DNA of 35,090 nt from an uncultured virus (IMG/VR IMGVR_UViG_3300046777_002950) (Duplodnaviria; Heunggongvirae; Uroviricota; Caudoviricetes), in IMG/VR virus record IMGVR_UViG_3300046777_002950; one strand, written 5' to 3'. The position numbers were made by a program, and so were the translations under genes. Under the pieces are notes generated by a model that saw nothing but the letters and a program-made list of their open reading frames with translations, was not told where the DNA came from and did not search any database. Within the stretch, counting starts at the first letter, position 1. Each line of letters starts with the position of its first letter. This document shows positions 1 to 35,090 of the stretch, piece after piece.

Positions 1-1
1 C

Positions 2-1606
2 ATTCCCAGTGGTGTGGTTTTGCAGTGGAAATGGCGAAAAGTTGTTACTGAAGATAAAAAAGGTAAGTCTACTGAGAAGTGGGAGAAAGTCCGCTTAGTC
101 GGTACAGGTGTCATCAGACCTAAAAGCGGTCATCCTTACTGTGAAATTAGACAACACTTAAATATTGAAAACCCTGATAAATATGGACAATGTGAATTTT
201 ATAGGAGTGACAATATTCCCGACTTTATGGCAGATGTTCCCACTAAATTTAAGGCAGGGGTAATTGATTCTTTAAAGAAATCATGGAAAGCTTACGTTAC
301 TCCAAAACACCCCGGTAGAAAGCCAAAATTCAAAGGGAGAAACGATAAAATCAAGTCGCTTGTTAATCTCAATGCTGGGGGTTTATCCAAAGAACTAAAA
401 CCGGAAAAAATACCCGGTTCAAATAATGGTTATGTCCAGTTCCCCAAGCTTGGTAAAATTAAAGTTAAAGGATTATTTGATAGATATGACTGGCAAGAAT
501 GGGGTCCTGCCAGAATAGTTAAAGAACCATCAGGTTACTATCTTCATGTATGCGTTGATATCCCCAATGACCCATTACCAAAATCTGATAAAGCAGTAGG
601 AATTGATCCGGGTTTACTATCAATTATTACCACAGATCAGGGTAAAGAAGTTGAGCCGCCTAAGCTATTTAGGAAACAACAAACTAAGCTAAGACGATTA
701 CAGCGTAAAGCATCTAGGCAGAAGAAAGGAGGATGTAATCAGAAGAAAACTTATCAAAAAATAGCCCTACACCATGAGAAGATCCGCCGCAGCCGCAACG
801 CATTTAACCATAAGTTATCTACTAAAGTTGTGCGTGAGTATTCTGGGATTGTGATGGAAGACTTAAAGATACAAAACCTGAACCGTAAGCCCAAAGCCAA
901 GAAACGTGAGGACGGCAATGGCTATGAACAAAACGGTGCAAAACGTAAAGCCGGGTTAAACAAAAGTTTTGCCGATTCAGCACTGGGTGATTTAATCAGT
1001 AAGATTGAAACAAAGTGCAAAGATACTGATAGAGAGTTTGTAAAAGTTGCGGCACACTACACTACGGTTGACTGTTCAAAATGTGGTGCTAAAATAAAGA
1101 AAGCATTGAGCCAAAGAACTCACCGCTGTACAGAATGTGGTCACACTGAAGGACGTGATTCTAATGCAGCCAAGAATATTTTACTCAAAGGCAAAAAGCA
1201 ATTACAAACAGTGTACCGCGCTTGGGCGTGGGAACATGGGGAAACCCGAAAGCCTGGCTCTGATTCCAATACGGAATGTCACCAGGAAGGTGTGCAAACA
1301 CCACCGGAGGATGGATATTCCTCCCAATTAAACCCCGAAAGGGGAACTCAGCGCGGAAGGGGGGATATAAAAACCTCTAAAACCGTGAAAACAACCCCAA
1401 AGGTAGACACCGTAAGCAACCTGAACCTTGACAATTTACCAAACACCCGCGCACCTTACCCAGTAAGCATTTCAGCTAATTCAGCGAAAACTCAAAAGCC
1501 TGGAACAAAGAAAAATAAGAGATCCGCGCAATCAGGGGATGAAACTTTTACACAGCTTACGATCTGGGATACGGCTGGTGAAACCGACCTTGGGGAACTG
1601 GGTTAA
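2..1606 (+). CDS. c2c8: Compact type V CRISPR effector (TnpB-derived, V-U2/C2c8-like), 5'-partial
   Basis: RuvC triad VGIDPG / VMEDL / RDSNAA intact; Zn finger CSKC..CTEC; adjacent CRISPR array. The frame is open to the window edge and the stop lies inside repeat 1. Subtype is from recollection of the family, not from a search. Confidence 0.75.
   Translation: MPSGVVLQWKWRKVVTEDKKGKSTEKWEKVRLVGTGVIRPKSGHPYCEIRQHLNIENPDKYGQCEFYRSDNIPDFMADVPTKFKAGVIDSLKKSWKAYVTPKHPGRKPKFKGRNDKIKSLVNLNAGGLSKELKPEKIPGSNNGYVQFPKLGKIKVKGLFDRYDWQEWGPARIVKEPSGYYLHVCVDIPNDPLPKSDKAVGIDPGLLSIITTDQGKEVEPPKLFRKQQTKLRRLQRKASRQKKGGCNQKKTYQKIALHHEKIRRSRNAFNHKLSTKVVREYSGIVMEDLKIQNLNRKPKAKKREDGNGYEQNGAKRKAGLNKSFADSALGDLISKIETKCKDTDREFVKVAAHYTTVDCSKCGAKIKKALSQRTHRCTECGHTEGRDSNAAKNILLKGKKQLQTVYRAWAWEHGETRKPGSDSNTECHQEGVQTPPEDGYSSQLNPERGTQRGRGDIKTSKTVKTTPKVDTVSNLNLDNLPNTRAPYPVSISANSAKTQKPGTKKNKRSAQSGDETFTQLTIWDTAGETDLGELG
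1380..1576 (+). promoter_or_regulatory. CRISPR leader-like region overlapping the low-complexity C-terminal tail of the effector ORF
   Basis: Immediately precedes repeat 1; contains GAACCTTGACAAT and CCGCGCA motifs resembling cyanobacterial leaders. Confidence 0.45.
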
Positions 1607-2117
1607 TTGCAAGTTATCCCGATATTAACGCAAGTATGGTGAAACCGACGGTGAAACCGACCTTGGGGAACTGGGTTAATTGCAAGCAGAAATAAGATCA
1701 CCAACTTCATTCAGAAAATTGAGGTGAAACCGACCTTGGGGAACTGGGTTAATTGCAAGCGAGATACAGTTTATTTCTAAGATGAGAGGTATCTAGGTGA
1801 AACCGACCTTGGGGAACTGGGTTAATTGCAAGATTCAGATTGTCAAAACCAATATCGGCAACATTGGTGAAACCGACCTTGGGGAACTGGGTTAATTGCA
1901 AGACTTACTTTGATAAAAAAGGCACTGAAAAAAGAGGGTGAAACCGACCTTGGGGAACTGGGTTAATTGCAAGAGATTCATCAGGCTTCTTTGCAGCATT
2001 TCTAGCTTGGTGAAACCGACCTTGGGGAACTGGGTTAATTGCAAGATTCAACAGAACATTTGCAACATCTTGACGTGCCAGGTGAAACCGACCTTGGGGA
2101 ACTGGGTTAATTGCAAG
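1577..2117 (+). CRISPR. CRISPR array, 8 identical 37-bp repeats, 7 spacers (33-36 bp)
   Basis: Repeat GGTGAAACCGACCTTGGGGAACTGGGTTAATTGCAAG starts at 1577, 1650, 1723, 1796, 1866, 1937, 2009 and 2081. The ATTGCAAG 3' end and leader position suggest + orientation. Confidence 0.97.
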
Positions 2118-2297
2118 GCAAGGCAAGTACTTCTTTTCATATGGTACAATTTACAACTTCAAAAGTTCAGTACAAAATATATTAAAATACGGACACTTTG
2201 CTATTGACAAGGATAAAACATTGTGTAATGATATAAATATAGAGGCAAGGGAGACAGCCCAAGCCTCTATTAACCAAGTAACTAGGAGTATTATATC

Positions 2298-2750
2298 ATG
2301 TCTCTTCAAAAGTATTTATCTAATCTCAATTCTGCTGATTCCCAATGGGGAATCTGGGTCAATCCAAATAATATCAATGATTATAGAATTGGTCAGTTTC
2401 AATTTGAAAATGGTGGCATTTTGGATGGAAAGATTTGCATAGGATCTTTAGACCAGTTAAGCTTTGGCTATCAGTCTCAACTTGATGCTATCAAGCAGTA
2501 TCTAGAAGAAAATCAGCTTCTTACCTTTGAAGGTAAGAAGGTGAAAGTAAATCAAAAAGAAATTCTCCAAGCTTGGAGTGATGGAAATTTAGATCCTAAT
2601 TTTTCTTCATTCTTAGAAGAAAAATCTCAAGATATCATGGAAATGTGGGCTTCATACGAAGCCGAAGAATTTGTTAATAATAAAATTCCTGAAATTATTG
2701 AGCAAGCATTAGAGGATGCAGATCAGGAATCTCCATATTCATTTGTTTGA
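2298..2750 (+). CDS. Hypothetical phage protein
   Basis: 150 aa ORF, AGGAG RBS upstream, hairpin downstream. Confidence 0.75.
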   Translation: MSLQKYLSNLNSADSQWGIWVNPNNINDYRIGQFQFENGGILDGKICIGSLDQLSFGYQSQLDAIKQYLEENQLLTFEGKKVKVNQKEILQAWSDGNLDPNFSSFLEEKSQDIMEMWASYEAEEFVNNKIPEIIEQALEDADQESPYSFV

Positions 2751-2757
2751 TAATAAC

Positions 2758-2778
2758 AAGGGGTGTTGCCCACCCCTT
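2758..2778 (+). terminator. GC-rich hairpin, possible terminator
   Basis: AAGGGGTG-ttgcc-CACCCCTT. Confidence 0.5.
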
Positions 2779-2799
2779 TGCTAAATCAAAAAAACCAAA

Positions 2800-3171
2800 A
2801 TGCAGCAAAAAATATTAATTGGCAATAAGTATTGCTCGCTGACGGTACAGAAACTAATGAAAGGTACTAAAAAATGCGAGTGCATTTGTGATTGCGGAAA
2901 AACAATAATTGTTTGGAAAACTGCCTTAGGGAAGCAGCGCTCATGTGGGTGCATGGGGAAAGGAACTACCGGAATAAGTAACCCGAAAAGAACGGAAATG
3001 AATCTTGCAAAGGTTCAAGTAAAGCTTGAACTTTTGCCAAACGAATTTTCTGTGGAAGTAATTGCTTCCATTTTGTATAAAGGCAATAAAACAAAAGCAG
3101 CCCAATGGGCTGCATGGAATTATCACGCAGGGCATATTCAAAAGGTCGCAAGAGGAATTTACAAAAAGTGA
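2800..3171 (+). CDS. Cys-rich phage DNA-binding protein (CxCDCG...SCGC domain as in phage HNH/AP2 proteins) with wHTH-like C-terminus
   Basis: CECICDCG...RSCGC; ends GHIQKVARGIYKK. Confidence 0.6.
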   Translation: MQQKILIGNKYCSLTVQKLMKGTKKCECICDCGKTIIVWKTALGKQRSCGCMGKGTTGISNPKRTEMNLAKVQVKLELLPNEFSVEVIASILYKGNKTKAAQWAAWNYHAGHIQKVARGIYKK

Positions 3172-3419
3172 GTAGAAAACAGGAGAGCATCACGCTCTCC
3201 ATCTCAATGGAAGACAAAGCCAAGCTAGAGAATAAAGCTTTAGAGTTTGGCTGCCTGTGGGGTGAAGACCCCAACATTTCCAAATTCATGAAACTAATAG
3301 CTAATGATGAGTTATTAGTTTCTAGGCCAGACAAACCCGCAACTCAAAAGCGGGCATCAATCAAAGATGCTATTAATAGCATCCAATCAGCACTAACAAT
3401 TTTATTGGAGTTAATTTAA
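3168..3419 (+). CDS. RHH-type regulator resembling the N-terminus of cyanobacterial CRISPR-associated WYL proteins, with no WYL domain
   Basis: GTG start overlapping the upstream stop (GTGA); MSRKQESITLSIS..DKAKLE..ALEFG..WG..PNISK. Confidence 0.7.
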   Translation: MSRKQESITLSISMEDKAKLENKALEFGCLWGEDPNISKFMKLIANDELLVSRPDKPATQKRASIKDAINSIQSALTILLELI

Positions 3420-3453
3420 TGCAAGTGTATCCAGTAAAGTAGCTTATTTCCAT

Positions 3454-3487
3454 TACCCACTAACACGCTTTAGTGGGTATTTTTTTA
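3454..3487 (+). terminator. Intrinsic terminator (hairpin family copy 1)
   Basis: TACCCACTAA-cacgct-TTAGTGGGTA followed by a T-run; related copies at 9844 and 12191. Confidence 0.7.
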
Positions 3488-3704
3488 TTTATGCAATAAG
3501 TACGCTTTAAAATTGCTTTATAAATTCTGAAACAAAGTCTATTTGCTTTTTGTGCAATAGTGTTTAAGCGCGGCGGCGGGCATAACCTGATCCTATGAGA
3601 GATTTATCTGCTTGAGAGAAATATTTGTCTTTAAACCAAAGATAGCAGATATCTGTTGTGTTAGTTCTTTTCTTAAAGAAGCTTTTTTATTTCCGTTTAA
3701 GCTA

Positions 3705-3743
3705 AAGATTGTTAATTAAGATTGTTAATTAAGATTGTTCAAT
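3705..3743 (+). repeat. Three tandem AT-rich 13-mers
   Basis: AAGATTGTTAATT x2 plus AAGATTGTTCAAT. Confidence 0.85.
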
Positions 3744-3838
3744 AATATAGATGAAACCTTAAATTCAACGACTCCAATGTTATTTTTAACGAATCGTGCG
3801 TTTTTTCTACTGTCTCCAGCGTTATTTTTAACGGATCG
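3737..3838 (-). repeat. Non-coding diverged copy of the rep iteron block (about 3 units of 21 bp plus tail)
   Basis: Reverse complement CGATCCGTTAAAAATAACGCTGGAGAC matches 34967-34993 at 24/27. The tail GAATTTAAGGTTTCATCTATATT resembles GAATTTAAAGGATGATCTATATT near 35060. Confidence 0.8.
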
Positions 3839-3867
3839 AGAATATAAGGCTTTCAAAACTTTCTTTG

Positions 3868-4635
3868 CTAAAATAAGGACAACTGAACTGGGCTGATTGC
3901 AGGTAGAATCATGGGAGAAGCAGGAATTACAGGAATTGGTGTTATTTCCGCCACGAAGACACTTGATTGTATTTGAGCGATGTAATTTATCAACTCTATT
4001 AATCTAGTGCCTCTAATGGCTTTTATTCCTCCTTCAAGTTCCCAAAATCTATCGTCAAAAACTTTCATCAGTTTGTCGCTTCTATAATTGCCTGAATCAA
4101 TCTCAGTTTTACTAAATCCCAATCCCATTAATTCTTCATATATCTGCAAATACTTTTTAAATCTGCTATCAACATAAACTGTGTCCAACTCAAATTGAAC
4201 TGGAAAAAGCGTACGACTACGCGCTTCTAATGCCCATGGGATAATGTGTTTTTGTCCTGATTCTGCTATGGCAATAGTAAACGGTGGTTCAGGAGGATTT
4301 AATAAGTATTCCCTGATTTCTACCCGTGTTAATAAGTTTTTGACCACACCGAAAGTATCTTTACCCTCAGTATGAGTACCTTCAATTATTGGTGCTATTA
4401 AAGTGTCACCTTGGTACACCCTGGACAAAGACCGTCCCCACAGTTTTGACCACTTATTTTTACCTTCATTCCAATACCATAACTGCTTTTGATTACCAGA
4501 AATTGTGGAATAGCAGCGATCGCACAGCAGCTTAGAATCTGGACACTTAGCTGATGAATGCATAGTGAAAGTATTAGATAATTCCAATGGATTTGATGCT
4601 GGTTTAGCACAAAGATAGCAAAGCGATCGCTGCAT
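3868..4635 (-). CDS. csf1: Type IV CRISPR large subunit Csf1 (Cas8-like)
   Basis: CYLC...NTFT...CDRC Zn motif; PPEPPF..AIAESGQKH..W; operon context. Confidence 0.85.
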   Translation of the reverse strand: MQRSLCYLCAKPASNPLELSNTFTMHSSAKCPDSKLLCDRCYSTISGNQKQLWYWNEGKNKWSKLWGRSLSRVYQGDTLIAPIIEGTHTEGKDTFGVVKNLLTRVEIREYLLNPPEPPFTIAIAESGQKHIIPWALEARSRTLFPVQFELDTVYVDSRFKKYLQIYEELMGLGFSKTEIDSGNYRSDKLMKVFDDRFWELEGGIKAIRGTRLIELINYIAQIQSSVFVAEITPIPVIPASPMILPAISPVQLSLF

Positions 4636-4638
4636 ATA

Positions 4639-5331
4639 TTAAACTCCTAAAATATTGTATTTTTCTCTGACAACTGAAACAGGCAAATCTAAATCATGCC
4701 ACCATTCCCAATCATCAACCAAAACAGCAGAATTTACACCTATGTTCCAATACTTCATAAGTTCATGAGACTTAATATCCTTGAATAAGTCGGATACAAA
4801 TATCTCTAACTGTTCAATTAAAAGTATAGGAAACTCTGTTTTTTGGATCATGCCGCTTTCGTAGGCTATTACAGCTAATTCACCCTTTTGAGATATGTCA
4901 ACATCTAATAAAATATGGTGCAAATCGTGAACTATGATGTAATTTGCAGGGAACAAAGAAGCGTCTGTGCTTGGTGTTTCCACTTGCTGTGTTAAATAGT
5001 ATTTTTTTAGTGCAGCACTCAAGCTACCCAGTACAGGACTTTTTAAATTTTTGTACAATAAATCAATTGCCTCTTTATTGGGATTTAACCCTGATCGCAA
5101 ATATGATTTAATACCATATTCTTTTTCATTTTCTGGCATACATGGTAATACTGAAGGCGCAGATTGAGAGCGTAAAGTACAAGTGGGACGCACATATTCA
5201 AATCTGATTCTACTAAATATTTCCCATCGCTTTAAAGGCGAAAATACTTCATCAGTTGATAAATCAATATTGATATTACCGGATGCTAACTGAGTAAAAG
5301 CTGCTTTATTTGTTAAGAATTGTTCAATCAT
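4639..5331 (-). CDS. Coq4-family-like zinc-binding protein inside the type IV-B operon
   Basis: HDLHH-x11-E matches the Coq4 HDxxH-x11-E motif; upstream LGSLSAALKKY resembles Coq4 GTLGxxY. Confidence 0.6.
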   Translation of the reverse strand: MIEQFLTNKAAFTQLASGNINIDLSTDEVFSPLKRWEIFSRIRFEYVRPTCTLRSQSAPSVLPCMPENEKEYGIKSYLRSGLNPNKEAIDLLYKNLKSPVLGSLSAALKKYYLTQQVETPSTDASLFPANYIIVHDLHHILLDVDISQKGELAVIAYESGMIQKTEFPILLIEQLEIFVSDLFKDIKSHELMKYWNIGVNSAVLVDDWEWWHDLDLPVSVVREKYNILGV

Positions 5332-6040
5332 AAATACCTTCGGATTGTAGTAGTGTAAACAATGGGAAATTATATCTTTTAATCAATTCCATTTTACCAT
5401 CAGACAACTGTTTATTTTTGTTAGCTGAAAACCAATATTTAGCGTGTGCATTTGTTCTACCATGCTCTCTATCTTTATAGTCATAGCTATTAAGATAGGG
5501 TAAATCATTAATAACTATATATGCCCAAACATCACGCCAATTCCACCACCCTAAAGGACATACTCTATAATGTCCAGCATATTTTCCAGTTTGATACTGA
5601 TGAATTAACCCATTATTCATCAGCGATCGCTTACGGTTTCTACTTTCTTCTGCTCGTAATCCTACAAATGCTAAAGTATACTCACCTTCAAGTATTTGAT
5701 TACATCTATCTTGAACCGTATCTGGTGTGTCCGCCCATTCCGGCAACCCTGTCAATTCTTTGTAATTTGTTGGGAATTTTTGCAAATAATTATTAATCAC
5801 TTCAGTGTAATTATCTACAACATCTTGTTCCGGTGATCCGTAATTTACTGCTATGATATTTGGTTGTATTTTTTGACATAAATGTAACATCACTAAACTG
5901 TCTTTACCCCAGCTAATAGCTACATAAGCAGGAGCAATTTTTAACGCTTCTTTAATGACTGCTTTGGCTTGTTCTACTTTTTTCTTGAATTTTGGCAAAG
6001 CTGCCCAGCCTTCAAACATTAATTTCTCATCAAGTTCCAT
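5324..6040 (-). CDS. cysH: Type IV-B associated CysH-like (PAPS reductase family, PP-loop) protein
   Basis: ISWGKDS, GLRAEESRNR, PLGWWNWRDVWAYI. Confidence 0.88.
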   Translation of the reverse strand: MELDEKLMFEGWAALPKFKKKVEQAKAVIKEALKIAPAYVAISWGKDSLVMLHLCQKIQPNIIAVNYGSPEQDVVDNYTEVINNYLQKFPTNYKELTGLPEWADTPDTVQDRCNQILEGEYTLAFVGLRAEESRNRKRSLMNNGLIHQYQTGKYAGHYRVCPLGWWNWRDVWAYIVINDLPYLNSYDYKDREHGRTNAHAKYWFSANKNKQLSDGKMELIKRYNFPLFTLLQSEGIYD

Positions 6041-6719
6041 AAATCACATTATCCTTTGGCATATAGCAAAGTTCTTTATTAGCTGCCAGCCAAGCCGGGC
6101 TTTTCCATCCCCAGATCAATTGAGGATTATCTATTTTTTGTGATATTAACCTCACAGGCATAGGACGCATTAGCTTATCATCTCGCCATAAATGATAATC
6201 GTCATAAGCTATTTCTACTTGCCATTGCTTAATCTCACCATTGCCATAACTTCGTTTTTTCTGAATATGGGTGACGGATGATAATAAAGCGTTAATCCCG
6301 TCTTTGTCTCCTACCGCAAACCAACTAATACTATTCGTTAAACGAGTGTATAAAGGCAAATCATAAGACTTTTCCACGCCTTCACCTGTCAAGAATTTAG
6401 CTTTTCTTTTCCCCCAATTCAAACTATTTTCATGATTATCCCATCTTTTCCGGTATCTATCAGTATTTTCACTTTTGACCACGTAACAAGGTGAACTTAC
6501 ACAGAAATATTTATCATTCATTATTGTATTCTGTTTAAGCGGTAATTTATCTACTAAAAAATCCTGAACTTCTGCAAGTTGTTGAATCGTAGGATTGGAT
6601 GATAATAGATTATTTTCTTCTAATAATCTATAGGTAAGAAGCCCCTCTAAGGAAGGACTCCAATTGTCATAGACACCAATCGGTGTAGACAAATATGCAG
6701 TGACTTTTAAATTATTCAC
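6030..6719 (-). CDS. csf3: Type IV CRISPR Csf3 (Cas5 group RAMP)
   Basis: LKVTAYLSTP, WFAVGD, KKRSYGNGEIKQW, LMRPMP. Confidence 0.85.
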   Translation of the reverse strand: MNNLKVTAYLSTPIGVYDNWSPSLEGLLTYRLLEENNLLSSNPTIQQLAEVQDFLVDKLPLKQNTIMNDKYFCVSSPCYVVKSENTDRYRKRWDNHENSLNWGKRKAKFLTGEGVEKSYDLPLYTRLTNSISWFAVGDKDGINALLSSVTHIQKKRSYGNGEIKQWQVEIAYDDYHLWRDDKLMRPMPVRLISQKIDNPQLIWGWKSPAWLAANKELCYMPKDNVIYGT

Positions 6720-7845
6720 CTAATAACTTCCTTAATTCTTTGGATGTTTTTGCTTCACTTAAAAACTGCTGATACTGATTGATATATTCCCGATATTTTT
6801 GATGGGAATTAAGAAATCTGTCCCCCATGACTCCATCCTTCAAAGAACACAATAAACCGTGTTCATGGTCAGATTGAAACCAGAAATCAAGATGAACCCT
6901 GCCATTACCACGATTGCTTTTACCACCAATATAAGGTGATTCTGAGAACTTGAGCAAAGTATCAAATATCCATCCCTCCTCTACTTGAGTACAGTTCAAA
7001 TCCCATCGGGAATAAAGTTTAGCACCGGGCATAATTAATCTATCAGCAGCAATCATCTGGTCTGATTTAGTTTTCTCTTTAGTTTTACCATCACCTGTTA
7101 ATTGTGCTTGTACTTCTGATGGTAGAAATTTGAGTAAGTTAGGATCTAAAGTACTATCTCTGCGGGTTGTCTGATCAATTGTTAAGTATTCAGTCCATGT
7201 CTTCATTACTTTTTTAACCAATGGCAAACATTCTGATTTTACTTGATTCCAATTGGTTAAGTCTTCCGATTTTGTGGCCACAAAAGGGTCGGAAGAAAGT
7301 CTGTTTTTAGCTTTAATTAATGTTGAAATAGTCGGTTGTATTTCCGGTGGTAAAATCGCTGGGACTTGATTGTAAACGTATTCTGCTGACTCATAGCAGA
7401 CTAAATAACCACTGCCAATATTAATTCTACCAGCCACCATTTGAGATTCTTTAGTCCCAAAAACTCCTGTAGGTTTAGCGGTTCCTAGTACTGACAACCA
7501 AGGCATAAAGACCCGGATCTTTTTATCCAGTTCCATATCTGAAGCCGTCCCCCCATCAATTCGCCCGCCAGCAAACATTGTGTGGTGAGTATCTGGATTT
7601 ACTTTAATTCCTAATTCTGTGAGTGCTGTTGACACTCCTACCCGGCGCAAAATACCATTTCTAATTGCATTACCAGAATAGACAAAAACACTTCTGGGAT
7701 TACCTTCAAAATCCAATAGCTTAGTAGTTTTCAGGTTACTAACATTGCCAGATACTTCGCCTATGTGGCTCAATGGTGTCTGTAGTGTAATTAAGCAATG
7801 TAAAGTCAATCTTTCCCTGTCAAAAATATTATAATTATCAAACAT
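6712..7845 (-). CDS. csf2: Type IV CRISPR Csf2 (Cas7 group RAMP)
   Basis: TPLSHI, SGNAIRNGILRR, MFAGG, PWLSVLG, G-rich loop IGGKSNRGNGRV. Confidence 0.9.
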   Translation of the reverse strand: MFDNYNIFDRERLTLHCLITLQTPLSHIGEVSGNVSNLKTTKLLDFEGNPRSVFVYSGNAIRNGILRRVGVSTALTELGIKVNPDTHHTMFAGGRIDGGTASDMELDKKIRVFMPWLSVLGTAKPTGVFGTKESQMVAGRINIGSGYLVCYESAEYVYNQVPAILPPEIQPTISTLIKAKNRLSSDPFVATKSEDLTNWNQVKSECLPLVKKVMKTWTEYLTIDQTTRRDSTLDPNLLKFLPSEVQAQLTGDGKTKEKTKSDQMIAADRLIMPGAKLYSRWDLNCTQVEEGWIFDTLLKFSESPYIGGKSNRGNGRVHLDFWFQSDHEHGLLCSLKDGVMGDRFLNSHQKYREYINQYQQFLSEAKTSKELRKLLGE

Positions 7846-8356
7846 TTGTCACTTCTACCTCAATAAATTCCTCTGGTTCATCAAGTCCCAAGCTTCTGTC
7901 TTCTTCAAAACGTAGCCGACAAATTACTTGGATAATTCCTGTTTTTGTTCTTAATAATTCCAGTACATCCCACTCACTAAATCCGTGGGGTTCAATGTCA
8001 GCAAGCAAGTCAAGCCAACCCATAAAAATCAAGCTTTGATCTATTGGTAGTTCCTTAATTTCAGTTGCGTCTTCATTGATTCTCAGTATTCTCTGAGTTG
8101 GTTGAATGATTTTGGTTAGCTCTACAGGTCTTAATTGCGACATTAGCTTGTCACAAAGATTTTGTAAATAGTCTTCTAGATTCGTGGATATTTCTGCACA
8201 ATTCTTGATAGAAGATTCTAGGTACGTCCAGGTTTTAGTCCCCATGGCTGGACTACGCTTCCTGTCACGACACTTGAAAACCCAGTAGCTTAAACAAGCA
8301 GCCACACCATAACACTTGTCCCGTGTTTGTGGCATTCCATAATGATTTATTGTCAC
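7838..8356 (-). CDS. Putative type IV-B small subunit (Cas11-like)
   Basis: 172 aa, apparently helical; first gene of the operon, overlapping csf2 by 8 bp. Confidence 0.6.
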   Translation of the reverse strand: MTINHYGMPQTRDKCYGVAACLSYWVFKCRDRKRSPAMGTKTWTYLESSIKNCAEISTNLEDYLQNLCDKLMSQLRPVELTKIIQPTQRILRINEDATEIKELPIDQSLIFMGWLDLLADIEPHGFSEWDVLELLRTKTGIIQVICRLRFEEDRSLGLDEPEEFIEVEVTNV

Positions 8357-8525
8357 CTTACTTTCCCAAACTAAAGTAATTTAATACTAACTTAGTATAA
8401 CACATTAATGGCTAAATAAATTTAAATTTATAATGATTATTTAGCTGATTAAACAAAGCTAAATTCCACAACCACATAATCCTTAATTTCTTCGGTACTC
8501 ATGGCGTTTTGTGCTATATTGTTGA

Positions 8526-8605
8526 TTGCTGCTATCCCAAACTAGCGGCTAAGTACCTGGTAATAAAAATGTGGTTGCTGCATTGACCACATTTTTTGGT
8601 ACTTA
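8526..8605 (+). ncRNA. Candidate small RNA divergent from the type IV-B operon
   Basis: TGcTATATT extended -10 (8512-8520); hairpin GCTGCTA/TAGCGGC; long terminal stem AAAAATGTGGT/ACCACATTTTT. Confidence 0.35.
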
Positions 8606-8687
8606 TGAATAATAGCATGACTAATTAAAATTTATTTTTAATAATTTATAGACTATATTATTTTTATCAATTAATGAGAGAAAAACC

Positions 8688-8831
8688 ATGTGTGCATATG
8701 GCGAAGGCTATGATGATGGGTTCAACAACAAACCTTACAATAATCCCTACCCAGATGGAACAAGAGACAGTGAGCAGTACTTTTATGGCTACTGCATTGG
8801 AGAAGACATGAGTGAAGCTGCTTATGGCTGA
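8688..8831 (+). CDS. 47-aa Rmf/CrpP-fold-like small protein (not in the ORF track)
   Basis: MCAYGEGYDDGFNNKPYNNPYPDGTRDSEQYFYGYCIGEDMSEAAYG; GAGAG RBS. Confidence 0.55.
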   Translation: MCAYGEGYDDGFNNKPYNNPYPDGTRDSEQYFYGYCIGEDMSEAAYG

Positions 8832-8840
8832 TTAGCTACC

Positions 8841-8922
8841 TTGATATACTCACCTGTTTTCAGACAGGTGATGTGATTCTTGGCACTTCACTAAAACACG
8901 CCACAAGTGGTCTTGCTGTCCC
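8841..8922 (-). mobile_element. IS200/IS605-family right-end remnant (MITE-like)
   Basis: Minus strand reads AAGAATCAC..TCACCTGT-ctgaaa-ACAGGTGA-GTATATCAA: subterminal hairpin and TCAA end. Confidence 0.55.
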
Positions 8923-9044
8923 AATAAAAGTACATGATTATTATATCAATAAGTATAGTTATATTTGCGATTAAGTGTTATAATAATAAAATACCAGCAC
9001 CGTTAAGAATGGTATCAACATTCCCAACGGCGATATCACTGGTA
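8922..9044 (+). promoter_or_regulatory. Antirepressor cassette promoter plus structured 5' leader, copy 1
   Basis: About 80 bp near-identical to 11255-11331; TGtTATAAT at 8976-8984; nested stem 8992-9044. Confidence 0.75.
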
Positions 9045-9063
9045 ATCAACTTAAAAATAAGAA

Positions 9064-9837
9064 GTGACTATGAACAGTCTAACACAAATTGACGTAATTG
9101 ACAGAAATGGTGAACTGGTTGTTGATTCCCGACTCATTGCCAGGGAGCTAGGTATTGAGCATGAATCATTTGTTAGGACAATCAAGAAATACTGGACAGA
9201 GATTCAAGAGTTCGGACACCTCCGATTTGAAAACGGAACTGCAACAAACTCAGCCGGTGCAAAGAATACAACCGTTTTCTACTATTTGAATGAAGACCAA
9301 GCTACTTACGTAATGACTTTATCCAAAAACACCGATAAAGTTAGACAATGTAAGCGATCGCTGGTCAAGGCATTTAAAGATGCTAAAGCCGTCATAAAAA
9401 CCGTTATTCCCCAACAATCAGAGCGTATTCGTGAGCTAGAACTTCAGTTAGCAGTTGCCAAGGAAATCAACAAAGGCAAAGAATTAGACTCCTCTATGCT
9501 CACTATGCACGGCAAAGAAACAGTTTTAGCATTAAGAGGGATGTCAGATCAGATTGTCAGGTCTGAGGTTTTAGTTACTGAGATTGTGCAACCGGAAACG
9601 GGTAAAGTATCCAAAGTCCTGACCGCTGATCAACTCAAAGCAGAAATTAAAAAGCGTACTGGACAAAAGATACCCTCGCTTAAATGGGTAGCTGATAAAT
9701 TACGGAACATGAACCGTGATGATTTATTAATACCCGTTACAAGGCACTCTACTAGTGAGTATGTTGCACCTGATTCATTGGATGAAGTCATTGATTTAAT
9801 ATTTGGAGATACTAGGCAAAGATTAATTGGTGAATAA
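9064..9837 (+). CDS. Rha-family phage regulatory / antirepressor protein
   Basis: LVVDSRLIARELGIEH...YYLNEDQATYVMTLSKNT...K..LVKAF. Confidence 0.85.
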   Translation: MTMNSLTQIDVIDRNGELVVDSRLIARELGIEHESFVRTIKKYWTEIQEFGHLRFENGTATNSAGAKNTTVFYYLNEDQATYVMTLSKNTDKVRQCKRSLVKAFKDAKAVIKTVIPQQSERIRELELQLAVAKEINKGKELDSSMLTMHGKETVLALRGMSDQIVRSEVLVTEIVQPETGKVSKVLTADQLKAEIKKRTGQKIPSLKWVADKLRNMNRDDLLIPVTRHSTSEYVAPDSLDEVIDLIFGDTRQRLIGE

Positions 9838-9843
9838 TTCCCA

Positions 9844-9869
9844 TATCCACTAAAACGCTTTAGTGGGTA
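9844..9869. terminator. Hairpin family copy 2, between convergent genes
   Basis: TATCCACTAAA-acgc-TTTAGTGGGTA. Confidence 0.6.
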
Positions 9870-9872
9870 CTT

Positions 9873-11243
9873 TTAAAACAATGACAACTGCTGATAAGGT
9901 GGCTTAGTCTTTTCCTCAATCTCTACTTGTTCCTCTACAGTTAATCCTCTCTCAGTGATGGGAGTATTTAAGCGTTGATGAATAATGTCAACATATTCCC
10001 GTTCTTTTTCAATGCAGATATAGTTTCTACCGAGTTCTTTACAGGCTAGTGCTGTTGTACCACTACCGGCAAATGGGTCAAGGACTGTACCACCTTCAGG
10101 GGTAATTAACTGGATTAAATATTTCATCAAATACCTACTCTTGACTGTGGGATGGACGTTTTCTACCGTACCACCGCATGATCTGTCATTAGTTGATGCT
10201 TTGGCTGAGTAGTAGACGCTGCTGACTGTTTCCGGGTCAAATGGCAGTTGTTTAAAATATCGCGCTGCTGTTCCTGTACTGCCATGACAATAAGGAATAT
10301 CCTCTCTTTTGTTTAATCCCACAAAATATGAAATATCCCCTGTAGTTTTATATCCACTACCACTCGGACAAATCCCACTTTGTTCTCCAATGACTGATAC
10401 TGGACAATCAGGGCTATGATTATCACCTTTGCAGTCAGCACCACAGGATAAGATTAAGTTGGCAGGGTAACGACCTATATCTGGGTCATACAGTGTGTTA
10501 TCTAAAGATTCTTTACGCTCCTTCCTAAATACTACTTTATTAACTGTATGAGGATTTTTACTTTTGATATTATCACCTTTATCAATCCCAATCCTACACG
10601 CTTCAATATTCAAGCCACCGACACCGTGTTTTAATATATTTCTTGCAATACTTGACTCACTGATAGGTTTTTGAACCAACCACCAACCCTCAACCGCTGG
10701 TTTTAGTGCTGGGGTCTTCCATCCGTCCCACCGCTTGGCTTCGGGTGTTGCGGGTGCTGTTATTAACGAATAATCACCGAATCTGTTAATAGCGTTCCAG
10801 TTGTCATCAGTGAAGTTATTGCTACCACCTTTGGAATGTAGTCCACAGTGTGAACCAATACTTATGACTTCCCTCTCTTTTCCCACTAATTTGTCCAACA
10901 TTTTCCCAATATGCTGACCTTTCGGAAAACCAGAACCCTGGCAGTGGTGAATTATATCAATCAACCTAAACCCTGCTAACTCCAAAGCCATACCCGTCCA
11001 GTGAGACGTTCTAGGAATACTCCAAACTAAACCACAAGCCCCTGGTTTCATAACTCTTAAACATTCATTCATAACTTCAGAAAACCAGTTTATCCAGTCC
11101 AACATTCCGCCTTTATTGTTATCCCAATCTCTACCCATAAAGCTAATTCCTGCAGGCGGATCTGTTATTAAGCTTTCAAAATAATTGTCAGGAATATCTT
11201 TCAAAACTTCAAAACAATCACCATGAATTATCTGATTAATCAT
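9873..11243 (-). CDS. Orphan DNA methyltransferase (N4/N6, beta class)
   Basis: IHGDC, TDPPA, HPTVK, VLDPFAGSGTT. Confidence 0.92.
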   Translation of the reverse strand: MINQIIHGDCFEVLKDIPDNYFESLITDPPAGISFMGRDWDNNKGGMLDWINWFSEVMNECLRVMKPGACGLVWSIPRTSHWTGMALELAGFRLIDIIHHCQGSGFPKGQHIGKMLDKLVGKEREVISIGSHCGLHSKGGSNNFTDDNWNAINRFGDYSLITAPATPEAKRWDGWKTPALKPAVEGWWLVQKPISESSIARNILKHGVGGLNIEACRIGIDKGDNIKSKNPHTVNKVVFRKERKESLDNTLYDPDIGRYPANLILSCGADCKGDNHSPDCPVSVIGEQSGICPSGSGYKTTGDISYFVGLNKREDIPYCHGSTGTAARYFKQLPFDPETVSSVYYSAKASTNDRSCGGTVENVHPTVKSRYLMKYLIQLITPEGGTVLDPFAGSGTTALACKELGRNYICIEKEREYVDIIHQRLNTPITERGLTVEEQVEIEEKTKPPYQQLSLF

Positions 11244-11254
11244 GCCCTGGCTAT

Positions 11255-11373
11255 CAATAAAAGTACATAATAATTATATCAATAAGTGTAGTTATATTTG
11301 CGATTAAGTGTTATAATTAAAATACCAGCACTTCAAAAGGTGGATACAGCCACCCATGAAGTCTTATCGCTGG
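11255..11373 (+). promoter_or_regulatory. Antirepressor cassette promoter plus structured 5' leader, copy 2
   Basis: Direct repeat of 8922-9000 followed by a stem of the same shape but different sequence (11325-11373). Confidence 0.75.
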
Positions 11374-11397
11374 GGTCAACCTAACTAACAGGTCAAC

Positions 11398-12183
11398 ATG
11401 ACTAGTTTAACAGCTTTTAATTTTAATAACAATCAAGTCCGCGTTTTGATGATTGACGGCGAACCTTGGTTTGTAGCTAAAGATGTTGCAGAAATTTTTG
11501 ATTATGCCGATTTATCAAAAATGCTGAACCTCGTAGATACTGAAGACAAGGATGTGATTAATCCCAAAAAATTAGATTCCGCCATTTTGGCGGAATCCTT
11601 TAGCAGCAATACTTTCAAGGTTTCAATCATTAATGAGTCTGGATTGTACGCTTGTATCTTTGGAAGTCATAAACCACAAGCTAAAGAATTTAAACGGTGG
11701 GTAACATCACAAGTATTACCAGCGATCAGGAAGTCAGGCACTTATTCAACCTTGACCTCAATACCCCAAGTACAGGAGATAGGATCAGCTATAGATGTGG
11801 TATTCGCTTGTACAGCCATAGACTCACGTTTAATAGCAGGGGTCAAAGCTAATCAGATTGCCAAAAGCTATCCTGCGTTAGCATCTGCCATGGAAGAATC
11901 AAAAACTCTCTTAGGCATTCCTGTAGAGAAGGAACTGGTGCGCCCTGGTAAATTGGCAGAACTTTATGCTCAAAAAACAGGGCTGGAAATTTCCGCTAGA
12001 AAGATGAATTTACTCTTGATGGAAAAAGGGATGCAAACTAAAAATACCAGCGGTTCTAGCCCGTTGTGGTTGCCAACAGAAGAGGGTAAGGAATATTCTC
12101 AAATAGTTTTGGATACAGCCAAAGGACATAATAAAACCGTCCAGTCCCTACAGTGGTATCCATCTGTGGTTGACGTGATTTAA
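11398..12183 (+). CDS. BRO-N domain antirepressor protein
   Basis: VRVLMIDGEPWFVAKDVAEI...INESGLY...AKEFKRWVTSQVLPAIRKSG. Confidence 0.92.
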   Translation: MTSLTAFNFNNNQVRVLMIDGEPWFVAKDVAEIFDYADLSKMLNLVDTEDKDVINPKKLDSAILAESFSSNTFKVSIINESGLYACIFGSHKPQAKEFKRWVTSQVLPAIRKSGTYSTLTSIPQVQEIGSAIDVVFACTAIDSRLIAGVKANQIAKSYPALASAMEESKTLLGIPVEKELVRPGKLAELYAQKTGLEISARKMNLLLMEKGMQTKNTSGSSPLWLPTEEGKEYSQIVLDTAKGHNKTVQSLQWYPSVVDVI

Positions 12184-12190
12184 TTAAAGC

Positions 12191-12222
12191 TACCTATTAA
12201 CACGCTTTAATGAGTATTTTTA
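12191..12222 (+). terminator. Hairpin family copy 3 (degenerate)
   Basis: TACCTATTAA-cacgct-TTAATGAGTA followed by a T-run. Confidence 0.5.
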
Positions 12223-12261
12223 AAGCAATGAAACCCAACTAAGTATGTGCTAAAATCTAAA

Positions 12262-12331
12262 TAGACACAGTTTAGGGGTCGTCGTAGGACTGCCGCAACA
12301 TTACCGCTCACGCAGCGGTTTTGTTGTTTTT
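12262..12331 (+). ncRNA. Candidate small RNA
   Basis: TGcTAAAAT at 12248-12256; GC-rich body; terminator ACCGCT/AGCGGT with T-run; no ORF. Confidence 0.3.
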
Positions 12332-12520
12332 AATGATAATAAAAGCACCACCAGGAGATAAATATTTCTCTCAAAAAACTTTGGAATAAAACCTTAAATA
12401 ATTGTAAATATTTATGGTACAATAATTGTCATGTTTCCTTTATACTCGTAGGATTTCAAGATGATTTTATGGGTATTTTTTTACTTATAATTGAATAAAG
12501 ATTATAAGTAAAAGAACAAT

Positions 12521-13360
12521 ATGAAAAGCAGAAAACTACTACATGGATTAATATTCTGTTTGTTCGCCATTGAAACCACAATACACTTTAGTATTAATTC
12601 CATTCAAGCTAATGCACTAAGCAATAAAAAATCGCTAGTAGCTAATACTCAAATCTACAAAGAAGGGAGCGTGAAACAGCCCTCTCCCAACTACAACGTC
12701 CCACAGAAAAAAGAGGATTACCAAGAGTTTAACGAAGCCCTTGCATCATTGAATGTTATCAAAGCCTTGATCATTATTTCAGGATGCGTTTTTACAGCCA
12801 TTGTATCTTTAATGGGGGAAACCCTGCTCAAGACAATCATTAATCAGTTGAAAGATATCATGCTAGAAATTATGAACAACCAGAAATACTTTGAGAATAT
12901 TTCTGCTGAAGAAATACTGGCAATTACTCAATTAATGAAACGAACTAGAGCAGACATTAAAGCAACTAGGCTCTCTATGTTTAAGTTACAAGAAGACAGC
13001 CATACAGTGTTTCTAGAAGTCTCTTCAAACGGGAAATATTCTTTATCTGGCAGCCCGCCTGTAGCCCGACAATTTTTTGATTCTGCGGTTTTACCCATGC
13101 TCAATGATGGTGAAAAATATTCTTACTGTGGCGATCGCGGCGACATTTGTGCAACCTGGTTAGCAGCCCGTGGAACAGGACGTTATGCCATTCACTTGTT
13201 TTTTCATAAAGATGATTTTGCTGGTTTTGTACTAGCTGAATGGAGACGGCTGGTATTAGTTGATTCCATCTTTAAATTTAATCAAAATTCTAACTACTAT
13301 AAATCCAAATTGAAGACTTTAGCTGATATGATCAATGAAGCTATTAAGGACAAAAAGTAA
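12521..13360 (+). CDS. Membrane protein: signal-like N-terminus, TM helix, GAF-like C-terminal domain
   Basis: Hydrophobic segments; ADIKATRLSMFKL...FAGFVLAEW gives a GAF-like pattern. Confidence 0.55.
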   Translation: MKSRKLLHGLIFCLFAIETTIHFSINSIQANALSNKKSLVANTQIYKEGSVKQPSPNYNVPQKKEDYQEFNEALASLNVIKALIIISGCVFTAIVSLMGETLLKTIINQLKDIMLEIMNNQKYFENISAEEILAITQLMKRTRADIKATRLSMFKLQEDSHTVFLEVSSNGKYSLSGSPPVARQFFDSAVLPMLNDGEKYSYCGDRGDICATWLAARGTGRYAIHLFFHKDDFAGFVLAEWRRLVLVDSIFKFNQNSNYYKSKLKTLADMINEAIKDKK

Positions 13361-13375
13361 GTTAGGTGTAAGCAG

Positions 13376-14617
13376 ATGTTGATAAACCAAAATGGAATTA
13401 TAGACTTTATTAAAGTTCGTGGAGGAATAATTAACCTGCGCGAACTTTCTCACTTTAACCGCAAAGATATTGAAGCTTTACAGTTAGAAGGATACATCAA
13501 AGTTAGTCGAGGAAGTAGCGGTATTGAAGTCACTTTATTAGATAAATTCACCAAGAAATATGATGGAATAGCAGCAAAAGAAGAAGTACGAAAACACCAT
13601 CAAGTCATTGAAAATAAGCTAGTAGAAAAGAAAAAAAGCAAGAGGGACGCTAATGATTTCTCTCTGAAAAACAAGATATTTAGTGTTATTAAAAACGCTG
13701 ATTATCCAGTGACAGCCAGTGAGATTAAAGAGCAACTAATCCAGTGCAATCCTGATAGTATCTGCGCTTATTTGTCAGCACTGGTTAAAGCTAATATTAT
13801 AGTTTGCAGTGAAAATAGAAAAATGTTTAGGCACTACACCACGCCCGACCGAAAAGATTTACTAACAGGATTAAACAGAAAGCCCAAAAAACCTAAACCC
13901 GAACCAATTCCCGTTCCTGCCACCGCATCTGCTTTAAAAGAGAAATTAGCCGTAGCTGAAGACATAAATCTAAAACACAAGGTACTAGAAATTGTCGTTG
14001 ATTCTGAGTCACCAATGACATTACAACAAGTGCGATCGCTCTTACCGGAATCCACCAACATCAAAACCATATCTGCATACTTATCACTATTTGCCCGCAA
14101 AGGGGTCTTGTGCTGTAGTCGTGTTATCAAGAATAATATCAAATACTACACCACCCCAGATCGCTCTTACTTGTTTGGGGACTGGACCCCCCGACCCGGT
14201 TCTCGGAAGGTTGCCGAAAGAATTTTAAGTGTATTAGAAAATACTAGCATTGCTTTGGGGATTCGTGGTATATCAGCACAATCCCAGATACCACGTAAAT
14301 CAGCTTGGATTGTTATAAATAAGCTAAAGAACAAAGGATTGATTGAGTTAAAGCGTACCGGATACTCTTTACATATTGCTCTCAAGTCCAATTCTTCCGC
14401 CATGGAAAGCCTAGACAAAGTTTCTGGATACACGTTAAGAGACCAGATTATTGAATCCATTAAAAACAACAACCATCACGCTCAAAGCATTTTAAGCGAC
14501 TTAATTAATGATTACTCCCTTCCACATATTCACAGGGTGTTGCGACAAATGAAAGCCACAGGCGTTTTATATTCCTGCATTAAAGGACGACACACTCTTT
14601 ATTTTTTGAATAATTAA
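13376..14617 (+). CDS. Tandem winged-helix DNA-binding protein
   Basis: Basic; internal repeats ending (H/Y)YTTPDR; N-terminus paralogous to 15462-16289. Confidence 0.7.
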   Translation: MLINQNGIIDFIKVRGGIINLRELSHFNRKDIEALQLEGYIKVSRGSSGIEVTLLDKFTKKYDGIAAKEEVRKHHQVIENKLVEKKKSKRDANDFSLKNKIFSVIKNADYPVTASEIKEQLIQCNPDSICAYLSALVKANIIVCSENRKMFRHYTTPDRKDLLTGLNRKPKKPKPEPIPVPATASALKEKLAVAEDINLKHKVLEIVVDSESPMTLQQVRSLLPESTNIKTISAYLSLFARKGVLCCSRVIKNNIKYYTTPDRSYLFGDWTPRPGSRKVAERILSVLENTSIALGIRGISAQSQIPRKSAWIVINKLKNKGLIELKRTGYSLHIALKSNSSAMESLDKVSGYTLRDQIIESIKNNNHHAQSILSDLINDYSLPHIHRVLRQMKATGVLYSCIKGRHTLYFLNN

Positions 14618-14860
14618 TAAAAAAGATGGGGACGACCCCATCAAATCACAGGTAAACCTCAAAAAACCCATCATTATATTATCATATCAAAATATTTTTT
14701 AAAATAAGAATAATTAATAAAAAGATAGGCTGTGGAAACCTATCTTGATCTTGCATCATTTATGAGTATCTACCTCCTTTATTGTAGCACAAAAAAAAGA
14801 TAGGCTGTGGAAACCTATCTTGACCTTATGTATCAATTCCTATTGAAATAATTATATCAG
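14608..14860 (-). repeat. Three tandem promoter - short variable region - terminator units
   Basis: Hairpins at 14625-14642, 14722-14746 and 14797-14821 (last two identical); an extended -10 upstream of each on the minus strand. Confidence 0.65.
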
Positions 14861-15250
14861 ATTTATGCCTTCATAAAGCAGTTGATATCCCAACTTTAAT
14901 CGTTGCAAAAATTCTGAAGTATTCCTGTTTTTCCACAATGGATTGCTACCGTCTCTAATCCAATTCTTGGGGTTATGGCAGATAGATTGGTGACAAGATA
15001 AGCAAACCGGAAATGTAGACTCCCCAATTGCATCTTTCCCATAATAAGCATGATGTATCTCATCTGATTTTTTAACCATACATACACAGCATAAGCCATG
15101 GGTTGACTTATGGGCGATCGCGCATTGTTTTCGGTATTTACTAGAGCTTCCATAACGGCGATCGTAGTCCACTTTTTGCTCCTGTATCTTTTTCTTCTCT
15201 GCCATTTTCCGTTGCCAATACTTATTTTTCTTTTCGTATTTGGTAGACAT
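14852..15250 (-). CDS. HNH-like endonuclease / Zn-finger protein
   Basis: CCVC...EIHH...PVCLSCHQSICH. Confidence 0.65.
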   Translation of the reverse strand: MSTKYEKKNKYWQRKMAEKKKIQEQKVDYDRRYGSSSKYRKQCAIAHKSTHGLCCVCMVKKSDEIHHAYYGKDAIGESTFPVCLSCHQSICHNPKNWIRDGSNPLWKNRNTSEFLQRLKLGYQLLYEGINLI

Positions 15251-15306
15251 TTCTGGTTTTTTGATAGTAAATAATAATCATATTTTACTATTTAGTATCA
15301 ATTAAT

Positions 15307-15465
15307 TTATTCATAATTAACTTGAGTTCTTAATGCAAGAATCAAATTAATTGCATTTTCAACAGTGGAATTGTCTGCTATTTCTGGATGCTGAGAGAGC
15401 GCGTCTAAGGACTTGACAGCACTTTTGATTAATTCACTGACAGTGGCTTTAGTTGTGGTCTTCAT
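15307..15465 (-). CDS. 52-aa hypothetical protein (not in the ORF track)
   Basis: MKTTTKATVSELIKSAVKSLDALSQHPE...; ATGA overlap with the upstream stop. Confidence 0.6.
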   Translation of the reverse strand: MKTTTKATVSELIKSAVKSLDALSQHPEIADNSTVENAINLILALRTQVNYE

Positions 15466-16289
15466 GGCTGTTTTTTTGGGGGTAATGGTAACTGAGAATT
15501 TAACTTTCTCTTTTTATATTTGGTTAGTTGATGTAAATGCGATAAAGCTATTGAATTTTCAATAAGAGCAAAATACATAACGTTACTTTTAGCTAAGTGT
15601 CCTACTTTAATCATGCCTGTTGTGACAAATAACTCCAATATCTTTCTTAAAGTAGTTCCACTGCATTGATCTGATGGTAATTTGCATAAAATATCGGCTA
15701 CTGACATTGCTTGATTAGTGCTTTTCAAAACATCTAAAACAGCGTTCTTGTTTTTGCATCTACCAACATAATTACCTGTCATTTTATTAAGTAAATTTTT
15801 TCTGTCTGCATCAATCCATAACCTTCTATTCCAATCAATAGAACACACTAAATGTTCGTTTTCCAGTATATTTAAATGATAAGAAATAACTCTAGCTCTA
15901 ATTAAAAGCTTATCTTTTAATTCTAAAGCAGATACTGGTTCATCTACTTTTTTAATTTCATCTAAAATGAAATTTCTTATTTGTTTGCAGCGATCAACTC
16001 TGGTATCAGTAATCTTTAATTGAGGCTTTGCTTTAGGTTTTTTGGGGATTTGAAAAGGTTCTTTAGGTTTAATGATAATTTGTGTTGGTTGCGGTTTTTT
16101 CTCGTCTTTAGCCTGAAATTCACTGCAAATTAAACATACTTCATAAGAACCAACTCGACCCGTTACTTTTATGTATTGGTGCAATTGCAATGTATCTAAA
16201 ATACTATTAGGAAATTGCTTTAATTCTCTTAGATTAGCAACCCCGCCACGGGCTTTCAGGAAGTCCAATACTTGTTGATAAGCTGACAT
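15462..16289 (-). CDS. Tandem winged-helix DNA-binding protein, paralog of 13376-14617
   Basis: VLDFLKARGGVANLRELKQF vs IIDFIKVRGGIINLRELSHF. Confidence 0.7.
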   Translation of the reverse strand: MSAYQQVLDFLKARGGVANLRELKQFPNSILDTLQLHQYIKVTGRVGSYEVCLICSEFQAKDEKKPQPTQIIIKPKEPFQIPKKPKAKPQLKITDTRVDRCKQIRNFILDEIKKVDEPVSALELKDKLLIRARVISYHLNILENEHLVCSIDWNRRLWIDADRKNLLNKMTGNYVGRCKNKNAVLDVLKSTNQAMSVADILCKLPSDQCSGTTLRKILELFVTTGMIKVGHLAKSNVMYFALIENSIALSHLHQLTKYKKRKLNSQLPLPPKKQP

Positions 16290-16357
16290 AGCAAGCCTTA
16301 AACTGCATTTAAAAAGAGTATATAGATATTTTATACTCTTTTATTAGCAATTATTCA

Positions 16358-16561
16358 TTAGGTTTGCTGATGAATTTGATAACAAATTAATGGCATTGAT
16401 CCTAGTCCCTTTAGTGCCTTGAAAACATCAATTTCTCGTACTGAATCAAATAGATAAGCTTCACTTATTTTAGCAGTGAAAATAATATCATAAAGTCCAG
16501 TATCTTTATGAATTAATCCTTGTTCTGACTCTAATACAAAACCTTTTAGTTGATTACTCAT
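16358..16561 (-). CDS. Hypothetical protein
   Basis: 67 aa; overlaps the upstream ATPase stop. Confidence 0.6.
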   Translation of the reverse strand: MSNQLKGFVLESEQGLIHKDTGLYDIIFTAKISEAYLFDSVREIDVFKALKGLGSMPLICYQIHQQT

Positions 16562-18125
16562 GCTCCAATCCCTCTTTTAATTTTGTCATTAATAACTCAA
16601 CACCTTTATCATTTAATTCTTGTTGAGTTAAGTGTTTCCATGCTGCTTTTAACTCATCTGCTGTAGGTTGCCTTTTCAAGACTTCTTTGCACCATTTAGT
16701 CAGTATTTGATAATAGTCCGCTGTATTTTCCTGTGGTTGGGCTTCATGGTCATCTTCACTTTGATTACCACTAGTTTGTTCCATTGCATCAATATCAAAT
16801 ACAGGAATCAAAGCAATGAAAGGACTACCGCGAGTAGGGACTACTAAAGCGTATCTCACCTGTTCTTTGTCTAAAAGTTCACACACCTGACTAAACAAAT
16901 CAGATATTTCTGCTTTGACATTTAACAATTCCGGCATTTTGGTTAAAACGTAATTGGACACTTTACCTAGTGCCAAAAAGCAGATATTTTTAAGCGCAGG
17001 ACGACTAAAACCGGTGTAAGTACTTAATGGGTTTTGTCCCATAAAAATACCGTGAATCTTCATAGCAGCGGTGAAGTTAATAACATAATTCCACATAGCA
17101 CAAAGGTTCATTGCTGTGTCTTTCGGCACTTGTCCAACAAGTCCTTTCCCTTCACCAAATACCACATTAACTTCATCTTGAATCAGGAATATTTCACCTA
17201 ATCCTTCACCCTTACGGTTGTTTTTAAACTCATCCTGGCGTGCATCTATAACTTTGGTGGCAAACGTAACCCACTGATCTAAATTGGTTTTGAAACCATC
17301 AAACTTGCGGCTAAATTTACACAACCAAGTTGTTAAATAGTTCTTAGGGTCTGAGCCAAACACATAAGCTGGTCCTTGTGACTTAGCAGCAATCTTGTTA
17401 ATAAAAACACCTGCTAAAGTAGACTTTCCTGATTGGGTTTCACCCCAAAAGCTAAAGTGATGGTTGGCACGTTCACTCATCTTCTGTCGGGCAGAACTCT
17501 CGCACAATTCATCAACCCATTCATCGTCTATCCTGACGTAATCAGGATATTGAGATGCTAATTCTTCCAATAGTTGCCGGGTACTGGGATTGATGATTGA
17601 TTGGACCATCTTTTCATCCACTGTGGCTATTTCAGGATTAGCAACGGCACGAAAACCTGGTAGCTGTCTAGGCTCATCAAGAACTGCTTGCTGTACCTGT
17701 GGCAAATCAACTAAGCCTTGTAATCCATAGGATTGCATCCATCGGGGTCGTTCCATTTCTGGAAGTCTATTTACGTACCCTGCTAACTCACGCTTAGACT
17801 CAATTGCATTCTTGCACTGCTCATAAGTAAATGTACCTTTCAGTTGCTCTTTGACAATAGCGTGGTTAGCATCCTCAATGGACTTATAGAACTTCTCTTT
17901 ACGTTTACGTCGGTACGCTTCGGCGGTAAAACACGCACCAGAAAAGAGTCCAAATAGTTGCTGAATTAGTTTAACTTCATTGTTCAGGCTAGGGGCAAAT
18001 ACCACTGGGGAGAACGTACCTATGATGGCTGTAGTTGCAAACATCCCCATCATAAATCGTTCTACTGTCATTAAAGGGGAAAATATTTCTTTATCCCTTG
18101 AAAATGGGTTATCATGTTGCAACAT
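16554..18125 (-). CDS. Membrane-anchored P-loop ATPase, FtsK/HerA/TraB-like
   Basis: Two N-terminal hydrophobic helices; Walker A GETQSGKST; Walker B IFLIQDE; IFMGQ sensor strand. Confidence 0.75.
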   Translation of the reverse strand: MLQHDNPFSRDKEIFSPLMTVERFMMGMFATTAIIGTFSPVVFAPSLNNEVKLIQQLFGLFSGACFTAEAYRRKRKEKFYKSIEDANHAIVKEQLKGTFTYEQCKNAIESKRELAGYVNRLPEMERPRWMQSYGLQGLVDLPQVQQAVLDEPRQLPGFRAVANPEIATVDEKMVQSIINPSTRQLLEELASQYPDYVRIDDEWVDELCESSARQKMSERANHHFSFWGETQSGKSTLAGVFINKIAAKSQGPAYVFGSDPKNYLTTWLCKFSRKFDGFKTNLDQWVTFATKVIDARQDEFKNNRKGEGLGEIFLIQDEVNVVFGEGKGLVGQVPKDTAMNLCAMWNYVINFTAAMKIHGIFMGQNPLSTYTGFSRPALKNICFLALGKVSNYVLTKMPELLNVKAEISDLFSQVCELLDKEQVRYALVVPTRGSPFIALIPVFDIDAMEQTSGNQSEDDHEAQPQENTADYYQILTKWCKEVLKRQPTADELKAAWKHLTQQELNDKGVELLMTKLKEGLEHE

Positions 18126-18399
18126 ATAAACCTACTGCAACTGCTGATAGAACAGAAATACCAATCACATAAGCAGGTGCAAAACCTACAAAAGTCAGGT
18201 TTTTACTCATTACTCCGTGATACTTGTGGTACAACCCTAACCAATTATTAAAACCGACAACCACTGCTAACAATAGTCCTAATAGGATTAACAAGATTGC
18301 ACCACCACTAGTAACTGGAAATGCCTTTACTAAAAAACCTAAAAGTTGAAAAGTAGCATATCCACAAAATAGTAACCCACCGTAGAATAATCTATCCAT
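18112..18399 (-). CDS. Small multi-TM membrane protein
   Basis: Three hydrophobic segments. Confidence 0.7.
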   Translation of the reverse strand: MDRLFYGGLLFCGYATFQLLGFLVKAFPVTSGGAILLILLGLLLAVVVGFNNWLGLYHKYHGVMSKNLTFVGFAPAYVIGISVLSAVAVGLYVAT

Positions 18400-18402
18400 T
18401 AC

Positions 18403-18498
18403 TTACCTCCTCATGTCATATTGCAAATACAAAATCATACCTAAAAACAATGCAATTAGCAATATGGTAATCACTCCTGTGATGTCTGGTATTAACAT
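18403..18498 (-). CDS. 31-aa single-TM peptide (not in the ORF track)
   Basis: MLIPDITGVITILLIALFLGMILYLQYDMRR; fills the operon gap; AAGGAG upstream. Confidence 0.5.
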   Translation of the reverse strand: MLIPDITGVITILLIALFLGMILYLQYDMRR

Positions 18499-18499
18499 T

Positions 18500-18982
18500 T
18501 TAGTCATGCTCCTTACTTGCTAAATAAAATACATTTGCACATCCAAAAGCCAACTCACTACCCATTACAAACACTGCACAAAGCACCTTTAAAAACATAA
18601 GAGAAGGATTACCTAATTGCTTCAAATTAATTTGATAATCAGTCCAAAATGTGTAAGATGCTATTAGCAAAAAAGCTGTTATTCCCACAAAAGAAACCAA
18701 GTCAAATACTCTTTTTACTTCTTTGTCAGCCTTAGGTTTATCTAGTATTTTAACCAGCACCCTAGGGTCAAACAAAATCGTCATTACCGATGCTTCAATT
18801 CCCAAAATCAAAGCTACTGCTACAGCACTTGCAAATATTCTTTGCCAATATTCCGCACCCTTTAATAAGCCGTAAAAGTGGGGGTAAAGGGTGTAAGCAT
18901 TGTATAAAAGCACGCCCCAACCAACTTTATTAAAGAATTGGAATAGGGTAGCATCAGCTTCACTATTCCTCTTAAATATCAT
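18500..18982 (-). CDS. Four-TM membrane protein
   Basis: Four hydrophobic segments. Confidence 0.75.
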   Translation of the reverse strand: MIFKRNSEADATLFQFFNKVGWGVLLYNAYTLYPHFYGLLKGAEYWQRIFASAVAVALILGIEASVMTILFDPRVLVKILDKPKADKEVKRVFDLVSFVGITAFLLIASYTFWTDYQINLKQLGNPSLMFLKVLCAVFVMGSELAFGCANVFYLASKEHD

Positions 18983-19416
18983 GAAAATATCTCCTTCGCT
19001 TGTGCGTCATAAATTGTTTGAAACCCGTCTAAATTAACTTGAGTTTCTGCTGCTCCCAATTGATATCTGGATACAGCTTTACCGTGATTAGCTTCAATAG
19101 CTCTTAAACGTTCATCAACTTGCATCACTTTCTGTGTGTGTTGAACGTTTATTTCATGAAGCCTCACCAATTGGTCCATCTGCTGACTTCTGCTAGTTGC
19201 AATATCTTTAGCTAGTGCCAACTGGGCTTCTATTTCCCCAGTGCTTTTAGCTTCCTGAAGAACTTGTTGGGCGGATACCCTTGCTGGTAGCTTCATGGTT
19301 TCTTTGATTCTGGTTAGCGACGCACCCATATCACCAATTTTTGTGATATCAGTACCGAGCCCAGTTAATTGTGTCTTTTCTTGAGTTGCGAGTCCGGCGA
19401 AAATGTTGTCAAACAC
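18979..19416 (-). CDS. Coiled-coil hypothetical protein
   Basis: Q/A/E-rich helical ORF, translationally coupled to neighbours. Confidence 0.7.
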   Translation of the reverse strand: MFDNIFAGLATQEKTQLTGLGTDITKIGDMGASLTRIKETMKLPARVSAQQVLQEAKSTGEIEAQLALAKDIATSRSQQMDQLVRLHEINVQHTQKVMQVDERLRAIEANHGKAVSRYQLGAAETQVNLDGFQTIYDAQAKEIFS

Positions 19417-19730
19417 TGATTATGCTCCTGGTTAGTTGGTTTGTTAATGCTTAAAAATGCACAGAGAATTAAAGTTAACGTTGCCAGTCCTAAAAAAGTA
19501 ATAGTCATGGCATTTGTCATCTTGGCTTCGTCGCTTATGCGTTGTTCCAATTCTGATTTAAAACGACGATCTTGATCCTTGTGATAGTCTGATGAAATTA
19601 TCAATTGTTCAATTACATTAGATCCGGGAGAACCTTTTAGAATGAACTCACCGCCGGGCTTGAATGTAAGTTCCACTGGCTGTGGAACGGTGACTTCCTC
19701 CTGTATTTCTAGGTGGCTGGGAAATTGCAT
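19365..19730 (-). CDS. Hypothetical membrane protein
   Basis: One TM segment (ITFLGLATLTLILCAFL). Confidence 0.6.
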   Translation of the reverse strand: MQFPSHLEIQEEVTVPQPVELTFKPGGEFILKGSPGSNVIEQLIISSDYHKDQDRRFKSELEQRISDEAKMTNAMTITFLGLATLTLILCAFLSINKPTNQEHNQCLTTFSPDSQLKKRHN

Positions 19731-19782
19731 AAATTACTATTCCTGATAGAATAAAGAACTGAATAAATACCGCTACAATCAT
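19648..19782 (-). CDS. 44-aa single-TM peptide
   Basis: MIVAVFIQFFILSGIVIYAISQ...; ATG just after the upstream stop. Confidence 0.45.
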   Translation of the reverse strand: MIVAVFIQFFILSGIVIYAISQPPRNTGGSHRSTASGTYIQARR

Positions 19783-19786
19783 CCAA

Positions 19787-20356
19787 TTAGACGGCTTCAA
19801 AATCGATGATATCTTCAAAAGCCTCATCGAAGATTGATTCAATCTGTTGGCGAAAGGATGCAGACTGATTCGTGTACCCCTCTAACTCACTGGACACTTT
19901 AGCAATAATATTTGGGTTGATTTGTTGGCAGCGTTCCATAATTTTAGCTGTTACCGCACTCTCAACTCTTCCACAGTTGCTATCAAATACTTGGATGATT
20001 TCTTTAGTTTCGGATTCAACTGCTGTTTTCAAATTCTGAACAGCAGGTCTTAGCGCCTCAACACCATTTGCATTGGGCGTATTGGTGTTACTAATCTGGC
20101 TTTTTTTACCCTTCTTTTTGGGTTCTGTTGTGGCTAATTGAGTGTCATTATTAATGACAGCAGGTAAGTTATTGGATTTATCCACTTCTTCGGCAATAAA
20201 TCTAGCGGTAGCCTCATCAAATGTATTGGCTTCTGCATTGTAAATAGCAGCTAAATCAACTCCGACCTCATTAGCAATGGATTGAGCTTTTACTGCTAAT
20301 TGTTCATCAGAAATGGGGTTCTTTAGGTATTGTTTAATCAAATCAAATACGTTCAT
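19787..20356 (-). CDS. Hypothetical protein
   Basis: 189 aa; AGGAG RBS. Confidence 0.75.
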   Translation of the reverse strand: MNVFDLIKQYLKNPISDEQLAVKAQSIANEVGVDLAAIYNAEANTFDEATARFIAEEVDKSNNLPAVINNDTQLATTEPKKKGKKSQISNTNTPNANGVEALRPAVQNLKTAVESETKEIIQVFDSNCGRVESAVTAKIMERCQQINPNIIAKVSSELEGYTNQSASFRQQIESIFDEAFEDIIDFEAV

Positions 20357-20504
20357 AATTAGCTCCTGTGACTCCTATCATTTGTTGAATTTCTTTCTTT
20401 GCTTTAGCATTAAATGCGTTAAAACCGGGTCGTGCTTGCCATTCAGTATAACTACCATCAGGTTCTAGCTTGCGGACTACAACTAATACCTCAATGTTTT
20501 GCAT
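20343..20504 (-). CDS. Hypothetical protein
   Basis: MQNIEVL...; GAGG RBS; coupled to neighbours. Confidence 0.5.
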   Translation of the reverse strand: MQNIEVLVVVRKLEPDGSYTEWQARPGFNAFNAKAKKEIQQMIGVTGANYERI

Positions 20505-20616
20505 TAACCACCTCAGATTGTGGAACATTGATATTATTAGCTAATAGCCATGAACACGGGGGAATTGTTATTAATAAAAAAACAACAATTATGGCTTCTA
20601 GTTTTGACTTAAACAT
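20491..20616 (-). CDS. 41-aa hydrophobic peptide (not in the ORF track)
   Basis: MFKSKLEAIIVVFLLITIPPCSWLL...; AAGGAG RBS; overlaps both neighbours. Confidence 0.5.
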   Translation of the reverse strand: MFKSKLEAIIVVFLLITIPPCSWLLANNINVPQSEVVNAKH

Positions 20617-20893
20617 TGCTATCTCCTTGGTTGATTTGCTTTAGTCCCGACTCAATCATTTTTTCTTTACCTTTAAAGTTTTTATACTTACGTAATAACG
20701 CTTGTACTTCTTTTAAGTAGTTGACTTCTTTATCGGTAAGTGGGCTACCATTTAATTGGCTTGTTACTGGGTCAATAAAAGAACTAAATGAACTTAAATA
20801 CTGAACTGCAACTTTTAGATATCGCTGTATTTGTCTTTCCCCTACTCCTAAACGGTGTCCCGCCTCTTTACGACTTATCTTGGGTAGATTCAT
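20609..20893 (-). CDS. HTH DNA-binding protein heading the ATPase operon
   Basis: ISRKEAGHRLGVGERQIQRYL. Confidence 0.7.
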   Translation of the reverse strand: MNLPKISRKEAGHRLGVGERQIQRYLKVAVQYLSSFSSFIDPVTSQLNGSPLTDKEVNYLKEVQALLRKYKNFKGKEKMIESGLKQINQGDSNV

Positions 20894-21020
20894 CTCATAT
20901 TGTTTCCCCGTCCCATGTCCGGGTCATGTCTGGTATGTCTTCAATATAAAACCCCTCTAATAGAGCGTCAATAGATATCTGGTAAATCCCATAAATCATT
21001 GACTTCTATTTAAAGGGGTG

Positions 21021-21263
21021 TTAGACTAGCAAGGTTTTTTTAAACATGACTACCGCCCAGTCTGGGATGTTGTCTTTATAGAACCAGGTTTTAATCGTGG
21101 ATAACGCTGGCGGCTGAATCCCAGTTCCTTGATAGTATTCGTTGATTTTCCTGTCAATGTAATTAATGCAAAAATTCTGGTATCCGTGGCATTCTGGCGA
21201 AAAACCGGCTTTTCTCGCTTCTTGCTTGGGCAAAATATCCTCAATTGACTTAACTCGTGCCAT
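21021..21263 (-). CDS. Putative HTH protein
   Basis: PALSTIKTWFY..IPDW; AAGGAG RBS. Confidence 0.6.
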   Translation of the reverse strand: MARVKSIEDILPKQEARKAGFSPECHGYQNFCINYIDRKINEYYQGTGIQPPALSTIKTWFYKDNIPDWAVVMFKKTLLV

Positions 21264-21394
21264 AATCTATTAGCTCCTTTGTGCGGGGTCAATGTCCTCC
21301 TAGTTAGTTTCAGCTTCTAGGAGGATTTAAAATAAAAATAGCATATTCCACTATTAGTGTGCTATTAGTGGAAAAAGAACATTTAGGTAAGTTA

Positions 21395-21772
21395 ATGACT
21401 AATCGAAAAAAACCAGAAACAAGAGAACAATTGCAAGCTGATATTGCAGCACATCCCGATCGAGGCATGATTAATGGTCGCAAAGTTGTAGACGATGGTA
21501 AACGAGAAATACGCGCTAAAGTTCCCGCTGAACTCAAGCGAAAGTTTTTAAGAATAGTTTCTTGCTACGGCGTGGGCATGAGTGAAGGACTGGAAATGGC
21601 GATCGCATCCCTTTGGAGACAAGAACAGCAAGTAGTAAAGTTGCATGAACAAGAGAAAGCCCAAGAGTTTGGAGTGACTGAAAAAGAAATTCAAATCAAA
21701 GAATTTGGACACTACAAAGCAGTAGGCCGGCAAAAACGATTGAATTTAACTGGCGAGGGTGAAGATGAGTAA
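21395..21772 (+). CDS. Putative RHH-like DNA-binding protein
   Basis: EIRAKVPAELKRKF...MSEGLEMAI; start uncertain (21359 or 21395). Confidence 0.55.
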   Translation: MTNRKKPETREQLQADIAAHPDRGMINGRKVVDDGKREIRAKVPAELKRKFLRIVSCYGVGMSEGLEMAIASLWRQEQQVVKLHEQEKAQEFGVTEKEIQIKEFGHYKAVGRQKRLNLTGEGEDE

Positions 21773-22253
21773 AATTTTATTCTTAGATTTAGACGGTACA
21801 GTAAGACAAACCAAATCAGGAGCAACATTCATTAATGATCCCTATGATCAAGAATTAATACCTGGGGTAGGAGAAGCAGTTGCTCGGTATTTAAACTGGA
21901 CTATTGTAGGAGTAACCAACCAAGCAGGTGTAGAAGCGCACAAAAAGACCTTAGATAATTGCATCAAAGAACAAATGTACACAATGCAATTATTACCGCA
22001 GCTACAATGTATTAATTTCTGTACTACTTTTGACGGTAGCAATGGGTATAGATGTTATCCAGACGGAAATGTAGTTGCTTTGCAGCCAGGGCGCAACTAT
22101 CGTAAGCCTTCCCCAGGTATGCTTGTACAGTTTATTGAAGATTGCTGTTCATTGCCATTGGAAGATGCTTTAATGGTGGGAGACAGGGTAGAAGATGAGC
22201 AATGTGCTAAAAATGCTGGGATTAACTTTATTTGGGCTAATGATTGGAGGTAA
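21765..22253 (+). CDS. HAD-IIIA family phosphatase (polynucleotide 3'-phosphatase / GmhB-like)
   Basis: FLDLDGT, VTNQAG, RKPSPGM, MVGDR..D. Confidence 0.9.
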   Translation: MSKILFLDLDGTVRQTKSGATFINDPYDQELIPGVGEAVARYLNWTIVGVTNQAGVEAHKKTLDNCIKEQMYTMQLLPQLQCINFCTTFDGSNGYRCYPDGNVVALQPGRNYRKPSPGMLVQFIEDCCSLPLEDALMVGDRVEDEQCAKNAGINFIWANDWR

Positions 22254-22255
22254 GT

Positions 22256-22489
22256 ATGTGGAAAATTCCCTTGTTATGTGTTTTGCAGTATTTAGAGTCT
22301 GAATGCAACGACTTTGACTTATATGATGTAGCAAAAGTCTTAGAAGCTTTAGCACTTATTTGTGCTAGTGAAATATTAGCTGATGAACTTGAGCAAGCGG
22401 CGAAAGATTACCGCAGCGGTAGCTATTCCTATACAGCATTAGAAGAATTAATAAGGAGGATTGCTAGTTATGACCAATATGTATCCTGA
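22256..22489 (+). CDS. Hypothetical protein
   Basis: GGAGG RBS; coupled to neighbours. Confidence 0.6.
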   Translation: MWKIPLLCVLQYLESECNDFDLYDVAKVLEALALICASEILADELEQAAKDYRSGSYSYTALEELIRRIASYDQYVS

Positions 22490-22964
22490 GCGATGGGTAC
22501 GTGCTATTTGTACTAAATTATATGGCAGTCCCATCGCTAATCGCACTTGGCGGAAATACAAGCATATCTGTAAAGTTCCAGACGGTCGCAAGCTTGCTAG
22601 TACAGATGAGATCATGATTAGCAAAACTCATTGTCAGTGGTTAATGATGTTGGCTTATATTAGGTGCGAGCAAAAACGTGGTGACAAACCTCCAGTGGGT
22701 TGGAAGTCAGGAGTAACTTTGAAACAAATAATCACCCGTTTAAATGAATCTAGAGTTAAATTAGCATTGGATCAAGCAATGGGGGATGAGATAATTCTTG
22801 AGGGTCTTAAAGGGTCAGATGTACCCTTGTGGTTAAATAAACAAGTTGGCCGTTCCCCTCACGTTAAAACATTAAGGAGGTGGGCAAAAAAACACGGGCT
22901 AGAGTTCCACACTCATTTGCCCGTGCCGTCCAAAACATTAGATGTATTTTTAAAGATTGCTTAA
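22470..22964 (+). CDS. Hypothetical DNA-binding protein
   Basis: AAGGAGG RBS; basic; HTH-like VKTLRRWAK. Confidence 0.65.
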   Translation: MTNMYPERWVRAICTKLYGSPIANRTWRKYKHICKVPDGRKLASTDEIMISKTHCQWLMMLAYIRCEQKRGDKPPVGWKSGVTLKQIITRLNESRVKLALDQAMGDEIILEGLKGSDVPLWLNKQVGRSPHVKTLRRWAKKHGLEFHTHLPVPSKTLDVFLKIA

Positions 22965-22969
22965 ATATT

Positions 22970-22996
22970 ATACCCCATTAAATGGGGTATTTTTAT
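22970..22996. terminator. Terminator between convergent genes
   Basis: ATACCCCAT-taa-ATGGGGTAT followed by a T-run. Confidence 0.7.
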
Positions 22997-22999
22997 TAT

Positions 23000-23338
23000 T
23001 TAATGCCTTACATTATTCAACTGGTTCAGCAAATCTTTCTCTTCATTTATTTTTTGAAAACCAGCTTCTGTATCTTCTATTTCAGCCATTTCATTGAGGA
23101 ATTTTACAAAATCTGGAATTAAGCGTAAAGCTTCAAGATTACTTGAATCTTTTATTAATAAATCCACTGAATCAATAAGCTGTTCAAACTCATGCTGTTG
23201 ATTCTTGTGCAACTCAACAGTGGTTTCCCAATCATCATCGTCTGCAGCATTAACGCCATGCTCATCTTCTATCATTTCGTTTACCCACTCAAGATGAGTT
23301 GATAGTCTTGTTTTCAGTCTTTCAAGAATTGCGCTCAT
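23000..23338 (-). CDS. Acidic hypothetical protein
   Basis: 112 aa, D/E-rich; AAGGGG RBS. Confidence 0.7.
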   Translation of the reverse strand: MSAILERLKTRLSTHLEWVNEMIEDEHGVNAADDDDWETTVELHKNQQHEFEQLIDSVDLLIKDSSNLEALRLIPDFVKFLNEMAEIEDTEAGFQKINEEKDLLNQLNNVRH

Positions 23339-23730
23339 GATCCCCTTGTATATAAAAAGCTAATAATATTATATCATAATAAATATTAAAAATATGATAT
23401 AATTTGAATGTACATCCAAGATGAATCTTTTGGTAAGGAACTAACAGGCAGGTAGTTCCTTATTTCTTAATAAACACAAAACTATGGAATATAACTAATT
23501 CCCCACTGATGTCCTAAAAGTTCAATGTAAGTTGCTTTTTGGACTTGATATTGTTTAAATAAATTAATTAACTGTTCTTGTGCTTGTTCTCGTGACATCT
23601 GCTTTACTTGAGATTCAAAAGCAGCTATCTGAAATTGTTGATCAATTGATAATTCACTCATACTTTCTTGGTTTCACTTAATATTTTATTATTTATTATT
23701 ATAATATAATTAGAGAATTTGATTGACACC

Positions 23731-24303
23731 ATGAAGTACATCAATTACATTAACACAATTTCACAAAGCATAAGACGCAAGCCTTTAAACACAATAGAAG
23801 CAGAAATTATTGCTTGTATTTGCGAAGGAAAAACTTACTTACAAATAGCAGAAAAAGTAAGGTATGACGACGGTTACGTTGGGCATATAGCCAGAGAATT
23901 GTATGGATTGGTAGGACAAAAACACAAAGTCAAGGTTAACCGGCTCAACTTAGTTGCTGTCTTGGATTCAGTAATGGGAGCAGAATTAGATGACACTTTT
24001 AATGCTTGTCATGGCATCAAAGAAGCAACTGTTTTCAACAATGACATCCTCAAATTTAAGCAAGATGAAATAGTAGTTAGTCTTTCAACATTTTGGAAGT
24101 TTGACGCTAAAAATAATACATTGATTTTGAAAACCAAATACCCAATTGTACTTAACTTGAATGACTTAAAAACAAACCCGTTCAAAACAATATTGCATTT
24201 AATTAGACGAGAGCAATTATCAGGTGATGCGCTATTAGAATTGTTTAAAATTCTTGATAATTATTACGATGAAACAGACTTTGAACTAAATCAAACACCA
24301 TGA
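23731..24303 (+). CDS. HTH protein with a vWA-MoxR-associated (vMAP)-like N-terminal HTH
   Basis: LNTIEAEII..ICEGKTYLQIAEKVRYDDGYV..IARELY. Confidence 0.65.
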   Translation: MKYINYINTISQSIRRKPLNTIEAEIIACICEGKTYLQIAEKVRYDDGYVGHIARELYGLVGQKHKVKVNRLNLVAVLDSVMGAELDDTFNACHGIKEATVFNNDILKFKQDEIVVSLSTFWKFDAKNNTLILKTKYPIVLNLNDLKTNPFKTILHLIRREQLSGDALLELFKILDNYYDETDFELNQTP

Positions 24304-24773
24304 TCAGCATAGAACAACTAGAAATTATTGCTCGTGAAAAATGCCCTAAAGCAGCAAAAATACTGGGAATTGAATTACAAAAAGTCCGGTATTACAAAAG
24401 AAGAATCAGAGAAGGTCATATTGACATAAAAACGCCTAAAAAAGAAAAGCGTAAACCCCACAAATGGACACCCAATGAAGATTCAATACTGATAAAAGAA
24501 ATCAGCAACAATTCAATTCAGCAAGCCGTTAACGTGCTACAAATACCCAAAGCAGAAATTGAAAAAAGATTTAATTTTATATTAAAAATAGAAAAAATTA
24601 AACTTCCTGTTTTGAGTATTTTAATCCAATTCCCAAATCTACTTCCTGGGCAAATTCAGCAAATGAAAAATATCTATGAATACAGTCCTCAAAGTGCGCT
24701 TAAATATTGTCAAGTAATTCAAAGCTACAATGATAAATATATATCAGATGAAGAGCAAGTTAATTGTTTTTGA
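24300..24773 (+). CDS. HTH / Myb-like DNA-binding protein
   Basis: AAKILGI...VRYY; KWTPNEDSIL. Confidence 0.6.
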   Translation: MISIEQLEIIAREKCPKAAKILGIELQKVRYYKRRIREGHIDIKTPKKEKRKPHKWTPNEDSILIKEISNNSIQQAVNVLQIPKAEIEKRFNFILKIEKIKLPVLSILIQFPNLLPGQIQQMKNIYEYSPQSALKYCQVIQSYNDKYISDEEQVNCF

Positions 24774-25359
24774 AGGGATAGAAGGCTGTGGAAAGACCAC
24801 TCAAATTCAGCTTTGCTATCAATGGCTGCAAAGCTTAAATATACCCGTAATCTTGACCCATGAACCAGGAGGCACGGAATTAGGGAAAGATATAAGAGAA
24901 CTATTGCTTAACAAATCACCGGATAAGATTACAGAACTTTTATTGTATGCTGCGGATAGAGCGCAACATACACAGGAGGTATTAAAACCCGCTTTAGCAA
25001 CGGGAAAACACATTCTATGCGATCGCTTTACCAATTCTACAATTGCATACCAGGGATATGGCAGGAAAATAGATATGGATTTAATCCACAAGCTTAATCA
25101 AATAGCCACTGGCGGTTTAAAACCCGACATAACTATCTGGATAGATGTAGATGTGGAAACAGGCCTGTTAAGAAAAGTCAACCAAAAACGCTTAGACAGG
25201 ATCGAGGAAGAAACAATAGACTTTCATAATCAAGTTAGACTTGGATACTCAGCAATGTATTTAAACCAAGCATCTTTAATTGTTCAAGTAGACGGAAATC
25301 AACAACAACTAGTTGTGCAAAAAAACATACAAAATATTTTGAGAAAATATTTCATTTAA
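24748..25359 (+). CDS. tmk: Thymidylate (dTMP) kinase
   Basis: IVFEGIEGCGKTTQ, EPGGT, LLYAADRAQH, CDRF..STIAYQGYGR. Confidence 0.95.
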   Translation: MKSKLIVFEGIEGCGKTTQIQLCYQWLQSLNIPVILTHEPGGTELGKDIRELLLNKSPDKITELLLYAADRAQHTQEVLKPALATGKHILCDRFTNSTIAYQGYGRKIDMDLIHKLNQIATGGLKPDITIWIDVDVETGLLRKVNQKRLDRIEEETIDFHNQVRLGYSAMYLNQASLIVQVDGNQQQLVVQKNIQNILRKYFI

Positions 25360-25368
25360 GGATTTTTC

Positions 25369-25968
25369 ATGATTAAAAACGACACCTGGATTACTGAAAT
25401 GTCTCAAAAAGGCATGATTTCACCTTTTCAACCCAGCTTAATTCGTCAAATACAGCCTGATTTATCGCAAATTCCCCAGCCTGTAATTAGTTACGGACTT
25501 TCTTCTTATGGCTACGATATCCGTCTTTCCCCATCTGAATTTCGGATTTTTCGCCACATACCTGGTACTGTCATTGATCCTAAAAACTTTAATCCCCAAA
25601 ACCTAGAATTTACCCGGTTGCATAAGGATACAAATGGCAAATATTTTATTTTACCCGCTCACTCTTACGGGCTGGGCGTTGCATCAGAAAAGCTACAAGT
25701 CCCAGAAAATATCACAGTCATCTGCATAGGCAAATCATCTTATGCAAGATGCGGTATAATAGCTAATTTAACTCCTGCTGAAGCGGGTTGGCGCGGACAT
25801 CTTACCTTAGAGTTTTCTAATTCTTCCAGTGCTGATTGTCGTATTTATGCCAATGAAGGTGTAGTACAATTACTGTTTTTGGAAGGTGAACCTTGTGCTG
25901 TTAACTATGAAACTCGTCAAGGAAAATATCAAGATCAGCCGGAAAGGATTACTTTAGCTAAAGTGTAG
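25369..25968 (+). CDS. dcd: dCTP deaminase
   Basis: ISYGLSSYGYDIRL, GKSSYARCGII, EAGWRGHLTLE, YANEG, GKYQ. Confidence 0.96.
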   Translation: MIKNDTWITEMSQKGMISPFQPSLIRQIQPDLSQIPQPVISYGLSSYGYDIRLSPSEFRIFRHIPGTVIDPKNFNPQNLEFTRLHKDTNGKYFILPAHSYGLGVASEKLQVPENITVICIGKSSYARCGIIANLTPAEAGWRGHLTLEFSNSSSADCRIYANEGVVQLLFLEGEPCAVNYETRQGKYQDQPERITLAKV

Positions 25969-25991
25969 CAATTTAAATTAAAACATTAACG

Positions 25992-26036
25992 AGTAATCCC
26001 CGGTTCTGGATAAAGGAACTGGGGATTACTTATTTT
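25992..26036 (+). terminator. Intrinsic terminator
   Basis: AGTAATCCCCGGTTC / GAACTGGGGATTACT stem. Confidence 0.75.
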
Positions 26037-26042
26037 GTATCT

Positions 26043-26101
26043 TAAAATTATTTTAATTTCAGTATTGACATTATTTTCTTTATCCTATATTATAGAAATA
26101 T
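26043..26101 (+). promoter_or_regulatory. Sigma70-type promoter, twin of 29968-30025
   Basis: TTGACA (26065) - 17 bp - TATTAT (26088), with an AT-rich UP-like element. Confidence 0.8.
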
Positions 26102-26123
26102 GAACAAACAGGAGGCAAAACAA

Positions 26124-26621
26124 ATGACCACAACCATTTCCTTTAAGATCCGTACAATCAAGCATCAAATTCAAGCCTGTCTGCGGGCTATTGGGAATGG
26201 ACTGCGGTCGTTCGTTGACCGACTGTGTGTTTTAGAAGCGGAATTAGAGACAATAACGACCCAAAGAGAAAAAATCATGGTACAACAACCACAACCGATG
26301 AAAGTTCAGATAAAGACCGGCAGCGAACATCACACAACGAACTGGCGCTCTGCCATGGTTCGTATCAACGGACAGCCGATTTATGAAGTTTTAAAGCCAC
26401 TTTCTAAGCCAGAGTGGGAAATGGTTGGCAATAGAGGCAACCACGGAAAGTGGTGTATTGCTGAGTACGAATTGCCCGTAGGGGCAAATGTTGAGTTTAC
26501 TGCTAAAGCAAACTCTCAAAAACCAATTGAATTTTCTTTCAAAGTTGGTGAAGTTACATCCGTTGATGTTGAAGGCTTCAATTACAGTTCGGCTATTTGT
26601 GGATGGATTGTAAGTATTTAA
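26124..26621 (+). CDS. Hypothetical early phage protein
   Basis: AGGAGG RBS before ATG 26124. Confidence 0.7.
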   Translation: MTTTISFKIRTIKHQIQACLRAIGNGLRSFVDRLCVLEAELETITTQREKIMVQQPQPMKVQIKTGSEHHTTNWRSAMVRINGQPIYEVLKPLSKPEWEMVGNRGNHGKWCIAEYELPVGANVEFTAKANSQKPIEFSFKVGEVTSVDVEGFNYSSAICGWIVSI

Positions 26622-26631
26622 GGATAAAAAA

Positions 26632-27132
26632 ATGACGAAATATGACACTCTTGTGTACACGGCTTATCACGCTTACACAAGCTACAACAAACTTTCAGAT
26701 TCTTATGCTAAAAGCATAGCTTCTGGAAATTATAATGATATCCCAGATGTCATTGAGACAAATTCAGGAGACATAGATATCGCTGACGATATTTATATGA
26801 TAGAAGCTTACGAAAATCCTGATAAGCTTTGGAGTCATTGCAAAAAATCGGATTGGTATACTCATATACCAACGGGAGTAAAGATCAAAAAACAAGTGAA
26901 AAAGTCTTGTGATTACGACAAACCATTCGGTAACGGCACTAGTGAAACAACCCTAACGGTCAAAATCCCCGTACCTGATGGGAGAGGGAAAAACCCCAAG
27001 TCCCATAACAATAAACCAAAAATTGACGGGAAGTGCCGTCAAGTTAAACTATCGGAAGAGGAATGGGAAACCCTTAAAACCCTTGGGGAAGGGAAAGGGT
27101 ATTCCCAAGGAATTAGAAACCTTATTAAATGA
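26632..27132 (+). CDS. Hypothetical protein with C-terminal RHH-like tail
   Basis: DGRGKNPKSH...RQVKLSEEEWETLK..G..YSQGIR. Confidence 0.7.
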   Translation: MTKYDTLVYTAYHAYTSYNKLSDSYAKSIASGNYNDIPDVIETNSGDIDIADDIYMIEAYENPDKLWSHCKKSDWYTHIPTGVKIKKQVKKSCDYDKPFGNGTSETTLTVKIPVPDGRGKNPKSHNNKPKIDGKCRQVKLSEEEWETLKTLGEGKGYSQGIRNLIK

Positions 27133-27141
27133 TACCAAAAC

Positions 27142-27178
27142 AAAACCCTGTACATCAACTACAGGGTTTTTTCTTTTT
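27142..27178 (+). terminator. Intrinsic terminator
   Basis: AAAACCCTGTA/TACAGGGTTTT followed by a T-run. Confidence 0.75.
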
Positions 27179-27197
27179 CAAGAATTTTGTCCCCAAG

Positions 27198-27387
27198 CAA
27201 TCGTGCCAAATGACAAAAATACTGTTTTTGTCCTTAAAATAATCCAATTTAACCAGGCTCAATCGTGCCAAATACTGATTATCTCGTTAGTCAATCGTGC
27301 CAACCGCTCCTGGGGATTTTAGATAAGATAGCCGAAATGTATTGCTGCACAAGGTTTTTAGCCAGGGACAGGCAATTGGCACGATTG
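27198..27387. repeat. Four copies of the 12-mer CAATCGTGCCAA (3 direct, 1 inverted)
   Basis: Direct copies at 27198, 27260 and 27292; inverted copy at 27376-27387. Confidence 0.85.
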
Positions 27388-27517
27388 AAACCAAAAAATT
27401 AAAGCCCTGATTTTCAAGGGTTTTGGGGTTTCCACAATCAAAAAAAATGGCGATCGCCTAACGGAAAAGGCGATCGCTTATATGAGTGTTTCGTAAGTAC
27501 TATACCATAGTATAGCA

Positions 27518-27943
27518 TTATGCGAGTAGTTGCTCAACTAATTCGTCACTTAAATATCTGTACCCTTGTGTGGGCGTGATGTTTAAATCACGCATTTTTG
27601 AAAGTGGAATTGGTGTAATTAGCTGAAGGTTTTCTACCTTGATTCCCCATCCAAAATATCCGCCTAAATATTCCTCTATTTCACTTACAGACAAGCATAA
27701 TTCGCTTGTAAATTCATGCCACTCGCTGCAAGTGTGTTCAAGTATCTCAGTGGGTGTGGTTAATCCTACAATTGCTGCTGTGGGCTTGGTTTCATATATT
27801 AGTATTTTACTGAAATTGGGCTTACTAAAATTGGGCTTATTTTTTCTGTGTTTAGGCGCTCTTTTCCTAAGCTCTATTGTTTTTTTACCTGTCAGAATAT
27901 TCTGGCAGTGGCGAGGGTGTAAGCTAATTAATAAGGTGTCCAT
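27518..27943 (-). CDS. ASCH-domain protein
   Basis: LLISLHPRHCQNILTGKKTIELRK, IYETKP..AIVG, PTQGYRYL. Confidence 0.88.
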   Translation of the reverse strand: MDTLLISLHPRHCQNILTGKKTIELRKRAPKHRKNKPNFSKPNFSKILIYETKPTAAIVGLTTPTEILEHTCSEWHEFTSELCLSVSEIEEYLGGYFGWGIKVENLQLITPIPLSKMRDLNITPTQGYRYLSDELVEQLLA

Positions 27944-27960
27944 TTGCTGAGTTTTGTTTA

Positions 27961-28278
27961 TTACTCTTCTATTATTTCCAGAATACGCTCCACTTGATGC
28001 AGCGTAAGTAAGTTTAAATTTTTAGTTGCAATCTCAAGTTTTCTGAGATTGCTTTGACGCTGAATATAAGCATTGTATGAGTCTTCTGAGTCAAAAATAA
28101 TAAAGTTGTAATCTTCGGTAACAATAGGGAAATCCTGTATTGTTACTCTTGATAAACCGTGGTTAATACGGACATAAAAGTATGTCCGTCCTATCTTTTC
28201 AATAATTCCACGGGAAATCTTACCTCTTGTCTTGTTACAGGATTTGTCTAAAAGAATTAAACTGTCGCCAACTTTCAT
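27961..28278 (-). CDS. Hypothetical phage protein (SH3/KOW-like beta barrel)
   Basis: MKVGD...IEKIGRTYFYV. Confidence 0.65.
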   Translation of the reverse strand: MKVGDSLILLDKSCNKTRGKISRGIIEKIGRTYFYVRINHGLSRVTIQDFPIVTEDYNFIIFDSEDSYNAYIQRQSNLRKLEIATKNLNLLTLHQVERILEIIEE

Positions 28279-28403
28279 GCGCTGTCACTCCAAATATAAA
28301 AATATCCCCAAGAAGGGGATTGTGAAAGCTATCTTAACTACAAGTAAGTAAATGCTTATACTTAGGTAATCGCGGATATCTCATGATCCGCAAAATTAAG
28401 AAA

Positions 28404-28700
28404 CTATTCCCACGGCTCCCAACCATAGGTGAACTCTGACACCCAGAGTCCTTTTAACTCATCAGTGTCTGGACCACCTACACCTAAAGCGTAGGTTTCT
28501 TCATTTTCAACAAGCCTTATGCTTGCCCCTGAAGGGATTGTTATCATGTGATTAGATCCTTGATTCCATTTATCAGATGGAATCTTTAGCTCTTGGGTGG
28601 CAACTTCTGGAAGCTGCCTATAGCTGTTTCTTATATAAAAAGCAGCTTTTTTATAGTTGCTTTTTAAATGCAAAAGAAGTTCTTGGGCTTGCGGTGTCAT
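28404..28700 (-). CDS. Hypothetical protein downstream of hammerhead 1
   Basis: AGGAGA RBS before ATG 28700 (MTPQAQ...). Confidence 0.7.
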   Translation of the reverse strand: MTPQAQELLLHLKSNYKKAAFYIRNSYRQLPEVATQELKIPSDKWNQGSNHMITIPSGASIRLVENEETYALGVGGPDTDELKGLWVSEFTYGWEPWE

Positions 28701-28734
28701 ATTATCTCCTGTGGGTGTAATGTAAATTTGGCTT

Positions 28735-28791
28735 CCCACTACTACCGGGGTGGTAGTTTCGTCCGGTAGCCAACCGGACTCATCAGGTGGG
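28735..28791 (-). ncRNA. Type I hammerhead ribozyme, copy 1
   Basis: CCCAC CUGAUGA GUCCGGU-UGGCU-ACCGGAC GAAA CUACC-ACCCC-GGUAG UA^GUGGG: complete core and three stems. Confidence 0.93.
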
Positions 28792-29151
28792 TTAATTAAT
28801 CCATAAATGGATAGGATTAGCCCACCTGCTACTTATTGCAGGAATCAGGCTTTCTATTTTGACCTGTTTTGAGCAGTTTTCGACTGCCTCAATCTTCAAG
28901 TGTTCAATTTTCCCTTTGTTAGCCAGTGCGGCTAATCGTTTGTGGAACAGTTCAGCATTTTTCTGGGAAAGAAAATGGAATGCGTGGTATTCCATATCCA
29001 CCTCCCCGTATTCATGGTCAAGCCAGAAATGGAAGTCTACCCTCCACACTGTTTCAGTGTAGACAGTCTTGTCAATAGGTTTAGCATTAACTCTGACTCT
29101 GGGTTTTAAAGTTTTATTTCTTATGTATTTAGGTCTTTCTAGCGCTCTCAT
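28792..29151 (-). CDS. Hypothetical protein flanked by two hammerheads
   Basis: GGAGA RBS; N-terminus paralogous to 29240-29473. Confidence 0.75.
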   Translation of the reverse strand: MRALERPKYIRNKTLKPRVRVNAKPIDKTVYTETVWRVDFHFWLDHEYGEVDMEYHAFHFLSQKNAELFHKRLAALANKGKIEHLKIEAVENCSKQVKIESLIPAISSRWANPIHLWIN

Positions 29152-29181
29152 GGTTGTCTCCCGTGGGTGTAATGTAGGCTT

Positions 29182-29238
29182 CCCACTACTACCAGGGTGG
29201 TAGTTTCGTCCGGTAGCCAGCCGGACTCATCAGGTGGG
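29182..29238 (-). ncRNA. Type I hammerhead ribozyme, copy 2
   Basis: CCCAC CUGAUGA GUCCGG-CUGGCUA-CCGGAC GAAA CUACC-ACCCU-GGUAG UA^GUGGG. Confidence 0.93.
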
Positions 29239-29239
29239 G

Positions 29240-29473
29240 TTAAAAGTGCTTAACGCCCCTTTTTCTTTTCATTTTTTCTACGGTGCTGTAGAAAAAATCT
29301 TTAGAATCAAAAACAGTGTTTTTGCTACGGGCAAAACCAGCAGCCTTAACAGGACAGTCAAATATGTGAACAGAGCAACAGCGTTCTTTATTGAAAACGT
29401 ACTCTACCTGCACCTTCCAGAATTTCTGTTCTGGGGTTTTACTCAAGTAATCTGGCCTTTGCAGCGCCTTCAT
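29240..29473 (-). CDS. Hypothetical protein
   Basis: AAGGAG RBS; MKALQRPDYL resembles MRALERPKYI. Confidence 0.7.
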   Translation of the reverse strand: MKALQRPDYLSKTPEQKFWKVQVEYVFNKERCCSVHIFDCPVKAAGFARSKNTVFDSKDFFYSTVEKMKRKRGVKHF

Positions 29474-29530
29474 GTTTGTCTCCTTTATTCTTTTTTGTAA
29501 GCCTTTTAACGACGTGCTTAGGTCGCAAAA

Positions 29531-29941
29531 TTAACCGTTTAGTGCTACTCTTTCCAAGTGCTTCTCTTGAGCAGACACAGGCTCGCCAGCCCATTGCTCA
29601 GAGGTAATTTCAATTTTTTTGATGCGGACTAATCCGCAATATTTAAAAACAGAATTGCCATTTTCCACTTCCCTTCTGGTTTGGGGGACTAACAAAGTAA
29701 CCCCTGTTCTAAGCCAGTCCATTTGCAATGGCAGTGGACAGACCGCTACTACAATTGACTCTGATTCAATTGTGTGTGTTATTTTTTCCCCGCCGTCTAG
29801 CAGGGTTTCGGTAAAAGAAACAAAATCTCCTTGTTTCTTTATACCGGATATAGTTCCGGTGTATTGGGTGGCAATTTCGCCACCCAAATGCTCTACCATT
29901 TTTTCGTCAGCAGTATGTCTGCTAAAAAAGTAAACTTTCAT
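29531..29941 (-). CDS. Hypothetical protein, weakly Csx16-like (FFSRH ... VAVCPLPL)
   Basis: AGGAG RBS before ATG 29941; first gene after the twin promoter. Confidence 0.6.
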   Translation of the reverse strand: MKVYFFSRHTADEKMVEHLGGEIATQYTGTISGIKKQGDFVSFTETLLDGGEKITHTIESESIVVAVCPLPLQMDWLRTGVTLLVPQTRREVENGNSVFKYCGLVRIKKIEITSEQWAGEPVSAQEKHLERVALNG

Positions 29942-29967
29942 GTCTCCTGCGGGGTAGTTGTTCTTTG

Positions 29968-30025
29968 ATATTTCTATAATATAGGATAAAGAAACAATTG
30001 TCAATACTGAAATAAAATAATTTTA
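29968..30025 (-). promoter_or_regulatory. Sigma70-type promoter, twin of 26043-26101
   Basis: TTTCAGTA TTGACA ATTGTTTCTTTATCCTA TATTAT AGAAATAT on the minus strand. Confidence 0.8.
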
Positions 30026-30065
30026 TTTTTGACAACTGTTTTTGTTGTGGGTGTAAATTTGGCTT

Positions 30066-30122
30066 CCCACTACTACCGGGGTGGTAGTTTCGTCCGGTAG
30101 CCAGCCGGACTCATCAGGTGGG
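30066..30122 (-). ncRNA. Type I hammerhead ribozyme, copy 3
   Basis: Same 57-nt fold; the stop codon of the upstream ORF is the first UGA of CUGAUGA. Confidence 0.93.
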
Positions 30123-31376
30123 ATTAAGCTGTTTGAGCCACTTTTCAAAAGACTTAATAGGCCTTTTAGAGGCTTCCTGAGCCTTTTTGTAAGCTTCATA
30201 ACCTTCCTTTCTCGCTCTTTTTTGAGCGAATTTTTTACTCGCTTCTGCTTGCAAGAAGCTTATCCGTGCCATGACAGCATCCCGGTCAGAACCGATGGAA
30301 ACTGAAGTCCTGACTCTATTGGATAGACCGCGTGTCCGGTCATCGCAATGCTCCCACACTGTGCCGTCTTCATCGTTCCAGTTGAACGAGACGACTATAT
30401 CGTCTCCAACCCAAAAACGATCAACGTTTCCGTTGCTAGTAATTTCTTTGCGAACCCATTCAGGTTCAGGTATTAGTTTTGATAATTTTTCCTGCTGTTC
30501 TTTTTCTAGAACCGCTTTTCTTGCTTCTCTTTTTGCACTTAACTCCCGTGCTTCCGCAAGTGTTTTTACTCCATTGTTCAGGAGTATATCTGCCAAATGA
30601 TCAATTTCCCTTCTCAAGATTTCGGCTTCAGAAGGGAATAATATTTTCCCTTCTATATTGGTATCTGACCAATATAGATACGTGCCAATGGTATATTCAT
30701 ATTCTGTCACCCATGTCTTGTGACTAACCGAATCTCCCATTCGGTTAGTAGAATGGCTTAATCCTTGAACAGTCCTTGTATTTCCTGTTGGAAATGCCGG
30801 AAGACCCTGGCATCCCAATGGAAAATTTAATTTGTTGTGATATTTTTTATCTTTGTCCTTGAAAGGGACAGAGATAAGTCCTGCCAACCCTAATTTAGCA
30901 GGGTTTTTTAAGTCTTCGAAAGTTAAGTTTAGCTGATGCAATTCATCAGCTATTGTAGTAGCTACTGTGTTTTTTGTAGTAACTTTTGTTTCTTTAATTA
31001 CTGGACTTGTTTTGTCTTCATCTTCATCCCAGGAAACACATTCATGTAACCTATCGCAATCGCTATCAATATCGCCATAGATGGCGACCTCTAATTGATA
31101 CCAATCCAGAAGGCTTGGATTGGTGTCTACTTCAATTAATCCAGAAGTGTTTACCCCGTTTAATTCATCTGCTAATTTTTTTTGAATCTCAGGGTGAAGT
31201 TCTGTAACGTTGATTTTAAACATTTTTGTCTCCTTTAACTGTACCTGTTTTGTCTGTTCCTCTAATTGAGAGTCAATTTTTATCAATTCATCTACCCAAC
31301 GGTAAATGTTTTGTTGTCCTCTCCCGACGCGGGAGATCAAGTTTATTAATACCTGTCTTCTGTTCACCAAGTCCAT
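30114..31376 (-). CDS. Hypothetical mosaic phage protein (possible internal start at 31223)
   Basis: 420 aa ORF; GGGAGG RBS; internal AAGGAG-ACAAAA-ATG. Confidence 0.7.
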   Translation of the reverse strand: MDLVNRRQVLINLISRVGRGQQNIYRWVDELIKIDSQLEEQTKQVQLKETKMFKINVTELHPEIQKKLADELNGVNTSGLIEVDTNPSLLDWYQLEVAIYGDIDSDCDRLHECVSWDEDEDKTSPVIKETKVTTKNTVATTIADELHQLNLTFEDLKNPAKLGLAGLISVPFKDKDKKYHNKLNFPLGCQGLPAFPTGNTRTVQGLSHSTNRMGDSVSHKTWVTEYEYTIGTYLYWSDTNIEGKILFPSEAEILRREIDHLADILLNNGVKTLAEARELSAKREARKAVLEKEQQEKLSKLIPEPEWVRKEITSNGNVDRFWVGDDIVVSFNWNDEDGTVWEHCDDRTRGLSNRVRTSVSIGSDRDAVMARISFLQAEASKKFAQKRARKEGYEAYKKAQEASKRPIKSFEKWLKQLNPT

Positions 31377-31443
31377 AGCACCCTCCCGCGTCGTTGTCGT
31401 TTGTTTTTCTATATTTCCATCATATATGGATAGAATTATTTTG

Positions 31444-31653
31444 TCAAGTCTTTTCCAAAACTTTTTTTTCGCTTTCCAGAAAAGCAGCCATACCCCGTGC
31501 TACGTCTGGGTTTCGGACGATTCTTTCAATTAGCTCACCAAAGGCTATACATAAATGGTCAGCATAGCACTGATATACACGCCTAGCTGTTGGGGTCAGT
31601 GTAAGCGTAACTTTTACCTTGTTTTTCCCATAGTCTGATGGTCTTCCCATGAT
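31444..31653 (-). CDS. RHH/CopG-like regulator
   Basis: MGRPSDYG..KVKVTLTLTPTA...GELIERIVR; start approximate (ORF track gives 31674). Confidence 0.6.
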   Translation of the reverse strand: MMGRPSDYGKNKVKVTLTLTPTARRVYQCYADHLCIAFGELIERIVRNPDVARGMAAFLESEKKVLEKT

Positions 31654-31657
31654 TTCC

Positions 31658-32023
31658 TTAATTATTGATATCAATTGATTCTATCATGTCATGTTTCAAG
31701 TCACCGCTTAAATATTCAACATACTTAGCAGTAATCAAAGAGATTAAGCGTTGCTGTTCTATAGGTGGCAGTCCCAATGCTACGCCTAAAACATCTTCTG
31801 CTGTTTTTGGTTTTGCCCCGCCTAAACCCAAATATTGATCCAACTCAAAGCCAGGACGGCAACCCATAGCCAAACACAAATCTACGTATTTCTCTAGTCC
31901 AGGAGAAACCTTATCAGCTTGCCACTCGCTCAAAGTTCCTTGGGAAACTTTAGATTTTTTAGCAGCCTGATTCATACTAGAAGCCCGGCTACATATAGAT
32001 TTGATTAATCTTCCTGCTTTCAT
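31658..32023 (-). CDS. XRE-family HTH regulator
   Basis: SMNQAAKKSKVSQGTLSEWQADKVSPG. Confidence 0.8.
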   Translation of the reverse strand: MKAGRLIKSICSRASSMNQAAKKSKVSQGTLSEWQADKVSPGLEKYVDLCLAMGCRPGFELDQYLGLGGAKPKTAEDVLGVALGLPPIEQQRLISLITAKYVEYLSGDLKHDMIESIDINN

Positions 32024-32026
32024 GCC

Positions 32027-32377
32027 TTAATTCTCAATATTGTTCAAAAGTGGTAAATCTGCGTAAATATCTGTAGTGTCATTTGTGATATTGTCAGTCT
32101 CAGATGCAATATCAATGAAGTCGTAAATGTTTAAAGTTTTACCTTTATCATCAAAAATTAGACCTGATGACGCGATCGCCTCCAAGGTATTAAAATTGGG
32201 CATCACAGAAGAATTTTCGATACAGCTAATGGTTTTGAAATGAACTGAATTACCTTCAGTAGAACTCAAGTCAGCAAGTTCTCTTAAAGTTAGTTGCCTG
32301 GCCTCACGGGATCTGCGGACTATACCACCTAATTTAGCTAGTCCTTTTTTAGTCCAAATTTTCCTAATTGTTTTCAT
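32027..32377 (-). CDS. XRE-family HTH regulator (repressor candidate)
   Basis: VRRSREARQLTLRELA...KTISCIEN..MPNFNTLEAIA; start 32377 or 32392. Confidence 0.8.
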   Translation of the reverse strand: MKTIRKIWTKKGLAKLGGIVRRSREARQLTLRELADLSSTEGNSVHFKTISCIENSSVMPNFNTLEAIASSGLIFDDKGKTLNIYDFIDIASETDNITNDTTDIYADLPLLNNIEN

Positions 32378-32526
32378 ATTTGTGTAACACAATCACATAA
32401 TCACACGATAGTTTAAAAATAATAAAGATAGTGTAAAGTTATATATTTCTTTTGTGAATTACAATAGCTTATGTGCTACAATTAGATTGTGTTACACACA
32501 AGATAATACTAAGTAAAACAGTGTTT

Positions 32527-32715
32527 ATGACAAAAAAATTAACCACAAATCAGTCCCCAGCACGGGAAAAATCCATGATTAGAATTCAGCGAGATTTGTA
32601 CAAAAAAATCAAAATTTTAGCTGTAACAAACGACGAAGAGATTGGGCTTTTGGTAGAAAATCTTTTAGCTATTGGACTAAAAGAACTTGAAAAGAACAAT
32701 ACAATAACAGCATGA
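32527..32715 (+). CDS. Arc/RHH-like regulator, divergent from the XRE genes (Cro-like position)
   Basis: SMIRIQRDLYKKIKILA...LVENLL. Confidence 0.65.
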   Translation: MTKKLTTNQSPAREKSMIRIQRDLYKKIKILAVTNDEEIGLLVENLLAIGLKELEKNNTITA

Positions 32716-32972
32716 TACCACCACTGAGATTAGCACCCCAGGAATTATTGAATTTACCTAGGCCACCAAAACCTCAACCTTGGGAAAAACTTTCATATCC
32801 AACTTATTGGTTTGGCGATCGCTTACTCACAAATAAAGGCTGGGGAATATGCAGTGGCATTAAGAAAATTACAGGAGGCTGGCTTTATTATATAGATTTA
32901 GACGAGCCTCCCCGGACTCAAATCTTTGCTGAAACAGAAATAATCAAACATCATGTGGGGGGAATATGGTAG
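32712..32972 (+). CDS. Hypothetical cyanobacterial phage-type protein
   Basis: PTYWFGDRL...GICSGI...WLYYIDLD; coupled to neighbours. Confidence 0.65.
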   Translation: MIPPLRLAPQELLNLPRPPKPQPWEKLSYPTYWFGDRLLTNKGWGICSGIKKITGGWLYYIDLDEPPRTQIFAETEIIKHHVGGIW

Positions 32973-33436
32973 AGCGAAAAATTACCAAGATAAAAACCAA
33001 AAGAGGGGATACTGAAAGCATAAGTATCGCTTATATGGTTGTCAATGAACACAATGAAGAAGAAAACTTAAACTGCTCTTTGACAGGAAAAGAGGAGGCT
33101 AGAATTGAGTTTTACGATGCCTTGGATGGACTCCGAATAATGTTAGTGGATGCAATTGGATTAGACCCGAATATCTGGCTTGAACAAGGGCAAATCATTG
33201 GACTTTCCATCAAATATCAAGAGGAAAGTATAGGCATCACAATCACAGGCAAGTGTGAAATAGAAGGAAGATACGCTTGTCCGACCACACCTTACTTATT
33301 AATTGCTGATCAGGAAAGTGTTGAGTTCAGGCTTATCAAAAATGTTGTCAATGAAGCATTCAAATATTTGGATGGGGAACGCAAAGATTGGAAACAACAA
33401 TCATTATTTGACCAGGAAGAACTCAACTATGAATGA
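32966..33436 (+). CDS. Hypothetical phage protein
   Basis: ITKIK...EAFKYLDGER..QQSLF. Confidence 0.75.
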   Translation: MVERKITKIKTKRGDTESISIAYMVVNEHNEEENLNCSLTGKEEARIEFYDALDGLRIMLVDAIGLDPNIWLEQGQIIGLSIKYQEESIGITITGKCEIEGRYACPTTPYLLIADQESVEFRLIKNVVNEAFKYLDGERKDWKQQSLFDQEELNYE

Positions 33437-33601
33437 CTTTAATACTGGCTTATTCATTCTTTATATCATTGGAATTGAGACAATTTTAATGTTCATAGTT
33501 TCTTGCTGTTACCTGATAATTAAATCTCACAAATAGACAAAAAGTCCGCTGACAAGGCGGACTTAAACAAGGAGACAAATACATTAGCACATTTTTATTA
33601 T

Positions 33602-33817
33602 ATGCCAAAAACACAAAAACAATTGATTAATTATCAAATAGGAGACAAAATCCAATACAAGCATCCCAACCACGGATGGATAGATGCAATATTTGAAGGA
33701 TTTCACACTCCAGGATTAGCCCCCGCAGGGTGTAGATGGAGCTTTATAGAAGTTTCTGTCAATGGCAAATTACACAAGGCTTACTCTTTAAATCAGATTA
33801 AAATTAGTGAATTATGA
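33602..33817 (+). CDS. Hypothetical protein
   Basis: 71 aa; YQIGDKIQY, SH3-like. Confidence 0.6.
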   Translation: MPKTQKQLINYQIGDKIQYKHPNHGWIDAIFEGFHTPGLAPAGCRWSFIEVSVNGKLHKAYSLNQIKISEL

Positions 33818-34035
33818 AAAGTTGCTTAAATTGTATTTACTCAGGATTTTTAATTGAAAAAAATGACGAATTTTATAGCTATGAAGGTGACTGCAATAAT
33901 GATCATTTTCCAGTAGCAACTTTGATTAATATCTGGCAATGTCAAAAAGATGACAGAGACGAATTAAGGGAAGAAGTAGATTTAATCTTTGAGCAAATAG
34001 CTACTAAGTGTGAAGCTTACATACCAACTACATAA
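33814..34035 (+). CDS. Cys-rich hypothetical protein
   Basis: CLNC..C..C; ATGA overlap with the upstream gene. Confidence 0.6.
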   Translation: MKSCLNCIYSGFLIEKNDEFYSYEGDCNNDHFPVATLINIWQCQKDDRDELREEVDLIFEQIATKCEAYIPTT

Positions 34036-34181
34036 AACAATCAACTAATAGCCGCTTAAACAAGTGGCTATTTTATTGTCATTCATTTACCCAACTTACT
34101 GAGTATGAAAAAATCTTTTTTATTGCTATTGACAAGTTACCAGGGAATACAATATATTAAATATGTTGAGTCAAGAAACCG

Positions 34182-34382
34182 ATGGCAAATAAAAACGCTA
34201 TCCCACCAAAGTGCCACCAATTCAAACCAGGGTGGCGCTCTGGAAAAACCAAGAACATTAAACTTCCAATTATCTTGGAATCTGATATTAAGGCGATCGC
34301 GCAATGCCTTGATCAAAATCCTTCAATTGCCAATCAAGTGCTGGCCTTTGCTAAAGCACTGGCAGAACAGAAAGCAAATTAA
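34182..34382 (+). CDS. Small RHH-like hypothetical protein
   Basis: FKPGWRSGKTKNIKLP..L...IKAIAQCLD. Confidence 0.6.
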   Translation: MANKNAIPPKCHQFKPGWRSGKTKNIKLPIILESDIKAIAQCLDQNPSIANQVLAFAKALAEQKAN

Positions 34383-34520
34383 AGCCCTCGTACTGTGTTC
34401 AGCAGCCGAGGGACAGCCCCTACCATTTCTTAAATCTCTTAGGAGCAATTTAACTATGAATCATTTTTTGATTTTTGTCAACAAGACAAGTGTGCTGTTG
34501 CACGCCCATGGAGGTGTGTG

Positions 34521-35090
34521 ATGGGAAAATACTTGATAAAACATTATGGGCGATACATTTATCGCCATGAGGATTATCAAGCGATTTGTCAAGGTGATGA
34601 CTGCGCTGCACAAATTCTCAGTCTATTTGAGTTTTGGACTAGTTGCCGAATAGAAGAGATTCGGCGTGTACAAAGCTACAACGATCAGAACAAGAAAAAT
34701 ACTTCTCTTGTTCTGCAAGTACCAACGACGTGGTTGTATGAAACCACTGAAGATATAAGCATGGGCATATTAAATGCTTATGGCGACTCGTCCATAAGGA
34801 AGTCAATTAAAAAACTTCTTGACTGGGGGTTTCTTGATTCAAGAAGTTCCAAGAACGGTTTTGATAGAACCAAAGAATACAGATTTAACACTGATTTAAT
34901 TCAAACAGCATTAGATCAGTGGAACAATCAAAATGAAGTTGTAAAGGCCGAAAGTATTGATAAATCCGATCCGTTAGAAATAACGCAGGAGTCGTTAGAA
35001 ATAACGCAGGAGTCGTTAGAAATAACGCAGGAGTCGTTAGAAATAACGCAGGAGTCAGTGAATTTAAAGGATGATCTATATTCTTTAAAC
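34521..35090 (+). CDS. Phage replication initiator (wHTH Rep), 3'-partial (not in the ORF track)
   Basis: GGAGG RBS; MGKYLIKH...WLYETTEDI...IRKSIKKLLDWGFL...FDRTKEYRFN; open to the window end; internal iterons. Confidence 0.8.
   Translation, partial: MGKYLIKHYGRYIYRHEDYQAICQGDDCAAQILSLFEFWTSCRIEEIRRVQSYNDQNKKNTSLVLQVPTTWLYETTEDISMGILNAYGDSSIRKSIKKLLDWGFLDSRSSKNGFDRTKEYRFNTDLIQTALDQWNNQNEVVKAESIDKSDPLEITQESLEITQESLEITQESLEITQESVNLKDDLYSLN
34972..35055 (+). repeat. Four perfect 21-bp iterons inside rep (probable origin)
   Basis: CGTTAGAAATAACGCAGGAGT x4, each with a palindromic core CGTTA-gaaa-TAACG. Confidence 0.9.

Follow-up and report, generated by a model that had tools for sequence, protein, structure and literature searches.

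A variable CRISPR island in Nostocaceae phages, probably built of self-contained type V-U2 and type IV-B modules

Phage vB_AphaS-CL131 carries a type V-U2 locus (PMC6293099), which the first-pass annotation of the DNA studied here had correctly placed in an Aphanizomenon phage. Cas12p, the type V-P effector published as the "Cas12 hacker", is described as using a tracrRNA and a crRNA, recognising a GTN PAM and cleaving dsDNA (10.1101/2025.01.20.633832); its host was reported as undetermined. For type IV-B the described relatives are the complex of Mycobacterium sp. JS623 and the system of Fuxivirus, and a 2024 review still describes the function of this subtype as uncharacterised.

The window analysed here, a stretch of 35,090 nucleotides from an uncultured virus (IMGVR_UViG_3300046777_002950), belongs to a tailed phage of bloom-forming cyanobacteria of the family Nostocaceae (Dolichospermum/Aphanizomenon type). 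The stretch codes for Rha, Bro-N, a DNA methyltransferase, Tmk and a dCTP deaminase, and its nearest record is an IMG/VR viral contig, in agreement with the mobile-element setting proposed earlier. Two relatives of 95-100 kb (G009 and G013) have terminal repeats. The layout is convergent: the plus strand has a c2c8 gene and a CRISPR array, and the minus strand a type IV-B operon of six genes (3868-8356). Both modules are known kinds of CRISPR machinery lying side by side, and we favour as probable the interpretation that the locus is a variable CRISPR island of two self-contained modules rather than a pair of effectors served by a shared array. Pfam, NCBIfam and PADLOC scans covered the 13 ORFs of positions 1-12183; the remaining 36 ORFs of at least 80 aa were compared with Pfam, and these 36 plus five of the first 13 with PHROGs. 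The Cas1, Cas2 and Cas6 families had no match among the scanned window ORFs, as the first-pass annotation had stated for cas1, cas2 and cas6, and Cas1 (PF01867) and Cas6 (PF01881) are missing in 5/5 related phage records, a set in which three are 94-100% complete.

The predicted type V effector is encoded at 2-1606 (+) by c2c8, whose 5' end lies beyond the window edge. Its product is C2c8, a Cas12-like protein of type V-U2, identified by a curated model above cut-off, a nuclease core, an adjoining array and the lack of adaptation genes. The 5'-truncated ORF scores 417 bits with NCBIfam NF038192 (cut-off 350) and matches PADLOC Cas12u2 at 1.8e-144, while a full-length relative of 587 aa (L012) reaches 487.6 bits with the NCBIfam model. 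Pfam adds matches to OrfB_IS605 and Cas12f1-like_TNB. The RuvC motifs GIDPG, MEDL and RDSNAA, found together with a CxxC..CxxC zinc ribbon, line up with the matching motifs of Cas12p in a TnpB-like D-E-D core, and Cas12p is also the best solved relative (9JFS, E 8.9e-30). The low-complexity C-terminal tail holds the sequence TQLT[I/L]W (nt 1550-1567), invariant in 8/8 aligned proteins.

The array announced with this effector spans 1577-2117 (+) and is composed of 8 identical 37-nt repeats (GGTGAAACCGACCTTGGGGAACTGGGTTAATTGCAAG) and 7 spacers of 33-36 nt. The c2c8 ORF extends at its 3' end into the first repeat, and the last 12 nt of spacer 1 duplicate part of the repeat. As c2c8 runs straight into its own array, guides probably come from the same plus-strand transcript. 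Each would combine the 3' portion of a repeat (conserved ...TTG(G)CAAG) with the spacer after it and would probably pair with a tracr-like scaffold, by analogy with Cas12p, the nearest characterised relative; the intact RuvC site could then cut matching DNA, as described for Cas12p. In the spacer search suggested in the first-pass annotation none of the 7 window spacers had a target, which leaves homology as the only basis for assigning a function to the C2c8 unit. The array is live: six arrays behind effectors 94-98% identical have 0 spacers in common, and L031 has gained two new spacers relative to L030, at the c2c8-proximal end. New spacers would depend on adaptation enzymes supplied in trans, and the complete turnover in phages lacking any cas1 raises the question of who performs adaptation.

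Ownership of the array points to C2c8 rather than to IV-B. In 12 of the 13 c2c8 loci with downstream sequence, the array begins anywhere from 30 nt before the ORF end to 10 nt past it; the exception (L013/L029) has the array deleted. The repeat family also changes with the c2c8 clade: the window type recurs 3' of c2c8 in L024, L025, L027, L028 and L034, and distinct repeats accompany the L030, L035 and CL131 clades, always keeping the spacer-proximal ...GCAAG / GTAAG end. Furthermore, c2c8 and the array outlast deletion of IV-B, and IV-B persists in records that have a Cas12p array of another family, or none at all. The array found near IV-B therefore co-varies with c2c8 and not with IV-B.

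The minus-strand operon had likewise been claimed as type IV-B, and PADLOC and Pfam assign its six genes in line with this. cas11, for the small subunit (7838-8356, -), has a weak match to PADLOC typeIV_Cas11 (6.5e-06). It is followed by csf2, for the Cas7 backbone (6712-7845, -; typeIV_Cas7, 2.5e-37), whose profile has Csf2 of 7JHY as best PDB match (E 0.0033), and by csf3, for the Cas5 protein (6030-6719, -; typeIV_Cas5, 3.5e-42; TIGR03116, 42.7 bits, below cut-off). The next gene (5324-6040, -) belongs to the cysH-like PAPS-reductase/PP-loop family (PF01507, 54.7 bits, cut-off 22.5) and has SWGKDS at the PP-loop position. A cysH-like gene is the hallmark accessory of IV-B. An extra gene of 230 aa (4639-5331, -) is a candidate Coq4-like gene: Pfam PF05019 is hit below cut-off (E 0.018), each of the top three ESM Atlas clusters is Coq4 (scores 0.87-0.88, 193-197/256 features), and an HDLHH...E metal-site pattern is seen by eye; its AF2 model (pLDDT 48) is too poor for use. 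csf1, for the large subunit (3868-4635, -), matches typeIV_Cas8 at 7.8e-22 and TIGR03114 at 34 bits, below cut-off; its product has an N-terminal Cys cluster, a Pro-rich linker and a C-terminal pentapeptide QLSLF (nt 3871-3885). All matches of csf1, csf2 and csf3 to the NCBIfam type IV equivalogs are under cut-off, and cas11 has none. The six ORFs overlap by 8-11 nt or sit 3 nt apart. By its gene content, csf1, cas11, csf2 and csf3 together with the cysH-like gene, the operon is type IV-B; no DinG/RecD helicase or Cas6 family was detected in its ORFs with Pfam, NCBIfam or PADLOC. It is array-less and would neither own nor need the neighbouring array.

Three short ORFs on the plus strand separate the array from csf1. 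The first (2298-2750, 150 aa, acidic C-terminus) has a copy 90% identical in L010 and matches none of the families of Pfam (E<=10), NCBIfam, PADLOC and PHROGs. The second (2800-3171, 123 aa, Cys-rich N-terminus) matches phrog_374 (E 8.2e-08) and nothing in Pfam, with a weak likeness to HNH-endonuclease-associated phage proteins. The third (3168-3419, 83 aa from a GTG at 3168), with no family assignment, accompanies the IV-B operon or its csf1 stub in relatives more constantly than any other neighbour, with homologues in L010, L012, L013, L025, L027 and L028; its AlphaFold model (AF2 pLDDT 71.7) is all-helical and has no PDB fold match at E<=0.001. The WYL-related regulator previously placed between the modules was not recovered: none of the three ORFs has a WYL match even at Pfam E<=10, nor in NCBIfam, PADLOC or PHROGs, and the model of the third is helical, not an SH3-like beta fold. 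A terminator-like hairpin followed by a T-run (3454-3479, +), which recurs at several sites in G001, closes the plus-strand unit of c2c8, the array and the three small ORFs.

The two modules are gained and lost independently in relatives. A V-U2-like effector lies within about 10 kb in 11 of the 16 records bearing this IV-B operon, a count of records from one phage lineage and thus not of independent events, the five records without a type V gene being 22-82% complete. The neighbouring effector is C2c8, the published Cas12p (PDB 9JFS, 1387 bits) or both. Three C2c8 phages without IV-B (L025, L027 and L028) retain a csf1 stub, covering about residues 189-255 or 216-255 and frameshifted in L027 and L028, and in two complete or near-complete C2c8 phages there is no csf2 and only a frameshifted csf1 stub. 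Searched over their whole length, 5/5 C2c8 phage records lack csf2, G009 (100% complete) and G007 (94%) among them, and a csf2 query had no match in 50,697 phage records, CL131 included. Conversely, IV-B operons 96-99% identical are found beside a C2c8-type array (the window), a Cas12p-type array ending GTTGAAAC (L010 = G001) or both (L012). The IV-B records G002 (45 kb), whose operon is 94-96% identical, and G004 (74 kb) have no array, C2c8 or Cas12p anywhere. In a Nostocaceae contig (G273:C14), c2c8 (88% aa identity) and a 14-repeat array occur, and its 34 kb hold no further gene of the window. Among 401 genomes of the order, C2c8 is above cut-off in 18 and this csf2 present in 2, never together in one genome. 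The earlier picture of two effector types converging around one array thus stands for the linkage, which does recur in related elements (11/16 and the 3 csf1 stubs), and gives way for the array, where the evidence points to C2c8. With the neighbourhood this persistent, coupling could be beneficial yet dispensable.

This recurrence also speaks for guide sharing, an idea raised in the first-pass annotation. Here the Csf complex, lacking its own Cas6 or array, would load the neighbouring type V crRNAs and use them to target competitors without a nuclease. A proposal by Pinilla-Redondo et al., who noted that they had found no neighbouring arrays, is that IV-B takes pre-processed crRNAs (PMC7038947), and an archaeal virus is described with IV-B and a mini-array (PMC10848311). 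An IV-B operon 50% identical on a Gloeobacter plasmid contains cas6, so some members of this clade probably handle repeat-derived RNA. RNA-library contigs, which give no strand, join the 3' part of c2c8, one repeat and csf1 at a depth 7- to >100-fold that of their neighbours. We nevertheless regard guide sharing as quite unlikely, because the modules are lost independently, a terminator lies between the two convergent transcription units, and IV-B would need to tolerate repeats of two families that differ at the spacer-proximal end (..GCAAG versus ..GAAAC); moreover, the only solved IV-B complex is described as assembled on heterogeneous non-CRISPR RNA (PMC7937560). The relatives provide a natural allelic series at one locus, 94-99% identical: IV-B with C2c8 and array, with Cas12p and array, with both, or with C2c8 whose array is deleted, IV-B alone, and C2c8 and array with only a csf1 stub. 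Guide borrowing is thereby directly testable through natural variants.

Frequent deletions, such as the csf1 stubs and the L013 variant without array, a stop codon that severs CL131 c2c8 from its tail and the failure to find spacer targets could also mean that one or both modules are non-functional passengers. Such decay is very improbable: c2c8 (its 5' end outside the window) and all six csf-operon ORFs are intact both here and in relatives with as little as 62-71% identity, the catalytic motifs are preserved, near-identical phages differ by complete spacer turnover, and related sequences appear in RNA libraries, at uneven depth.

Two self-contained modules remain our preferred reading, and the tail of Csf1 suggests how the second could act. 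QLSLF is at the extreme C-terminus of 10 of the 16 Csf1 ORFs, one more having QLSLFG and another QLLLF, and the Pro-rich linker ahead of it diverges. The consensus clamp-binding motif is given as QL[S/D]LF (PMC12309361), making the Csf1 tail a putative sliding-clamp motif. The Csf proteins would form a ribonucleoprotein tethered through this tail to the DNA sliding clamp, and the CysH-like and Coq4-like enzymes may act at the tethered complex. The tail offers a concrete binding assay for a system without one.

Alternatively, the Csf filament could work as an anti-CRISPR sponge that soaks up host I-D and III-B crRNAs, independently of the phage array. This role, already proposed (PMC7038947; 10.1101/2023.08.02.551345), would suit an operon devoid of array, Cas6 and nuclease. 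Hosts do target the window phage, with spacers in class-1-type arrays matching 1260-1298 (37/39; G254:C29) and, within csf1, 4241-4278 (35/38; G055:C19), and host I-D/III-B arrays are reported to target CL131-like phages (PMC6293099). We consider the sponge unlikely, as a passive role requires neither a conserved putative clamp tail on Csf1 nor CysH-like and Coq4-like enzymes, and several successful relatives have deleted IV-B; Pinilla-Redondo et al. also considered an anti-CRISPR of such complexity unlikely (PMC7038947).

The C-terminal QLT[I/L]W of C2c8 also resembles a motif published for cyanobacterial TnpB, and the phage methyltransferase carries QQLSLF. Both modules could then be directed to the replisome, with Csf1, C2c8 and the methyltransferase docking on the host clamp and the IV-B filament borrowing type V or host crRNAs to act at the forks of competing DNA. 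We give this scheme only a slender chance; if true, it would define for the first time where type IV-B obtains its guides and where it acts.

The V-U2 locus of CL131 (PMC6293099) shares with the window an effector of the C2c8 family (78% identical in amino acids across the aligned part and 79.6% in nucleotides), an array directly 3' of it, no other cas genes as far as that locus is described, and the host family. CL131 has no csf2 and so no IV-B, unlike the window, and its repeat differs except for the ...TTGGCAAG end. The annotated CL131 ORF stops before the tail, the QLTLW codons lying in a separate short frame. In the tail motif C2c8 (ending QLTIWD.. or QLTLW*) is akin to cyanobacterial IS200/IS605 OrfB (TnpB) proteins, which are reported to end QLSLFD.., QLNLFD.. 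or QLSIFDLLK* (Gomez et al. 2014, PMC3971601); the last motif position is W in C2c8 and F in OrfB, and both are candidate beta-clamp motifs recognised from sequence.

Cas12p (10.1101/2025.01.20.633832, PDB 9JFS) and C2c8 are both phage-borne miniature TnpB-like Cas12 proteins with their own array. Window C2c8 is only 27% identical to Cas12p, whose repeats end GTTGAAAC in place of TTGCAAG and which has no QLxLW tail; thioredoxin activation is described for Cas12p only. Absent from the window, Cas12p occupies the same island beside the same IV-B operon in relatives (L010, L012 and others), which places it in Nostocaceae phages.

The IV-B operon shares the cas11-csf2-csf3-csf1 set and a cysH-like gene with that of Mycobacterium sp. 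JS623 (PDB 7JHY; PMC7937560), and both, as described, lack array, Cas6, helicase and nuclease. The sequences are very distant (profile E 0.0033), and the window operon, known here from its genes, is on a phage and not on a plasmid and has the extra Coq4-like gene inside it. Window Csf1 has a QLSLF tail. Fuxivirus IV-B (PMC10848311) is likewise encoded by a virus beside CRISPR repeats, and a host spacer is reported against one of its cas genes as one matches csf1 here; its two-repeat mini-array is described with no other effector beside it, whereas the window array has its own type V effector.

We favour the reading of the window as a variable CRISPR island of a Nostocaceae phage, made up of an autonomous type V-U2 unit that owns its array and a separate, array-less type IV-B unit, and consider it fairly probable. 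The effector gene c2c8 (2-1606, plus strand, 5' end outside the window) is assigned by NF038192 (417 bits, cut-off 350), by a PADLOC Cas12u2 match (1.8e-144) and by Pfam, which finds an OrfB_IS605 and a Cas12f1-like TNB domain. Full-length C2c8 has 587 residues in the related locus L012. The RuvC motifs GIDPG, MEDL and RDSNAA and the CxxC..CxxC zinc ribbon are all intact, and each aligns with its counterpart in Cas12p, a second effector described below. The c2c8 ORF runs into a CRISPR array (1577-2117) of eight identical 37-nt repeats and seven spacers of 33-36 nt; the type V effector with array described in the first-pass annotation stands. At 1638-1661, the last 12 nt of spacer 1 duplicate the repeat's 5' end, which leaves 24 nt of true spacer. 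In an anti-repeat scan for a tracrRNA the best plus-strand duplexes fell inside the shuffled-sequence range, and no tracrRNA is claimed from it. The antisense of a repeat-like stretch inside ORF 2298-2750 (2343-2372) would form a -36.7 kcal/mol duplex with the repeat; the ORF is also present in the viral contig G001, which does not have the window array.

The minus strand carries a tightly packed operon whose neighbouring ORFs overlap by 8-11 nt or lie 3 nt apart. PADLOC type IV models identify cas11 (7838-8356), csf2 (6712-7845), csf3 (6030-6719) and csf1 (3868-4635), and Pfam PAPS_reduct identifies a cysH-like gene (5324-6040). These identities confirm the IV-B operon of the first-pass annotation, its complex being devoid of helicase, Cas6 or nuclease; the NCBIfam type IV equivalogs match csf1, csf2 and csf3, each under its cut-off. 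For an extra operon gene (4639-5331) Pfam (E 0.018) and Atlas clusters, the three best of which are all Coq4 (0.87-0.88), give a Coq4-like lead, together with an HDLHH..E (HDxxH..E) pattern; the structure model of the protein has a pLDDT of 48. This gene accompanies a divergent cysH allele (28-30% identity to the allele of most relatives), and just three loci have the pair: the window, L010 and L048. On a Gloeobacter morelensis plasmid, a IV-B operon of 50% identity has cas6 between csf2 and csf3 (L182:13207-13998), a cupin gene after the cysH-like gene, and no array within 9.3 kb. The WYL-related regulator proposed between the two modules is absent: no WYL model matches any of the three plus-strand ORFs that separate the array from csf1, even at E<=10. 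ORF 3168-3419 is modelled as helical (pLDDT 71.7); a ribbon-helix-helix reading was dropped as the model has no PDB match at E<=0.001. A terminator-like hairpin (3454-3479) closes the plus-strand unit. A promoter scan performed at chance level (31 found, 29.8 expected), and Rfam at its gathering threshold and ARAGORN found nothing in the whole window.

Other window genes encode Rha, Bro-N, a DNA methyltransferase, thymidylate kinase, dCTP deaminase and an ASCH protein. The nearest record, the IMG/VR viral contig G001, is 99% identical over 3858-9000 and 91% over 2128-3419, with nothing matching 1-2127; the relatives G009 and G013 are 95-100 kb long, have terminal repeats and are rated complete. 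Two spacers of Nostocaceae genomes, both inside long class-1-type arrays, match c2c8 (G254:C29 to 1260-1298, 37/39) and csf1 (G055:C19 to 4241-4278, 35/38), so that host CRISPR systems target the phage's own CRISPR genes. Together with a 74% identical csf2 that a Dolichospermum MAG carries on a short contig, these spacers identify the host as a member of Nostocaceae. The V-U2 locus named in the first-pass annotation for Aphanizomenon phage CL131 is indeed described in PMC6293099, and its c2c8 gene is 79.6% identical in DNA to that of the window. Beyond cas11, a 47-codon ORF (8689-8831) is followed by a hairpin, and RNA-library contig depth peaks at 8701-9000 (454-1996; no Rfam or tRNA match). 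Many Nostocaceae genomes have multi-copy sequences that share 80-88% identity with two short stretches, 8866-8922 and about 12254-12332, and a DnaD-like ORF at the window end holds four exact 21-nt tandem copies (34972-35056, peptide LEITQES x4).

The first-pass annotation had made its idea, that the IV-B complex may load crRNAs from the array, depend in part on recurrent linkage in related elements, and linkage does recur. Among 16 IV-B records (the window and 15 viral contigs, Csf2 identity 62-99%), 11 encode a V-U2-like effector downstream of csf1, at a distance of up to about 10 kb. This neighbour is C2c8 in the window and L013, and a second, 27%-identical effector in L010, L011 (followed by a C2c8-type array at the contig end), L015, L016, L017 and contigs of L019, L023 and L048; L012 has both effectors, with two arrays facing each other. 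The other five records, 22-82% complete, have no V-U2-like gene anywhere. The second effector is Cas12p, the 'Cas12 hacker' (PDB 9JFS, 1387 bits over 613 residues), reported as a tracrRNA-dependent dsDNA nuclease with a GTN PAM in a preprint (10.1101/2025.01.20.633832), which gives its host as undetermined and mentions neither type IV, Csf nor cyanobacteria. Cas12p with its own array occupies a hot spot downstream of csf1 in L010 (16339-18210; G001), L012, L015-L017 and L043-L048, a context that points to Cas12p belonging to phages of Nostocaceae. L048, a complete 95-kb phage, also has an orphan, inverted 7-repeat array of a Cas12p-like repeat variant 0.9 kb after csf1, with no effector beside it (L048:5797-6246).

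Several lines of evidence argue against a coupling of the two modules. In 12 of the 13 loci with downstream sequence, the array start falls somewhere from 30 nt before to 10 nt past the end of the c2c8 ORF, and its repeat differs by c2c8 clade around a constant spacer-proximal ..GCAAG end. Cas12p arrays form a separate repeat family, ending GTTGAAAC, and the AAAC end of the Cas12p repeat pairs with the tracrRNA according to the preprint (10.1101/2025.01.20.633832). Near-identical IV-B operons adjoin either repeat family, both, or neither: the operon of genome record G002, 94-96% identical to the window in cas11 and csf2 and 86-87% in csf3 and csf1, has no array and no type V gene in 45 kb, and G004 has none in 74 kb. 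Losses run both ways. Stubs of csf1 (about residues 189-255 or 216-255) persist in L025, L027 and L028, frameshifted in the latter two, which indicates that IV-B was deleted while C2c8 and its array stayed; in L013 the array and small ORFs were deleted, leaving c2c8 95 nt from csf1. One repeat is all that is left of the array at that junction (L013:13303-13399), and the 3' end of c2c8 is fused beside the csf1 stop. The modules also occur apart: csf2 is absent from all five C2c8 phage records searched whole (one complete, one 94% complete) and has no match among 50,697 phage records, CL131 included, and a Nostocaceae contig carries c2c8 (88% in amino acids) and 14 repeats with no other window gene in 34 kb. 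Among 401 genomes of the order, C2c8 exceeds the cut-off in 18 and window-type Csf2 occurs in 2, on short contigs; none has both. The counts do not stand for independent events, as all these phages belong to a single lineage, and proximity might conceivably bring some benefit, if a dispensable one.

The C2c8 array is live. In the set formed by the window (1577-2117), L024, L025, L027, L028, L034, L030 and L031, six arrays whose C2c8 proteins are 94-98% identical have no spacer in common (7, 20, 5, 4, 18 and 27 spacers). Compared with L030, the L031 array has gained two spacers on its c2c8-proximal side and shows an internal loss. Neither Cas1 nor Cas6 models gave a match in five related records, of which three are 94-100% complete, so adaptation would have to come in trans. 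A search of 301 Nostocaceae genomes turned up no C2c8 repeat; Cas12p-type repeats resemble some host arrays. The spacer search of viral and plasmid databases proposed in the first-pass annotation, run as exact-word or capped searches, gave no credible target, and none of the seven window spacers has a credible protospacer in phages, plasmids, related phages or Nostocaceae. The window array, in distant mode, and the double array of L012 had no match among 50,697 phage records. The window array gave only E 0.5 matches (Methanosarcina and Streptomyces) among 72,556 plasmids, only array-to-array likeness in five related phage records searched whole, and only E 0.002-0.01 per genome among the two candidates scored in each of 301 Nostocaceae genomes; a 22-nt seed of spacer 7 had 0 matches in IMG/VR. 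One of the 210 unique spacers from all arrays collected matches non-array DNA among related loci: a Cas12p-array spacer of L046 (5287-5471) matches cas12p, with 100% identity to the L048 gene and 97% to the gene on the contig that carries the spacer, which could reflect inter-phage targeting or self-regulation.

Relatives of the island are present in four lake metatranscriptome runs, as Logan contigs that give no strand, ends or level. One RNA contig, from an L013-like variant, runs from window 1020-1407 through a single repeat into csf1 (3865-4614; junctions 1407/2079-2117/3865). This single-repeat form has the highest depth in three of the four runs, at 244-591 versus 2-36 for csf3, csf2, cas11 and c2c8 5' contigs in the same runs; the fourth run has a shorter contig, depth 30, with one repeat joined to csf1. 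Such uneven depth argues for RNA and not carried-over DNA. Window parts devoid of RNA cover (e.g. 4801-6000) are no sign of silence: they stem from gaps or from the divergent cysH allele that the variant in these runs carries.

Types V-U2 and IV-B have both been published before, and so have a cyanophage V-U2 locus and viral IV-B systems; our literature search found no paper joining type IV-B with V-U2, and none joining Cas12p with type IV-B among those listed. The natural allelic series at this one locus offers a means of testing IV-B guide use. A second, putative lead is a clamp-type tail read from the protein sequences. In Csf1, a Pro-rich linker whose sequence varies among relatives leads to a C-terminal QLSLF. 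Of 16 Csf1 ORFs, ten end in this motif, one has QLSLFG and one QLLLF, three shorter ones lack it, and the remaining one is truncated at a contig end. The window DNA methyltransferase (9873-11243, minus strand) likewise ends QQLSLF, and QL[S/D]LF is the consensus clamp-binding motif (PMC12309361). A literature search on type IV Csf1 and the sliding clamp yielded one paper, on type IV-A1. In C2c8, TQLT[I/L]W is invariant in 8/8 aligned proteins and closes the protein in the L030 and L035 types. The chromosomal homologues L146, L147 and L150 have QLTIWD or QLTLWD, and L148 and L154 a looser QL[S/G]LNLW; synonymous codon differences across chromosomal homologues point to selection on the tail peptide. 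A complex prediction of the G014 DnaN dimer with C2c8 tail residues 435-534 scored 0.01, which speaks neither for nor against binding. The C2c8 tail resembles the putative beta-clamp motif placed at the C-terminus of cyanobacterial IS200/IS605 OrfB by Gomez et al. 2014 (PMC3971601), where supplementary file 2 tabulates OrfB C-termini such as QLSLFD.., QLNLFD.. and QLSIFDLLK*.

Follow-up and report, generated by a model that had tools for sequence, protein, structure and literature searches.

The window, by which we mean the whole stretch of 35,090 nucleotides of uncultured-virus DNA that was analysed, carries on its minus strand a row of genes interrupted by three 57-nt elements, here called HH1, HH2 and HH3 (Table 1). 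All three lie inside 1.4 kb on the gene strand and bound a two-gene and a one-gene block, and a terminator-like hairpin closes the row after two further ORFs of 105 and 141 aa. The five proteins encoded around the elements had no match in PHROGs, Pfam or PADLOC; the 136-aa ORF gave only a weak Atlas lead (MJ1673 family, score 0.85) and the 119-aa ORF no Atlas match, while the 77-aa and 119-aa proteins have only their first 10 residues in common. No tRNA genes were found in the window. A first-pass annotation, made from the letters of the sequence, had described the row as an early operon of a cyanophage. The cyanophage setting agrees with the phage genes in the window and with the match to Aphanizomenon phage vB_AphaS-CL131 (CL131), the only one among deposited phages; early expression, on the other hand, found no support.

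Table 1. Features of the minus-strand gene row around the three hammerhead elements
Feature	Position	Strand	Remark or basis
Promoter-like TTGACA-17-TATGAT (11/12)	31419..31447	-	upstream of 420-aa ORF
420-aa ORF	30114..31376	-	upstream of HH1; homologues precede hammerhead in related contigs
HH1	30066..30122	-	type I hammerhead; predicted cut 30071/30070
AAGCC tail of HH1	30061..30065	-	putative partner of loop II GGCU in pseudoknot; alignment
Second CCCAC after HH1 (copy of stem I 5′ strand)	30047..30051	-	can pair with GUGGG
Promoter-like TTGACA-17-TATTAT (11/12)	29976..30004	-	between HH1 and 136-aa ORF
136-aa ORF	29531..29941	-	ATG 29941; first gene between HH1 and HH2
77-aa ORF	29240..29473	-	second gene between HH1 and HH2
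HH2	29182..29238	-	type I hammerhead; predicted cut 29187/29186
AAGCC tail of HH2	29181-29177	-	sequence reading
Second CCCAC after HH2	29167-29163	-	directly before Shine-Dalgarno sequence
119-aa ORF	28792..29151	-	sole gene between HH2 and HH3
HH3	28735..28791	-	type I hammerhead; predicted cut 28740/28739
AAGCC tail of HH3	28734-28730	-	sequence reading
Second CCCAC after HH3	28715-28711	-	directly before Shine-Dalgarno sequence
98-aa ORF	28404..28700	-	ATG 28700; downstream of HH3
Terminator-like hairpin, 10 pairs + T run	27450..27477	-	terminator scan

Judged by their sequence, the three elements are type I hammerheads: the core is complete, all three stems co-vary, and a pseudoknot is predicted between loop II and the tail. 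From 5′ to 3′, each reads CCCAC (stem I), CUGAUGA, GUCCGG-(C/U)UGGCUA-CCGGAC (stem-loop II), GAAA, CUACC-ACCC(C/U)-GGUAG, UA and GUGGG, and is followed by AAGCC; CUGAUGA, GAA, the A...U pair and GUA of the core are complete in every copy. Any two copies differ by 1–2 bases (55–56 of 57 identical), and the alignment puts the one base that distinguishes HH2 from HH1 in loop III and the one that distinguishes HH3 from HH1 in loop II. A 35-nt pattern, allowing up to three mismatches, hit three sites in the window and none in 100 shuffles. The covariance model of the family matched the three copies with 91.7–93.0 bits, scores that are high by construction because these copies were among the 32 sequences from which the model was built. 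The other 24 matches listed for the window scored 8.4 bits or less (E at least 0.65), and the search found no fourth copy there.

A comparison with Rfam had been suggested as a check in the first-pass annotation. HH1 and HH2 scored with the RF00163 Hammerhead_1 model (21.9 bits, E 0.035, and 18.1 bits, respectively), and HH3 was listed only under RAGATH-1-hammerhead (RF03152; 19.9 bits), but these values fall short of the gathering thresholds (34 and 56.3, respectively) and at those thresholds the window has no match; a default-threshold Rfam annotation would thus overlook all three copies. The core and topology are identical to those of RF00163, whose 45-position model aligned over its full length, whereas stem-loops II and III each hold 11 inserted bases, against 6 and 2 in the model. 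From the low scores, and from the G+C-rich hairpins formed by stems II and III, one could argue that the elements only look like a hammerhead and are repeats without activity or simple hairpin signals (terminators or protein-binding palindromes, for example). This appears extremely improbable, given that the core stays the same in all 32 aligned relatives while the stems vary by compensation. As for terminators in particular, no T run follows the elements, and none of the three sites appears in the terminator scan.

When each 57-mer is folded in isolation, the predicted structure of lowest energy is a three-way junction with stem I open (energies of –22.8, –23.2 and –25.1 kcal/mol; z-scores of –2.8, –2.7 and –3.4). 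Across the 32 aligned rows, the core columns are invariant except for N7, which is U or C, and H17, which is A or C. Overall, 96.6% of the cells are paired, with compensatory changes at 14 of 21 pairs, as compared with at most 49.7% for slid pairings; none of 500 shuffles reached the observed values. The sequences of the alignment and of the loci had been chosen by patterns and by a script demanding paired stems I–III, so that the percentages for the individual helices (98.1% for I, 99.0% for II and 94.9% for III, with compensatory changes at 12 of 17 pairs) are inflated by this pre-selection. RNAalifold independently predicted the same three stems, with compensatory changes in 12 of 16 pairs. 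The helix between GGCU of loop II and AGCC of the tail is paired in 93.7% of the cells, some distant rows having been picked by eye for an AGCC-like tail, and two of its four pairs show compensatory changes: six of seven copies in the related genome G004 have GACU/AGUC, and the second copy of CL131 has UGGU/ACCA. The contact between loop II and the tail would thus be expected to form, consistent with the pseudoknot suggested in the first-pass annotation. The annotation's description of three near-identical minus-strand elements at these positions, with full core, stems I–III and differences in or next to loops, likewise held up on strand reading, alignment and folding.

At HH1, the UGA with which the 420-aa ORF terminates (30116–30114) is at the same time the first one within the CUGAUGA core. 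One base separates the UAA of the 77-aa ORF (29242–29240) from stem I of HH2, and the UAA of the 119-aa ORF (28794–28792) directly adjoins stem I of HH3. The next start codon follows about 30 nt beyond the element end for two of the three elements, that of the 119-aa ORF lying 35 nt past the HH2 cut site. The ORF coordinates therefore bear out, for HH1, HH2 and HH3 alike, the earlier claim of coding-strand elements at gene junctions and stop codons. Parsing of the loci analysed gave 112 unique type I hammerheads. Upstream of 84 of them lies an ORF of at least 40 codons that ends between –15 and +12 of the ribozyme start, and 89 are followed by an ORF start, the median distance from the cut being 31 nt. 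In 33 of these 84 the stop codon lies at offsets –1 to +1 of stem I, and in another 29 it is inside the ribozyme (offsets +5 and +9).

Hammerheads of this family recur in the related genomes G001 (2 copies), G002 (5), G003 (2), G004 (7) and CL131 (2; 105147–105233 and 98357–98442). Across the family, ribozyme-headed gene cassettes range from 1 to 7 per genome, arranged in one hypervariable row. A genome-wide pattern scan returned 66 loci, mostly chance matches with an unpairable "stem II"; of these, L170 and L195 alone proved to be true relatives, and cyanobacterial genomes gave no match. In the stretches of the CL131 record that were inspected there is no ribozyme annotation over either site, and a 24-aa ORF (gp130) is called over the second. 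The genome paper of this phage contains no mention of ribozyme or hammerhead. Being culturable and carrying two copies, CL131 offers a model for the family.

A further feature lies downstream of each element, where the 5′ strand of stem I is repeated as a second CCCAC. When downstream sequence was included, the minimum-energy fold shifted GUGGG from stem I onto this second CCCAC in all three copies, and for the 3′ cut products the folding program gave 5′-terminal hairpins of –6.8, –8.1 and –6.5 kcal/mol. The downstream copy changes together with stem I in G004 (CUCGC/GCGAG/CUCGC and CCUGC/GCAGG/(U)CUGC) and in locus L139 (CCUC/GAGG/CCUC). An initial test for an alternative hairpin, with G-U pairs allowed, was positive in 54 of 112 cases against a control mean of 25.8; it was dropped on account of its noise and of the confounding effect of many near-identical copies from cyanophages, and was replaced by a per-lineage identity test. 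By the latter, 7 of 15 stem I groups have the downstream copy, compared with control rates of 0–0.22; within the CCCAC group it is carried by 21 of 23 members. The copy is missing in L170, L195, L057 and both L220 copies.

On this basis we consider it likely that HH1–HH3 are working hammerheads that cut a polycistronic RNA into shorter, protected mRNAs. The minus-strand transcript would be cleaved after GUA at every gene junction. The upstream piece would retain its stop codon and finish with the compact body of the ribozyme, bearing a 2′,3′-cyclic phosphate, and the downstream piece would begin with a 5′-OH, its first five bases, GUGGG, re-pairing with the nearby second CCCAC. The resulting hairpin would occupy the extreme 5′ end, immediately before the ribosome-binding site, giving shorter mRNAs whose standard protected ends are independent of the upstream sequence, much as in the synthetic insulator RiboJ. 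We infer that cleavage and refolding take place in vivo, with a gain in stability or insulation. Somewhat more tentatively, the ribozyme may make up, together with its co-varying anti-stem and the ribosome-binding site, a natural, portable "insulator" that travels with the cassettes and caps each new 5′ end, a proposal that we regard as possible rather than probable. Since HH1 has a promoter-like site of its own behind it, it is dispensable for the 5′ end of the next mRNA. This site is kept along with the ribozyme in G001 and L006.

The RNA data that touch on the row are sparse. Each of the 20 RNA runs listed contained 0.10 or less of the sampled words, and the contigs of relatives in four RNA libraries cover only 28333–28792 (three runs) and 29717–30017 (one run); within these covered stretches we observed neither joints nor pile-ups of ends. 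In one RNA library (X2), a contig of 1,199 nt that is 90–95% similar to the window reads straight through HH3, reflecting either uncut RNA or DNA carry-over. A single RNA contig stops in adapter sequence at 28726, which lies 13 nt into the predicted product.

The same downstream CCCAC could equally act before cleavage, trapping the uncut RNA in an inactive fold, that is, as a brake instead of a post-cleavage cap. Combined with a stop codon on or inside the ribozyme, it might tie cleavage to the passage of ribosomes: folding would be blocked by a ribosome that completes the upstream gene, one loading downstream would free GUGGG, and the cut would tune relative expression instead of being constitutive. 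The alternative hairpin preferred by the uncut RNA in three of three copies, the frequent overlap or abutment of stop codon and ribozyme, and the contact of CCCAC with the Shine–Dalgarno sequence at HH2 and HH3 are all compatible with such a switch. The ribozyme, however, is transcribed ahead of the competing strand, and the pseudoknot, which the folding program does not score, favors the active fold; moreover, the tight spacing may merely reflect a compact genome. We therefore consider conditional cleavage improbable.

Mobility offers another reading of the same architecture. Ribozyme, tail and ribosome-binding site together could represent a conserved joint of about 95 nt through which accessory genes are gained, lost or swapped by homologous recombination in the hypervariable row, cleavage being secondary or serving to make newcomers expressible. 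With G001, the nearest relative, as the reference for indels, the window-only block at 28407–28792 (386 bp) corresponds exactly to HH3, its leader and the 98-aa ORF; a second window-only block (29157–29950) ends with HH2 and its leader, and G001 carries its own block of 786 bp between its two ribozymes. Elsewhere, L003 has an HH3-like copy with a 98-aa homologue behind another gene, L006 fuses the HH1-promoter module straight to a 77-aa homologue, and L143 and L147 hold one ribozyme at the place where the window has three. The near-identity of the window copies despite unrelated flanking genes would also fit. Each indel, though, has one border away from ribozymes, the copies inside G001, G002 and G004 have not been homogenised, and phage mosaics have their breaks at gene borders whether ribozymes are present or not. 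The suggestion of the first-pass annotation that the repeats serve as recombination joints was hence upheld in part, two window insertions and one G001 cassette starting or ending at a ribozyme module, and weakened by gene boundaries being the usual mosaic joints in phages regardless. On balance, a primary role as linkers seems unlikely.

The first-pass annotation had also proposed that the RNAs between cuts become protein-coding circles. Its arithmetic for the cut positions and for products of 884 and 447 nt was correct; as a promoter-like site separates HH1 from the next gene, the 884-nt product could arise only from read-through, and this site would lie inside the unit to be circularised. 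The ends would re-form stem I and be joined, either through the ribozyme reaction run backwards or through the action of a host ligase on cyclic-phosphate and 5′-OH ends. The stem I strands are identical across the three copies, so the 5′ end of a unit could pair with the next 5′ strand, and hammerhead ends are substrates of such ligases, eukaryotic retrozymes circularising in this way according to excerpts of PMC4918200 and PMC7229834. Stem I, however, has only 5 pairs, to be formed across 447–884 nt, in competition with a local hairpin, which co-varies with stem I and represents the lowest-energy fold in three of three copies. In comparable arrays, circular or spliced products were sought and went undetected, as stated in the excerpted text of Perreault et al. 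(PMC3088659). Overall, we regard circularisation as very unlikely, and hardly expect any fraction of the 447- and 884-nt units to be closed into exonuclease-proof, translatable circular mRNAs. A portable insulator module is more likely than a circular mRNA.

Hammerheads between phage genes have been described before, and the copies in the window belong to this known kind. As reported in the excerpted text of Perreault et al. (2011; PMC3088659), clustered hammerheads flank genes in prophages, for example in Clostridium scindens, Azorhizobium caulinodans and Agrobacterium tumefaciens; they cleave in vitro, one array also in vivo in E. coli, and a role in mRNA processing was proposed. The first-pass idea of ribozyme-delimited mRNA processing thus coincides with an existing explanation. 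[quoted passage not shown] The family described here differs in its host group, filamentous cyanobacteria, and in that all copies belong to type I, stem II having 6 bp and being closed by a CUGGCUA loop. Its co-varying downstream copy of the stem I strand is absent from the excerpted text of PMC3088659, supplements aside; the supplements (Figures S1–S5, Dataset S1) may already list this pseudoknot subtype. Among the 8 papers in which both words occur, none is devoted to hammerheads in cyanophages, judging by title and abstract; the same supplements may include examples.

Retrozymes and viroid-like RNAs, too, have units that are bounded by repeated hammerheads (of type I or III) sharing an identical stem I, and whose cut ends can be ligated. 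Those units, however, are non-coding or retroelement RNAs of eukaryotes or RNA replicons, whereas the window has phage protein genes in a DNA genome, and a competing local hairpin sets its family apart from retrozymes.

A functional parallel is provided by RiboJ, which is described in excerpts of PMC7536230 as a hammerhead joined to a 23-nt hairpin ahead of the ribosome-binding site, an arrangement by which the 5′ UTR is normalised. In both cases the cut would strip the upstream sequence and leave a fixed leader and a hairpin before the ribosome-binding site. RiboJ is designed, while the module in the window is natural and would obtain its hairpin by predicted refolding of its own stem I 3′ strand. 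The post-cut 5′ hairpin would thus supply a concrete mechanism, the natural counterpart of the engineered device. Existing knowledge of hammerheads as such is unchanged by these results. The role of the thousands of phage and bacterial hammerheads was called open in a 2019 review (PMC6765202, in excerpt), and the family in the window bears on this question with a culturable model, a candidate mechanism and a comparative picture.

As listed in the table below, the minus strand carries the three 57-nt elements (HH1, HH2 and HH3) that the first-pass annotation had described as hammerheads, with the positions and full layout claimed. All three read CCCAC (stem I 5' strand), core CUGAUGA, stem-loop II GUCCGG-(C/U)UGGCUA-CCGGAC, core GAAA, stem-loop III CUACC-ACCC(C/U)-GGUAG, UA, GUGGG (stem I 3' strand) and a tail, AAGCC. 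This order is, by sequence, that of a type I hammerhead with an open stem I and a predicted cut 3' of GUA. Aligned pairwise with HH1, HH2 shows a single base change, in loop III, and HH3 likewise a single one, in loop II. A 35-nt pattern (up to 3 mismatches) matched the window at these three elements only, and never in 100 shuffles. The three-way junction was the minimum-energy structure of every isolated 57-mer (-22.8, -23.2 and -25.1 kcal/mol; fold z = -2.8, -2.7 and -3.4).

Positions of the ribozymes and of other features of the window
Feature	Position	Strand	Remarks
TnpB-like protein, 530 aa	14-1606	+	window edge
PAPS-reductase-domain protein	5324-6040	minus	amid a block of ORFs without assigned function
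HAD-type phosphatase	21759-22250	+
Thymidylate kinase and dCTP deaminase	24730-25965	+	side by side; gene-content searches
DnaD-like ORF	34518-35090	+	runs off window; gene-content searches
Rha, Bro and Ant-type regulators	window		gene-content searches
N6/N4 DNA methylase	window		gene-content searches
Two weak helix-turn-helix ORFs	near 32.4 kb	minus	divergent junction; row start
76-aa ORF		minus	next in row
Promoter-like site, 11 of 12	31447-31419	minus	between 76-aa and 420-aa ORFs
420-aa ORF		minus	followed by HH1
HH1	30122-30066	minus	sequence reading
Second CCCAC after HH1	30051-30047	minus
Second promoter-like site, 11 of 12	30004-29976	minus	after HH1
136-aa and 77-aa ORFs		minus	followed by HH2
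HH2	29238-29182	minus	sequence reading
Second CCCAC after HH2	29167-29163	minus
119-aa ORF		minus	followed by HH3
HH3	28791-28735	minus	sequence reading
Second CCCAC after HH3	28715-28711	minus
98-aa ORF, ProQ-C-like 105-aa ORF		minus	after HH3
ASCH-like 141-aa ORF	27518-27943	minus	after the ProQ-C-like ORF
Strong terminator-like hairpin	27477-27450	minus	closes row

The Rfam hammerhead models, suggested earlier as a check, gave no match in the window at gathering thresholds, so HH1-HH3 lie below this one formal threshold for hammerhead membership. Under permissive settings, RF00163 (Hammerhead_1) aligned end to end with HH1 with a score of 21.9 bits (E 0.035 in a search of 2 kb) and scored 18.1 bits on HH2, against a threshold of 34 bits; HH3 was matched by the RAGATH-1 hammerhead model alone (19.9 bits; threshold, 56.3). 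Relative to the 45 positions of RF00163, the aligned element has 11 inserted bases in stem-loop II, where the model has 6, and 11 in stem-loop III, where the model has 2.

Searches with R1, a covariance model for this family whose training set partly coincides with the sequences searched (window and relatives), returned three copies in the window at 91.7-93.0 bits, the next best hit scoring 8.4, with no fourth copy; R1 found 2, 5, 2, 7 and 2 copies in the related phage records G001, G002, G003, G004 and CL131 (Aphanizomenon phage vB_AphaS-CL131), respectively. The nearest record, the IMG/VR contig G001, has 54% of sampled words in common with the window; CL131 is the only match among deposited phages, and that match is confined to the ribozyme.

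Scanning viral contigs and genomes with patterns, followed by a parsing script, yielded relatives, of which 32 were aligned. All core positions were invariant in 32/32. Stems I-III and the pseudoknot were paired in 96.6% of cells, a percentage inflated because rows came from patterns and a script demanding paired stems, and some distant ones were picked by eye for an AGCC-like tail; compensatory change occurred at 14 of the 21 pairs. These values were reached by none of 500 shuffles, and pairing fell to 24-50% when the 3' partners were shifted by 1-3 columns. RNAalifold, given no input structure, recovered the identical three stems, with compensatory change at 12/16 pairs. Selection of rows does not explain the variety of pair types per position; one stem II pair, for example, is U-A in 15 rows, G-C in 11, A-U in 4 and C-G in 1. 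We regard HH1-HH3 as very probably real hammerheads.

Eleven of the 32 relatives (L218:5751, L002, L005, L136, L137, L140, L143, L147, L148, L151 and L195) carry an extra U between core A9 and the first stem II pair (alignment column 14), together with a re-written stem II of the GGACGG/CCGUCC type. The extra U is absent from HH1, HH2 and HH3.

The loop II sequence GGCU is complementary to AGCC 3' of stem I, and across the alignment this helix is 93.7% paired, with compensatory change in 2/4 pairs. In G004, loop II and tail read CUGACUA and AAGUC in six copies and CUGGCUA and AAGCC in one; the second CL131 copy has AUGGUAA and AAACCA. According to Perreault et al. (2011, PMC3088659), hammerheads of types I, II and III alike use a pseudoknot of this kind, ~40% of them in all, and mutation showed that it is required for fast cleavage. 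The pseudoknot flagged as possible in the first-pass annotation is thus right, given this covariation, and already known.

The stem I 5' strand recurs further downstream. In the window this second CCCAC lies 9-19 nt past the AAGCC tail, and a copy is found 6-19 nt past the pseudoknot tail in the window elements and in all seven G004 ribozymes. Across lineages the downstream copy covaries with both strands of stem I, a three-way covariation (given here as 5' strand/3' strand/copy): CCCAC/GUGGG/C(C)CAC in five G004 copies, CUCGC/GCGAG/CUCGC and CCUGC/GCAGG/(U)CUGC in its other variants, and CCUC/GAGG/CCUC in L139, with similar behaviour in L062, L011, L081 and the second CL131 copy. When 39 pseudoknot-type copies in 15 stem I groups were scored by identity, the downstream copy was present in 7 of the groups and in 21/23 copies of the CCCAC group (control rates, 0-0.22). 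Two further groups, CCCAT and CCCGC (three copies), scored 0 only because their stem I holds a G-U pair, and do contain CCCAC. The copy was missing in L170, L195, L057, both L220 ribozymes and the CGGGU lineage; it is common but not universal.

With downstream sequence included, the minimum-energy fold shifted GUGGG from the upstream to the downstream CCCAC in all three window copies, and the isolated 3' products were predicted to form a hairpin from their first base (-6.8, -8.1 and -6.5 kcal/mol). As a rival to the refolding mechanism proposed below, the downstream CCCAC could instead act as a brake on uncut RNA, or could couple cutting to ribosome traffic.

The first-pass annotation had proposed that cleavage releases 884- and 447-nt gene-carrying RNAs able to circularise. 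The arithmetic of these lengths holds. The circular mRNAs themselves find no support: the local 5-bp hairpin should out-compete re-pairing of stem I across 447-884 nt, a promoter-like site falls within the 884-nt unit, and Perreault et al. (2011, PMC3088659), where the circular idea had already been raised, report that neither spliced nor circular products were detected. A small fraction of the gene-carrying RNAs could still be ligated.

The window is phage-like by gene content, and the ribozymes sit in a minus-strand row starting from the divergent junction. We found no support for early timing of this row, which had been labelled an early operon. The stop codons reported at the elements were confirmed: the 420-aa ORF ends at the first UGA within CUGAUGA of HH1, the UAA of the 77-aa ORF is 1 base 5' of stem I of HH2, and that of the 119-aa ORF abuts stem I of HH3 (0 bases). 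Among 112 unique type I hammerheads parsed by script from all retrieved loci, an ORF of at least 40 codons lies upstream of 84, its end falling between -15 and +12 relative to the ribozyme start; the stop most commonly abuts stem I or is within the ribozyme. A downstream ORF start is present for 89, at a median of 31 nt past the cut. Gene-function searches gave no recognisable function for the ORFs adjoining the ribozymes.

The 119- and 77-aa proteins have only their first 10 residues in common, M(R/K)AL(E/Q)RP(K/D)Y(I/L), coded at 29151-29122 and 29473-29444 (minus); ORFs directly 3' of hammerheads at L004:1847 and L136:1532 also start ..KALE(RP). The ASCH-like protein matches the PADLOC candidate-defence family PDC-M11B (E 1.9e-14). 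The terminator-like hairpin is composed of two GCGATCGC octamers, a palindrome that we take to be highly iterated in cyanobacterial genomes, and the DnaD-like ORF holds four tandem LEITQES copies close to the window end. The best Pfam match of the HAD-type phosphatase is PNK3P (polynucleotide kinase 3'-phosphatase; E 1e-8), a type of enzyme for which the 3' ends of ribozyme-cleaved RNA would be a conceivable substrate. The TnpB-like protein matches OrfB_IS605 (E 3.5e-21) and a Cas12f1-like TNB domain (E 1.5e-16). The thymidylate kinase/dCTP deaminase pair or the PAPS-reductase-domain protein may be a sign that nucleotides or DNA are modified.

Homology between the window and G001 (95-97%) is broken in three places. 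Two blocks are confined to the window: 28407-28792, which is exactly HH3, its leader and the 98-aa ORF, and 29157-29950, which contains HH2 with its leader as well as the 136- and 77-aa ORFs. A 786-bp block between the two G001 ribozymes is confined to G001. HH1 travels as one with the promoter-like region that follows it (93% to G001 5746-5918). L143 and L147 have a single ribozyme between the 420-aa homologue and a ProQ-like gene, L006 has two ribozymes, and L003 has an HH3-like copy with the 98-aa homologue behind a different gene. Because of the G001 indels and these combinations, the row is a hypervariable set of ribozyme-headed cassettes. This pattern fits the earlier suggestion of recombination joints, the ribozyme DNA itself being only a candidate crossover site.

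The contigs from public RNA libraries all belonged to relatives and covered only limited stretches of the ribozyme region. One, of 1,199 nt, passes uncut through an HH3-like copy and could be precursor RNA or DNA. Another, of 104 nt (record 7 of RNA-library run X6), matches 28717-28755 exactly over 39 nt, a stretch that runs from stem III past the cut site and reaches the spacer; both its ends repeat the same ~30 letters, like a cyclic 74-nt path, and its flanks are unlike the window and lack a hammerhead core. It may be an assembly artefact.

Hammerheads arranged around genes are of a known kind; the phage group is one where they had not previously been pointed out. In Desulfovibrio vulgaris, three hammerheads near phage-like genes were active in cells, by end capture. 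By title and abstract, the literature on "hammerhead" and "cyanophage" held nothing on hammerheads in cyanophages; the CL131 genome paper does not mention ribozymes, and its GenBank record has no ribozyme annotation in the stretches examined around the hammerheads. Its 24-aa hypothetical protein gp130 (L223 1850-1924; MG209611 98349-98423), overlying the second CL131 hammerhead (MG209611 98357-98442), is probably a spurious ORF call on top of the ribozyme. Perreault et al. (2011, PMC3088659) propose that long phage transcripts are processed to operon- or gene-length mRNAs, and demonstrated cleavage for three arrays in vitro and, in E. coli cells, for one; the purpose of hammerheads is still described as unsettled in a 2019 review (PMC6765202).

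For HH1-HH3, the most likely mechanism is one of cutting and refolding. The hammerhead would be transcribed and folded, aided by the pseudoknot, ahead of the competing CCCAC, and would cut after GUA. The upstream mRNA would retain its stop codon and carry both hairpins of the ribozyme and a cyclic phosphate at its 3' end; the 5-bp stem I would dissociate and the new 5' end would pair with the downstream CCCAC, making the cut irreversible. The outcome would be a 5'-OH hairpin immediately 5' of a Shine-Dalgarno sequence (GGGAGA or AGGAG) and AUG, the latter lying, for HH2 and HH3, 35-39 nt from the predicted cut. In general, RNases that depend on the 5' end are slowed by 5'-terminal hairpins and by a 5'-OH. 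By analogy, the proposed mechanism would work much like the engineered insulator RiboJ, in which (PMC7536230) a hammerhead followed by a 23 nt hairpin normalises the 5'-UTR.
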